Source: a virus
Lineage: Duplodnaviria; Heunggongvirae; Uroviricota; Caudoviricetes
IMG/VR virus record: IMGVR_UViG_2737471865_000004
Location: 1-7,457 of that record
Strand: one strand, 5' to 3'
Length of the DNA stretch: 7,457 nt
In this document: positions 1-7,457 of the stretch, one piece after another
How positions within the stretch are numbered: the stretch's first letter is position 1
Layout: each line of letters begins with the position of its first letter
Made by a program: the position numbers and the translations under genes
Notes under the pieces: model-generated
Databases searched by the model: none
What the model was told of the DNA's origin: nothing
The model's input: the letters and a program-made list of their open reading frames with translations, nothing else

Positions 1-93
<93 letters not shown>

Positions 94-196
94 AAACTGG
101 GGATAACGCCTTAAATGGCGAAGAAACGGTCTAAATAGGCTGATTCAAGGCATTTACGGGAGAAAAAATCGGCTCAAACATGAAGAAATGAAATGA

Positions 197-3100
197 CTGA
201 GTCAGCCGAGAAGAATTTCCCCGCTTATTCGCACCTTCCCTAATAATACAACCATTAACGGAGGAAGACAGACAATTCATGACGGGGGCATTTCCACCGG
301 TACGATAATCGACAGTGGCAATCAGGACGTTTATACAGGTGGTATCAGCAATGGAACGACAATTAAGGGTGGTAATTCACACATAAGTGGGGGGACTGCG
401 AATGGAACCATCATTGATGGTGGAGGGCAGACAGTAACAACTCAGGGGCATGTTGATGGTACAACGATAAATAAGTCCGGTTATCAGGACATCACGCAAG
501 GAAGTATTGCAACGAACACAATCATAAATGGTGGACGACAGTATGTTGAACAGAGCACAGTAGGAACAACCACCATTAAAAATGGCGGTGAGCAAAGAGT
601 ATATGAAAGCCATGCGCTGGACACGACGATTGAAGGTGGAACTCAGTCTCTGAATAATAAGTCAACGGCAAAAAATACTCAGATCTATTCTGGTGGTACG
701 CAAATTGTTGATTACACCAGCTCCTCGGATGTTATTGAAGTTTATTCCGGTGGCGTGCTTGATGTTAGTGGTGGTACGGCAACAAATGTTACCCAGCACG
801 ATGGTGCAATTTTAAAAACAAACACTAACGGTACGACGGTGAGCGGTACGAATAGTGAAGGTGCATTCTCCATCCACAATCACGTGGCAGACAATGTGTT
901 GCTGGAAAACGGTGGTCATTTAGACATAAACGCATATGGTTCGGCAAACAAGACGATTATTAAAGATAAAGGAACAATGTCAGTTTTAACGAATGCTAAA
1001 GCTGATGCGACCCGAATAGATAACGGCGGGGTAATGGATGTTACCGGAAACGCGACCAATACCATAATCAATGGTGGTACACAGAATATTAATAATCATG
1101 GTATTGCCACGGGTACCAATATCAACGGCGGAACGCAAAATATCAAGAGCGGCGGGAAAGCTGACACGACAATTATATCCTCCGGGAGCCGGCAGGTTGT
1201 TGAGAAAGATGGTACGGCAACTGGCAGCAATATTAGCGCCGGAGGCTCGCTGATTGTCTATACCGGTGGTATTGCACATGGGGTTAACCAGGAGACGGGC
1301 AGTGCTTTAGTTGCCAACACGGGCGCAGGGACTGATATTGAAGGATACAACAAGCTCTCTCACTTCACTATTACCGGAGGGGAGGCTAATTATGTTGTGC
1401 TGGAAAATACCGGCGAACTGACGGTAGTGGCTAAAACCTCGGCGAAAAATACTACCGTTGATGCTGGCGGTAAGCTGATTGTCCAGAAGGAGGCTAAAAC
1501 AGATACCACCAGACTTAATAATGGTGGCGTTCTGGAGGTTCAGGACGGTGGTGAGGCTAAGCATGTTGAGCAACAATCCGGCGGCGCATTAATTGCTTCC
1601 ACAACTTCCGGAACCCTTATCGAAGGAATCAACAGTTATGGTGATGCTTTCTACATCAGGAATTCAGAAGCTAAAAATGTAGTGCTGGAAAACGCTGGCT
1701 CATTAACAGTCGTCACTGGTTCCCGGGCAGTTGATACGATTATTAATGCCAACGGCAAAATGGATGTTTATGGAAAAGATGTTGGCACTGTACTCAATAG
1801 TGCTGGCACCCAAACAATATATGCCAGTGCCACTTCTGATAAAGCAAATATCAAAGGTGGCAAGCAAACGGTATATGGATTAGCCACTGAGGCAAATATC
1901 GAAAGTGGTGAACAAATTGTTGATGGTGGGTCAACAGAGAAAACACACATCAATGGTGGCACGCAAACCGTTCAGAATTATGGTAAGGCAATCAATACCG
2001 ATATCGTCTCTGGCCTACAACAAATTATGGCAAACGGGACAGCGGAAGGTTCCATTATTAATGGGTGTTCACAGGTAGTTAATGAGGGCGGTCTGGCTGA
2101 AAACTCGGTGCTTAATGACGGCGGCACACTCGATGTGCGGGAGAAAGGCAGCGCAACGGGGATACAGCAGAGTAGCCAGGACGCTTTGGTTGCAACCACC
2201 AGGGCGACGCGGGTCACAGGAACACGCGCGGATGGCGTCGCGTTCAGCATCGAGCAGGGTGCGGCGAACAATATCCTGCTGGCAAATGGCGGCGTGTTAA
2301 CCATGGAGTCAGACACCTCTTCTGACAAAACACAGGTCAATACGGGCGGACGGGAGATCGTCAAAACAAAAGCCACTGCGACAGGCACGACGCTCACCGG
2401 CGGCGAACAAATCGTCGAGGGGGTGGCGAATGAGACAACGATTAACGACGGCGGAATACAAACAGTTTCAGCTAACGGAGAGGCAATAAAAACAAAGATC
2501 AATGAAGGCGGTACGCTGACAGTTAACGATAATGGCAAAGCGACAGATATCGTCCAGAACAGCGGTGCCGCTCTCCAGACGAGCACGGCTAACGGTATTG
2601 AAATCAGCGGTACTCACCAGTACGGCACTTTTTCCATTTCCGGCAATTTAGCGACCAATATGTTGCTGGAAAATGGCGGTAATTTATTGGTATTAGCAGG
2701 TACCGAAGCTCGCGACTCCACGGTTGGCAGCGGTGGAGCCGCCAACGGCAGTTATCGCAGCAACGGGCTGGGCGGTCACATTGAAACCGGGATGCGATTT
2801 ACCGATGGTAACTGGAACCTGACGCCGTATGCATCGTTAACGGGGGTTCACCGCTGATAACCCTGAATATCATTTATCCAATGGCATGGAATCGAAATCA
2901 GTCGATACCCGCAGTTTATATCGTGAACTGGGTGCAACGCTGAGTTACAACATGCGTCTGGGGAACGGTATGGAAGTTGAGCCGTGGCTGAAGGCGGCTG
3001 TGCGCAAAGAATTTGTCGATGATAACCGGGTGAAAGTGAATAGTGACGGTAATTTCGTCAATGATTTGTCGGGCAGACGTGGAATATACCAGGCAGGTAT

Positions 3101-3212
3101 TAAAGCCTCATTCAGCAGTACGTTAAGCGGGCATCTTGGGGTGGGGTATAGCCATGGTGCCGGTGTGGAATCCCCGTGGAACGGGGTAGCTGGTGTGAAC
3201 TGGTCGTTCTGA
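197..3212 (+). pseudogene. ypjA: Type Va (AIDA-I/Ag43-like) autotransporter adhesin remnant, ypjA-like; 5'-truncated and frameshifted
   Basis: One frame is open from 197 (just after an in-frame TGA at 194-196) to TGA at 2855-2857, with no in-frame ATG or signal peptide; the track ORF 755-2857 begins at an internal GTG. Translation is Gly/Thr/Asn-rich with recurring ...T-I-I-N-G-G-T-Q... units typical of AIDA-type passenger repeats. ORF 2886-3212 in another frame ends ...GVNWSF, a typical beta-barrel C-terminus; that frame is open back to 2841, so the frame switch lies at about 2841-2857. Symbol is by synteny only: an autotransporter 3' end ~160 bp from the ssrA-derived att core, as I recall for ypjA next to CP4-57 in E. 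coli K-12. Confidence 0.75.
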
Positions 3213-3221
3213 CCATCAACG

Positions 3222-3245
3222 AAAAAGCCCACATCTGTGGGCTTT
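3222..3245. terminator. Bidirectional intrinsic terminator hairpin (AAAAA-GCCCAC-ATCT-GTGGGC-TTT)
   Basis: Perfect 6-bp GC-rich stem 3227-3232 / 3237-3242 with a 4-nt loop, A5 tract upstream and T3 downstream on the plus strand; on the minus strand the same hairpin is followed by TTTTT. It lies 10 bp after the autotransporter stop and ~130 bp downstream (minus-strand sense) of the ssrA 3' end. Confidence 0.5.
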
Positions 3246-3372
3246 CATGTCACCAGGAGCCGCGGCTCCTTTGCGTATCCTTTTATGTCTCTTCACCGTC
3301 TGGTCGGTGTCCTGCTGAGACTGCTAACTTCCTGTTTTTATTGGTGTTGTCCTTATACCGTCCAATCATGAT

Positions 3373-3417
3373 TGGTGGAGCTGGCGGGAGTTGAACCCGC
3401 GTCCGAAATTCCTACAT
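3373..3417 (-). other. ssrA: 3'-terminal ~45 nt of ssrA (tmRNA) including the CCA end: prophage attachment-site core at the prophage/chromosome junction
   Basis: Minus strand reads ...ATGTAGGAATTTCGGACGCGGGTTCAACTCCCGCCAGCTCCACCA, which matches the 3' end of E. coli tmRNA as I recall it. The match stops at 3417/3418 and nothing upstream resembles the rest of ssrA, so this is a fragment or att core, not a gene. Confidence 0.7.
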
Positions 3418-3533
3418 ACCATTTTGACTATAATAAAAACATATATTTATGTTTTAAAACAGTACGTTAGTGTTATTTTGTTTTTGTCGGTTTTACACAT
3501 TTTTAATGCTCTGCCGCCAAGTTGTCGCCATTG

Positions 3534-4517
3534 CTAATTCCTATCAGCAGGTAGAATTGCTGGGTAGAGCTTAGAGCAATCATTGCCATAGTCAGGGATA
3601 AAGTCCCATAGCCCTTTTGGCGTTTGGAAGACCTCAGGGCTTAAGCCAATCAGCATATAAACATGAACTAACAGCTCGCGCAATCCAGTGACCATTTGCT
3701 TTATTTGTTTTTCATCAGAGAAAGAAGTGGTGAAGGGTTTTTCTTCAATGGAGTCAAAAAGAATAAACTCATGTTTTTCATATCGATAGTCGATCCCTAA
3801 TTCTCTGCAAAGTTGGATAATATTGATTTCGAGCATTTGAAGGGAAATCACTTGGATATCATAAGAAGTCTCTTTGTTGTAACAGCTTTTAATAGCTTTG
3901 TTGATATTCTTATAATAATCTTGAACTCTACCCATAAATAATGAACTTATTTCTTTGCTATAGCCTTCTTCAATAGAGGATTTTGTAAAAATATTCATGT
4001 AAAGAATATAAGGGTGAGAAATGGAAAGTTCTATATATTTTTTTCCATCATCGTGTTCGGTAAACTCTCTACTAACGATAAATGAAGGGACGGTTTTAAA
4101 AATATCGGCATAACTCTTCTGGTGGGCATAAAATGAATCAGATTTATTTTTTGCTTTTACCAGCTCTATTTGATGCTCTGTCCTTGAAAGCTGCGTCTCT
4201 GTTTGAATGGTCCTGTGAATATTCTTAACTATAGCTCCAAGAGGTACTGAACTGGCTAGCAGCATTAGAGGGAATTTACTGATTTCGTAAAAGCGAGTAT
4301 AGCCGTGGGCACTTAACACCGGGACCTTGCCCCACCATGCGAAAATCCCAAAATAAAAGAATGATAATACTGGTATTCCGATTGATAACCAGAATAATTT
4401 CTGTTTTATAAGGTTTTGTTCATTTAATAAATACCACTTGTATTTATATGTTAAATACAATATGTATATTAACATTACAACATAGAACATAATGCCAATT
4501 GATGAATAGAGGGTCAT
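3534..4517 (-). CDS. Hypothetical membrane-anchored protein, 327 aa (two N-terminal hydrophobic helices plus ~265-aa C-terminal domain); AT-rich prophage cargo gene of unknown function
   Basis: Uninterrupted 327-codon ORF. Its ATG (4517-4515) overlaps the int stop codon (ATGA overlap). Hydrophobic segments at roughly residues 7-24 and 41-62. Hand-counted GC of sampled 60-nt stretches is ~23-28% versus ~48% in int. No catalytic motif I can recognise. Confidence 0.7.
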   Translation of the reverse strand: MTLYSSIGIMFYVVMLIYILYLTYKYKWYLLNEQNLIKQKLFWLSIGIPVLSFFYFGIFAWWGKVPVLSAHGYTRFYEISKFPLMLLASSVPLGAIVKNIHRTIQTETQLSRTEHQIELVKAKNKSDSFYAHQKSYADIFKTVPSFIVSREFTEHDDGKKYIELSISHPYILYMNIFTKSSIEEGYSKEISSLFMGRVQDYYKNINKAIKSCYNKETSYDIQVISLQMLEINIIQLCRELGIDYRYEKHEFILFDSIEEKPFTTSFSDEKQIKQMVTGLRELLVHVYMLIGLSPEVFQTPKGLWDFIPDYGNDCSKLYPAILPADRN

Positions 4518-5541
4518 GCTTTTTTCCAGTCTAATTTGTAAAGTGGATTTTTTGTTACAGCATCTTCCAAGTGATCAGGGGCAAAGTGAGCGTAAACCAT
4601 CGTCATTTTTATATCAGCATGGCCCAGAATATCGCGCAGTACCAGTATATTTCCGCCGTTCATCATAAAATGGCTGGCGAATGTATGGCGCAGTACGTGG
4701 GTGCACTGGCCCTCTGGCAGTTCGATACCGGCTCGCTTTACTGCACGCTCAAAGGATTTTCTGCATGGGGTAAATAATCTCCCCCTGTTTTTAGGTAGTT
4801 CGTCATACAGTTCTTGAGATATTGGAACGGTTCGGTTTTTTTTACCTTTGGTCTTGGTATAAGTAATGCGATATTTTGATAACTGATGCCCTTGCAGGTT
4901 TTCTGCTTCACTCCATCGGGCACCAGTTGCTAGGCATATTTTTGCAATCATCAACAGACTGGGACTCTGAGAATCAGCACAGGCATCCAGTAGGCGTTTA
5001 ATTTCTTCCGGGGTCAGGAATGCTAGTTCACCCTCAGCGATTTTAAATGTTGGCAGCCCGACGAGAGGATTTGGTGCTGACCAGTGGCCTAGTTTTTTCA
5101 ATGTGCCGAAAACCGATGATAGGTACGTTGCTCAAGATTCACCGTGCGTGGTTTTACTGGCGACATTAGTGTGCCGTCTTCGTTACGAAGGTCACCTTTT
5201 AACCGTGCTTCGCGGTATTTCGTAAAGTCTCCGGCTGTCAGTTCTGAGGCGATGGGGTCGCCTAGACCATTACAGATAATTCTAAGTTTCGCCATGAGGC
5301 GCTTGGGGTCTGCGAGTGTCTGACCATACAGGGAATACCAAAGCTCAATTAACTCTGATAGGCGTCGCCGATCATCCTTTTCACCCAACCACGGTTTTTT
5401 ATTCACTTCTTCCATTGTGAAGCTTTCAAACGCAATGGCTTCGCCTTTCGTGGCAAATTGCTTACGCACGCGCTTGCCATTGCGTCCATTGGGATAGCAC
5501 TCACACAACCATTTTCCGTTCGGCTGTTTTCTGATGGTCAT
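4514..5541 (-). pseudogene. int: Tyrosine recombinase / integrase of the P2/186 family, split by a frameshift (N-terminal part 5098-5541, C-terminal part 4514-5101)
   Basis: N-terminal ORF begins MTIRKQPNGKWLCECYPNGRNGKRVRKQF... and C-terminal ORF carries ...LATGARWSEAE..., ...HVLRHTFASHFMMNGGNILVLRDILGHADIKMTMVYAHFAP..., which recall the P2 Int catalytic region. The C-terminal frame is open only from 5131 downward after a stop at 5132-5134, and homology resumes there (…ATYLSSVFGTLKKLGHW), so a single indel at about 5123-5135 separates the halves. Combined length ~340 aa. Confidence 0.85.
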
Positions 5542-5542
5542 A

Positions 5543-6175
5543 TCAAAGGCTCTTAATGATTTTCAGTGCGCGGCCTACTACCTCAATGTCATCCAGGCCG
5601 CACTCAAACGATGAATCATCCTGATGCACTACTAATTTGTTTCCCGGGAGTCGAGTCAATTTAACAATGCTTTTTATCCCGTCGATATCGACTAACCACA
5701 TACCATTTACTAGTGGTGTTTGGTTGCGATCTATTAAATAAGAATCACCAGAAGTAGTCACCAGCAGTAGGTTGCTTGAGTTTGAGGGGAGTATGCTGCT
5801 ATCAATGATTGCTTTTCCAGCATCGATCAATAAACCACCGTTGAGAGTCGCCTTGTCAATTTCAGGAGATACTAGTTCAGAAAGAGGTATAACCTTGCTG
5901 GAGTTCACGGAATTGATATTTTTTTTGGGTTCAATGTTTGAACCTGGCTCCCCCTGTCCGGTGGTTAGCCACAGTAAAGAAACTCCTGTTTCCAAGGCGC
6001 ACTGAATCACCCACTCTGCAGGAAAACTATCTCTTAAGTATCTGTTTGCCATGGTACTTTTTGATGCGCCTAAGTGATCGCAAAGTTGCTGTCTGGACTT
6101 GAAATCATAGGCTGCCATTAGTCTATGGATAGCCTCTCTTCCCCCTGTATTCTCTCCAGCCTTTACCTGTATCAT
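5543..6175 (-). CDS. cI: CI-type lysogeny repressor (N-terminal HTH domain); occupies the 186 cI / P2 C position immediately upstream of int
   Basis: 210-codon ORF whose stop lies 1 nt before the int start, implying a cI-int operon. N-terminal region (...SRQQLCDHLGASKSTMANRYLRD...) looks like an HTH. AGGA sits about 6 nt upstream of the first ATG; an internal Met 19 codons in would give 191 aa. Confidence 0.65.
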   Translation of the reverse strand: MIQVKAGENTGGREAIHRLMAAYDFKSRQQLCDHLGASKSTMANRYLRDSFPAEWVIQCALETGVSLLWLTTGQGEPGSNIEPKKNINSVNSSKVIPLSELVSPEIDKATLNGGLLIDAGKAIIDSSILPSNSSNLLLVTTSGDSYLIDRNQTPLVNGMWLVDIDGIKSIVKLTRLPGNKLVVHQDDSSFECGLDDIEVVGRALKIIKSL

Positions 6176-6192
6176 TTTTTAATCCTGTTGGC

Positions 6193-6239
6193 GTATCAAA
6201 TATTGGATCGTAGTATCTCGATGTATCAAATATTGAATC
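6193..6239. promoter_or_regulatory. Two direct copies of a 17-bp operator-like element (GTATCAAATATTGGATC / GTATCAAATATTGAATC) in the repressor-Cox/Apl intergenic switch region
   Basis: Copies at 6193-6209 and 6223-6239 are 16/17 identical with starts 30 bp apart; each contains the palindromic core AATATT, and a third GTATC half-site sits at 6213-6217. They lie between divergent regulatory genes where operators are expected. Promoter -35/-10 elements could not be assigned with confidence. Confidence 0.35.
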
Positions 6240-6294
6240 AAGTAAAACGAGATAAAACGACGTAAACCAAACCTTAATCGGGAGATACTGCACT

Positions 6295-6537
6295 ATGAGC
6301 ACTGATATTTCAATTCGTGTACCAAAAGAGATGGCTACGCCTGCAGAGTTCGCGGAATGGGAAGGTATCTCCCGCGGCTCCGTGTATCAAAAAATTCACC
6401 ATGGTCAGCTTGCTAAATACATGGTCAAGAAAGAAAAAAACAAAGGCCGCGTAAGCCTGCGTTATTTAATGTACAAAACCGATCAGGTCCGTGAATCCCT
6501 CGGTCATTCCAACTTCCGCGTCATTGTTGGTAAGTAA
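6295..6537 (+). CDS. Small HTH regulator, Cox/Apl-like (excisionase / lytic-switch protein), 80 aa
   Basis: First rightward gene of the switch, in the same position as 186 apl / P2 cox. The segment ...TPAEFAEWEGISRGSVYQKIHHGQL... resembles the HTH region of P2 Cox as I recall it. Confidence 0.5.
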   Translation: MSTDISIRVPKEMATPAEFAEWEGISRGSVYQKIHHGQLAKYMVKKEKNKGRVSLRYLMYKTDQVRESLGHSNFRVIVGK

Positions 6538-6569
6538 GTTCAATTATGAGAACTTTCTAAGGGGGTAGC

Positions 6570-7079
6570 ATGTTTGATTATAAGATTTCCAAACACCCGC
6601 ATTTTGATGAAGCCTGTAGAGCTTTTGCACTTCGTCACAATATGGCGAAGCTGGCAGAACGTGCAGGAATGAATGTCCAGACTTTGCGAAACAAACTCAA
6701 CCCAGATCAACCGCATCAGCTAAATGCGCCAGAAATCTGGCTGCTTACCGATCTGACTGAAGATTCAACGCTGATAGATGGTTTTCTGGCACAGATTCAC
6801 TGCCTGCCATGTGTACCGATTAATGAGGTAGCAAAAGAGAAACTGCCGCATTACGTCATGAGTGCAACCGCAGAGATCGGGCGTGTTGCTGCAGGTGCGG
6901 TATCTGGAGATGTAAAAACCAGTGCAGGTCGTCGTGATGCTATCAGCAGCATTAACTCTGTAACACGACTGATGGCGCTGGCTGCTGTTTCATTGCAGGC
7001 CCGTTTACAGGCTAACCCTGCGATGGTGAGTGCAGTTGATACCGTGACTGGCCTCGGTGCTTCATTCGGTTTGCTGTGA
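6570..7079 (+). CDS. cII: CII-like lysogeny-establishment transcriptional activator (phage 186 CII family), 169 aa
   Basis: Strong RBS AAGGGGG about 4 nt before the ATG. Same position (second rightward gene) and same length as 186 CII as I recall; N-terminal HTH-like segment ...NMAKLAERAGMNVQTLRNKLNP... Confidence 0.65.
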   Translation: MFDYKISKHPHFDEACRAFALRHNMAKLAERAGMNVQTLRNKLNPDQPHQLNAPEIWLLTDLTEDSTLIDGFLAQIHCLPCVPINEVAKEKLPHYVMSATAEIGRVAAGAVSGDVKTSAGRRDAISSINSVTRLMALAAVSLQARLQANPAMVSAVDTVTGLGASFGLL

Positions 7080-7086
7080 GGTGCTT

Positions 7087-7383
7087 ATGCTGAAGAAAGA
7101 ACCATCATTTGCATCGCTGCTGGTAAAACAAAGCCCGGCAATGCACTACGGTCACGGCTGGATCATGGGTGAGGATGGGAAACGCTGGCATCCATGTCAT
7201 TCACAAGATGAATTGCTGTCTGAATTGACCACGAGGAAACGGAGAAAGTCAAAATGTATGCAGCGGAAAGTGAAGTGGTTTATCAGTTTCGTTACAGAGG
7301 GGAGAGTTATTCAGTACCTGAAGATGATTTGCTCTGTTGTTATCCGTCGTTGTCGGGCGATGGCAGTTACTTTTTCACGCTAA
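7087..7383 (+). CDS. Hypothetical phage early protein (position of 186 fil/dhr-type genes); start assigned to the ATG at 7087 rather than the track start at 7057
   Basis: GAGG lies 5 nt upstream of the ATG at 7087. The C-terminal third of the translation is unusually Cys/Arg-rich, so the true extent is uncertain (see findings). Confidence 0.3.
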   Translation: MLKKEPSFASLLVKQSPAMHYGHGWIMGEDGKRWHPCHSQDELLSELTTRKRRKSKCMQRKVKWFISFVTEGRVIQYLKMICSVVIRRCRAMAVTFSR

Positions 7384-7457
7384 GGAAGGTGCGAACAAGT
7401 CCCTGATATGAGATCATGTTTGTCATCTGGAGCCATGGAACAGGGTTCATCATGAGT

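Follow-up and report, generated by a model that had tools for sequence, protein, structure and literature searches.

What is the long open reading frame near the start of the 7,457-nt stretch of DNA analysed here (the window), and can it still give rise to an adhesin? A sequence-only reading had taken it for an autotransporter adhesin in an advanced state of decay. Our results show that window 240-3212 is E. coli ypjA/ehaD, a type Va, AIDA-I-type autotransporter gene, with 95.9% identity to K-12 ypjA. It is almost certainly a non-functional remnant of the chromosomal gene (ehaD in EHEC), killed by three independent lesions: an IS5 insertion, an internal deletion and a frameshift.

The open frame spans 886 codons in frame 2 (197-2857; ORF list and three-frame translations) and is preceded by a TGA at 194-196, in agreement with the roughly 885 codons and the in-frame upstream stop first described. 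By our own arithmetic, the chance of a stop-free frame of this length is (61/64)^886, roughly 1e-19. The earliest ATG, GTG or TTG within it is the GTG at 755, from which an ORF of 700 aa can be read.

The gene was identified by alignment to K-12 MG1655. From nt 290 onwards, ypjA (b2647) aligns by blastn without gaps to window 240-2739; 103 of the 2,500 nt are mismatched (95.9% identity), the final 10 bases, 2730-2739, lying past the deletion junction described below. The protein identity of the passenger to K-12 YpjA is 95.2% over codons 97-926. A second block, window 2727-3387, corresponds to the final 485 nt of ypjA together with the sequence that follows the gene, as far as the CP4-57/psaA boundary. 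A megablast search of 5,426 complete E. coli genomes, the set used for all population counts, returned features matching 240 onward that PGAP names 'ypjA: adhesin-like autotransporter YpjA/EhaD' and nearly always labels as pseudogenes; the annotated neighbours were 'site-specific integrase | phage repressor protein CI | CII'. Nucleotide identity, collinearity with b2647 and a position beside ssrA place the locus in the ypjA/ehaD orthologue group, so that the suspected kinship with YpjA and the AIDA family was correct. K-12 YpjA and EHEC O157:H7 EhaD are its orthologues, with which it shares five AIDA modules, the stop codon, the putative terminator and the site beside ssrA. The alignment to intact YpjA that had been proposed for mapping missing segments shows that, unlike the K-12 gene, the window copy lacks codons 1-96 (through IS5) and 927-1366 (through the deletion) and carries a +1 frameshift; it is hence a pseudogene.

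What remains of the passenger consists of the following features:

240-2729, plus strand: ypjA/ehaD passenger remnant, equivalent to K-12 ypjA nt 290-2779 (codons 97-926), frame 2, stop-free.
842-1030, plus strand: AIDA module 1 with AFSIHNHVADNVLLENGGHL (PF16168, 63 aa; core at 899-922).
1340-1528, plus strand: AIDA module 2 with HFTITGGEANYVVLENTGEL (PF16168; core at 1397-1420; end extrapolated to 63 aa).
1622-1807, plus strand: AIDA module 3 with AFYIRNSEAKNVVLENAGSL (PF16168; core at 1682-1705).
2216-2404, plus strand: AIDA module 4 with AFSIEQGAANNILLANGGVL (PF16168; core at 2276-2299).
2606-2728, plus strand: AIDA module 5 with TFSISGNLATNMLLENGGNL (PF16168; core at 2663-2686), ending at the deletion junction.

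The long frame is rich in NGG/TxI repeats of the beta-helix type. Pfam finds PF16168 (AIDA) in eight stretches of it (E=2.5e-140), and TIGR04415, which describes the 19-residue strand-loop-strand repeat found in adhesins of AIDA-I type, matches the passenger in nine (E=3e-73). The passenger is thus of the beta-helical kind and carries AIDA-type repeats. The five larger modules that had been placed at codons 38, 208, 300, 495 and 632 were recovered at codons ~38, 204, 299, 497 and 626 of the ORF starting at 755, and all of them are PF16168. Their cores read [LV]L[EA]N[GTA]GxL, with F-[STY]-I about 11 codons upstream of each. All five match the profile from its position 1 (whole-segment E-values from 6e-20 to 5e-31), three of them over its full length (1-63) and two up to positions 39-40, where the boundaries of the tested segments (1456 and 2728) cut them. 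Module 5 thus reaches about 40 of the 63 profile positions before the deletion junction, 2728 being also the end of the segment tested. The same five modules are present in K-12, and so are the short TIGR04415 repeats.

These repeats are old. Protein identity between modules is 32-50% and DNA identity 46-58%, and a recent tandem duplication was rejected as their origin, Tandem Repeats Finder returning 0 rows; the longest direct DNA repeats measure 54-57 nt and are 60-70% identical. At a smaller scale, the two NGGTQNI copies (AATGGTGGTACACAGAATATT at 1070-1090 and AACGGCGGAACGCAAAATATC at 1124-1144) differ at 7 of 21 bases, all synonymous. They had indeed been described as differently encoded, although at coordinates that were off by 1 and 4 nt. 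The repeat architecture is of long standing, as the same reading held; it is usual for AIDA-type proteins and has nothing to do with decay. Over the passenger, dN/dS against K-12 is 0.26; this value bears the mark of purifying selection that acted before the gene was inactivated, and has no bearing on its present state.

The beginning of the frame is explained by an insertion sequence, of which the window holds one end:

1-239, plus strand: 3' end of IS5, comprising the last 31 insH transposase codons (1-93) and the 16-bp terminal inverted repeat.
224-239, plus strand: IS5 terminal inverted repeat CTTATTCGCACCTTCC, 16 bp, abutting CTAA.
240-243, plus strand: IS5 target site CTAA, which is native ypjA nt 290-293.

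The window begins inside IS5, and its positions 1-258 are 98-99.6% identical to IS5 3' ends in more than 2,700 E. coli genomes. IS5 (IS5 family, IS5 group) is defined by a 16-bp terminal inverted repeat, an insH transposase and a 4-bp YTAR target; the window has the inverted repeat, the C-terminus of insH and, on the ypjA side, CTAA. At this site K-12 reads GGGCAGG-CTAA-TAATACAACC. All sequence 5' of ypjA nt 290, where the gene sequence now starts, has been replaced by IS5, and with it have gone the start codon and the first 96 codons, including the N-terminal Sec signal peptide MNRTSPYYCRRSVLSLLISALIYAPPGMA. The missing start, the missing signal peptide and the in-frame stop upstream are thus all due to the insertion-sequence boundary. 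Their absence had been observed correctly, but the frame start at 197 had been ascribed to the gene and sits 43 nt inside IS5, to which 197-239 belong.

An equivalent insertion exists in E. coli ET625, where a 1,195-bp IS5 (L004 8045-9239) occupies the same ypjA CTAA. The window IS5 is collinear with it, and the ET625 transposase CDS (L004 8113-9093) ends at the equivalent of window 93. CTAA flanks this IS5 on either side, and the 5' 293 nt of ypjA (MNRTSPYY...PGMAAF) lie directly upstream. Should these 293 nt also be present beyond the window IS5, where an intact N-terminus was to be sought, a 1,195-bp IS5 would still stand between them and the remainder of the gene. ET625 is the only one of the 5,426 genomes with an IS5::ypjA junction, and it has it on a different allele: its ypjA is full-length, with a flank only ~92% identical to the window. 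We therefore read the two insertions as independent. That two different alleles were struck at this CTAA (ypjA nt 290-293) could point, though with low probability, to a recurrent hotspot for IS5. An exact-pattern scan for the junction found no occurrence among GTDB species representatives.

The other two lesions lie towards the 3' end of the gene:

2727-2729, plus strand: deletion junction, a GCA microhomology joining K-12 nt 2777-2779 to 4097-4099.
2730-3212, plus strand: C-terminal translocator remnant, K-12 residues 1367-1526, approximately the last half of the 12-strand barrel, in two frames.
2842-2846, plus strand: G5 run with the +1 frameshift (G4 in K-12).
2886-3212, plus strand: 108-aa ORF remaining in frame 3, the native frame of the C-terminus.
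3224-3245, plus strand: hairpin AAAGCCCAC-ATCT-GTGGGCTTT just 3' of the stop codon, read from the sequence.

The two K-12 alignment blocks overlap at the GCA of window 2727-2729. Missing between them are 1,320 nt, in frame, that is 440 codons encoding K-12 residues 927-1366. An internal deletion had been suspected, and it turns out to be larger than supposed. The Pfam architecture of K-12 YpjA comprises 13 AIDA matches along with Pertactin (residues 1057-1179), a Pro-rich linker (residues 1179-1240) and the beta-domain (residues 1265-1504). The deletion hence takes the final part of the passenger, all of the pertactin/autochaperone domain, the linker and, of the ~240 barrel residues, about the first 100. 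A Pfam check, suggested together with the alignment, found the AIDA repeat and part of the beta-domain in the window but no match to the pertactin-like autochaperone PF03212, whose K-12 region lies inside the deleted residues.

The remaining translocator sequence (2730-3212) is 97% identical to K-12 at the nucleotide level. It covers only profile positions 152-254 of 255 in PF03797 and 331-432 of 432 in TIGR01414. With its frame repaired, the 160-aa C-terminus covers no more of the 284-residue BrkA translocator (3qq2_A) than residues 126-284, and it also aligns to Vag8 724-876. A full-length beta-domain on alignment had been named, together with an intact N-terminus, as the observation that would speak against decay, and the match obtained is partial; the window holds no complete in-frame translocator, with linker helix, 12-strand barrel and full PF03797. 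The beta-domain of ~150 aa ending at 3212 was accordingly judged too short with good reason, but its C-terminal piece stands in another frame than the passenger, which that judgement had missed.

This change of frame occurs at the G5 run. As a consequence, the passenger frame terminates at TGA 2855-2857, followed by TAA 2858-2860, and the native ypjA stop (TGA 3210-3212) closes the separate 108-aa ORF. The same frameshift is found in strains SCU-106, FREC5, 47-1826, W2-5 and 118C_1, in which the downstream piece is annotated separately; the equivalent 327-nt ORF of other strains is WP_000444409.1, 'autotransporter outer membrane beta-barrel domain-containing protein'. A sequencing error was rejected, since other complete genomes, independent of the window, contain the G5 run as well. 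The hairpin at 3224-3245 is conserved in K-12 and is likely the ypjA terminator; a consensus terminator scan missed it.

Beyond the gene, the match to K-12 ends at the CP4-57/psaA boundary, and the rest of the window is the left end of a P2/186/Fels-2-like prophage. One feature marks the transition:

3373-3417, minus strand: duplicate of the 3' end of ssrA (tmRNA), the prophage att core, 100% identical to ssrA nt 319-363 (last 45 nt).

Rfam gives a partial tmRNA match at these positions (33 bits). Besides a 327-aa protein, the prophage genes encode an integrase split into two pieces, the CI repressor, a small regulator, CII and Fil. Compared with the intact 342-aa gene of SCU-106, the integrase has a 1-nt deletion near 5123; its 147-aa fragment, specific to the window, matches two Logan contigs (4.0 and 1.3 kb), neither of which reaches ypjA. 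The one mildly interesting by-product is the 327-aa protein, an uncharacterised membrane protein in the int-att slot of a P2-like prophage. It has no match in Pfam, PADLOC or NCBIfam, matches only a family of unknown function in PHROGs, and its AF2 model (pLDDT 83) has no fold match in the PDB. A second IS5 starts at 7384 (GGAAGGTGCGAACAAG), after CTAA and directly past the Fil stop codon, in the same orientation as the first. Both IS5 junctions of the window together occur in none of the 5,426 complete E. coli genomes.

How widespread are these lesions, and in which order did they arise? A 241-nt probe spanning the deletion junction matched ypjA in some form in 2,886 of the 5,426 genomes, and in 323 of them (~6%) the deletion junction itself was spanned. 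All five deletion alleles inspected carry the G5 frameshift and are called pseudogenes by PGAP. These alleles (W2-5, 118C_1_fosA3, 47-1826, SCU-106 and FREC5) have the same junction and the same G5 as the window and are at least 99.9% identical to it within the gene, over the sequence they share. Where the window has IS5 at 240, however, the 5' end is preserved in W2-5, 118C_1 and 47-1826. Between W2-5 and the window allele there are 2 mismatches in 3,178 nt, and W2-5 is stop-free over 930 PGAP-annotated codons, signal peptide included. Strain 47-1826 shows three differences in 240-3212, one of which is a nonsense codon of its own at 2021; in SCU-106 and FREC5 the gene is interrupted at window ~382 by an IS3-family element, rather than at 240 by IS5. 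A link between the deletion allele and the P2-like prophage was also considered and rejected, as W2-5 and 118C_1 carry deletion and G5 with ssrA directly downstream and no prophage.

Because strains with an intact 5' end share the deletion and the frameshift at this level of identity, these two lesions probably came first, the IS5, IS3 and nonsense mutations being later, lineage-specific events on an already dead gene. Illegitimate recombination at the GCA microhomology would have deleted the 1,320 nt, and a +1 slip in the G4 run would have produced G5. Together these would have removed the autochaperone, the linker/plug helix and ~5 barrel strands and broken the link between the passenger and the surviving part of the barrel. 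A later transposition of IS5 into the CTAA at nt 290-293 would then have cut the remainder of the gene off from its promoter, start codon and signal peptide. Any product of such a gene would be neither exported, nor inserted into the outer membrane, nor displayed.

Taken alone, the lack of any internal stop over 830 native codons could suggest maintenance. The passenger probably remains open because the lesions are recent, with near-zero divergence since inactivation, and not because it is maintained. As far as substitutions go, 'advanced decay' is too strong a term, since only 2 of 3,178 nt set the allele apart from strains whose 5' end is still in place. The allele is already known: it is a common pseudogene, recorded in RefSeq annotation, to which one unremarkable IS5 insertion has been added, and this insertion is the sole lesion particular to the window copy. 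A literature search on the ypjA pseudogene found no relevant report.

The functional consequences can be gauged from what type Va secretion demands: Sec export by a signal peptide, BAM-assisted assembly of a complete 12-strand barrel, threading through the linker, and passenger folding nucleated by the autochaperone. In intact YpjA, of 1,526 aa, a Sec signal peptide precedes a passenger whose beta-helix consists of 19-residue rungs and 63-residue AIDA modules; a pertactin-like autochaperone and a Pro-rich linker then lead to the 12-strand barrel. The protein promotes biofilm formation, belongs to autotransporter group 4 and is predicted to have a beta-helical passenger (PMC9289746; PMC12547504). 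In several characterised beta-helical autotransporters, the autochaperone is strictly required for secretion and folding (PMC5767081). Since these requirements are missing or halved in the window copy, which has no Sec export, linker threading or autochaperone and half a barrel, it would be inert.

Could the allele be doing something else? It might be a short but functional YpjA variant, in which the in-frame deletion is natural and the frameshift and truncation are artefacts of assembly or sequencing. The deletion is exactly 1,320 nt and thus in frame, the allele is common (323 genomes), and the passenger frame is open. Yet five complete genomes, each sequenced independently, share the G5 frameshift, the inverted repeat at the IS5 junction is clean and is followed by CTAA, PGAP flags every inspected copy as a pseudogene, and with autochaperone, linker and ~100 of ~240 barrel residues gone a 12-strand barrel cannot form, which leaves this explanation scarcely credible. 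Hardly any weight can be given either to expression of the remnant as a new, barrel-less protein kept for a new role. In the window such a protein would be made from an internal start, for example GTG 755, perhaps driven by IS5; in IS5-free strains it would be a periplasmic beta-helix of 960-odd aa with a signal peptide. IS5 is known to activate genes nearby, and the ORF of 700 aa from GTG 755 and the W2-5 frame, free of stops over 930 annotated codons with the signal peptide, are compatible with this. We found no evidence of a promoter or ribosome-binding site, however, a consensus scan yielding weak 9/12 sites only; the further strain-specific disruptions (IS3-family, IS5, nonsense) are as expected of neutral DNA, and beta-helical passengers generally need an autochaperone for folding (PMC5767081).

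The location of the frameshift in a homopolymeric G tract (2842-2846) also raises the idea of a phase-variation switch for the adhesin. A tract of four to five Gs is, however, too short for efficient slippage, restoration of the frame would still leave no autochaperone and half a barrel, and all inspected deletion alleles have G5; a switch is vanishingly improbable. It is very unlikely, too, that the allele persists as a useful exported barrel-less beta-helix fragment or as a reservoir of AIDA modules for recombination among adhesin genes. The evidence argues instead for a dead ypjA remnant, probably without expression.

The remnant belongs to a well-populated family. AIDA-I, Ag43/Cah and TibA, which are self-associating type Va proteins, share with it PF16168, TIGR04415 and the beta-helical passenger, and intact YpjA, like AIDA-I, Ag43 and TibA, also has a pertactin-type autochaperone and a PF03797 barrel. 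YpjA has been grouped with AIDA-I, Ag43/Cah and TibA in autotransporter group 4 (PMC9289746). Scores of 354 and 281 bits, far below the NCBIfam equivalog cut-off of 1,200, place the window gene as a paralogous family member and not as Ag43 or AIDA-I. Its fate has parallels elsewhere in the chromosome: E. coli K-12 ydbA, yaiT and yejO are large AIDA-type adhesin genes broken by insertion sequences, at other loci and other insertion points.

The importance of this finding is small. It offers a textbook case of how an adhesin gene of E. coli erodes through an inserted IS, a deletion at a microhomology and slippage in a homopolymer. It also bears on typing by presence or absence of ypjA/ehaD, as in 'adhesiome' and virulence-gene surveys, which would count the allele as present though no surface adhesin is possible; a passenger probe would give a false positive in 323 of 5,426 complete genomes.

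The ypjA remnant and the left end of the prophage together make up a 7.1-kb segment lying between two IS5 copies. The IS-related features are the following:

Window 1-239 and 7384-7457, a pair of directly oriented IS5 copies.
Window 240-243, and 8041-8044 and 9240-9243 of the ET625 locus, CTAA target in ypjA shared by IS5 insertions.
4753-5930 of the SCU-106 locus and 6152-7329 of the FREC5 locus, IS3-family insertions in ypjA, at about window position 382.

CTAA is found at both inner IS5 junctions, the outer flanks being outside the window. Collapsed IS5 repeats may bound the window on both sides, making it a complete contig from short-read assembly; alternatively, the IS5-bracketed segment is potentially a composite unit or a deletion substrate. 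ET625 has an IS5 inserted at the identical CTAA in ypjA, with the orientation that it has in the window. The two copies of the gene differ, however, as ET625 carries a full-length allele whose flank is about 92% identical to the window, whereas the window carries the deletion allele. Thus one tetranucleotide of ypjA has apparently been struck by IS5 repeatedly; an IS5 at this CTAA was present in only one of the 5,426 complete E. coli genomes searched.

Sister strains sharing the deletion allele carry further lesions. Besides the IS3-family insertions, which in SCU-106 are accompanied by loss of the ypjA 5′ end, a glutamine-to-stop change was observed in 47-1826, the nonsense codon corresponding to window position 2021. 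These further lesions are independent, showing that the dead gene is still eroding. Upstream of ypjA, its neighbours in the interval from the tRNA-Ile gene ileY to ssrA (ypjCB and part of a recombinase gene, pinH; loci of SCU-106, FREC5, 47-1826, W2-5 and 118C_1) are also annotated as pseudogenes in all strains inspected, and in two of them, 47-1826 and W2-5, an IS is inserted among these neighbours. The whole ileY-ssrA islet looks like an old integrated element in decay.

On the prophage side, three features were delimited, all on the minus strand of the window:

3373-3417, perfect 45-nt copy of the ssrA (tmRNA) 3′ end, marking the prophage end.
3534-4517, predicted membrane protein of 327 aa, of low GC content (33-36%).
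4514-5541, prophage tyrosine integrase, split by an indel near 5123.

An Rfam tmRNA match at 3373-3548 is stretched and sub-threshold, its real content being only the 45-nt ssrA fragment. Compared with SCU-106, in which the 342-aa gene is intact, the integrase has lost 1 nt and is thereby broken into ORFs of 147 and 195 aa. Excision of the prophage is probably no longer possible. The frameshifted fragment is also present on two short Logan contigs.

The 327-aa ORF is flanked by the integrase and the ssrA att core, and hence occupies the int-att slot, a minor defence hotspot in P2-like phages (PMC13586616). In other strains this slot holds an anti-phage dCTP deaminase, GapS1 or an HNH endonuclease. 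The protein had no match in Pfam, PADLOC or NCBIfam, and its PHROGs match, phrog_17460, is of unknown function. Its 64 homologues are all named 'hypothetical protein' at source, come from enterobacteria wherever the organism is named, and share an invariant IHRTIQTE motif. A fold search against the PDB with its AF2 model (pLDDT 83) returned no match. The ORF is a candidate uncharacterised gene for defence or exclusion.

Follow-up and report, generated by a model that had tools for sequence, protein, structure and literature searches.

Sequence comparison places a 14-bp palindrome in an ssrA-flank module common to bacterial chromosomes and one lineage of temperate phages

Among enteric bacteria the ssrA gene ranks with the most heavily used integration sites, and the DNA immediately behind it is generally regarded as anonymous flank. 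Does this DNA hold an element of its own, and if so, would it act as RNA or as DNA? The question is raised by a perfect 14-bp dyad, GGAGCCGCGGCTCC, at positions 3256–3269 (minus strand) of the 7,457-nucleotide stretch of the viral record IMGVR_UViG_2737471865_000004 that was analysed here as a whole (the window). The first-pass annotation had reported this palindrome in a chromosomal flank, between a terminator hairpin and the att core and, on the minus strand, upstream of the stronger terminator, and had offered a tight hairpin or a dimeric protein-binding site without choosing between them. The palindrome is present exactly as claimed, its placement between the hairpin (3224–3245) and the att core (a tmRNA fragment from 3373) and upstream of that terminator holds, and the hairpin and the protein site are still the two live readings. 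Beyond this, the flank proves to be the native 3' flank of ssrA and to be phage-borne as well, and the palindrome is the outermost unit in a module of phased repeats.

The origin of the flank is evident from island-free E. coli genomes, in which a complete ssrA abuts at window position 3373 and converges on ypjA; positions 3222–3372 are thus the native ssrA 3' flank, and the ssrA-sense strand is the minus strand. What the window retains of the gene is a displaced tmRNA 3' fragment forming the prophage att core (3373–3419, minus strand), which was delimited by the Rfam model RF00023 and by alignment with intact ssrA. The model matches 3373–3430 on the minus strand (52.7 bits; model positions 317–374, the last 58), while identity to intact ssrA stops at about 3419 in the alignment, giving a displaced fragment of 47 nt. 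ARAGORN, a tRNA/tmRNA finder, makes no call in the window because the ssrA piece is only a fragment. The dyad lies outside the tmRNA gene, the covariance-model match covering 3373–3430 only.

To the right of the core lies the integration end of a P2/186-like prophage (3534–6175, minus strand) with a hypothetical gene, an integrase in two frames and a CI repressor, identified by annotation and by the Pfam families Phage_integrase, Int_N and Phage_CI_repr; CII, Fil and replication genes of the same prophage follow beyond the repressor. The window consists of E. coli DNA, and its region 3100–3480 is 100% identical to E. coli SCU-106. The intact ssrA is located at the opposite end of the prophage, some 32 kb to the right, where a terminator supplied by the phage follows 10 nt after the CCA. 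The same displaced flank occurs in K-12 at the right end of CP4-57, beside the annotated pseudo-ssrA 'psaA'. As read from this arrangement, a P2/186-like prophage integrated in the 3' end of ssrA has displaced the flank, and the window copy is an orphan. Being cut off from ssrA and lying beside an unrelated integrase, it is probably idle whether the dyad acts as RNA or as DNA. The anatomy is that used in Islander-type mapping, which relies on the displaced tDNA or tmDNA fragment and the flank behind it at the distal junction of the element (PMC4383910): the prophage in the ssrA 3' end restores the gene, and the original 3' fragment and its downstream DNA are found at the other junction. The difference is that the flank here is a conserved module of fixed length that some phages carry, not arbitrary DNA.

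Several features of the surrounding DNA may be recorded in their own right. Upstream, the window is not colinear with SCU-106. The autotransporter gene ypjA/EhaD is disrupted over 755–3212 into an ORF of 700 aa, with its end at 2857, and another of 108 aa for the beta-barrel, at 2886–3212; the gene is annotated as a pseudogene in the matching strain, and an IS3 element and an invertase fragment lie further upstream. This 3' fragment (2886–3212, plus strand; beta-barrel part, from the ORF list and the SCU-106 annotation) is a neighbour outside the module. The P2-like integrase (4514–5541) is split at about 5123 by a 1-nt deletion relative to the intact 342-aa gene of SCU-106, which separates an ORF for the N-terminal domain from the catalytic ORF and reflects either a pseudogene or a sequencing error.

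In the ssrA sense the flank closes with an intrinsic terminator (3224–3245, minus strand), recognised by its inverted repeat, its RNA fold and compensatory changes. Its arms, 3224–3233 and 3236–3245, form a 10+10 inverted repeat that folds as a GC-rich stem of 9–10 bp followed by UUUUU on the minus strand; an A-run on its other side makes it potentially bidirectional, and across copies one pair is GC in 48 and AU in 24. The palindrome GGAGCCGCGGCTCC lies 104 nt downstream of the mature tmRNA 3' end and stands 10 nt upstream of the terminator stem. It occurs once in the window, even with two mismatches allowed. First-order Markov simulations of the window predict 0.51 perfect 14-bp palindromes per window, with a probability of 0.40 for at least one; the window contains exactly two, both inside one 120-bp ssrA flank, and the probability of two or more anywhere is 0.09. 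A lone 14-bp palindrome is not beyond chance, and it is conservation and context among the compared sequences, rather than bare occurrence, that lift GGAGCCGCGGCTCC above it.

Folded as ssrA-sense RNA, the dyad gives a stem of 5–6 bp with a CGCG loop (GGAGC-CGCG-GCUCC, minus strand), and the fold check proposed by the first-pass annotation returns this stem-loop plus the terminator. The local fold at positions 103–130 reaches −12.8 kcal/mol, against −6.6 for shuffled sequences. The dyad is followed by UGGUGACA on the minus strand and by UUUGCGUA on the plus strand; it is itself no intrinsic terminator, since no U-tract (about five or more U within 8 nt) directly follows the stem on either strand. 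Nor is the dyad or the flank of the REP/BIME type, the flank occupying a median of one place and a maximum of four per E. coli genome, with one copy in the window.

Of 5426 complete E. coli genomes, 4206 have the 151-bp flank, usually as a single copy and with allele identities of 80–100%, and the other 1220 lack it. A wider retrieval employed a pattern lying about 45 nt from the palindrome and was thus independent of the dyad. It recovered the flank from 120 metagenome contigs and 119 viral or prophage contigs. The scan of species genomes used a 17-mer, a pattern so short that most of its 120 rows are chance matches; five enterobacterial loci were usable, and the flank is present in E. albertii, Klebsiella indica, a Raoultella MAG, Citrobacter meridianamericanus and Trabulsiella odontotermitis. 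Absence from orthologous regions, which the annotation had named as the sign of a chance occurrence, is clearly not what is observed: the dyad is kept 3' of ssrA in E. coli, E. albertii, Klebsiella, Raoultella, Citrobacter and Trabulsiella and in phage attP regions. In E. coli, K. indica, Raoultella, Citrobacter, Trabulsiella and the phages LLS, phiNP and Ayreon it is invariant.

Among 248 flank copies retrieved by a 27-mer about 45 nt away, the dyad core GAGCCGCGGCTC is intact in about 87%. In 27 copies it is replaced by GAGTCGCGACTC, in which a C-G pair has become T-A and the dyad is kept; the full compensated allele, GGAGTCGCGACTCC (C-G to U-A in RNA), is the chromosomal allele beside glaH. 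The single-step intermediates between the two cores are found in two copies each (four in total, against 27). At the outer pair, A1...T14 replaces G1...C14 in one of the 248 copies, and 43 copies carry a G1-to-A variant that leaves a G-U pair on the ssrA-sense strand and A-C on the opposite strand; five copies carry variants tolerated only on the strand opposite the ssrA sense.

The identities of the flank and its neighbours do not follow a tree. Between E. coli and K. indica or Raoultella, ssrA is 96–97% identical, the flank 87%, the smpB–ssrA spacer 55% and smpB third positions 54–59%. Between the reference E. coli CFSAN064036 and E. coli MIN6, ssrA is 99.7% identical, the flank 91%, the spacer 99.5% and smpB third positions 97.5%. 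For E. coli and E. albertii the corresponding values are 100%, 82% (with a 17-nt deletion), 77% and 77.6%. Such a pattern means that flank alleles are exchanged horizontally.

By its sequence the flank is a recognisable module with a fixed length of about 125 nt that is followed by the intrinsic terminator. Divergent flanks, sampled from viral contigs as the DNA that follows identical ssrA 3' ends, align to the E. coli type gap-free over 125–128 nt. All 27 flanks tested contain RGAC at positions 16, 27, (56), 67, 78 and 89 from the CCACCA end, i.e. with a period of 11 nt; the window equivalents are GTCY at 3360, 3349, 3309, 3298 and 3287. An invariant segment, AAAAACAG..AGUUAG, occupies positions 40–55 of the divergent flanks. 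Ungapped cross-family alignment further reveals two tandem 11-bp units, GCGGCTCCTTT and GCGTATCCTTT (3262–3283, plus strand), at sense positions 99 and 110, and the tandem pair is found here in every flank family examined. The palindrome consists of the outer tandem unit, which supplies its right half, and an inverted copy of the end of that unit.

Further putative structural elements lie between the dyad and the tmRNA end. Nested inverted repeats at 3287–3321 (minus strand; outer GTCTC...GAGAC, inner CACCG-TCTGGT-CGGTG), suggested by folds, pair counts and a flipped stem in a divergent family, enclose three of the phased GTCY/RGAC motifs (3287, 3298 and 3309). A hairpin at 3343–3359 (GGTGT-TGTCCTT-ATACC, minus strand) exposes GGAC in its loop on the ssrA-sense strand and covaries, with UA in 43, AU in 15 and CG in 11 at one pair and GC in 52 and AU in 20 at another. 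The second perfect 14-bp palindrome of the window, CCAATCATGATTGG (3362–3375, minus strand), found in the palindrome count, spans the tmRNA end, so that the 3'-terminal CCA pairs with the first flank bases. A divergent family has CCACCA-AAUU-UGGUGG in its place, by which the CCA end is again sequestered through a different sequence. At the place of the dyad, two families with otherwise unrelated sequence carry AAATGCACGTGCATTT or TGCACGTGCA, with the centre shifted by 1 nt; in three other families (L377-type, L458 and L461) the dyad is broken and the hairpin weak or absent, and the tandem direct repeat is retained.

Since RNAalifold mis-paired one hairpin on the E. coli-type set, the five hairpins and the terminator were defined by hand. 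With this structure, 96.2% of cells are paired across 75 distinct E. coli-type flanks, and 77 double-change cells are observed against 22 in shuffles (0 of 500 reaching the observed value), most of this signal coming from the hairpin 3343–3359 and the terminator and not from the dyad. Across divergent flank families RNAalifold gives no common RNA fold (−1.1 kcal/mol). The Rfam gathering scan of the window returned no match, and a permissive scan yielded only the tmRNA fragment and terminator-type noise, including an rsmX match over the terminator on the strand opposite the ssrA sense (22.6 bits, against a cut-off of 56). GGA, the motif that protein-sponge RNAs of the CsrB/RsmZ type carry many times in loops or linkers, occurs six times in 120 nt on the ssrA-sense strand, against one UCC, a weak enrichment (P = 0.037 in shuffles), and only two or three times in some flank families. 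A search of the literature on ssrA trailers, downstream sRNAs and att sites in tmRNA genes found no paper describing the flank.

Homologous flanks are also carried by phages. In phage LLS the flank directly adjoins attP and a tmRNA pseudogene, both annotated, beyond which lie int and xis, and phiNP has the same arrangement; the integrases of the two phages are 85% identical in amino acids and the excisionases 94%. LLS Int contains the domain PF12167 (Arm-DNA-bind_2, E = 7e-22). The adjacent gene encodes a 72-aa protein that matches no Pfam family and whose 94%-identical phiNP homologue is annotated as excisionase. The P2-like integrase of the window itself matches Int_N and Phage_integrase, and the finding of an arm domain does not extend to it. 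E. coli EC69 (NZ_CM128670.1) harbours a prophage of about 43 kb at ssrA with an int-xis pair of the LLS type (Int 86%, Xis 88%) and a flank copy at each end, from which it follows that LLS-type phages rebuild the ssrA end together with about 150 bp of downstream flank. The allele is GGAGTCGCGACTCC in the host copy, whose neighbour is the core gene glaH, and GGAGCCGCGGCTCC in the phage copy, whose neighbour is the intact ssrA. The direct repeats of about 190 bp (flank and core) that bound the prophage thus differ in allele, and homologous recombination between such repeats could swap flank alleles between phage and host. A megablast search for the LLS int-xis module in E. coli gave nothing useful, which is ascribed to nucleotide divergence, as a related prophage (86% in amino acids) exists in EC69. 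In K. indica, an integrase of the P4/CP4-57 type is encoded about 1.6 kb past the flank terminator and is oriented like ssrA; the intact ssrA and this integrase enclose the flank there, unlike the LLS-type arrangement.

A further phage, Ayreon (MF807953, 4001–4107), has a 107-bp flank block in which the dyad is extended to GGGAGCCGCGGCTCCC, with neither a tmRNA fragment nor a terminator, and about 700 E. coli genomes have Ayreon-related prophages at another site. The integrase of Ayreon and that of the LLS type are unrelated, and the att junction of Ayreon is about 185 bp from the block. The block appears to be a relic left when an integration module was exchanged and, for these two reasons, is no test of an arm function. 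By sequence, then, the palindrome is a conserved part of an ssrA-flank module common to chromosomes and to one integrase/excisionase lineage of temperate phages. The marks of this module are its fixed length, two 14-bp palindromes and further hairpins, RGAC every 11 nt, and its being shared and exchanged.

What the dyad does within this module may be explained in several ways, of which an RNA hairpin is ranked first, a DNA site second and a by-product with no function of its own third. The conserved dyad is probably a structural element that is inactive in the displaced copy of the window. We tentatively favour, at somewhat below even confidence, a stem-loop in the read-through transcript of ssrA, 10 nt before the terminator and orphaned here. 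At an unoccupied locus, the flank of about 125 nt and the terminator would be transcribed from the ssrA promoter past the tmRNA 3' end, and the 14 bases would fold on this transcript as a short GC-rich stem-loop before the terminator hairpin. We infer that the hairpin would act at the RNA level, in the 3'-end region of the read-through transcript, where it could keep the terminator region correctly folded; alternatively, hairpin and terminator may together make a stable double-hairpin 3' end of a trailer released by the tmRNA cut at the CCA. The copy in the window could be transcribed only by read-through from the integrase side of the prophage.

The preference for RNA is founded on the compensated host allele, the G-U pattern on the ssrA-sense strand and the replacement of the dyad by other palindromes at its position, the different palindromes of the divergent flanks, within 1 nt of the dyad position, being counted here; these would suggest selection on a hairpin. 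Other observations weigh against it. The flank is dispensable for tmRNA, as a phage terminator follows ssrA here, unrelated CP4-57 sequence follows it in K-12, and 1220 of the 5426 genomes do without it. The sequence of the dyad is conserved far beyond the need of a bare hairpin, its covariation comes down essentially to one allele and a replacement that is not pair-for-pair, and the divergent families share no fold. The evidence from wobble pairs is mixed, in view of the five copies whose variants are tolerated only on the opposite strand.

Stem-loops that precede terminators end the transcripts of bacterial small and stable RNAs, and RNAs derived from trailers are known, e.g. the tRNA 3' external transcribed spacer 3'ETS-leuZ. 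The ssrA flank resembles such trailers in its GC-rich hairpin 10 nt before a strong terminator and in being a segment releasable at a tRNA-like 3'-end cut, but it has no Rfam family, tmRNA does not need it, and the trailer is putative. It is quite improbable that the whole flank functions as a trailer RNA, in effect as tmRNA's own '3' external spacer'; such an RNA would start at the ssrA promoter, which is very strong, be cut at the CCA, be stabilised by dyad and terminator and bind or titrate a protein through its phased GGAC/GGA motifs, and its LLS/phiNP-type version would be expressed only once integrated behind ssrA. A precedent for the expression of joined DNA is ssrA-speA of S. pyogenes M1UK, where read-through from ssrA enters prophage DNA at the attachment site (PMC9951164). 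It shows that ssrA transcription can continue into an element joined to the 3' end of the gene, so that the host promoter can drive expression of flanks brought in by a phage; it differs in organism and sequence and in that a protein gene is expressed, whereas here a terminator closes a flank of 150 nt.

The strongest competitor of the RNA hairpin, possible although we consider it doubtful, is that the flank is, or derives from, the attP arm away from the integrase in phages of the LLS/phiNP type, and that the dyad and the direct copy of its half-site are a candidate site for a recombination protein. The arm domain of the integrase, the excisionase or a host bending protein could be the binder, and the dyad would be the outermost element of a helically phased array; the window copy would then be an inert left-over, the resident P2-like integrase being unrelated. 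In phage lambda the P arm of attP has, over the roughly 150 bp next to the core, phased sites bound by Xis, IHF, Fis and the arm domain of Int. The flank is comparable in lying on the side of the core away from int, in its extent of about 125–150 bp and in its short helically phased motifs, and the LLS-type integrase likewise has an arm-binding domain and an excisionase gene beside it. It is different in that its sites are putative, the host attB side has the same sequence, no IHF consensus is present and repetition on the other arm is not seen.

Much of the phage evidence agrees with an arm. In LLS and phiNP homologous flanks adjoin the tmRNA-type core on its int-distal side, and in the EC69 lysogen they lie at both prophage ends, within about 150 bp of the crossover core of phage attP (annotated in LLS; also phiNP and the EC69 prophage), and these three share their integrase (85–86% in amino acids) and excisionase (88–94%). 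PF12167 in LLS Int (E = 7e-22) and the adjacent excisionase are what an integrase with arm sites would have. The 11-bp phasing of RGAC/GTCY continues into the tandem units at 99 and 110 with no indels over 125 nt, so that helical phase is kept, and the fixed motifs persist although the intervening sequence and the predicted RNA folds differ. Exchange via mobile elements would fit both the 9–13% divergence of flank alleles within E. coli while their neighbours are 99.5% identical and the 87% identity of the flank between genera whose neutral sites are about 55% identical.

Against this, copies lie beside core genes with no phage remains, namely glaH in LS4 and EC69 and metabolic genes in Citrobacter, and such clean host copies indicate that the flank is also ordinary DNA of the attB side. 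If the arm sites of the host were functional, an LLS-type prophage would have a complete attP at its junction on the int side, and directional control would then be difficult to explain. On the int-side arm of LLS no clear repetition of the motif is seen, the host attB is not free of arm sequence, and no IHF consensus (at most one mismatch) occurs in the flank. The symmetric double change in the host copy is predicted by base pairing rather than by a fixed protein specificity, and Ayreon keeps the flank block despite its unrelated integrase and an att core about 185 bp away.

It is unlikely, and less well supported than a DNA site, that the dyad has no function of its own; it would then be a by-product of the 11-bp tandem unit GCGGCTCC and a chance inverted copy, preserved only because the flank is young and has passed repeatedly from phage to chromosome and back. 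A single 14-bp palindrome is within what chance would give; some families have a broken palindrome and an intact direct repeat; E. albertii has its 17-nt deletion beside the dyad and a flank identity at the neutral level (82% vs 77%); and horizontal exchange of alleles can mimic conservation. Yet the families with unrelated sequence at this place still carry a dyad within 1 nt, a compensated allele exists while copies with a single change are rare (4 against 27), and the dyad is invariant even beside segments that have diverged by about 50%.

A back-up terminator on the plus strand, consisting of the hairpin and UUUGCGUAUCCUUUU and serving ypjA or transcription that converges on ssrA, is very unlikely. 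A consensus scan flags an overlapping terminator-like site at 3261–3275, and the sequence after the dyad is U/C-rich; the flagged stem, however, differs from the palindrome and needs two G-U pairs, only three U directly follow the palindrome, the dyad is conserved in contexts that lack ypjA (LS4, Klebsiella and phages), and the main terminator lies upstream of the dyad in the plus direction. Small proteins (28 aa on the minus strand right after the CCA, or a hydrophobic one of 28–44 aa on the plus strand at 3237/3285–3371) are hardly credible, and small ORFs on both strands, whose frames are open in the window allele, are effectively refuted as the cause of the conservation by the lack of any coding signal: the minus-strand ORF stops after four codons in the Klebsiella-type allele, the variable sites of the plus frame are spread evenly over codon positions (15/15/12), synonymous and non-synonymous counts are equal in all three frames, six variants bring stops, and there is neither a Shine-Dalgarno sequence nor room for a promoter.

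For the palindrome taken alone the result is a modest one; the module is of somewhat greater interest. Since the module is also phage-borne, identity between attP and attB runs about 150 bp past the end of the target gene. The flank can be used to mark the true distal end of island arrays at ssrA and to explain extra copies of the ssrA flank in genomes. Should the module prove functional, a trailer RNA would mean that tmRNA has a partner transcribed along with it, and a recombination arm would make one ask how the direction of recombination can be controlled while phage arm and host site look alike.

Flank sequence occurs on plasmids as well. Six large K. pneumoniae plasmids (e.g. NZ_CP071821.1, 56306–56390) carry an 85-bp piece of it (query 59–143, 88% identity) from which the palindrome is absent; in some of them a gene annotated for a TonB family protein covers this piece. 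The whole flank is present in several plasmid records of about 43 kb from E. coli, and in one of 41.7 kb from K. pneumoniae, which may be phage genomes.

Follow-up and report, generated by a model that had tools for sequence, protein, structure and literature searches.

Evidence for an ssrA-derived attR core at the chromosomal end of a Fels-2/SopEPhi-type prophage in Escherichia coli

ssrA, the gene for tmRNA, is described as an integration hotspot in PMC3603311, and PMC3448106, citing Pelludat 2003, places the phages SopEPhi and Fels-2 in this gene. The same article assigns phage 186 to another target, tRNA-Ile (ileY/ileX). The Fels-2/SopEPhi group combines the type of regulatory switch known from 186 with a different integration specificity. 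A further element at ssrA is CP4-57, whose attR scar is without T357 and whose excision damages tmRNA (PMC10107115). Integration of Fels-2 and SopEPhi into ssrA has been in print since 2003, and the locus described below holds nothing new in principle; its use lies mainly in annotation.

We analysed a stretch of 7,457 nucleotides (positions 1 to 7,457 of IMG/VR record IMGVR_UViG_2737471865_000004; hereafter the window) and are highly confident that positions 3372-3417 form the core of attR for a P2-like (Peduoviridae) prophage of the Fels-2/SopEPhi type, inserted in the 3' end of E. coli ssrA. This fixes the right boundary of the Fels-2-type prophage at window position 3372.

The ssrA 3' end and the chromosome beside it

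An earlier note on this DNA had claimed that about 45 nt identical to the 3' end of tmRNA, CCA included, lie here on the minus strand, and the match turned out to be exact: the 45-mer ATGTAGGAATTTCGGACGCGGGTTCAACTCCCGCCAGCTCCACCA at 3373-3417 (minus strand) agrees with the last 45 nt of E. coli ssrA, CCA included, at 45 of 45 positions, with 0 mismatches. It is also the 3' end of annotated ssrA in K-12 MG1655 (L003 1912-1956) and in SCU-106 (L002 9171-9215). As a test of chance, the window was shuffled 200 times with dinucleotides preserved, and no shuffle (0/200) held a match to the 45-mer even with up to 3 mismatches tolerated. A comparison of the two prophage ends in SCU-106 gave an exact repeat, common to attR and to the prophage's ssrA end, of 46 nt (3372-3417) rather than 45, because the A that follows CCA is also common to both ends. 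The attR core at 3372-3417 (minus strand) is made up, then, of the displaced last 45 nt of ssrA and one A, forming a 46-nt direct repeat, and is wild type in that T357 is present.

As an alternative to a recombination junction, the block could belong to a tmRNA gene that has decayed or been duplicated. The Rfam tmRNA model (RF00023) does return a full-length-style match at 3373-3548 with E = 1.3e-10. However, the overall score is 33.3 bits, under the gathering score of 47, posterior probability is high over the last ~48 nt only and 288 positions of the model are replaced by 103 unrelated nucleotides. The part that aligns (3373-3420) corresponds to the 3' strand of helix P2, the T-arm, the 3' strand of the acceptor and ACCA; the score is low because everything upstream of the ssrA 3' end is unrelated, and that upstream sequence is a phage attP arm. 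ARAGORN, for its part, found 0 tmRNA or tRNA genes in the 7,457-nt window. Given the sub-threshold Rfam score and the ARAGORN blank, we regard the block as a fragment and not as a gene, and a decayed or duplicated tmRNA gene as an extremely improbable source for it. Rfam also gave a match to permuted tmRNA (E = 0.35; 21 bits, against 47), which comes from this same 3' piece and was set aside. The earlier note had reasoned that a 45-mer failing to match ssrA, or an intact ssrA next to it, would speak against a junction; the 45-mer does align to ssrA, and neither ARAGORN nor Rfam detects an intact tmRNA gene in the window. A search for a second att copy, which the note had proposed, found none in the window, even of the last 18 nt of ssrA.

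The principal claim of the note, that an ssrA-derived att core marks the junction between prophage and chromosome, could be followed through with attB, attP, attL and attR all lined up, and it held. In a six-way alignment of the window attR, three free-phage attP sites, the SCU-106 attL and K-12 ssrA, the arms swap around an invariant core: (i) the window attR reads chromosomal flank, core and phage right arm; (ii) the SCU-106 attL reads phage left arm, core and body of ssrA; and (iii) attP in Cartapus, SEN8 and MLG42 reads left arm, core and right arm, the 45-mer being internal, between the ogr side and the int side. Empty attB sites are present in Res13-Lact-PEB01-20 and C9 (L018 and L019), where intact ssrA is joined directly to the sequence that starts at 3371 and runs leftward. 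The annotated 47-nt attP core in the Fels-2 RefSeq record, NC_010463, contains the 45-mer of the window.

SCU-106 is the best relative of the window, with 99.9% identity over positions 378-7385 (5 substitutions and 1 indel). The order there is smpB, intact ssrA, a ~32-kb P2-type prophage, the 46-nt repeat and a ypjA remnant; the prophage is single and its genes run ogr, tail, lysis, capsid, terminase, portal and gpA, then fil, cII, apl, cI, int and an ORF of 327 aa. The P2-type structural and replication genes and the ssrA-restoring attL are seen in this relative and belong to DNA beyond the window itself; attL is known from relatives only, the far end of the prophage and the intact ssrA both lying past the window's edge.

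We read the arrangement as the outcome of integration. The last ~46 nt of ssrA are duplicated in attP, with Int arm-type sites on either side, and the tyrosine integrase recombines this phage copy with the identical end of chromosomal ssrA. The copy then completes the gene and is followed by a terminator hairpin, also brought in by the phage, to give attL ~32 kb to the right and beyond the window, and the original chromosomal 3' end is left as a non-functional 46-nt orphan between the int-side arm and the DNA toward ypjA, giving attR. That the phage supplies an ssrA end, that the gene is completed by it with a phage hairpin and T-run behind, and that the original end is displaced to attR is observed. 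The position of the crossover and the role of the arm sites we infer from phage 186: because the geometry of the window is that of the annotated 186 attP, the analogy predicts a crossover in the end of the block that faces int, at about 3411-3417. The argument rests on the annotation of the 186 record, which gives a 46-nt tRNA 3' fragment with its CCA end distal to int and a crossover predicted in the int-proximal 7 nt.

We also observed a GC-rich hairpin with a T-run, AAGGGGTTACGTGAAAGCGTAGCCCCTTTTT, in the phage left arm (SCU-106 attL, L002 9108-9170; Cartapus, L004 2460-2500). This hairpin comes to lie directly 3' of the reconstituted ssrA, where it presumably replaces the native terminator. 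A hairpin and T-run can likewise be read from the sequence at ~3226-3250, within the native chromosomal flank of the window.

That flank (3213-3371, the B' side of attB) is intergenic and lies directly downstream of ssrA in unoccupied genomes. It is identical to the sequence joined to intact ssrA in Res13-Lact-PEB01-20, a strain that also has the same broken ypjA. The flank next to the att core (TCATGATTGGACGG...) is furthermore the sequence that follows the end of CP4-57 in K-12, where CP4-57 lies between ssrA and ypjA with the same flank beyond it. The earlier note had placed CP4-57 at ssrA in K-12 with ypjA just past its end, and MG1655 is annotated in just this way.

The K-12 arrangement bears on a second alternative, namely that a P4-like island resembling CP4-57 once sat here and left the 45-mer as its scar, the phage genes having been inserted by other means. 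K-12 does have an ssrA-derived scar at the same chromosomal position, beside the same flank. Yet this scar, annotated psaA, is a degenerate remnant of ~17 nt (CTCCGCCAGCCCACCA), whereas the block in the window is 46 nt long and perfect; the DNA directly to the right of the block is collinear with the arm of attP in free phages of the Fels-2 type; and Pfam and PHROG searches of the window found no CP4-57 sequence and no P4-type integrase (Arm-DNA-bind_3, Phage_int_M, Phage_integrase). We give an island scar hardly any credence and continue with the block as the attR core of the Fels-2/SopEPhi-type prophage.

To the left of the flank lies a decayed ypjA (ehaD) autotransporter adhesin gene (240-3212, plus strand) with AIDA repeats at 755-2857 and the end of an Autotransporter beta-domain (beta-barrel) at 2886-3212 (Pfam). 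Its 5' side is cut by IS5 and its reading is broken at 2857/2886. The gene is annotated as a pseudogene in relatives, one of which has an empty ssrA site, and the 'decayed chromosomal gene' that the earlier note had placed beside the att core can now be named as ypjA. The break leaves a separate 108-aa beta-barrel ORF (WP_000444409.1), and the same break is found in Res13-Lact-PEB01-20 (L018 197-523). As the ssrA site of that strain is empty, the decay of ypjA is independent of the prophage. Both ypjA and the 160-nt spacer are chromosomal.

Positions 1-239 of the window we take to be the end of IS5, recognised by the terminal inverted repeat GGAAGGTGCGAATAAG, which ends at 239. IS5 is inserted in ypjA, with its CTAA target at 240-243. 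The IS5 junction (1-239) was matched in no complete E. coli genome of our collection and is in this sense private to the window, with the result that no complete genome in the collection spans the whole of 1-7457. Relatives carry IS3 instead, at other positions in ypjA.

Phage genes to the right of the core

Rightward of the core lies the P' (int-side) arm of attP (3418-3533), which is AT-rich and non-coding and aligns with the right arms of attP in Cartapus, SEN8 and MLG42. It holds two direct copies of CGCCA (3515-3519 and 3526-3530), 11 nt apart and ~100 nt from the core. In number, spacing and distance from the core they equal the Int arm sites (YAYCGCCAYTY) annotated in phage 186, and by analogy with 186 they are candidate arm-type Int sites. 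The left arm of Cartapus has two direct arm-type sites and one inverted, as in 186. A scan of the window's P' arm with the IHF consensus gave no match, and we claim no IHF site.

Beyond the arm and a cargo ORF (3534-4517), the window carries a Fels-2-type tyrosine integrase gene (4514-5541, minus strand; Pfam, PHROG) with Int_N and Phage_integrase domains but a frameshift, and then a lysis-lysogeny module of the 186 type, identified with Pfam and PHROG. The module comprises a CI immunity repressor of the 186/Fels-2 type (5543-6175, minus strand; PF07022 and PF16452, Phage_CI_C), the Cox-like excisionase and repressor Apl (6295-6537, plus strand; phrog_6912, phrog_575), the lysogeny-establishment activator CII (6570-7079, plus strand; PF06892, Phage_CP76) and a cell division inhibitor of the 186 Fil type (7087-7383, plus strand; PF10893, Phage_186_Fil, phrog_32377). 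The statement of the earlier note that int reads toward the att core was right as to orientation; int is not the ORF adjacent to the core, however, as the cargo ORF of 327 aa intervenes.

With regard to the identity of the phage, the intact SCU-106 allele of Int is 92% identical to that of Fels-2, 92% to SEN8, 93% to Cartapus, 93% to MLG42 and 55% to 186. For Apl the corresponding values are 100% (over 79 aa), 98%, 100%, 68% and 30%; for CII, 92%, 92%, 95%, 90% and 70%; and for CI, 58%, 90%, 51%, 86% and 33%. Given these identities of Int and the switch proteins, and the use of tRNA-Ile by 186, the element is placed by sequence comparison in the Fels-2/SopEPhi group (Felsduovirus/Elveevirus, Peduoviridae). 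The '186-like phage' of the earlier note is apt for the switch, which is of the 186 type, but does not extend to 186 in the strict sense, which is ruled out for the window by an att site in ssrA and not in tRNA-Ile (ileY/ileX) and by the 55% identity of Int. The immunity type probably differs from that of Fels-2, because CI is only 58% identical to Fels-2 CI and 90% identical to SEN8 CI.

Relative to the intact 342-aa gene of SCU-106, int lacks 1 nt near 5124 (GATAGG-TACG), and this deletion splits it into ORFs at 5098-5541 (Int_N domain) and 4514-5101 (catalytic domain). Among the complete E. coli genomes with this int segment, the extra base was present in 34/34 and the deletion in 0/34. An exact-protein look-up nevertheless found the identical 147-aa truncated Int product encoded in two independent read-set assemblies. 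The contigs concerned (4.0 kb and 1.3 kb) both end inside the att core; one of them is 100% identical to window 3388-7405 and the other 99.84%, with 2 other differences. Since this allele recurs in both of these independent read sets, and one of them shows 2 other differences, we consider the frameshift a real allele and reject sequencing error as its cause. With the catalytic domain out of frame, self-excision has probably been lost and the prophage locked in place, and given the frameshifted int the element may have ceased to function as a phage.

The cargo ORF (3534-4517, minus strand) encodes 327 aa, is assigned to phrog_17460 ('unknown function') and has a start that overlaps the stop of int by 4 nt. 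Two to three N-terminal hydrophobic helices of the protein can be read as membrane-spanning, and a motif, NIHRTIQTE, is invariant. The ORF had no Pfam or PADLOC match, its homologs are all 'hypothetical' and occur in Enterobacterales, and an AF2 model of the protein (pLDDT 85) had no informative structural neighbours. What lies between attP and int varies among relatives: an anti-phage dCTP deaminase occupies this slot in L007, GapS1 does so in L008 and WEC, and Cartapus has a RES-domain protein there, while SEN8 and MLG42 leave it empty. Because relatives keep dCTP deaminase, GapS1 and RES in this slot, we list the 327-aa ORF as a candidate phage-exclusion gene; a smaller possibility is that its product, a membrane protein whose gene is transcribed with int, represents a novel exclusion factor against phages.

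A second region of the same prophage type, between dinI and portal, varies as well, with HIRAN, DUF4145, DUF6953, a 469-aa ORF or a reverse transcriptase (L001 32221-33872; L010-L016 about 560-2160). Its variability matches the published P2 gpA-portal defence hotspot.

Occupancy of the ssrA site

The frequency of the junction was estimated with a probe of 211 nt (window 3290-3500) at a coverage cut-off of 80% or more in 5426 complete E. coli genomes. The junction was found in 96 of them (~2%), and empty sites, in which the flank is joined directly to ssrA, made up 18 of 40 rows in an even sampling of the probe ranking, three of these having been checked. The junction is uncommon but routine, and is known biology.

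The chromosomal side of the window is clean, in that the native flank is directly attached and no island lies between phage and chromosome. The prophage may still be one of a tandem array and not hold the site alone, another integrative element standing before the functional ssrA. There is precedent for this among relatives. In FREC5, which is 99.4% identical to window 240-7386, a lambdoid prophage (yfdPQR, with its own integrase) lies between ssrA and the Fels-2-like phage, and all that stands of the ssrA 3' end at their junction (L024, about 8262) is a piece of 26 nt. In WEC (L021) and in L010, L014 and L015, the same type of phage, bearing the same cargo gene, has islands with a P4-type integrase downstream of its attR. 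On the other hand, a single prophage abuts ssrA directly in SCU-106 (99.9%), and the side visible in the window has the native flank attached and lacks a second att copy. We consider a tandem array in the present strain possible but on the unlikely side; it is compatible with 3372-3417 being an attR core and not opposed to it.

Displaced ssrA ends of another kind were observed in relatives. A displaced end without T357 (CCAGC-CCACCA) lies beside the native flank in at least 18 complete E. coli genomes (for example L008 3679, L009 7441 and L011 11098), and among these genomes are carriers of Fels-2-like prophages that differ in their cargo genes. Excision of CP4-57 reportedly puts the same lesion into tmRNA (PMC10107115). 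A functional ssrA without T357 at the native flank was found, within the collection, only in the laboratory strain DTU-1. It is a tentative idea, and one that concerns these relatives, that displaced ssrA ends bear witness to a succession of elements at ssrA and also enforce it; we think it rather doubtful. If it were true, lysogeny by a Fels-2-type phage would restore a working tmRNA gene in lineages without T357, and loss of the prophage would expose the tmRNA defect again, making the prophage hard to lose.

Comparison with known elements

The earlier note had proposed that the same chromosomal neighbourhood as in K-12 here holds a different phage family, and the occupant is indeed of the P2 family, with a switch of the 186 type. 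CP4-57, in contrast, is a P4-like island with a P4-type IntA, and its att takes in no more than the final ~17-26 nt of ssrA, the T-loop region, as against 46 nt here. The two element families use different stretches of ssrA, 46 nt and about 17-26 nt, and because each has a stretch of its own, replacement or stacking of families at ssrA is possible.

Phage 186 (Eganvirus) has the same CI, Apl, CII and Fil architecture as the window, and its attP is designed alike, with ~46 nt from the 3' end of an RNA gene and CCA distal to int. Both arms of the 186 attP bear CGCCA sites of the arm type, and a small ORF (orf69) separates attP from int.

For Cartapus and MLG42 (Elveevirus) and SEN8 (Felsduovirus), the sequences are those of excised phage or virions, and their right arm aligns with 3418-3533. 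Cartapus, too, has a cargo gene between attP and int, with a RES domain; the cargo in the free phages is different or absent.

The Salmonella phage Fels-2 (Felsduovirus) has an identical att core and the same order of att, int, cI, apl, cII and fil. The window differs from it in its host, which is E. coli, in its flank, which is ypjA, in the extra 327-aa gene between att and int and in the frameshift of int.

Follow-up and report, generated by a model that had tools for sequence, protein, structure and literature searches.

The stretch of DNA analysed here (the window, 7,457 nucleotides) holds the integrase-proximal end of a 186/Fels-2-like prophage at ssrA, an identification already made in a sequence-only reading of the same DNA and borne out by a tmRNA 3' fragment and 186-type arm sites. 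The features of the locus are as follows, with positions counted from the first letter of the window.

3373 to 3417, minus strand: 3' fragment (45 nt) of ssrA, the tmRNA gene, recognised by an Rfam tmRNA match; copy of the att core at the int-proximal prophage junction.
3418 to 3531, no strand assigned: P' arm of a Fels-2/186-type attP, 30% GC, 94.5% identical to the arm of strain LS45.
3451 to 3505, minus strand: candidate operators of Apl (excisionase), TAAAAC-like hexamers at 3451, 3470, 3480, 3490 and 3500, four of them in 10-bp phase.
3512 to 3530, plus strand: tandem Int arm-type sites TGCCGCCA (3512-3519) and TGTCGCCA (3523-3530), matching the 186-type consensus.
3534 to 4517, minus strand: open reading frame of 984 bp, 35% GC, for a predicted inner-membrane protein of 327 aa (the cargo gene).
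4514 to 5541, minus strand: int, tyrosine integrase, split by a 1-nt deletion near 5123, with the Pfam domains Int_N and Phage_integrase on two ORFs.
5543 to 6175, minus strand: cI repressor (Pfam Phage_CI_repr and Phage_CI_C), first gene of a presumed pL-cI-int-cargo transcript.
6171 to 6199, minus strand: candidate pL promoter, TTGATA-17-AATGAT, a pattern match only (9/12 in a consensus scan).
6243 to 6268, plus strand: candidate Apl operators at pR-pL, three TAAAAC/TAAACC hexamers with 10-bp spacing, between cI and apl.

The sequence-only reading had drawn attention to a sharp compositional discontinuity between the att core and int. Its hand counts were reproduced exactly (28.3% GC at 3961-4020, 23.3% at 4381-4440 and 48.3% at 5161-5220) and the break is genuine at the scale of the whole region, since GC content is 34.6% at 3418-4520, 47.1% in the remainder of the window (binomial z = -8.3) and 45.7% across the phage genes at 4518-7457. 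The 1103-nt stretch with the lowest GC content of the entire window starts at 3406 and thus coincides with this block. The limits given for it were also correct: its left edge is the end of the 45-nt ssrA 3' fragment (3417) and its right edge the int stop codon (4514-4516). GC content inside the block is uneven, rising to 46% in 3501-3700. At codon positions 1, 2 and 3 the cargo ORF has 39, 30 and 36% GC, lower at all three than int (54, 41-43 and 40-49%). The AT-rich block is made of two joined parts, the P' arm at 3418-3531 and an accessory gene at 3534-4517 on the minus strand, and what the compositional break signals is a cargo gene rather than damage to the attachment site.

Over its 45 nt, the att core (3373-3417) matches the 3' end of ssrA, the gene targeted in the host and the one at which Fels-2 and SopE-phi also integrate (PMC3448106). 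ARAGORN predicted no complete tRNA or tmRNA gene, the 45-nt fragment being all that is present; SCU-106, a near-identical strain, has its intact ssrA at the opposite end of the prophage, about 32 kb off. Escherichia coli LS45, a relative without cargo, aligns with window positions 2727-3531 at 94.5% identity and its homology resumes at 4524, which places the added DNA at about 3532-4523. The proposal of a foreign insertion in the attP arm was right in that foreign DNA lies beside int, but the insertion is not within the arm. The suggested alignment with the arms of 186-like phages at ssrA shows the P' arm to be conserved across all four relatives aligned, and in the attP of phage Cartapus it is contiguous with the core. 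The P' arm at 3418-3531 is intact, an ordinary AT-rich Fels-2/186-type attP arm and not the remodelled one that had been predicted.

The arm-type sites themselves, which by the same prediction might have been lost, are kept: the two members of the pair are spaced by 11 bp, start to start, and fit the 186-type consensus tgccGCCActt (PMC3448106). The same pair occurs on the opposite arm (27104-27111 and 27115-27122 of L010, the sequence carrying that arm), and both pairs are found in the contiguous attP of Cartapus. In L002 (LS45), L003, L004, Cartapus and RE-2010, the offset of the pair from the core motif GAACCCG is 119 nt, and it was constant in every relative examined, whether the interval between arm and int was empty or occupied. 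The IHF consensus WATCAANNNNTTR was not found in 3373-3560 with up to one mismatch, and an exact match exists on the other arm (L010 27154-27166); however, the relative with an empty slot shares this arm, and the cargo thus did not remove an IHF site.

A second set of repeats lies on the same arm. The Apl protein of phage 186 binds at attP and at pR-pL, in both cases to direct repeats spaced by 10-11 bp (PMC7498355) and, by analogy, the phased TAAAAC-like repeats common to the arm and to pR-pL may be Apl operators. The pattern is non-random: with a hexamer derived from this window and not from the published 186 logo, chains of at least four phased copies appeared in none of 5000 shuffled arm sequences and in none of 89 windows taken from the AT-rich cargo gene.

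The cargo gene fills the interval between arm and integrase almost completely: its start codon overlaps that of the int stop in the ATGA at 4517-4514, and 3 nt lie between its own stop codon and the arm sites. Its product is annotated as hypothetical protein WP_052521740.1 in SCU-106. Hydrophobic segments were located at residues 4-23, 41-62 and 82-98, and an AlphaFold2 model was obtained with a pLDDT of 84.8. A conserved juxtamembrane helix is predicted to bear an invariant HRTIQTE motif, followed by a hypervariable C-terminal domain of predicted alpha/beta type. The protein had no match in Pfam, NCBIfam or PADLOC v2 (the latter to E <= 1), nor in a sequence search of the PDB, and in PHROGs it matched phrog_17460 alone, a family labelled 'unknown function'. 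The identical protein is present on 267 contigs, and the gene in only 7 of 5426 complete E. coli genomes.

Comparison of related prophages and phages indicated that the int-att interval is a cassette-like slot, here documented at base-pair junctions. It is bounded by the arm sites (to 3530) and the int stop (from 4514) and lies inside the att-delimited element. LS45, Fels-2, SEN8 and MLG42 have an empty slot; FLI21 and AR_0017 carry divergent homologous alleles of the cargo (47% and 39% identity), the isolated phages Cartapus and RE-2010 a RES-like protein of 401 aa, and Klebsiella phages likewise have different genes there, beside the same arm. Cargo is contiguous with att in free phage genomes. 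At the cassette junctions, the stop codon that stands 3-6 nt from the arm sites is that of the cargo in place of that of int, and the start of the cargo overlaps the stop of int. Among 80 related integrase loci from different species, about 20 had a low-GC ORF abutting int, and five of these ORFs matched PADLOC defence models (PRTase_III-A, PDC-S15, PDC-S49, an Old/GajA-like protein and the pAgo-associated Aga nuclease). Insertion of a transposon or IS was considered and rejected, no direct or inverted repeats flanking 3532-4523. The exchange of cargo genes most likely occurs by recombination in conserved DNA on either side (the 3' end of int and the att arm), and not by transposition. The int-att interval is reported to be a minor P2 defence hotspot, with 3% of P2 systems (PMC13586616, NAR 2026). 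A defence role read from such a hotspot is guilt by association; slots of this kind also hold non-defence genes of lysogenic conversion.

The family of the cargo protein is large, comprising 940 clusters at 50% identity, and has invariant motifs. Its members have three N-terminal hydrophobic helices and a hypervariable C-terminal domain in common, as well as the invariant HRTIQTE motif; mean pairwise identity is 65% in the N-terminal module versus 25% in the C-terminal domain. Pfam and PADLOC scans of 135 members (54 + 81) returned TM-type noise only and no Abi match; models of SLATT and 2TM effectors gave no significant match among the scanned members. Isolated single-member matches to SLATT_6, 2TM_IV, PycTM and KwaA (E values from 1e-3 to 4e-2) are compatible with compositional noise from TM segments. 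A UniRef name attached to one member (P0165) could be traced to no model and is probably an automatic prediction. A search of the literature for the motif IHRTIQT found no paper.

Family members occur in a variety of contexts. The gene order cI-int-cargo with the 4-bp overlap was also found in Klebsiella and Citrobacter. A P2-like prophage of Providencia carries two tandem family paralogs in the main GpA-GpQ hotspot. Elsewhere, a Pseudomonas island combines a member with reverse transcriptase, LmuB_C, SMC-like, UvrD and FRG genes, a Dickeya member lies in an ICE-like region, and one from Pectobacterium stands alone among housekeeping genes, adjoining rplY. In six genera, the GC content of family members was below that of their neighbours.

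The position of the cargo gene suggests how it may be expressed. The start of int follows the cI stop after a single nucleotide and, as in phage 186, the candidate pL is placed directly upstream of cI. Scans of the minus strand found no terminator-like site from 6175 to 3534, no promoter of the cargo's own upstream of 4517 and no terminator after 3534. The Shine-Dalgarno sequence upstream of the cargo ATG is weak. The ATGA overlap points to co-transcription of the cargo with int, which we infer from gene spacing. The int reading frame is disrupted in the window; in SCU-106 it is intact (342 aa), and the only indel relative to that strain is the one at 5123.

Taken together, these data show an intact attachment arm next to a foreign accessory gene in a variable slot, and the extent and genomic settings of the family to which this gene belongs; that the gene is transcribed in the lysogen, that its product spans the membrane as predicted and that it acts as an anti-phage factor are inferences, and the reading as a whole is likely. 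The cargo would be transcribed from pL in the lysogen, in last place within a cI-int-cargo operon, and its translation would be coupled to that of int via the ATGA overlap. Its product would be a single-protein anti-phage factor of the abortive-infection or exclusion type, in which the variable domain may sense the invading phage and the conserved membrane module may execute the block. Judged from its sequence and surroundings, the cargo is probably an uncharacterised anti-phage defence gene; apart from it, the finding is ordinary.

Genes of lysogenic conversion are common at prophage ends, and the cargo could instead encode a membrane protein acting on the envelope, stress tolerance or host interaction, in a slot that merely tolerates insertions. 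Such a role would suit a predicted membrane protein without a catalytic-domain match, one homolog of which lies in a housekeeping neighbourhood. It is nevertheless unlikely: members of the family are found repeatedly in defence-rich settings (the GpA-GpQ hotspot of P2 and the reverse transcriptase/Lamassu/UvrD/FRG island), recognised defence genes are among the other occupants of the same slot, and immune sensor-effector proteins typically pair a conserved module with a hypervariable domain, as this family does.

Much less probable still is the original proposal, in which an insertion inside the attP arm would have destroyed or displaced the Int arm-type and IHF sites and crippled the attachment site. 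The genuine compositional break starting at the core boundary, the lack of an IHF consensus match (up to one mismatch) on the arm, and the frameshifted int, which may have left this prophage copy immobile, could all be read that way. However, the 114-bp arm is conserved with an empty-slot relative, its site pair fits the published consensus at a constant 119-nt offset from the core, and isolated phages (Cartapus, RE-2010 and those of Klebsiella) have cargo together with the same arm; the frameshift is a separate 1-nt lesion, absent from SCU-106. A role of the cargo in the phage life cycle, in integration, excision or regulation of int, would explain its coupling to int through the ATGA overlap within the same operon and the recurrence of this arrangement in Klebsiella and Citrobacter, but we consider it equally improbable. 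The gene is dispensable, as Fels-2, SEN8, MLG42 and LS45 have near-identical int and att without it; unrelated proteins take its place in other relatives, family members also lie far from any integrase, and the cargo is a membrane protein. Finally, the idea that the ORF is no gene and the block AT-rich non-coding arm DNA or a decayed remnant, for which one might cite the few stop-free frames that AT-rich DNA gives by chance and an annotation that is merely hypothetical, can be dismissed in view of the exact protein on 267 contigs, the 940 homologous clusters with invariant motifs, the confident AlphaFold2 model and an ORF spanning from the int stop to 3 nt short of the arm sites.

The reading of the cargo as a lysogen-expressed defence gene can be extended to the family as a whole, more tentatively and with slightly less than an even chance of being right. 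The family would then be a widespread, undescribed single-gene anti-phage system of Proteobacteria. Its effector would be the conserved three-helix membrane module with the invariant juxtamembrane motif N-I-H-R-T-I-Q-T-E, and its sensor a rapidly diversifying C-terminal domain shuffled by recombination; it would travel, at times as tandem paralogs, via defence islands and the P2/186 hotspots (int-att and GpA-GpQ). This large family, for which Pfam, NCBIfam and PADLOC have no model, is in any case a good candidate for experimental defence screening.

Several known systems offer points of comparison. As a Hendrix-type moron does, the cargo forms an extra gene of deviant base composition between elements that are adjacent in relatives; unlike such a moron, it showed no promoter and terminator of its own in the minus-strand scan. 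Position, variable occupancy and low GC content of the cargo agree with the int-att defence hotspot of P2-like prophages (PMC13586616; P2 and P4 hotspots in PMC9122126), and so do the recognised defence genes in the slot of sister prophages; the occupant of the slot here differs from the hotspot systems in having no PADLOC v2 match, and its family is not described in the text consulted of the int-att account (PMC13586616).

The lactococcal proteins AbiC and AbiP confer abortive infection as single proteins with N-terminal TM helices and an extra-membrane domain without assignable fold (PMC13064643). The cargo protein likewise has predicted N-terminal TM helices and an unassignable extra-membrane domain, but with three hydrophobic segments against one or two, and in Proteobacteria instead of Firmicutes. 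No sequence link to lactococcal AbiC emerged from the Pfam and PADLOC scans, nor from tblastn of two family members against plasmids, which retrieved no Lactococcus record. Expression in lysogens from within the lysogeny operon would be shared with the Tha defence genes, which are embedded in the cI operon of Staphylococcus aureus prophages (PMC11087260). Tha, however, is an unrelated protein, a HEPN RNase from a different phage family, and its antisense inhibitor gene has no counterpart seen here.

The closest parallel is the attP of Fels-2, SopE-phi and 186 (P2-like Peduoviridae with ssrA or tRNA targets). The core is the ssrA 3' end as in these phages, int is transcribed towards att, tandem sites of the tgccGCCActt type stand on both arms, candidate direct-repeat operators of the recombination directionality factor (RDF) are shared with pR-pL, and the switch has the cI-int / apl-cII layout. 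The window differs from them by its frameshifted int and, from Fels-2, where the int stop lies directly beside the arm sites, by the 984-bp gene in between. Whatever the slot contains, the attP of ssrA-integrating 186-like phages keeps an invariant architecture, and this constancy helps in delimiting prophages and in reading their att arms.

The window starts in E. coli chromosome and continues into a P2-family prophage (186/Fels-2 type), of which it covers the left end; it contains the following features:

up to 3212, plus strand, ypjA/ehaD autotransporter pseudogene, first in the window
3373-3417, minus strand, 45-nt fragment of the ssrA 3' end (Rfam), the att core
3512-3519 (TGCCGCCA) and 3523-3530 (TGTCGCCA), pair of arm sites at the end of the arm, 11 bp apart
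3534-4517, minus strand, ORF of 327 aa, hereafter the cargo
4514-5541, minus strand, int
5543-6175, minus strand, cI
6295-6537, plus strand, apl
6570-7079, plus strand, cII

Strain SCU-106 matches the window at 99.8% identity across 7 kb. Its complete prophage measures ~32 kb and terminates at an intact ssrA beside smpB; together with the gene order of the window, this establishes the setting proposed by the sequence-only reading, a 186-like phage at ssrA. No complete tmRNA gene was detected in the window by ARAGORN, the ssrA sequence at 3373-3417 being a fragment. The ypjA/ehaD pseudogene (755-3212) consists of one ORF of 700 aa and, apart from it, a beta-barrel ORF of 108 aa; annotations in relatives call it incomplete or frameshifted, and in SCU-106 an IS3 lies upstream. 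Between its stop and the ssrA fragment, a GC-rich hairpin flanked by T-runs on both strands (3222-3245, GCCCAC-AGAT/ATCT-GTGGGC), unreported by a simple scan, looks like a bidirectional terminator. A 1-nt deletion near 5123 splits int, intact in SCU-106 (342 aa), into two ORFs of 147 and 195 aa, and may have left this prophage copy excision-defective or may be a sequencing error. Two copies of the 17-mer GTATCAAATATTGRATC between cI and apl (6195-6211 and 6225-6241) are probably CI operators.

Direct counts and a sliding GC profile bore out the sharp low-GC block reported at 3418-4520, whose GC content of 34.6% compares with 47.1% elsewhere in the window (z = -8.3), and the three samples counted by hand matched exactly (28.3%, 23.3% and 48.3%). 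Phage genes to the right had 45.7% GC by direct counts, and the lowest-GC stretch of 1103 nt in the entire window starts at 3406. The sliding profile was uneven within the block, reaching 46% at 3501-3700.

Comparison with E. coli LS45, which has the same arm and int with nothing in between, separated the block into two parts. Identity between LS45 and positions 2727-3531 was 94.5%, and homology picks up again at 4524. Since the alignment stops and resumes at these points, 3418-3531 is, as judged from it, native arm DNA (30% GC), and the added DNA, ~3532-4523, is the cargo ORF. Its start codon shares bases with the int stop (ATGA, 4517-4514), and 3 nt separate its stop codon (3534-3536) from the arm sites. 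A transposon insertion was rejected as the origin of the added DNA because no flanking repeats were found around ~3532-4523. The sequence-only reading of a foreign insertion into the attP arm was based on a real observation and was partly right: foreign DNA is present, but the arm, native by comparison with LS45, is undisrupted. This anatomical explanation of the block is considered very likely.

The further prediction of a remodelled arm devoid of arm-type sites was refuted, because the tandem arm sites are retained. The distance from the core GAACCCG to the start of the int-side pair is exactly 119 nt in Cartapus, RE-2010, LS45, FLI21, AR_0017 and the window, whether the slot between the int stop and the arm sites is empty or full. 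In Fels-2, the arm holds the same tandem pair; the record is cut inside the core, and the distance from the end of int to the annotated core fragment is 117 nt. In SCU-106, from which the opposite arm was read, that arm carries this tandem pair together with one inverted copy (27075-27122 of that locus), and in the isolated phage Cartapus, whose attP is contiguous, the core has a pair on either side. An IHF consensus match was found on the opposite arm only. TAAAAC-like hexamers occur on the minus strand between core and arm sites, and four of these follow one another at a strict 10-bp interval; no such chain arose in 5000 shuffles or in 89 windows of the equally AT-rich cargo ORF. Three copies of the hexamer with 10-bp spacing are also present between cI and apl. 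The binding sites of the Apl excisionase of phage 186, at attP and at pR-pL alike, are direct repeats with a 10-11 bp spacing (PMC7498355); because the pattern is the same, the hexamers of the window are candidate Apl operators. An accessory 160-aa ORF between ogr and att, annotated as 'putative exonuclease' in Cartapus, borders the opposite arm (SCU-106 locus, 26565-27047; Cartapus, 895-1377), so both attP arms are flanked by non-core genes.

The slot content was variable. The cargo ORF was present in only 7 of 5426 complete E. coli genomes, and an identical protein was found on 267 contigs of E. coli and Salmonella. Homologous alleles occupy the same place in FLI21 (47% identity) and AR_0017 (39%, overall at the protein level). 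The first ~320 nt of the AR_0017 allele (3204-4265 of its locus), i.e. 107 codons, are at 92% identity with the window and the sequence is diverged beyond, which points to domain shuffling and to recombination with its breakpoint at the invariant NIHRTIQTE motif. Among deposited phage genomes, the slot is empty in Fels-2, SEN8 and MLG42, encodes a 401-aa 'RES/NAD+ binding' protein in Cartapus and RE-2010 (34.6% GC vs 45.3% for int), and holds one or two hypothetical genes in Klebsiella phages. In a survey of 80 related-integrase loci, one per species, about 20 had a low-GC ORF (0.27-0.43) past int, of 150 aa or more and in the orientation of int; its start lies up to ~230 nt beyond the int stop, mostly within ~35 nt. 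Five of these ORFs matched PADLOC models (PRTase_III-A, PDC-S15, PDC-S49, Old/GajA-like and Aga nuclease), and Pfam added FRG, KAP NTPase, TIR and HEPN domains. The int-att interval of P2-like prophages has been described as a minor defence hotspot with 3% of their systems (2026 survey, PMC13586616). At one Klebsiella locus, a P4-like satellite (integrase, Psu, Ogr/Delta; 7406-12869) stands in tandem directly past the cargo-bearing end of a 186-like prophage, placing helper and satellite in one integration region.

The cargo protein had no match in Pfam, NCBIfam or PADLOC, and in PHROGs matched only phrog_17460, whose function is not annotated. A word-indexed search returned 64 clusters, all 'hypothetical' and from Enterobacterales; a profile search of 1.84 billion representatives returned 940 at E <= 1e-3 and 170 at E <= 1e-30. 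The confident AlphaFold2 model (pLDDT 84.8) has helices at 3-25 and 40-61, a single long helix (70-141) and an alpha/beta domain (146-312). Hydropathy indicated three hydrophobic segments (4-23, 41-62 and 82-98) and, if all three span the membrane, the predicted topology is probably N-out/C-in. Invariant residues directly follow the third segment (N99-I-H-R-T-I-Q-T-E107, Q109, K123, N124, D127, H132, K134), and mean pairwise identity across the family is 65% for residues 28-140 and 25% for 141-327.

Family members had GC contents clearly below those of their neighbours in every context encountered. Klebsiella and Citrobacter 186-like prophages share the cI-int-cargo order and the 4-bp overlap, and in a P2-like prophage of Providencia two tandem paralogs occupy the main hotspot, GpA-GpQ (4958-7098 of that locus; 348 and 365 aa, 4-bp overlap, GC 0.26-0.28); the same prophage has an additional 281-aa ORF between cI and int. 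Other members were found in a Pseudomonas cichorii island with reverse transcriptase, LmuB_C, SMC-like, UvrD and FRG genes, in a Dickeya ICE-like region with helicases, beside clustered genes for phage head proteins and terminase in Xenorhabdus, and as one copy amid housekeeping genes in Pectobacterium. The main P2 hotspot of the SCU-106 prophage, between the replication and portal genes (4188-5839), holds genes for a hypothetical protein (304 aa) and a protein with a HIRAN domain, adjoining a DinI-like gene, and may be a second cargo module.

On the minus strand, cI is followed by int and then by the cargo, at a gap of 1 nt and an overlap of 4 nt respectively; scanning between cI/int and the cargo revealed no terminator on that strand. 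The lysogenic promoter pL of phage 186 transcribes cI and int. In a lysogen, the cargo would be expressed as the last gene of this operon, and lytic growth would silence it along with pL. A precedent for defence genes placed within a cI operon is Tha of S. aureus phages (PMC11087260). Architecture and context point to a possible single-chain anti-phage factor, with the conserved membrane module as putative effector and the variable C-terminal domain as putative sensor; on these grounds we lean slightly towards a role in defence. The family is undescribed and a reasonable candidate for defence screening.

Lactococcal AbiC and AbiP combine TM helices with an unassignable domain (PMC13064643), and the cargo at most works 'like' them; it was not filed under AbiC/AbiP because no homology was demonstrated. 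It fits the definition of a moron in composition and position but, unlike a moron, has no promoter or terminator of its own. The attP conforms to the Fels-2/186 type and its slot is the int-att hotspot already in the literature; as a hotspot cargo gene, the low-GC feature is of an ordinary kind.

What the first reader, a model, noticed from the sequence alone, without database searches (positions are those of the whole stretch)
3534..4517. AT-rich membrane-anchored orphan gene between int and the att core: candidate prophage defense or superinfection-exclusion cargo
A 327-codon gene sits where canonical 186/P2 genomes, as I recall, have int directly beside attP. Hand-counted GC is roughly 23-28% against ~48% for the adjacent int, which argues for separate acquisition. 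Its ATG overlaps the int stop (ATGA), so it should be co-transcribed with cI-int and expressed in the lysogen, the pattern expected for lysogenic-conversion or anti-phage morons. The product has two N-terminal transmembrane-like segments and a ~265-aa domain with no motif I can assign. Candidate roles (membrane-acting abortive-infection effector, injection blocker) are inference only.
Basis: partly seen in the sequence, partly recalled or inferred. Interest (0 to 1): 0.85.

Follow-up and report, generated by a model that had tools for sequence, protein, structure and literature searches.

The report
Variable prophage cargo gene beside integrase
A real but uncharacterised membrane-protein gene fills a swappable one-gene slot at the end of a P2/186-like prophage of E. 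coli, a slot that holds proven anti-phage genes in sister prophages, so it is a good but untested candidate for a new phage-defence gene.

Summary
The ORF is real: 3534-4517 on the minus strand, 327 aa, with its ATG inside the int stop (ATGA). It is AT-rich, but GC is 35.1%, not 23-28%; int is 45-49%.

It is not an orphan. It belongs to PHROG 17460 (unknown function). A profile search finds 953 clusters, and every source calls members "hypothetical protein". There is no Pfam, NCBIfam or PADLOC match and no significant fold match.

The protein has three predicted transmembrane helices, not two. An invariant motif follows them (NIHRTIQTExQ...KNxxDxxxxHxK). The C-terminal domain evolves fast and is predicted cytoplasmic.

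The prophage is integrated at ssrA; the att core is at 3373-3417. Homology to sister prophages breaks exactly at the two ORF ends.

Among the 60 most similar E. coli prophages, the slot holds:
- this family: 12
- anti-phage dCTP deaminase: 14
- GapS1 or a likely GapS1: 16
- HNH nuclease: 4
- unknowns: 5
- nothing: 6 (26 bp between the flanks)
- unresolved: 3

A distant member sits in the classical P2 old/tin hotspot.

Best reading: a lysogen-expressed, single-gene membrane sensor-effector for inter-phage competition. This rests on context only. Function and mechanism are untested.

The parts
3534..4517 (-). 327-aa cargo gene (PHROG 17460 family; RefSeq WP_052521740.1, 'hypothetical protein').
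   Evidence: GC is 35.1%. dN/dS is 0.05 against the L021 allele.
4514..4517 (-). ATGA overlap: the cargo start codon lies inside the int stop codon.
   Evidence: The same 4-bp overlap is seen for 44%- and 35%-identical homologues.
4443..4514 (-). TM helix 1 (residues about 2-25).
   Evidence: AF2 helix 2-25; hydropathy. It is absent from 13 of 75 distant homologues.
4335..4400 (-). TM helix 2 (residues about 40-61). It follows a K/R-rich loop (residues 24-40) that is predicted cytoplasmic.
4224..4274 (-). TM helix 3 (residues 82-98). It follows the conserved loop 62-81 (W61, G63, P66, G72, F76, E78-K81), which is predicted periplasmic.
   Evidence: No charged residue in 127 homologues; mean hydropathy 1.8-2.1. 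Conservation.
4116..4223 (-). Invariant juxtamembrane motif on the long helix: N99-I-H-R-T-I-Q-T-E-x-Q109 ... K123-N-x-x-D127 ... H132-x-K134.
   Evidence: Invariant or nearly invariant columns in alignments A1 and A2. AF2 helix 81-141.
3537..4094 (-). Fast-evolving C-terminal alpha/beta domain (residues 142-327), predicted cytoplasmic.
3418..3532 (.). Conserved attP arm shared by all sister prophages, whatever their cargo.
   Evidence: 87-91% identity to loci with other cargo or with none.
3503..3532 (-). Out-of-frame remnant 'NGDNLAAEH*' at the outer edge of the arm. It is the shared 3' tail of many cargo ORFs.
   Evidence: The same tail ends 19 of 52 family members and the GapS1-like cargo of L006.
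3373..3417 (-). att core: the last 45 nt of ssrA (tmRNA). This is the prophage end.
   Evidence: Sequence. Rfam tmRNA partial match, 33 bits. Homology to L091 ends at 3373. The intact ssrA lies at the other prophage end in strain SCU-106.
4514..5541 (-). int (tyrosine integrase). Here it is frameshifted by a 1-bp deletion near 5123, giving two ORFs (5098-5541 and 4514-5101).
   Evidence: It is intact (342 aa) in SCU-106.
5543..6175 (-). cI repressor, upstream on the same strand. It is the presumed start of the lysogenic cI-int-cargo transcript.
   Evidence: Co-transcription is inferred, not shown.

Best explanation
The gene is an exchangeable single-gene cargo cassette of an ssrA-integrating P2/186-like (Peduoviridae) prophage, and its most likely role is inter-phage competition (anti-phage defence). 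Proposed mechanism, all of it inferred: the gene is transcribed with cI-int in the lysogen. The protein inserts in the inner membrane through three TM helices, with the N-terminus outside and the C-terminus inside. The conserved module (TM helices plus the HRTIQTE/KNxxD motif) is the effector or oligomerisation part. The fast-evolving cytoplasmic C-terminal domain senses a component of an infecting phage. Sensing then switches the membrane module to depolarise or permeabilise the cell, or otherwise block infection, in the manner of an abortive-infection system. Shown here: the gene is real and under purifying selection; the cassette boundaries; the variable slot holding bona fide defence genes; the family's conserved position after int; and the contrast between a conserved N-terminus and a variable C-terminus. 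Inferred: expression, topology, any anti-phage activity, and the effector mechanism.
For: 1. Cassette: homology to sister prophages breaks at the ORF ends, and an empty slot has only 26 bp there.
2. Slot contents in the 60 best-matching prophages are 14 dCTP deaminase, 13 annotated GapS1 or shown to be GapS1-like plus 3 inferred from an identical locus length, 12 of this family, 4 HNH, 5 unknown, 6 empty and 3 unresolved. The dCTP deaminase matches PADLOC dCTPase at E 1.9e-145. GAPS1 and its E. coli homologues were validated experimentally (bioRxiv 10.1101/2023.03.28.534373).
3. All cargo genes measured share 33-35% GC.
4. In 67 of 71 IMG/VR loci the family gene directly follows this Int. Int is mostly 90-96% identical, while the cargo protein is mostly 28-48% identical and does not track CI identity.
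5. Distant members sit alone between portal/ogr and gpA of a P2-like phage. That is the old/tin defence hotspot (PMC9122126; PMC9519451).
6. Architecture: three TM helices, an invariant polar motif, and a variable domain of confident but unmatched fold.
7. The gene is dispensable, since empty slots exist, yet it is under purifying selection with dN/dS 0.05-0.09.
Against: - There is no functional data for any family member. Every source names them 'hypothetical', and no paper mentions the accession.
- No PADLOC, Pfam or NCBIfam model matches, even across 75 distant members.
- No fold relative was found.
- Guilt by association in a cargo slot does not prove defence. The slot also holds unknowns, and hotspots carry non-defence genes.
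- Topology rests only on hydropathy and the positive-inside rule.
- Two genome loci (Pseudomonas, Edwardsiella) showed no phage or integrase gene among the neighbouring ORFs scanned.
- int is frameshifted in this window, so expression by coupling is uncertain here.
Confidence: 0.5

Rival explanations
1. Superinfection-exclusion protein. The inner-membrane protein blocks genome entry of incoming phages at the membrane, in the manner of T4 Imm, P22 SieA or HK97 gp15. It would not sense infection and kill or arrest the cell.
For: It is a predicted membrane protein made from the prophage end next to the immunity region. Its periplasmic loop 62-81 is highly conserved and could contact a host or phage entry component. 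The family is tied to one prophage lineage.
Against: The fast-evolving part is the predicted cytoplasmic domain, not the periplasmic loop. There is no similarity to any Pfam or PADLOC model at E up to 10; I recall both libraries holding Imm/Sie-type models, but I did not check this. The known genes in the slot act inside the cell: dCTP deaminase (my own knowledge of that system) and GapS1.
Confidence: 0.2
2. Lysogenic-conversion or host-fitness membrane factor unrelated to phages, for example envelope, stress or colonisation functions.
For: It is AT-rich accessory cargo at a prophage end, a place where conversion genes also sit (my own knowledge of P22-like gtr loci). No defence model matches it. 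A few members have no phage or integrase gene among the neighbours scanned.
Against: The same slot holds two validated defence genes and a nuclease in about half of the sister prophages. A distant member lies in the P2 old/tin hotspot. The rapid turnover of one domain next to a 90-96% conserved int looks like an arms race.
Confidence: 0.15
3. Phage-benefit accessory gene of another type: a counter-defence factor, a lysis or lysogeny modulator, or a stabilising toxin.
For: It is tightly linked and translationally coupled to int across the family. A long conserved helix with polar invariant residues could be a protein-interaction surface.
Against: The gene is dispensable, because empty slots occur, and it is replaceable by host-protective defence genes. 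No partner or antitoxin gene is present; it is a single gene in both hotspots. Membrane anchoring is unusual for known anti-defence proteins (my own knowledge).
Confidence: 0.1

Closest known systems
Defence hotspots of P2-like phages and P4 satellites: old/tin locus between gpA and gpQ, Z/fun locus, P4 psu-int (Rousset 2022, PMC9122126; Vassallo 2022, PMC9519451)
   Same: A short locus flanked by conserved phage genes, whose content differs between otherwise similar prophages and includes known defence systems. A distant member of this family lies in the gpA-gpQ hotspot itself.
   Different: This slot lies between int and attP of ssrA-integrating 186-like prophages. It is not one of the loci I found described in those papers. 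It holds one gene whose ends coincide with the recombination boundaries.
GapS1 and anti-phage dCTP deaminase (single-gene defence proteins)
   Same: They occupy the identical slot in sister prophages, are single genes, and have 33-35% GC.
   Different: There is no sequence or fold similarity. Neither has a predicted TM helix by my reading of the sequences. GapS1 is a PD-(D/E)xK enzyme triggered by a capsid protein. The 327-aa protein has no recognisable enzymatic domain.
Membrane effectors of abortive-infection systems (CBASS/Pycsar 2TM and PycTM effectors, SLATT, Kiwa KwaA, RexB)
   Same: N-terminal TM helices that could disrupt the membrane on activation, with the sensor or regulator part in the cytoplasm.
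   Different: Only noise-level hits among 75 members: PycTM E 0.0024 (2 members), 2TM_IV E 4.4e-05 (1), KwaA E 0.0055 and 0.0087 (1 member each to two models). There is no partner cyclase or second gene. The HRTIQTE motif matched no model in any library searched here.
Prophage-expressed membrane proteins giving heterotypic defence in mycobacteriophages, e.g. Butters gp30/gp31 (bioRxiv 10.1101/2020.04.27.053744, abstract seen)
   Same: Genes expressed from a prophage whose products, here predicted membrane proteins, protect against unrelated phages. That the mycobacteriophage genes lie near the integration and immunity region and encode membrane proteins is my recollection; the abstract seen says only 'central region'.
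   Different: Unrelated hosts and sequences. The Butters system has two components. Nothing here has been tested.
PD-T7-4 (Vassallo 2022)
   Same: A defence gene reported to 'often overlap an integrase gene'.
   Different: PD-T7-4 is a Zn-finger-HEPN protein of about 220 aa. The 327-aa protein matches no PADLOC model.

Membership tests
PHROG 17460 (phage protein family of unknown function) | Significant match to the family profile over most of its length | tested here: met
   E 2.3e-51, residues 6-284 against profile positions 4-285 of 343.
Variable cargo / defence hotspot of P2-like prophages | Locus bounded by conserved phage sequences, with content that differs between closely related prophages | tested here: met
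   Boundaries at window 3530-3532 and 4522-4541. At least seven different contents, including empty.
Variable cargo / defence hotspot of P2-like prophages | Known anti-phage systems occur at the same locus | tested here: met
   dCTP deaminase, PADLOC dCTPase E 1.9e-145. GapS1 by RefSeq annotation, validated.
Anti-phage defence gene (functional class) | Reduces infection by at least one phage when present | not testable with these tools
Known defence protein families (PADLOC-DB v2.0.0, NCBIfam 20.0) | Profile match | tested here: not met
   No families at E up to 10 for the protein. Only noise-level TM hits among 75 distant members.
Superinfection-exclusion membrane proteins (Imm, SieA/SieB type) | Sequence similarity to a known Sie family | tested here: not met
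   No Pfam or PADLOC match at E up to 10. I did not check which Sie models those libraries hold.
Superinfection-exclusion membrane proteins (Imm, SieA/SieB type) | Blocks entry of phage DNA | not testable with these tools
   Requires an injection or adsorption assay.
2TM / SLATT-type membrane effectors | Profile similarity to SLATT, 2TM or PycTM models | tested here: not met
   No Pfam hit. PADLOC hits to 2TM or PycTM in 1-2 of 75 members at E 4e-05 to 2e-03, as expected from hydrophobic composition alone.

The most novel reading that the evidence does not exclude
The family is a new single-protein anti-phage system. A conserved three-TM module with the invariant HRTIQTE/KNxxD juxtamembrane motif would be a previously unrecognised membrane effector. 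A rapidly diversifying cytoplasmic domain would gate it by recognising phage proteins. The int-attP interval of ssrA-integrating Peduoviridae would then be a third one-gene defence hotspot of P2-like phages, with cassette exchange by recombination between the int 3' end and the attP arm.
Probability: 0.35. Interest if true: 0.7.

Novelty: new variant of a known kind. Interest (0 to 1): 0.5.

Why it matters
If confirmed, this adds a new single-gene membrane defence family. A profile search finds about 950 clusters at 50% identity, and the closest relatives are all Enterobacterales, including E. coli, Salmonella and Klebsiella. It would also add a compact, easily mined hotspot (int to attP arm) to the catalogue of prophage-borne immunity.

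The slot has sharply defined boundaries and one gene per cassette. That makes it a clean discovery tool for further candidates, such as the 418-aa and 197-aa unknowns seen here.

It also bears on phage therapy against these hosts, because such prophage cargo changes phage susceptibility from strain to strain.

Tried and rejected
- **Family libraries.** Pfam, NCBIfam and PADLOC scans of the protein, and Pfam and PADLOC scans of 75 distant members, gave nothing meaningful.
- **PDB sequence profile search**. Only coiled-coil or designed-helix noise (best E 0.005).
- **PD-T7-4** ('overlaps an integrase'). Rejected because it is an unrelated Zn-finger-HEPN protein.
- **tRNA as attachment site.** ARAGORN found none. 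The site is a tmRNA 3' fragment.
- **The search for related loci with the divergent alignment A2** failed for lack of a conserved stretch. A1 worked.
- **Unbiased census of slot contents** by a spread-sampled search. It failed because the short arm was not joined to the rest of the match and cII-only matches dominated. The tally therefore rests on the 60 best matches.
- **Literature searches** for the accession and for an int-att hotspot found nothing specific.
- **Promoter and terminator scan** was uninformative: counts were at or below the shuffle expectation.

Full report
**1. The observation**

The window holds a 984-nt ORF at 3534..4517 on the minus strand, encoding 327 aa. RefSeq annotates the same ORF in seven complete E. 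coli genomes as the hypothetical protein WP_052521740.1. Its ATG lies inside the int stop codon, read as ...AAAGCATGACC....

Measured GC is 35.1%. The two int ORFs are 45.1% and 48.6%, cI is 43.8%, and the whole window is 45.3%. Single 100-bp windows within the gene fall to 26-28%.

The ORF is a real gene:
- At this base composition, 327 stop-free codons have a chance probability of about 3e-11 (my arithmetic).
- dN/dS against an 80%-identical allele (L021) is 0.05 overall and 0.09 in the C-terminal domain.
- The exact protein occurs on 267 contigs of E. coli and Salmonella, always named 'hypothetical protein'.

**2. Surroundings**

To the right, on the same strand, lie int (4514-5541) and cI (5543-6175). 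Beyond them lie the divergent apl and cII genes of a 186-like switch.

To the left lies the 45-nt 3' end of ssrA (3373-3417, minus strand). It was recognised by eye and as a partial Rfam tmRNA match. Further left is a fragmented ypjA autotransporter gene.

In strain SCU-106, which is 99.9% identical to the window, the intact ssrA lies about 32 kb away at the other end of a complete P2/186-like prophage. The gene is therefore the last gene of an ssrA-integrated Peduoviridae prophage, between int and the att core. ARAGORN found no tRNA.

In this window int carries a 1-bp deletion near 5123 relative to SCU-106, and it is split into two ORFs.

**3. The slot is a one-gene variable cassette**

I compared the window with sister prophages by BLAST. 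Homology runs through cI and int and stops at window 4522-4541. It resumes at 3530-3532 and continues through the attP arm to 3373. The non-homologous segment is therefore the ORF itself. In an 'empty' prophage (L096) only 26 bp separate the two flanks.

The table gives the slot contents in the 60 E. coli prophages most similar to the flanks.

| Slot content | Count | Evidence |
|---|---|---|
| This allele | 7 | |
| Other members of the same family (4 of 353 aa, 1 of 309 aa) | 5 | HMM check on one of each; four confirmed at DNA level |
| Anti-phage dCTP deaminase | 14 | PADLOC dCTPase E 1.9e-145 |
| GapS1, annotated | 12 | RefSeq annotation |
| GapS1-like, 510 aa, 48.6% identical to GapS1 | 1 | |
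| Likely GapS1: locus of identical length, annotated only as hypothetical | 3 |, inferred |
| HNH nuclease | 4 | |
| Unknown protein, 418 aa (3) and one further unknown | 4 | |
| Unknown protein, 197 aa | 1 | |
| Empty | 6 | |
| Unresolved | 3 | |

GAPS1, including its E. coli homologues, has been validated experimentally as an anti-phage system (bioRxiv 10.1101/2023.03.28.534373). Every cargo gene I measured in this slot has 33-35% GC. The int clade is present in 221 of 5426 complete E. coli genomes.

**4. The gene belongs to a large family tied to this position**

It matches PHROG 17460, of unknown function, at E 2e-51. A word-seeded search found 64 homologues, all from Enterobacterales where an organism is named (about half carry no name) and all called hypothetical. 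A full profile search found 953 clusters at 50% identity with E <= 1e-3.

Context of the homologues:
- Homologues of 44% identity (E. coli) and about 35% identity (Klebsiella) sit in exactly the same place, with the same 4-bp overlap with int.
- In 67 of 71 IMG/VR viral contigs the family gene directly follows this Int. Int is mostly 90-96% identical, but the cargo protein is mostly only 28-48% identical. CI identity ranges from 31% to 98% and does not track cargo identity.
- The sequenced Klebsiella phage Kp4865-2 (Peduoviridae) has CI, then Int (94% identical), then a family member, then the ssrA core.
- Distant members (P0190 in L019, and L088) stand alone between portal/ogr and the replication gene gpA of a P2-like phage. 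That is the old/tin hotspot described by Rousset et al. and by Vassallo et al..
- A search of species-representative genomes returned eight loci. Five follow this Int at 90-93% identity and one follows a shorter, 76%-identical Int match. The Pseudomonas chlororaphis and Edwardsiella loci showed no phage or integrase gene among the neighbouring ORFs scanned; umuDC-like and transporter genes lie nearby.

**5. The protein**

AlphaFold2 with 52 homologues gives a confident model, with pLDDT 86. It contains:
- helices at residues 2-25 and 40-61;
- a short helix at 70-79;
- a 61-residue helix at 81-141;
- an alpha/beta domain at 146-312.

Modelled alone, that domain has pLDDT 84.9 and pTM 0.84.

Hydropathy shows three hydrophobic segments. 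The third, residues 82-98, has no charged residue in 127 homologues and is as hydrophobic as the first two. Loop 24-40 is rich in K and R. By the positive-inside rule this puts the N-terminus outside and the C-terminal domain in the cytoplasm. This topology is an inference. Of 75 distant members, 13 lack the first helix, which keeps the same orientation for the rest of the protein.

Conservation is strongly uneven. The invariant or nearly invariant residues are:
- in TM2 and the loop 62-81: P49, W61, G63, P66, G72, F76, E78-K81;
- in a polar motif just after TM3: N99-I-H-R-T-I-Q-T-E-x-Q109, K123-N-x-x-D127 and H132-x-K134.

All 126 N-terminal halves are mutually detectable by BLASTP, with median identity 44%. 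Only 9.7% of C-terminal pairs are detectable.

No known family or fold matches:
- Pfam, NCBIfam and PADLOC give nothing.
- A PDB sequence profile search gives only coiled-coil noise.
- Foldseek against viral structures gives nothing.

Weak hits to HEPN-like bundles prompted a check for the Rx4-6H motif. It is present only in the gene's own subclade, so I reject HEPN.

**6. Interpretation**

What is shown: the gene is an exchangeable, dispensable cargo gene under purifying selection. It sits in a slot that carries validated anti-phage genes in about half of the sister prophages. It belongs to a family that also appears in the classical P2 defence hotspot. Its architecture is a conserved membrane module joined to a fast-evolving soluble domain.

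What I infer: the gene is expressed from the lysogenic cI-int transcript. That cI and int of phage 186 are transcribed together from pL is my own recollection. The consensus scan found no promoter-like site in the 3' part of int just upstream of the gene, which is weak evidence. I further infer that the protein acts in inter-phage competition. The most likely form is a membrane-anchored sensor-effector, in which the cytoplasmic variable domain senses a phage component and the conserved membrane module executes the response (confidence about 0.5 for defence in this form).

The rivals are:
- a classical injection-blocking exclusion protein (0.2);
- a phage-unrelated conversion factor (0.15);
- another phage-benefit function (0.1).

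**7. Novelty**

Defence hotspots in P2-like phages are well known. This particular slot (int to attP arm of ssrA-integrating 186-like prophages) and this protein family are not described in the literature I could search. Neither is in PADLOC v2 or NCBIfam 20. I therefore rate it a new variant of a known kind. It is a solid, testable candidate, but not a surprise to specialists, and it has no functional evidence yet.

Noticed in passing
window 5098-5125 (int): int has a 1-bp deletion relative to strain SCU-106 and is split into ORFs 5098-5541 and 4514-5101. Either the prophage is locked in and cannot excise, or this is an assembly error. It would also uncouple translation of the cargo gene from int.
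   Followed up: partly
window 3503-3532 (minus strand): Just after the cargo stop, in the +1 frame, the conserved att arm encodes 'NGDNLAAEH*'. The same tail ends 19 of 52 family members and a GapS1-like cargo protein (L006). Cassette exchange therefore seems to recombine inside the last codons of an ancestral cargo ORF.
   Followed up: partly
window 755-3212: The neighbouring autotransporter gene ypjA/ehaD is broken into at least two ORFs (755-2857 and 2886-3212). It is annotated as a pseudogene in SCU-106, where an IS3 element also sits upstream. The window's first 377 bases do not match SCU-106.
   Followed up: no
window 3373-3548: Rfam gives a sub-threshold tmRNA match (33 bits against a gathering score of 47) over 176 bases. 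Only the last 45 nt (3373-3417) are true ssrA sequence. The rest is the phage att arm.
   Followed up: yes
L106 (SCU-106 prophage), 1380-3839 and 24565-25047: The same prophage carries further unassigned cargo. DinI-like, 304-aa hypothetical and HIRAN-domain genes lie in the gpA-portal (old/tin) hotspot. A 160-aa hypothetical lies between ogr and ssrA.
   Followed up: no
L007 1660-2916; L095 461-1054: Two other unknown cargo proteins occupy the same slot (418 aa and 197 aa). Neither has a Pfam or PADLOC match. They are further defence candidates.
   Followed up: partly
L091 541-2274: The dCTP deaminase cargo lies in the opposite orientation to int. It must therefore have its own promoter, unlike the family studied here.
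   Followed up: no
L009-L012, L015, L091, L092, L094, L095: Beyond the att core, many related loci continue directly into another integrase-bearing island or a P4-like satellite (Psu, Ogr/Delta). These are tandem arrays of elements at ssrA.
   Followed up: no
cluster members of the window protein: Many database copies, especially from Salmonella draft genomes, are partial proteins of 114-189 aa, which may mean that draft contigs often break inside or beside this gene.
   Followed up: no

Follow-up and report, generated by a model that had tools for sequence, protein, structure and literature searches.

The question raised by this locus is whether an integrase gene split between two reading frames reflects a real mutation, and whether that mutation has locked a prophage into its host chromosome. 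The window, by which we mean the whole stretch of DNA that was analysed, is 7,457 nucleotides long (positions 1 to 7,457 of IMG/VR virus record IMGVR_UViG_2737471865_000004). The initial annotation had described two integrase ORFs of 147 aa and 195 aa lying in different frames, and both were present on the minus strand as described. A Pfam search placed the Int_N domain on the first ORF and the Phage_integrase domain on the second. The interval that had been given for the split, 5098-5135, turned out to be exactly the overlap of both int frames, and the proposed junction (...PRTVNLEQ followed by YLSSVFGTLKKLGHW) was off by no more than one residue, since ...PRTVNLEQRNLSSVFGTLKKLGHW is what the intact protein reads.

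We compared the int locus, which occupies 4514-5541 on the minus strand, base by base with the intact gene of E. coli strains 33-6 and SCU-106. The locus measures 1028 nt in the window and 1029 nt in the intact allele, and the two are identical over 418 bases from the 5' end and 611 bases from the 3' end. One deleted base is the sole difference from the 33-6 and SCU-106 allele, which was confirmed by a comparison over 7 kb. The alignment to intact int genes that had been suggested with the initial annotation therefore placed the indel exactly: a single T stands at window position 5124 (deletion site 5123-5125) where intact alleles have TT on the plus strand, and the coding strand, having lost one A of an AA pair, reads CGTACC instead of CGTAACC. 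As a result, codon 140 is ACC in place of AAC (Asn), and the reading is out of frame from there on. The truncated product consists of native residues 1-139 followed by eight wrong residues, TYHRFSAH, and a TGA stop at 5098-5100. This is the 147-aa ORF of the program-made list (5098-5541, minus strand), and it holds the arm-binding region together with about 70% of the core-binding (Int_N) domain. The C-terminal frame (4514-5131, minus strand) lies at -1 relative to the N-terminal frame; it is the native frame (ATYLSSVFGTLKKLGHW...) and is open from 5131, with an upstream stop at 5132-5134. The listed 195-aa ORF within it (4514-5101) starts at a TTG at 5101, which is L148 of the intact protein. 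This frame contains the remaining part of the core-binding domain and the entire catalytic domain, the same as in the intact allele. No uninterrupted full-length integrase frame was found in the window, where a stop is reached eight codons past codon 140. We conclude that the int locus is a pseudogene of the tyrosine integrase family, and that it calls for one annotation rather than two integrase genes.

When the missing base was restored, the reconstructed integrase (Int) matched both Int_N (E=8e-29) and the catalytic Phage_integrase domain PF00589 (E=1e-24), two domains that lie on separate ORFs in the window. Int_N spans residues 57-167 and the break falls at residue 139, which is profile position 72 of 100. 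The frameshift thus splits the core-binding domain and parts it from the catalytic domain. Residues 170-334 aligned to the catalytic-domain structure of HP1 integrase (1AIH; E=1e-68), and residues 48-334 to the integrase in PDB 5C6K (E=4e-54). Both are more distant proteins from other phages and served for domain mapping only; the catalytic R, H-x-x-R, H and Y are kept in common between them and the reconstructed Int. These residues (R209, H282, R285, H308 and Y317, in the order R...H-x-x-R...H...Y) all lie within the stranded C-terminal frame. At the protein level the reconstructed Int was 92.4% identical to the integrase of Fels-2, 90.6% to that of SopEPhi, 93.5% to those of RE2010 and Cartapus, and about 60% to that of PSP3.

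A single-base indel could also be a sequencing or assembly error, with the gene intact in the cell, and the initial annotation had offered a homopolymer error as its alternative. In a megablast search of complete E. coli genomes, seven genomes matched at 99.7% identity or more, and each carries a 1029-nt stretch that PGAP annotated as a single 342-aa site-specific integrase. The intact protein WP_023241491.1 is found in strains SCU-106, 33-6, LR-25 and WGI31CT, whose gene is identical to the window int at all common bases (1028/1028); these strains keep the base that the window lacks, and their int gives a single 342-aa protein. An exact search with a 40-mer bearing the deletion gave 0 matches in GTDB species representatives, IMG/VR and JGI metagenomes, and the absence of the allele from these collections and from complete RefSeq E. 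coli genomes could be read in favor of an error. The run in question, however, is AA, only two bases long and no long homopolymer; that word is the one inaccuracy in the initial annotation's description. Moreover, Logan-assembled contigs of two public runs, SRR2239586 and SRR33746293, encode precisely the 147-aa truncated product; these runs were separately sequenced and assembled and carry the identical deletion. Over window 3388-7405 (4018 nt), a stretch that includes the first 22 bases of the right-hand IS5 described below, the SRR2239586 contig matches at 100% identity, and this run probably represents the same strain as the window; if the window assembly derives from it, SRR33746293 alone counts as truly independent. 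The SRR33746293 contig has the same int deletion plus two SNPs in cI, at 5827 and 5890, and therefore comes from another strain or sample than the window. With the allele recurring in a second sample that carries its own SNPs, we regard an error as very unlikely. The intact 342-aa protein was encoded on at least 1000 contigs and the truncated product on 2, and since the gene otherwise agrees with intact alleles at every base, the mutation is recent and confined to a small lineage. These comparisons argue for a genuine, heritable, rare and recent allele.

A real frameshift need not inactivate a gene. The two ORFs could be a functional arrangement in which a programmed -1 frameshift, or reinitiation at ATTGA, gives active Int, or in which the 147-aa fragment has a role of its own. 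The geometry of the junction lends this some appeal. The TGA stop of the N-terminal frame overlaps the TTG of the C-terminal ORF (ATTGA), and a -1 (or +2) shift anywhere in a 31-nt stretch would reach the C-terminal frame. The loss would be limited to residues 140-147, and the two halves, if both were translated, might in principle reassemble with just these residues missing. In addition, a 144-position PHROGs family named integrase, phrog_11531, matches only residues 1-146 of the reconstructed Int, and N-terminal integrase fragments of about 146 residues therefore recur in phage or prophage records. Against this, the frame overlap at 5101-5131, which reads CAA CGT ACC TAT CAT CGG TTT TCG GCA CAT TGA in the zero frame, contains no in-phase slippery heptamer of the form X XXY YYZ within its 31 nt, and an A AAA AAC heptamer sits beyond the stop of the N-terminal frame. 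Programmed frameshifting was rejected for lack of an in-phase slippery site. No purine-rich Shine-Dalgarno sequence is visible ahead of the TTG at 5101, so efficient reinitiation there is not expected, and we rejected termination-reinitiation on the same ground. The relatives also speak against a functional split: they carry a single int ORF, uninterrupted on at least 1000 contigs, and in a tblastn search of Int against phage records, 59 of the 60 among the matches listed align as one piece. Splitting is therefore no family trait, and the cut falls inside a folded domain. Weighing these points, we consider a functional split extremely improbable.

A further candidate was transcriptional slippage at a run of six A's (A6; minus strand, 5093-5098). 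The run begins within the stop codon, so that a change in its length cannot remove the stop, and this candidate was rejected as well. Lying eight codons downstream of the deletion, the run could be a recurrent slippage site in relatives.

We identified the element that carries int by comparing the window with prophage-free E. coli genomes. These match the window only up to position 3417, and at that point their ypjA directly adjoins ssrA. The window has instead, at 3373-3417 on the minus strand, a displaced 45-nt copy of the ssrA (tmRNA) 3' end, which represents the att core copy at the int-proximal boundary; positions 3373-3415 are 100% identical to the ssrA 3' end. ARAGORN found no tRNA or tmRNA over the window, the 45-nt ssrA fragment being too short for this program. 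We also considered ileY, which we take to be the attachment site of phage 186, and the comparison with prophage-free genomes ruled it out in favor of the ssrA 3' fragment. In SCU-106, a complete ssrA stands at the far end of the 32-kb prophage. An ssrA 3'-end attachment site is shared with Fels-2 and SopEPhi, two P2-like phages of the genus Felsduovirus that integrate into ssrA (PMC3448106).

To the right of int, we found a switch region of the 186 type, with a CI-type repressor divergent from apl/cox, cII and fil. All four genes are intact: the CI immunity repressor (5543-6175, minus strand; 210 aa; Pfam Phage_CI_repr and Phage_CI_C; WP_023167678.1), an Apl/Cox-like excisionase and repressor (6295-6537, plus strand; 80 aa; phrog_6912, excisionase, and phrog_575, Cox-like excisionase and repressor), a CII-type regulator (6570-7079, plus strand; 169 aa; PF06892) and fil (7087-7383, plus strand; 98 aa). 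Fels-2 and SopEPhi share this gene order, att - (cargo) - int - cI / apl - cII - fil. The window differs from these two phages in its 1-nt deletion at int codon 140, in having another cargo gene between int and att, and in an IS5 after fil. Its closest counterpart is the corresponding end of the SCU-106 prophage, which is 99.9% identical over window 378-7385, including the ypjA remnant, the ssrA fragment and the 327-aa cargo ORF. SCU-106 lacks the IS5 after fil and has a complete 32-kb P2-type prophage that extends to an intact ssrA, with P2-type replication, head, tail and lysis genes; the window itself ends within IS5 at 7384-7457. From the close similarity of its Int to that of Fels-2 and from the attachment site, the element is identified as a Fels-2-group (P2/186-like) prophage at the ssrA 3' end, beside ypjA, in E. 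coli.

Only three differences from SCU-106 fall in the prophage part of the window. One of them is at 6191, within the switch/operator region and 16 nt ahead of the cI start, where the window has G and SCU-106 has A. The SRR33746293 contig has the window's G at this position.

In P2-like phages, integration and excision are both carried out by the tyrosine integrase (PMC3448106). With Int needed for both reactions and int broken, self-excision should therefore be lost, and the prophage is probably unable to excise by itself. A related Int acting in trans could still excise it. The explanation that we favor, and hold to be highly probable as a whole, is that a Fels-2-group prophage of P2/186-like type, located at the ssrA 3' end, had its tyrosine integrase gene turned into a pseudogene by a spontaneous one-base deletion. 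Translation covers residues 1-139 and eight out-of-frame codons before it stops, which leaves the catalytic domain in the -1 frame. The sole start before the catalytic domain is a TTG without a visible Shine-Dalgarno sequence, so no active Int would be expected, and without active Int neither autonomous excision nor re-integration should occur. CI, Apl/Cox, CII, Fil and the cargo ORF being intact, the end of the prophage that confers immunity and carries the cargo would stay in the chromosome. The int mutation would be one step in ordinary prophage decay, alongside the IS5 after fil.

The initial annotation had gone further and proposed a prophage locked in by this single frameshift. The frameshift itself held up as real, heritable and inactivating, given its presence in two runs, the split domain and the lack of a slippery rescue. 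The proposal did not hold in treating it as the single cause, since there is a further lesion, the IS5 after fil, and it overlooked a possible effect on the cargo gene.

The further lesion is part of a pair of IS5 copies. The right-hand copy (7384-7457, plus strand) enters the window with its transposase-proximal end, GGAAGGTGCGAACAAG..., and the window ends at ATGAGT preceding the rest of the element. The left-hand copy (1-239, plus strand) contributes its transposase-distal end, with the InsH C-terminus ...RQWERSH* and the terminal repeat ...CTTATTCGCACCTTCC. The assignment to IS5 was based on the 16-bp terminal inverted repeats, GGAAGGTGCGAA(C/T)AAG, and on InsH coding sequence, and "IS5 family transposase" is annotated under the matches to both ends; the repeats are those of IS5. 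A CTAA, the 4-bp target that IS5 duplicates, is found on the inner side of both copies, at 240-243 and 7380-7383, their outer sides falling beyond the window. On the left, IS5 abuts this CTAA within ypjA and interrupts that gene. On the right, it stands directly after the fil stop, inside the early lytic operon, and the target CTAA includes the TAA stop of fil. In SCU-106, 33-6 and FREC5, fil is followed by DUF5347, DUF2732, a TraR-like gene, dam and a replication endonuclease, where the window has IS5. Because this insertion sits after fil in the early lytic operon, the int lesion is not the sole one, and the int frameshift is one of at least two lesions in the visible end of the prophage. 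Only the int-proximal end falls within the window; the remaining roughly 28 kb of prophage would, if still present, lie beyond the right-hand IS5. The two copies have the same orientation and bracket the whole 7.1-kb segment. The pair may have arisen by two simple insertions, or it may be what an IS5-mediated rearrangement or deletion left behind.

The host flank (240-3212, plus strand) consists of remnants of the ypjA/ehaD autotransporter gene. IS5 has removed its 5' part, and what is left forms two separate ORFs, one of 700 aa (755-2857) and one of 108 aa for the beta-barrel (2886-3212). SCU-106 has ypjA in the same split state, and PGAP calls it a pseudogene there. Relatives have decayed independently: the cargo ORF is truncated in 33-6 and FREC5, and fil is truncated in FREC5. 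E. coli NCTC9038 carries a second, truncated integrase remnant by an IS3-like element (L006, 6578-7294), located between ypjA and a Fels-2-like prophage, and elements have therefore repeatedly occupied the ssrA site and decayed there.

We then considered what the frameshift might mean for the cargo ORF (3534-4517, minus strand), which lies between int and the attachment site and encodes a predicted helical membrane protein of 327 aa. Its ATG overlaps the int stop (ATGA, 4514-4517). A simple consensus scan of the minus strand from 5100 to 4517 gave no sigma-70-like site, and with none between the frameshift and the cargo start, expression of the cargo probably depends on read-through from cI-int. 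The premature int stop lies 580 nt upstream of the cargo and could be polar on it, through lost translational coupling or Rho-dependent polarity. The frameshift may thus lower cargo expression instead of simply fixing the cargo in the chromosome.

This bears on whether the inactivation of int was selected, in a process of domestication that holds CI immunity and the cargo module in the chromosome, as opposed to neutral decay. In line with domestication, none of CI, Apl, CII, Fil and the cargo ORF is broken, and all of them are almost the same as their counterparts in intact prophages. The cargo also occupies a slot that houses defence genes in relatives: in those found, an anti-phage dCTP deaminase, GapS1 or an HNH protein is encoded between int and att, an interval that has been described as a minor P2 defence hotspot (PMC13586616). 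Non-mobile P2-like elements with stabilised defence genes have been described in the same study (PMC13586616). The allele, on the other hand, is very rare (2 contigs) and recent, and so gives no hint of having spread. Nor is the cargo known to act in defence, and the frameshift may even be polar on it, given a start that overlaps the int stop and the lack of a sigma-70-like site upstream in the simple scan. On balance, we judge selected inactivation to be very improbable. A more elaborate version, which we consider very unlikely, would make the 7.1-kb IS5-bracketed segment a domesticated immunity-plus-accessory cassette in which loss of Int was favored against excision, the 327-aa membrane protein acts as a novel anti-phage factor, and the two IS5 copies might even move or delete the whole cassette at once. 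Under ordinary decay, which we prefer, selection for chromosomal retention is neither needed nor shown.

Such decay has ample precedent. At least one pseudogene is carried by 98% of P2-like prophages, and in defective P2-like elements pseudogenised mobility functions often lie beside conserved, intact defence genes (PMC13586616). The window resembles these defective prophages in having an integrase pseudogene that adjoins an intact accessory gene in the int-att slot; it differs from them in that its cargo has no known defence function and in that any loss of prophage sequence lies beyond the view of the window. Fixation of repressor and cargo in the chromosome has thus been described before. 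The window int is an ordinary pseudogene and a textbook case of prophage decay, the decay of mobility genes with immunity and accessory genes left intact being well documented. The main consequence is one of annotation: the entry for this locus should name one integrase pseudogene, broken by a frameshift, in a Fels-2-like prophage at ssrA.

The sole lead of some wider value is the neighboring 327-aa protein, of unknown fold, whose place between int and att is taken by defence genes in related prophages. It had no match in Pfam, NCBIfam or PADLOC, and matched PHROG 17460, a family of unknown function. Its homologues were found in Enterobacterales only, and all are named "hypothetical protein". 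Conservation is highest in the motif NIHRTIQTE (residues 99-107), with I100-E107 invariant and N99 almost invariant. The structure model was confident (pLDDT 84.5) and consists of three N-terminal helices, then a long helix, then a mixed alpha/beta C-terminal part. The three N-terminal helices are predicted from the sequence to span the membrane.

Follow-up and report, generated by a model that had tools for sequence, protein, structure and literature searches.

The 119-bp spacer at positions 6176-6294 of the 7,457-bp stretch of DNA analysed here (the window) is, with high probability, the pR/pL control region of a 186-type prophage (Fels-2/SopEΦ/SEN8-like) integrated at ssrA in E. coli, and the two near-identical 17-mers contained in the spacer are most probably dyad operators for the CI repressor encoded next to them. 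This reading draws on sequence features, conservation among relatives, co-variation with the N-terminal domain of CI and positional homology to phage 186.

The spacer is bounded on the left by the start codon of cI (CAT at 6173-6175, minus strand) and on the right by the ATG of apl at 6295. The cI gene (5543-6175, minus strand) encodes a repressor of 210 aa, consisting of a helix-turn-helix N-terminal domain and a C-terminal oligomerisation domain of the 186 type. Pfam matches were limited to PF07022 (Phage_CI_repr; E=5e-31, 107 bits) and PF16452 (Phage_CI_C; E=4e-28, 98 bits); the Peptidase_S24 C-terminal domain of the lambda-type, LexA-like self-cleaving repressors is absent. The protein is 33% identical to 186 CI across 193 aa and matches the 186 CI structures in the PDB (2FJR, E=3e-28; 2FKD, E=2e-14). 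The apl gene (6295-6537, plus strand) encodes a Cox-like excisionase/repressor of 80 aa, which is 30% identical to 186 Apl (E=4e-13) and falls in PHROG 575 and 6912 (excisionase), and cII (6570-7079, plus strand) encodes a lysogeny establishment activator of 169 aa (PF06892, E=1e-43; 70% identity to 186 CII). An integrase gene is located to the left of cI, and a Fil family protein is annotated in a near-identical prophage of E. coli 33-6. The Pfam matches and the identities to 186 proteins bear out the lysis-lysogeny switch proposed in the preliminary description, in the form of a 186-type module of cI, Apl/Cox-like gene and cII.

By reading the sequence we assigned a copy of the 3' end of ssrA at ~3374-3420, which we take to be the ssrA-derived attL core. 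This copy was called by neither ARAGORN nor Rfam, and the window gave no Rfam matches and no tRNA or tmRNA calls. Fels-2 and SopEΦ are known to integrate at ssrA (PMC3448106). The closest phage records are Klebsiella prophage-derived records (91%), Salmonella phage SEN8 (86%), Yersinia phage MLG42 and SopEΦ (80%), and Fels-2 (79%). Gene content, the ssrA copy and these records together show, at the level of sequence, that a 186-type prophage resembling Fels-2 and SopEΦ has its left end within the window. The switch region was matched in 224 of 5426 complete E. coli genomes, at identities of up to 99.9%, and the same prophage class is represented in phages of Salmonella, Klebsiella, Citrobacter and Yersinia, including the SopE-converting SopEΦ. 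Genes of the prophage family include one for a DNA adenine methylase.

The two 17-mers, termed O1 (GTATCAAATATTGGATC, arranged as GTATCAA-ATA-TTGGATC; 6193-6209) and O2 (GTATCAAATATTGAATC, GTATCAA-ATA-TTGAATC; 6223-6239), are identical at 16 of 17 positions and their starts are 30 bp apart, as had been described and as both inspection of the sequence and a repeat finder confirmed. The repeat is real and beyond chance: the best pair of 17-mers reached 16/17 in none of 3000 dinucleotide-preserving shuffles of the spacer, and 15 in two of them. The two 17-mers are themselves imperfect inverted repeats of the form 7-3-7, with the core TCAA-N3-TTGA/G and, in each, a symmetry axis that passes through a single base (6201 in O1, 6231 in O2). 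The arms match at 4/7 positions in O1 and at 5/7 in O2, where they read GTATCAA and GATTCAA when viewed as a dyad. The palindromic AATATT core noted earlier does exist, but natural variation (see below) and the perfect palindrome at 5928-5944 place the axis on the odd-centred positions 6201/6231 and not on the even-centred AATATT. Similarly, the GTATC at 6213-6217, previously listed as a third half-site, is present, but is better read as part of the predicted pR -10 element, TAGTAT(C), at 6211-6216. The pentamer GTATC is locally in excess, with seven copies in 220 bp compared to ~0.3 expected. O1 ends in GATC, a tetranucleotide that is lacking from O2 and from the candidate distal operator FL described below.

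Switch regions in which the N-terminal domain of CI is at least 92% identical to that of the window were drawn from phage records, genomes (one for each species) and IMG/VR contigs. The resulting 90 regions represent 54 unique sequences, all equal in length and in register. The sole common polymorphism in O1 is the centre base, 6201, which is either A or T. In O2, TCAA (6226-6229) and TTGAATC (6233-6239) are nearly invariant, and the 3-bp centre between them takes six forms (ATA, TTA, ATG, CTA, TAA and CTT); the outer three bases of the left arm are variable, as are the flanks at 6219-6225 and 6240-6242. As far as sequence variation can tell, this pattern characterises an odd-centred 7-3-7 dyad operator, and neither a direct-repeat operator nor an even AATATT axis.

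We think it very unlikely, then, that the 17-mers form a P2-type operator, in which direct repeats would be bound head-to-tail and the dyad would not be used, as by P2 C at Pe. The identical orientation of the two copies, their 16/17 identity and the imperfect internal symmetry would suit such an arrangement, and the operators of P2, P2 Hy dis and WΦ are direct repeats (PMC1904268). However, the repressor encoded in the window is a 210-aa 186-type CI with a Phage_CI_C domain and not P2 C, the variation is symmetric around one centre base with TCAA and TTGA kept on either side, the same-type site at 5928-5944 is a perfect palindrome, and the corresponding slot in phage Cartapus holds a near-perfect one. 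What the preliminary description saw as a direct-repeat arrangement is better described as two inverted-repeat operators in the same orientation, equal in size to the 17-bp operators of 186 (PMC3675496).

The 90 relatives include many that are close kin (CI 90-100% identical), which makes conservation by itself weak evidence. This kinship speaks for a reading in which the 17-mers are a neutral local duplication or an AT-rich promoter spacer, conserved by recent common descent and without a role as operators. We nevertheless consider this reading highly improbable. The substitutions are unevenly distributed, with flanks and dyad centres varying and the TCAA/TTGA cores not; in an FL-like position, at a distance of 265-295 bp, the core is found again within a perfect palindrome; and in other classes of cI the slot has been swapped as a unit together with the N-terminal domain of the repressor (see below). 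Within the 35-kb genome of SEN8, the core TCAA-N3-TTG[AG] occurs in five places only, three of which are FL, O1 and O2. The repeats are also present in related functional phages, SEN8 and MLG42, which are isolated, plaque-forming or annotated complete phages and carry both O1 and O2.

Comparison across cI classes, using an alignment of nine phages plus further loci, was informative about which protein the 17-mers follow. Cartapus, Fels-2 and ST15phi14.1 encode Apl proteins that are 100%, 100% and 99% identical to that of the window, with CI N-terminal domains that are 64%, 74% and 71% identical, respectively; none of them has the 17-mers of the window, and their O1 and O2 slots hold unrelated sequence. 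In Cartapus the O1 slot is occupied by a near-perfect 17-bp dyad, AATCTTGAATCAAGATC, with the same centre column. Conversely, MLG42 (Apl 69%, CI N-terminal domain 100% identical) has retained O1 and O2, the latter with intact arms, and SopEΦ (Apl 68%, CI N-terminal domain 97%) has retained O1 and the right arm of O2, its O2 slot (AGTTCCA-TTA-TTGAATC) being divergent in the left arm and core. SEN8, MLG42 and SopEΦ, with CI N-terminal domains 97-100% identical to that of the window, all contain O1 and the FL core. Both the 17 bp separating the pR hexamers and the stretch immediately downstream are entirely different from one cI class to the next. Because of this double dissociation (the same Apl with other slots, and a diverged Apl with the 17-mers kept), we assign the 17-mers to CI, with whose DNA-binding domain they co-vary in the sequences compared, the left arm of O2 in SopEΦ excepted. 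Conservation in relatives and co-variation with the N-terminal domain of CI both support the earlier view that the 17-mers are operator-like.

To the alternative that the 17-mers are binding sites for the Cox-like protein Apl, and not for CI, we give almost no credence. Apl/Cox proteins do bind between the face-to-face promoters of P2-like phages (PMC7498355), and the 17-mers adjoin apl. Against this, the 17-mers are missing from the three phages with 99-100% identical Apl and are kept, fully in MLG42 and as O1 plus the right arm of O2 in SopEΦ, where Apl has diverged; moreover, 6-bp direct repeats of the Apl type have places of their own, at 6243-6268 and near attL. Within CI, the stretch SKSTMANRxLRD probably forms the recognition helix. 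It is almost identical among repressors with completely different operators, which is a point against the reading of the 17-mers as CI operators.

The predicted early lytic promoter pR consists of a -35 hexamer TTGGCG (6188-6193, plus strand), which is TTGACG or TTGACA in almost all relatives, and, 17 bp from it, a -10 hexamer TAGTAT (6211-6216, plus strand). The -10 is invariant within the same cI class and reads TAATAT, TAATTT or TAATGT in other classes. The scaffold TTGAC[G/A]-17-TA[G/A]TAT is common to all cI classes, and the variable 17-mer lies exactly in its spacer. Relative to predicted pR, O1 would fill the space between the -35 and -10 elements (approximately -30 to -14) and O2 would lie over the start site (approximately +1 to +17). 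The lysogenic promoter for cI-int, pL, is predicted on the minus strand at 6285-6313, with the -35 hexamer TTGAAA (6313-6308), a 17-bp spacer and the -10 hexamer CAGTAT (6290-6285). In the annotated pL of 186, the -10 is located 5-10 bp upstream and the -35 13-18 bp downstream of the apl ATG, and the hexamers in the window occupy identical offsets. The pL block, GAGATACTGCACTATGAG...TTTCAATTCG, is almost invariant through all cI classes. As predicted, pR and pL are face to face with start sites ~55 bp apart; in P2-like phages, face-to-face promoters are separated by 40-60 bp (PMC7498355). The suggestion that the leftward promoter may reach into the Cox/Apl-like gene fits with predicted pL, which has its -35 (6308-6313) within apl and its -10 (6285-6290) just upstream of the ATG.

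The assignments of pR and pL draw on conservation and positional homology; each predicted promoter matches the consensus at 8 of 12 positions, and a generic promoter scan reported neither. The sole match of that scan was TTGATA-17-AATGAT on the minus strand (6199 to 6171). Its start would fall inside cI, downstream of the ATG, and we rejected it as a chance match inside O1. Although the preliminary description could not place -35 and -10 elements, conservation across all cI classes allows both to be placed as predictions.

The GATC directly before the pR -10 is kept in all cI classes. Given also that the family encodes a DNA adenine methylase, the 17-mers could be imagined to be bound by a host factor, or to act in a manner dependent on Dam methylation, instead of being bound by CI. 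We regard this as extremely improbable. O2 and FL do not contain GATC, the GATC is the only part of the 17-mer that is independent of class, with the remainder changing together with cI, and any effect of Dam could overlie control by CI rather than replace it.

A candidate for the distal operator FL, GGTTCAA-TGT-TTGAACC, is located at 5928-5944, 265 and 295 bp to the left of the O1 and O2 centres, respectively. It is a perfect 7-3-7 palindrome and falls within the codons of the CI linker; in 186, FL is inside cI, ~300 bp from pR (PMC3675496; 186 annotation). With a matrix constructed from O1 and O2 only, the candidate is the third-best site in the window, at a borderline score that was reached anywhere in the window in 11 of 200 shuffles, and its homologue in SEN8 is not among the top matches of the same matrix. 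Most of the 90 relatives retain the core TCAA-N3-TTG[A/G] despite a changing linker peptide (PGSNIEPK, PGSNIDHK, PGPNIEPK, PGTKIDDK and others), but as the site is within coding sequence its conservation is confounded with that of the peptide. In other cI classes the core is not found at this position; Cartapus has a perfect 7-3-7 palindrome of its own 25 bp from the FL position. By sequence criteria, 5928-5944 is a probable FL-like distal operator.

Just after the apl stop codon, at 6537-6553, there is an FR-like element, AGTTCAA-TTA-TGAGAAC, which aligns with 186 FR and contains the predicted pE -10 (CATAAT, minus strand, 6549-6544). It is the same in every cI class and hence provides no class-specific support; it also scores poorly with a matrix of O1, O2 and FL. 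The matrix scan found no FR of the O1/O2 type, nor any other O1/O2-type site in the window above chance. A possible third operator at pR, 6169-6185 (GTATCATTTTTTAATCC, 13/17 identical to O2), was rejected: it scores 7.8, less than the 8.4 median of the shuffle maxima, relatives do not keep its core constant, and its position coincides with the cI start codon and ribosome-binding site. We also discarded the pB (ogr) promoter as independent support. The sequence GTTCTCAATATTGA(T/A)AT upstream of ogr hardly differs between group-A prophages, Fels-2, ST15phi14.1 and Cartapus, and because these represent different cI classes the pB region is uninformative about the CI class.

Between O2 and pL, the plus strand contains three direct repeats with a spacing of 10 bp (TAAAAC at 6243, TAAAAC at 6253 and TAAACC at 6263; 6243-6268). 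They hardly vary among relatives, and the classes with identical Apl have similar repeats. On the attL side, the minus strand at 3471-3496 reads GTAAAAC-N4-AAAAAC-N4-TAACAC, beside the ssrA-derived attL core. 186 Apl binds 6-bp direct repeats 10-11 bp apart, both at pR-pL and at att (PMC7498355), and, judging from their sequence and position, the three repeats at 6243-6268 are probably Apl sites of this prophage. A 10-nt perfect inverted repeat that could pair the apl ribosome-binding site (6279-6288) with apl codons (6365-6374) is a doubtful candidate for an RNA structure: relatives include one possible compensatory pair, but in 29 sequences the pairing is broken.

Two features bear on the state of the copy in the window. 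The integrase ORF is split by a 1-nt deletion relative to the otherwise identical prophage of E. coli 33-6, with cI intact, and the window alone among the 90 same-class sequences has a G at 6191, position 4 of the pR -35. If these changes are not sequencing errors, the window may contain an immobilised prophage that still confers immunity.

By homology to 186, we infer CI binding, promoter activity, looping and transcriptional interference for this switch as follows. CI dimers bound to O1, in the spacer between the pR -35 and -10 elements, and to O2, at the start site, would exclude RNA polymerase from pR, and the shut-off of pR would silence apl-cII-fil and the downstream early lytic genes. 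The weaker promoter pL, which overlaps the start of apl, would fire towards pR from a distance of ~55 bp. Because pL is convergent and this close, the shut-off of pR should also relieve transcriptional interference on pL, so that the cI-int transcript would be sustained, as in 186. The FL dyad would probably loop to the pR sites via a CI multimer and thereby add cooperativity. During induction, Apl bound to the TAAAAC repeats would repress both promoters. Occlusion by CI, relief of interference, looping and repression by Apl are all established for 186 (PMC3675496, PMC7498355). By analogy, and on the basis of 33% identity and the Pfam match in the C-terminal domain, the CI multimer may be a heptamer of dimers that wraps and loops DNA as in 186.

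The similarity to the 186 switch extends to the gene order (int-cI / apl-cII-fil), the two Pfam domains of CI, the conserved cII and pE region, the predicted face-to-face arrangement of pR and pL and their offsets from the start codons of cI and apl, 17-bp dyads over pR, a distal dyad inside cI (265-295 bp away in the window), and phased direct repeats between the promoters and near att. There are also clear differences. 186 attaches at a tRNA-Ile gene, compared to ssrA here, and the CI and Apl proteins are 33% and 30% identical. The spacer DNA, when aligned with 186, showed no useful similarity except around the apl ATG. The FL, FR and pB sequences of 186 (ATTCAC-N5-GTGAAT) differ from its pR sites, whereas the FL candidate in the window is of the same type as O1 and O2. 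The 17-bp operators of 186 comprise three sites at pR, spaced by two helical turns, and the distal FL (PMC3675496); the window has two strong sites at pR with centres at 6201 and 6231, 30 bp or ~2.9 turns apart, a spacing that does not fit the two-turn phasing of pR operators on the 14-mer wheel proposed for 186.

This spacing is within the known repertoire of the 186 family, because the two 17-bp CI sites annotated at 186 pB, one on either side of the -10, are 32 bp apart and a three-turn FL/FL' pair has been suggested for 186 (PMC3675496). At pB, too, one site lies over the -35 and spacer and the other over the start, although pB is the promoter of the late-activator gene B and has another recognition sequence, compared to an early lytic promoter in the window. 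The expectation of a different operator geometry was thus correct with respect to 186 pR, and the geometry found resembles that of 186 pB. There is some chance, albeit a small one, that the CI class of the window runs a structurally different 186 switch, with two operators three turns apart, an FL of the same type in a longer inter-domain linker and no FR of the same type. If so, this would imply a CI oligomer or a DNA path unlike the two-turn-phased 14-mer wheel. On this view, and given the nearly identical SKSTMANRxLRD stretch, operator specificity in the CI family may be determined elsewhere than in the canonical recognition helix, and the surplus copies of GTATC might mark weak wrapping contacts.

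Among the closer relatives, the felsduoviruses SEN8, MLG42 and SopEΦ share integration at ssrA (PMC3448106) as well as O1 and the FL core, whereas Fels-2 belongs to another operator class, with a CI N-terminal domain that is 74% identical and a different O1 slot. The P2 switch, from the same family (Peduoviridae), also has face-to-face early and lysogenic promoters and a Cox-like protein. It differs in that C is a short repressor acting on direct repeats (PMC1904268, PMC1904263), compared to a two-domain CI, dyads and cII in the window.

CI immunity classes have been little studied (PMC3448106), and in the searchable literature we came across no experiments that map the operators of Fels-2, SopEΦ, SEN8 or MLG42. 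The predicted operator set belongs to an uncharacterised immunity class of a well-understood switch, and not a new kind of system. It provides a testable map for one immunity class of 186/Fels-2-type prophages, comprising the dyad GTATCAA-N3-TTGRATC, predicted pR and pL, a candidate FL and candidate Apl sites. In the phages compared, the N-terminal domain of cI and the operators are swapped together as a single cassette, while the promoter scaffold and Apl stay constant, and these prophages would constitute a natural set suited to studying the evolution of immunity specificity in the 186-type switch.

The CI repressor of the window was compared with those of L006, L007 and the Cartapus phage (L008). 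The stretch SKSTMANRxLRDSFPAEWVIQCALETG (CI residues about 38-64, window 5984-6064) is near-identical among CI proteins with unrelated operators, varying at a single residue that is Y, M, V or N. The differences between these proteins lie mostly within residues 1-37.

The predicted -35 hexamer of pR, the rightward promoter of the switch, reads TTGGCG in the window alone (the deviating position is 6191); the 89 other switch regions of the same cI class carry TTGACG (87) or TTGATG (2). The prophage may be decaying, with this substitution weakening the promoter. Comparison of the window with L002-L009 and L016-L028 showed that a GATC directly 5' of the predicted pR -10 (window 6205-6210) is kept in every cI class, whereas the remainder of the operator slot differs. 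A DNA adenine methylase is among the genes of this family of phages, and Dam-dependent modulation of pR is possible.

The pentamer GTATC occurs seven times in 220 bp around the switch (window 6169-6388), where about 0.3 copies are expected; the whole window contains 20 copies against an expectation of 11. The predicted -10 regions of the two facing promoters, pR and pL, have the sequence AGTATCTC in common, and both lie among the GTATC copies. These copies could be weak contact points for CI, like those proposed over pL in phage 186, or they could be a coincidence. The start of apl features a perfect 10-nt inverted repeat, CGGGAGATAC (6279-6288) and GTATCTCCCG (6365-6374), through which the apl ribosome-binding site could pair with apl codons 76 nt downstream. 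Among relatives there is one possibly compensatory variant, CGAGAG / CTCTCG, and the pairing is broken in 29 sequences.

A 1-nt deletion at about 5124 divides the integrase gene of the window (4514-5541) into ORFs 5541-5098 and 5101-4514. The deletion shows in comparison with the intact int (342 aa) of E. coli strain 33-6 and of other complete genomes, which is otherwise the same. Either the frameshift is real and inactivates the gene, or it is a sequencing error. Beyond int, a minus-strand copy of the ssrA (tmRNA) 3' end (window 3374-3420), which neither ARAGORN nor Rfam detected, marks attL. An AT-rich stretch (window 3440-3500) adjoins this copy; its minus strand carries the phased repeats GTAAAAC, AAAAAC and TAACAC, which are similar to the TAAAAC repeats of the switch. 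Between attL and int, and overlapping the int stop, is a minus-strand ORF of 327 aa (3534-4517) with no Pfam or PADLOC match; its sole match is PHROG 17460, of unknown function. The same position holds a RES-domain gene in Cartapus and orf69 in 186, and thus looks like a cargo-gene slot. Upstream of the prophage, a plus-strand gene for an AIDA-type autotransporter adhesin (755-3212) is apparently interrupted, with the AIDA repeats in 755-2857 and the autotransporter beta-domain end in a separate ORF, 2886-3212.

In the SEN8 phage (L109), GTATCAAGCGTTGAAGC at 10461-10477 within a tail gene has an operator-like score with the matrix built on the predicted operators O1 and O2, a score reached in 1 of 200 shuffles; it is either a distal CI site or a chance match. 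Sequences resembling 17-bp dyads, GTTCTCA-ATA followed by TTGATAT or TTGAATT, and also GTATCAT-N4-ATGATTC, lie 5' of the ogr/B-like late activator gene (L010, 25627-25667; SEN8, 25465-25510; L111, 380-420, minus strand; L115, 62-105). They occupy positions matching the CI sites at pB of 186, yet are unchanged between different cI classes. Finally, Cartapus contains a perfect 7-3-7 palindrome, GTTCTCA-TTA-TGAGAAC, within the linker codons of cI (about 852-868), 25 bp away from the position of the FL-like palindrome inside cI of the window (5928-5944). This suggests that members of this repressor family share, as a conserved design feature, a dyad in the linker codons.
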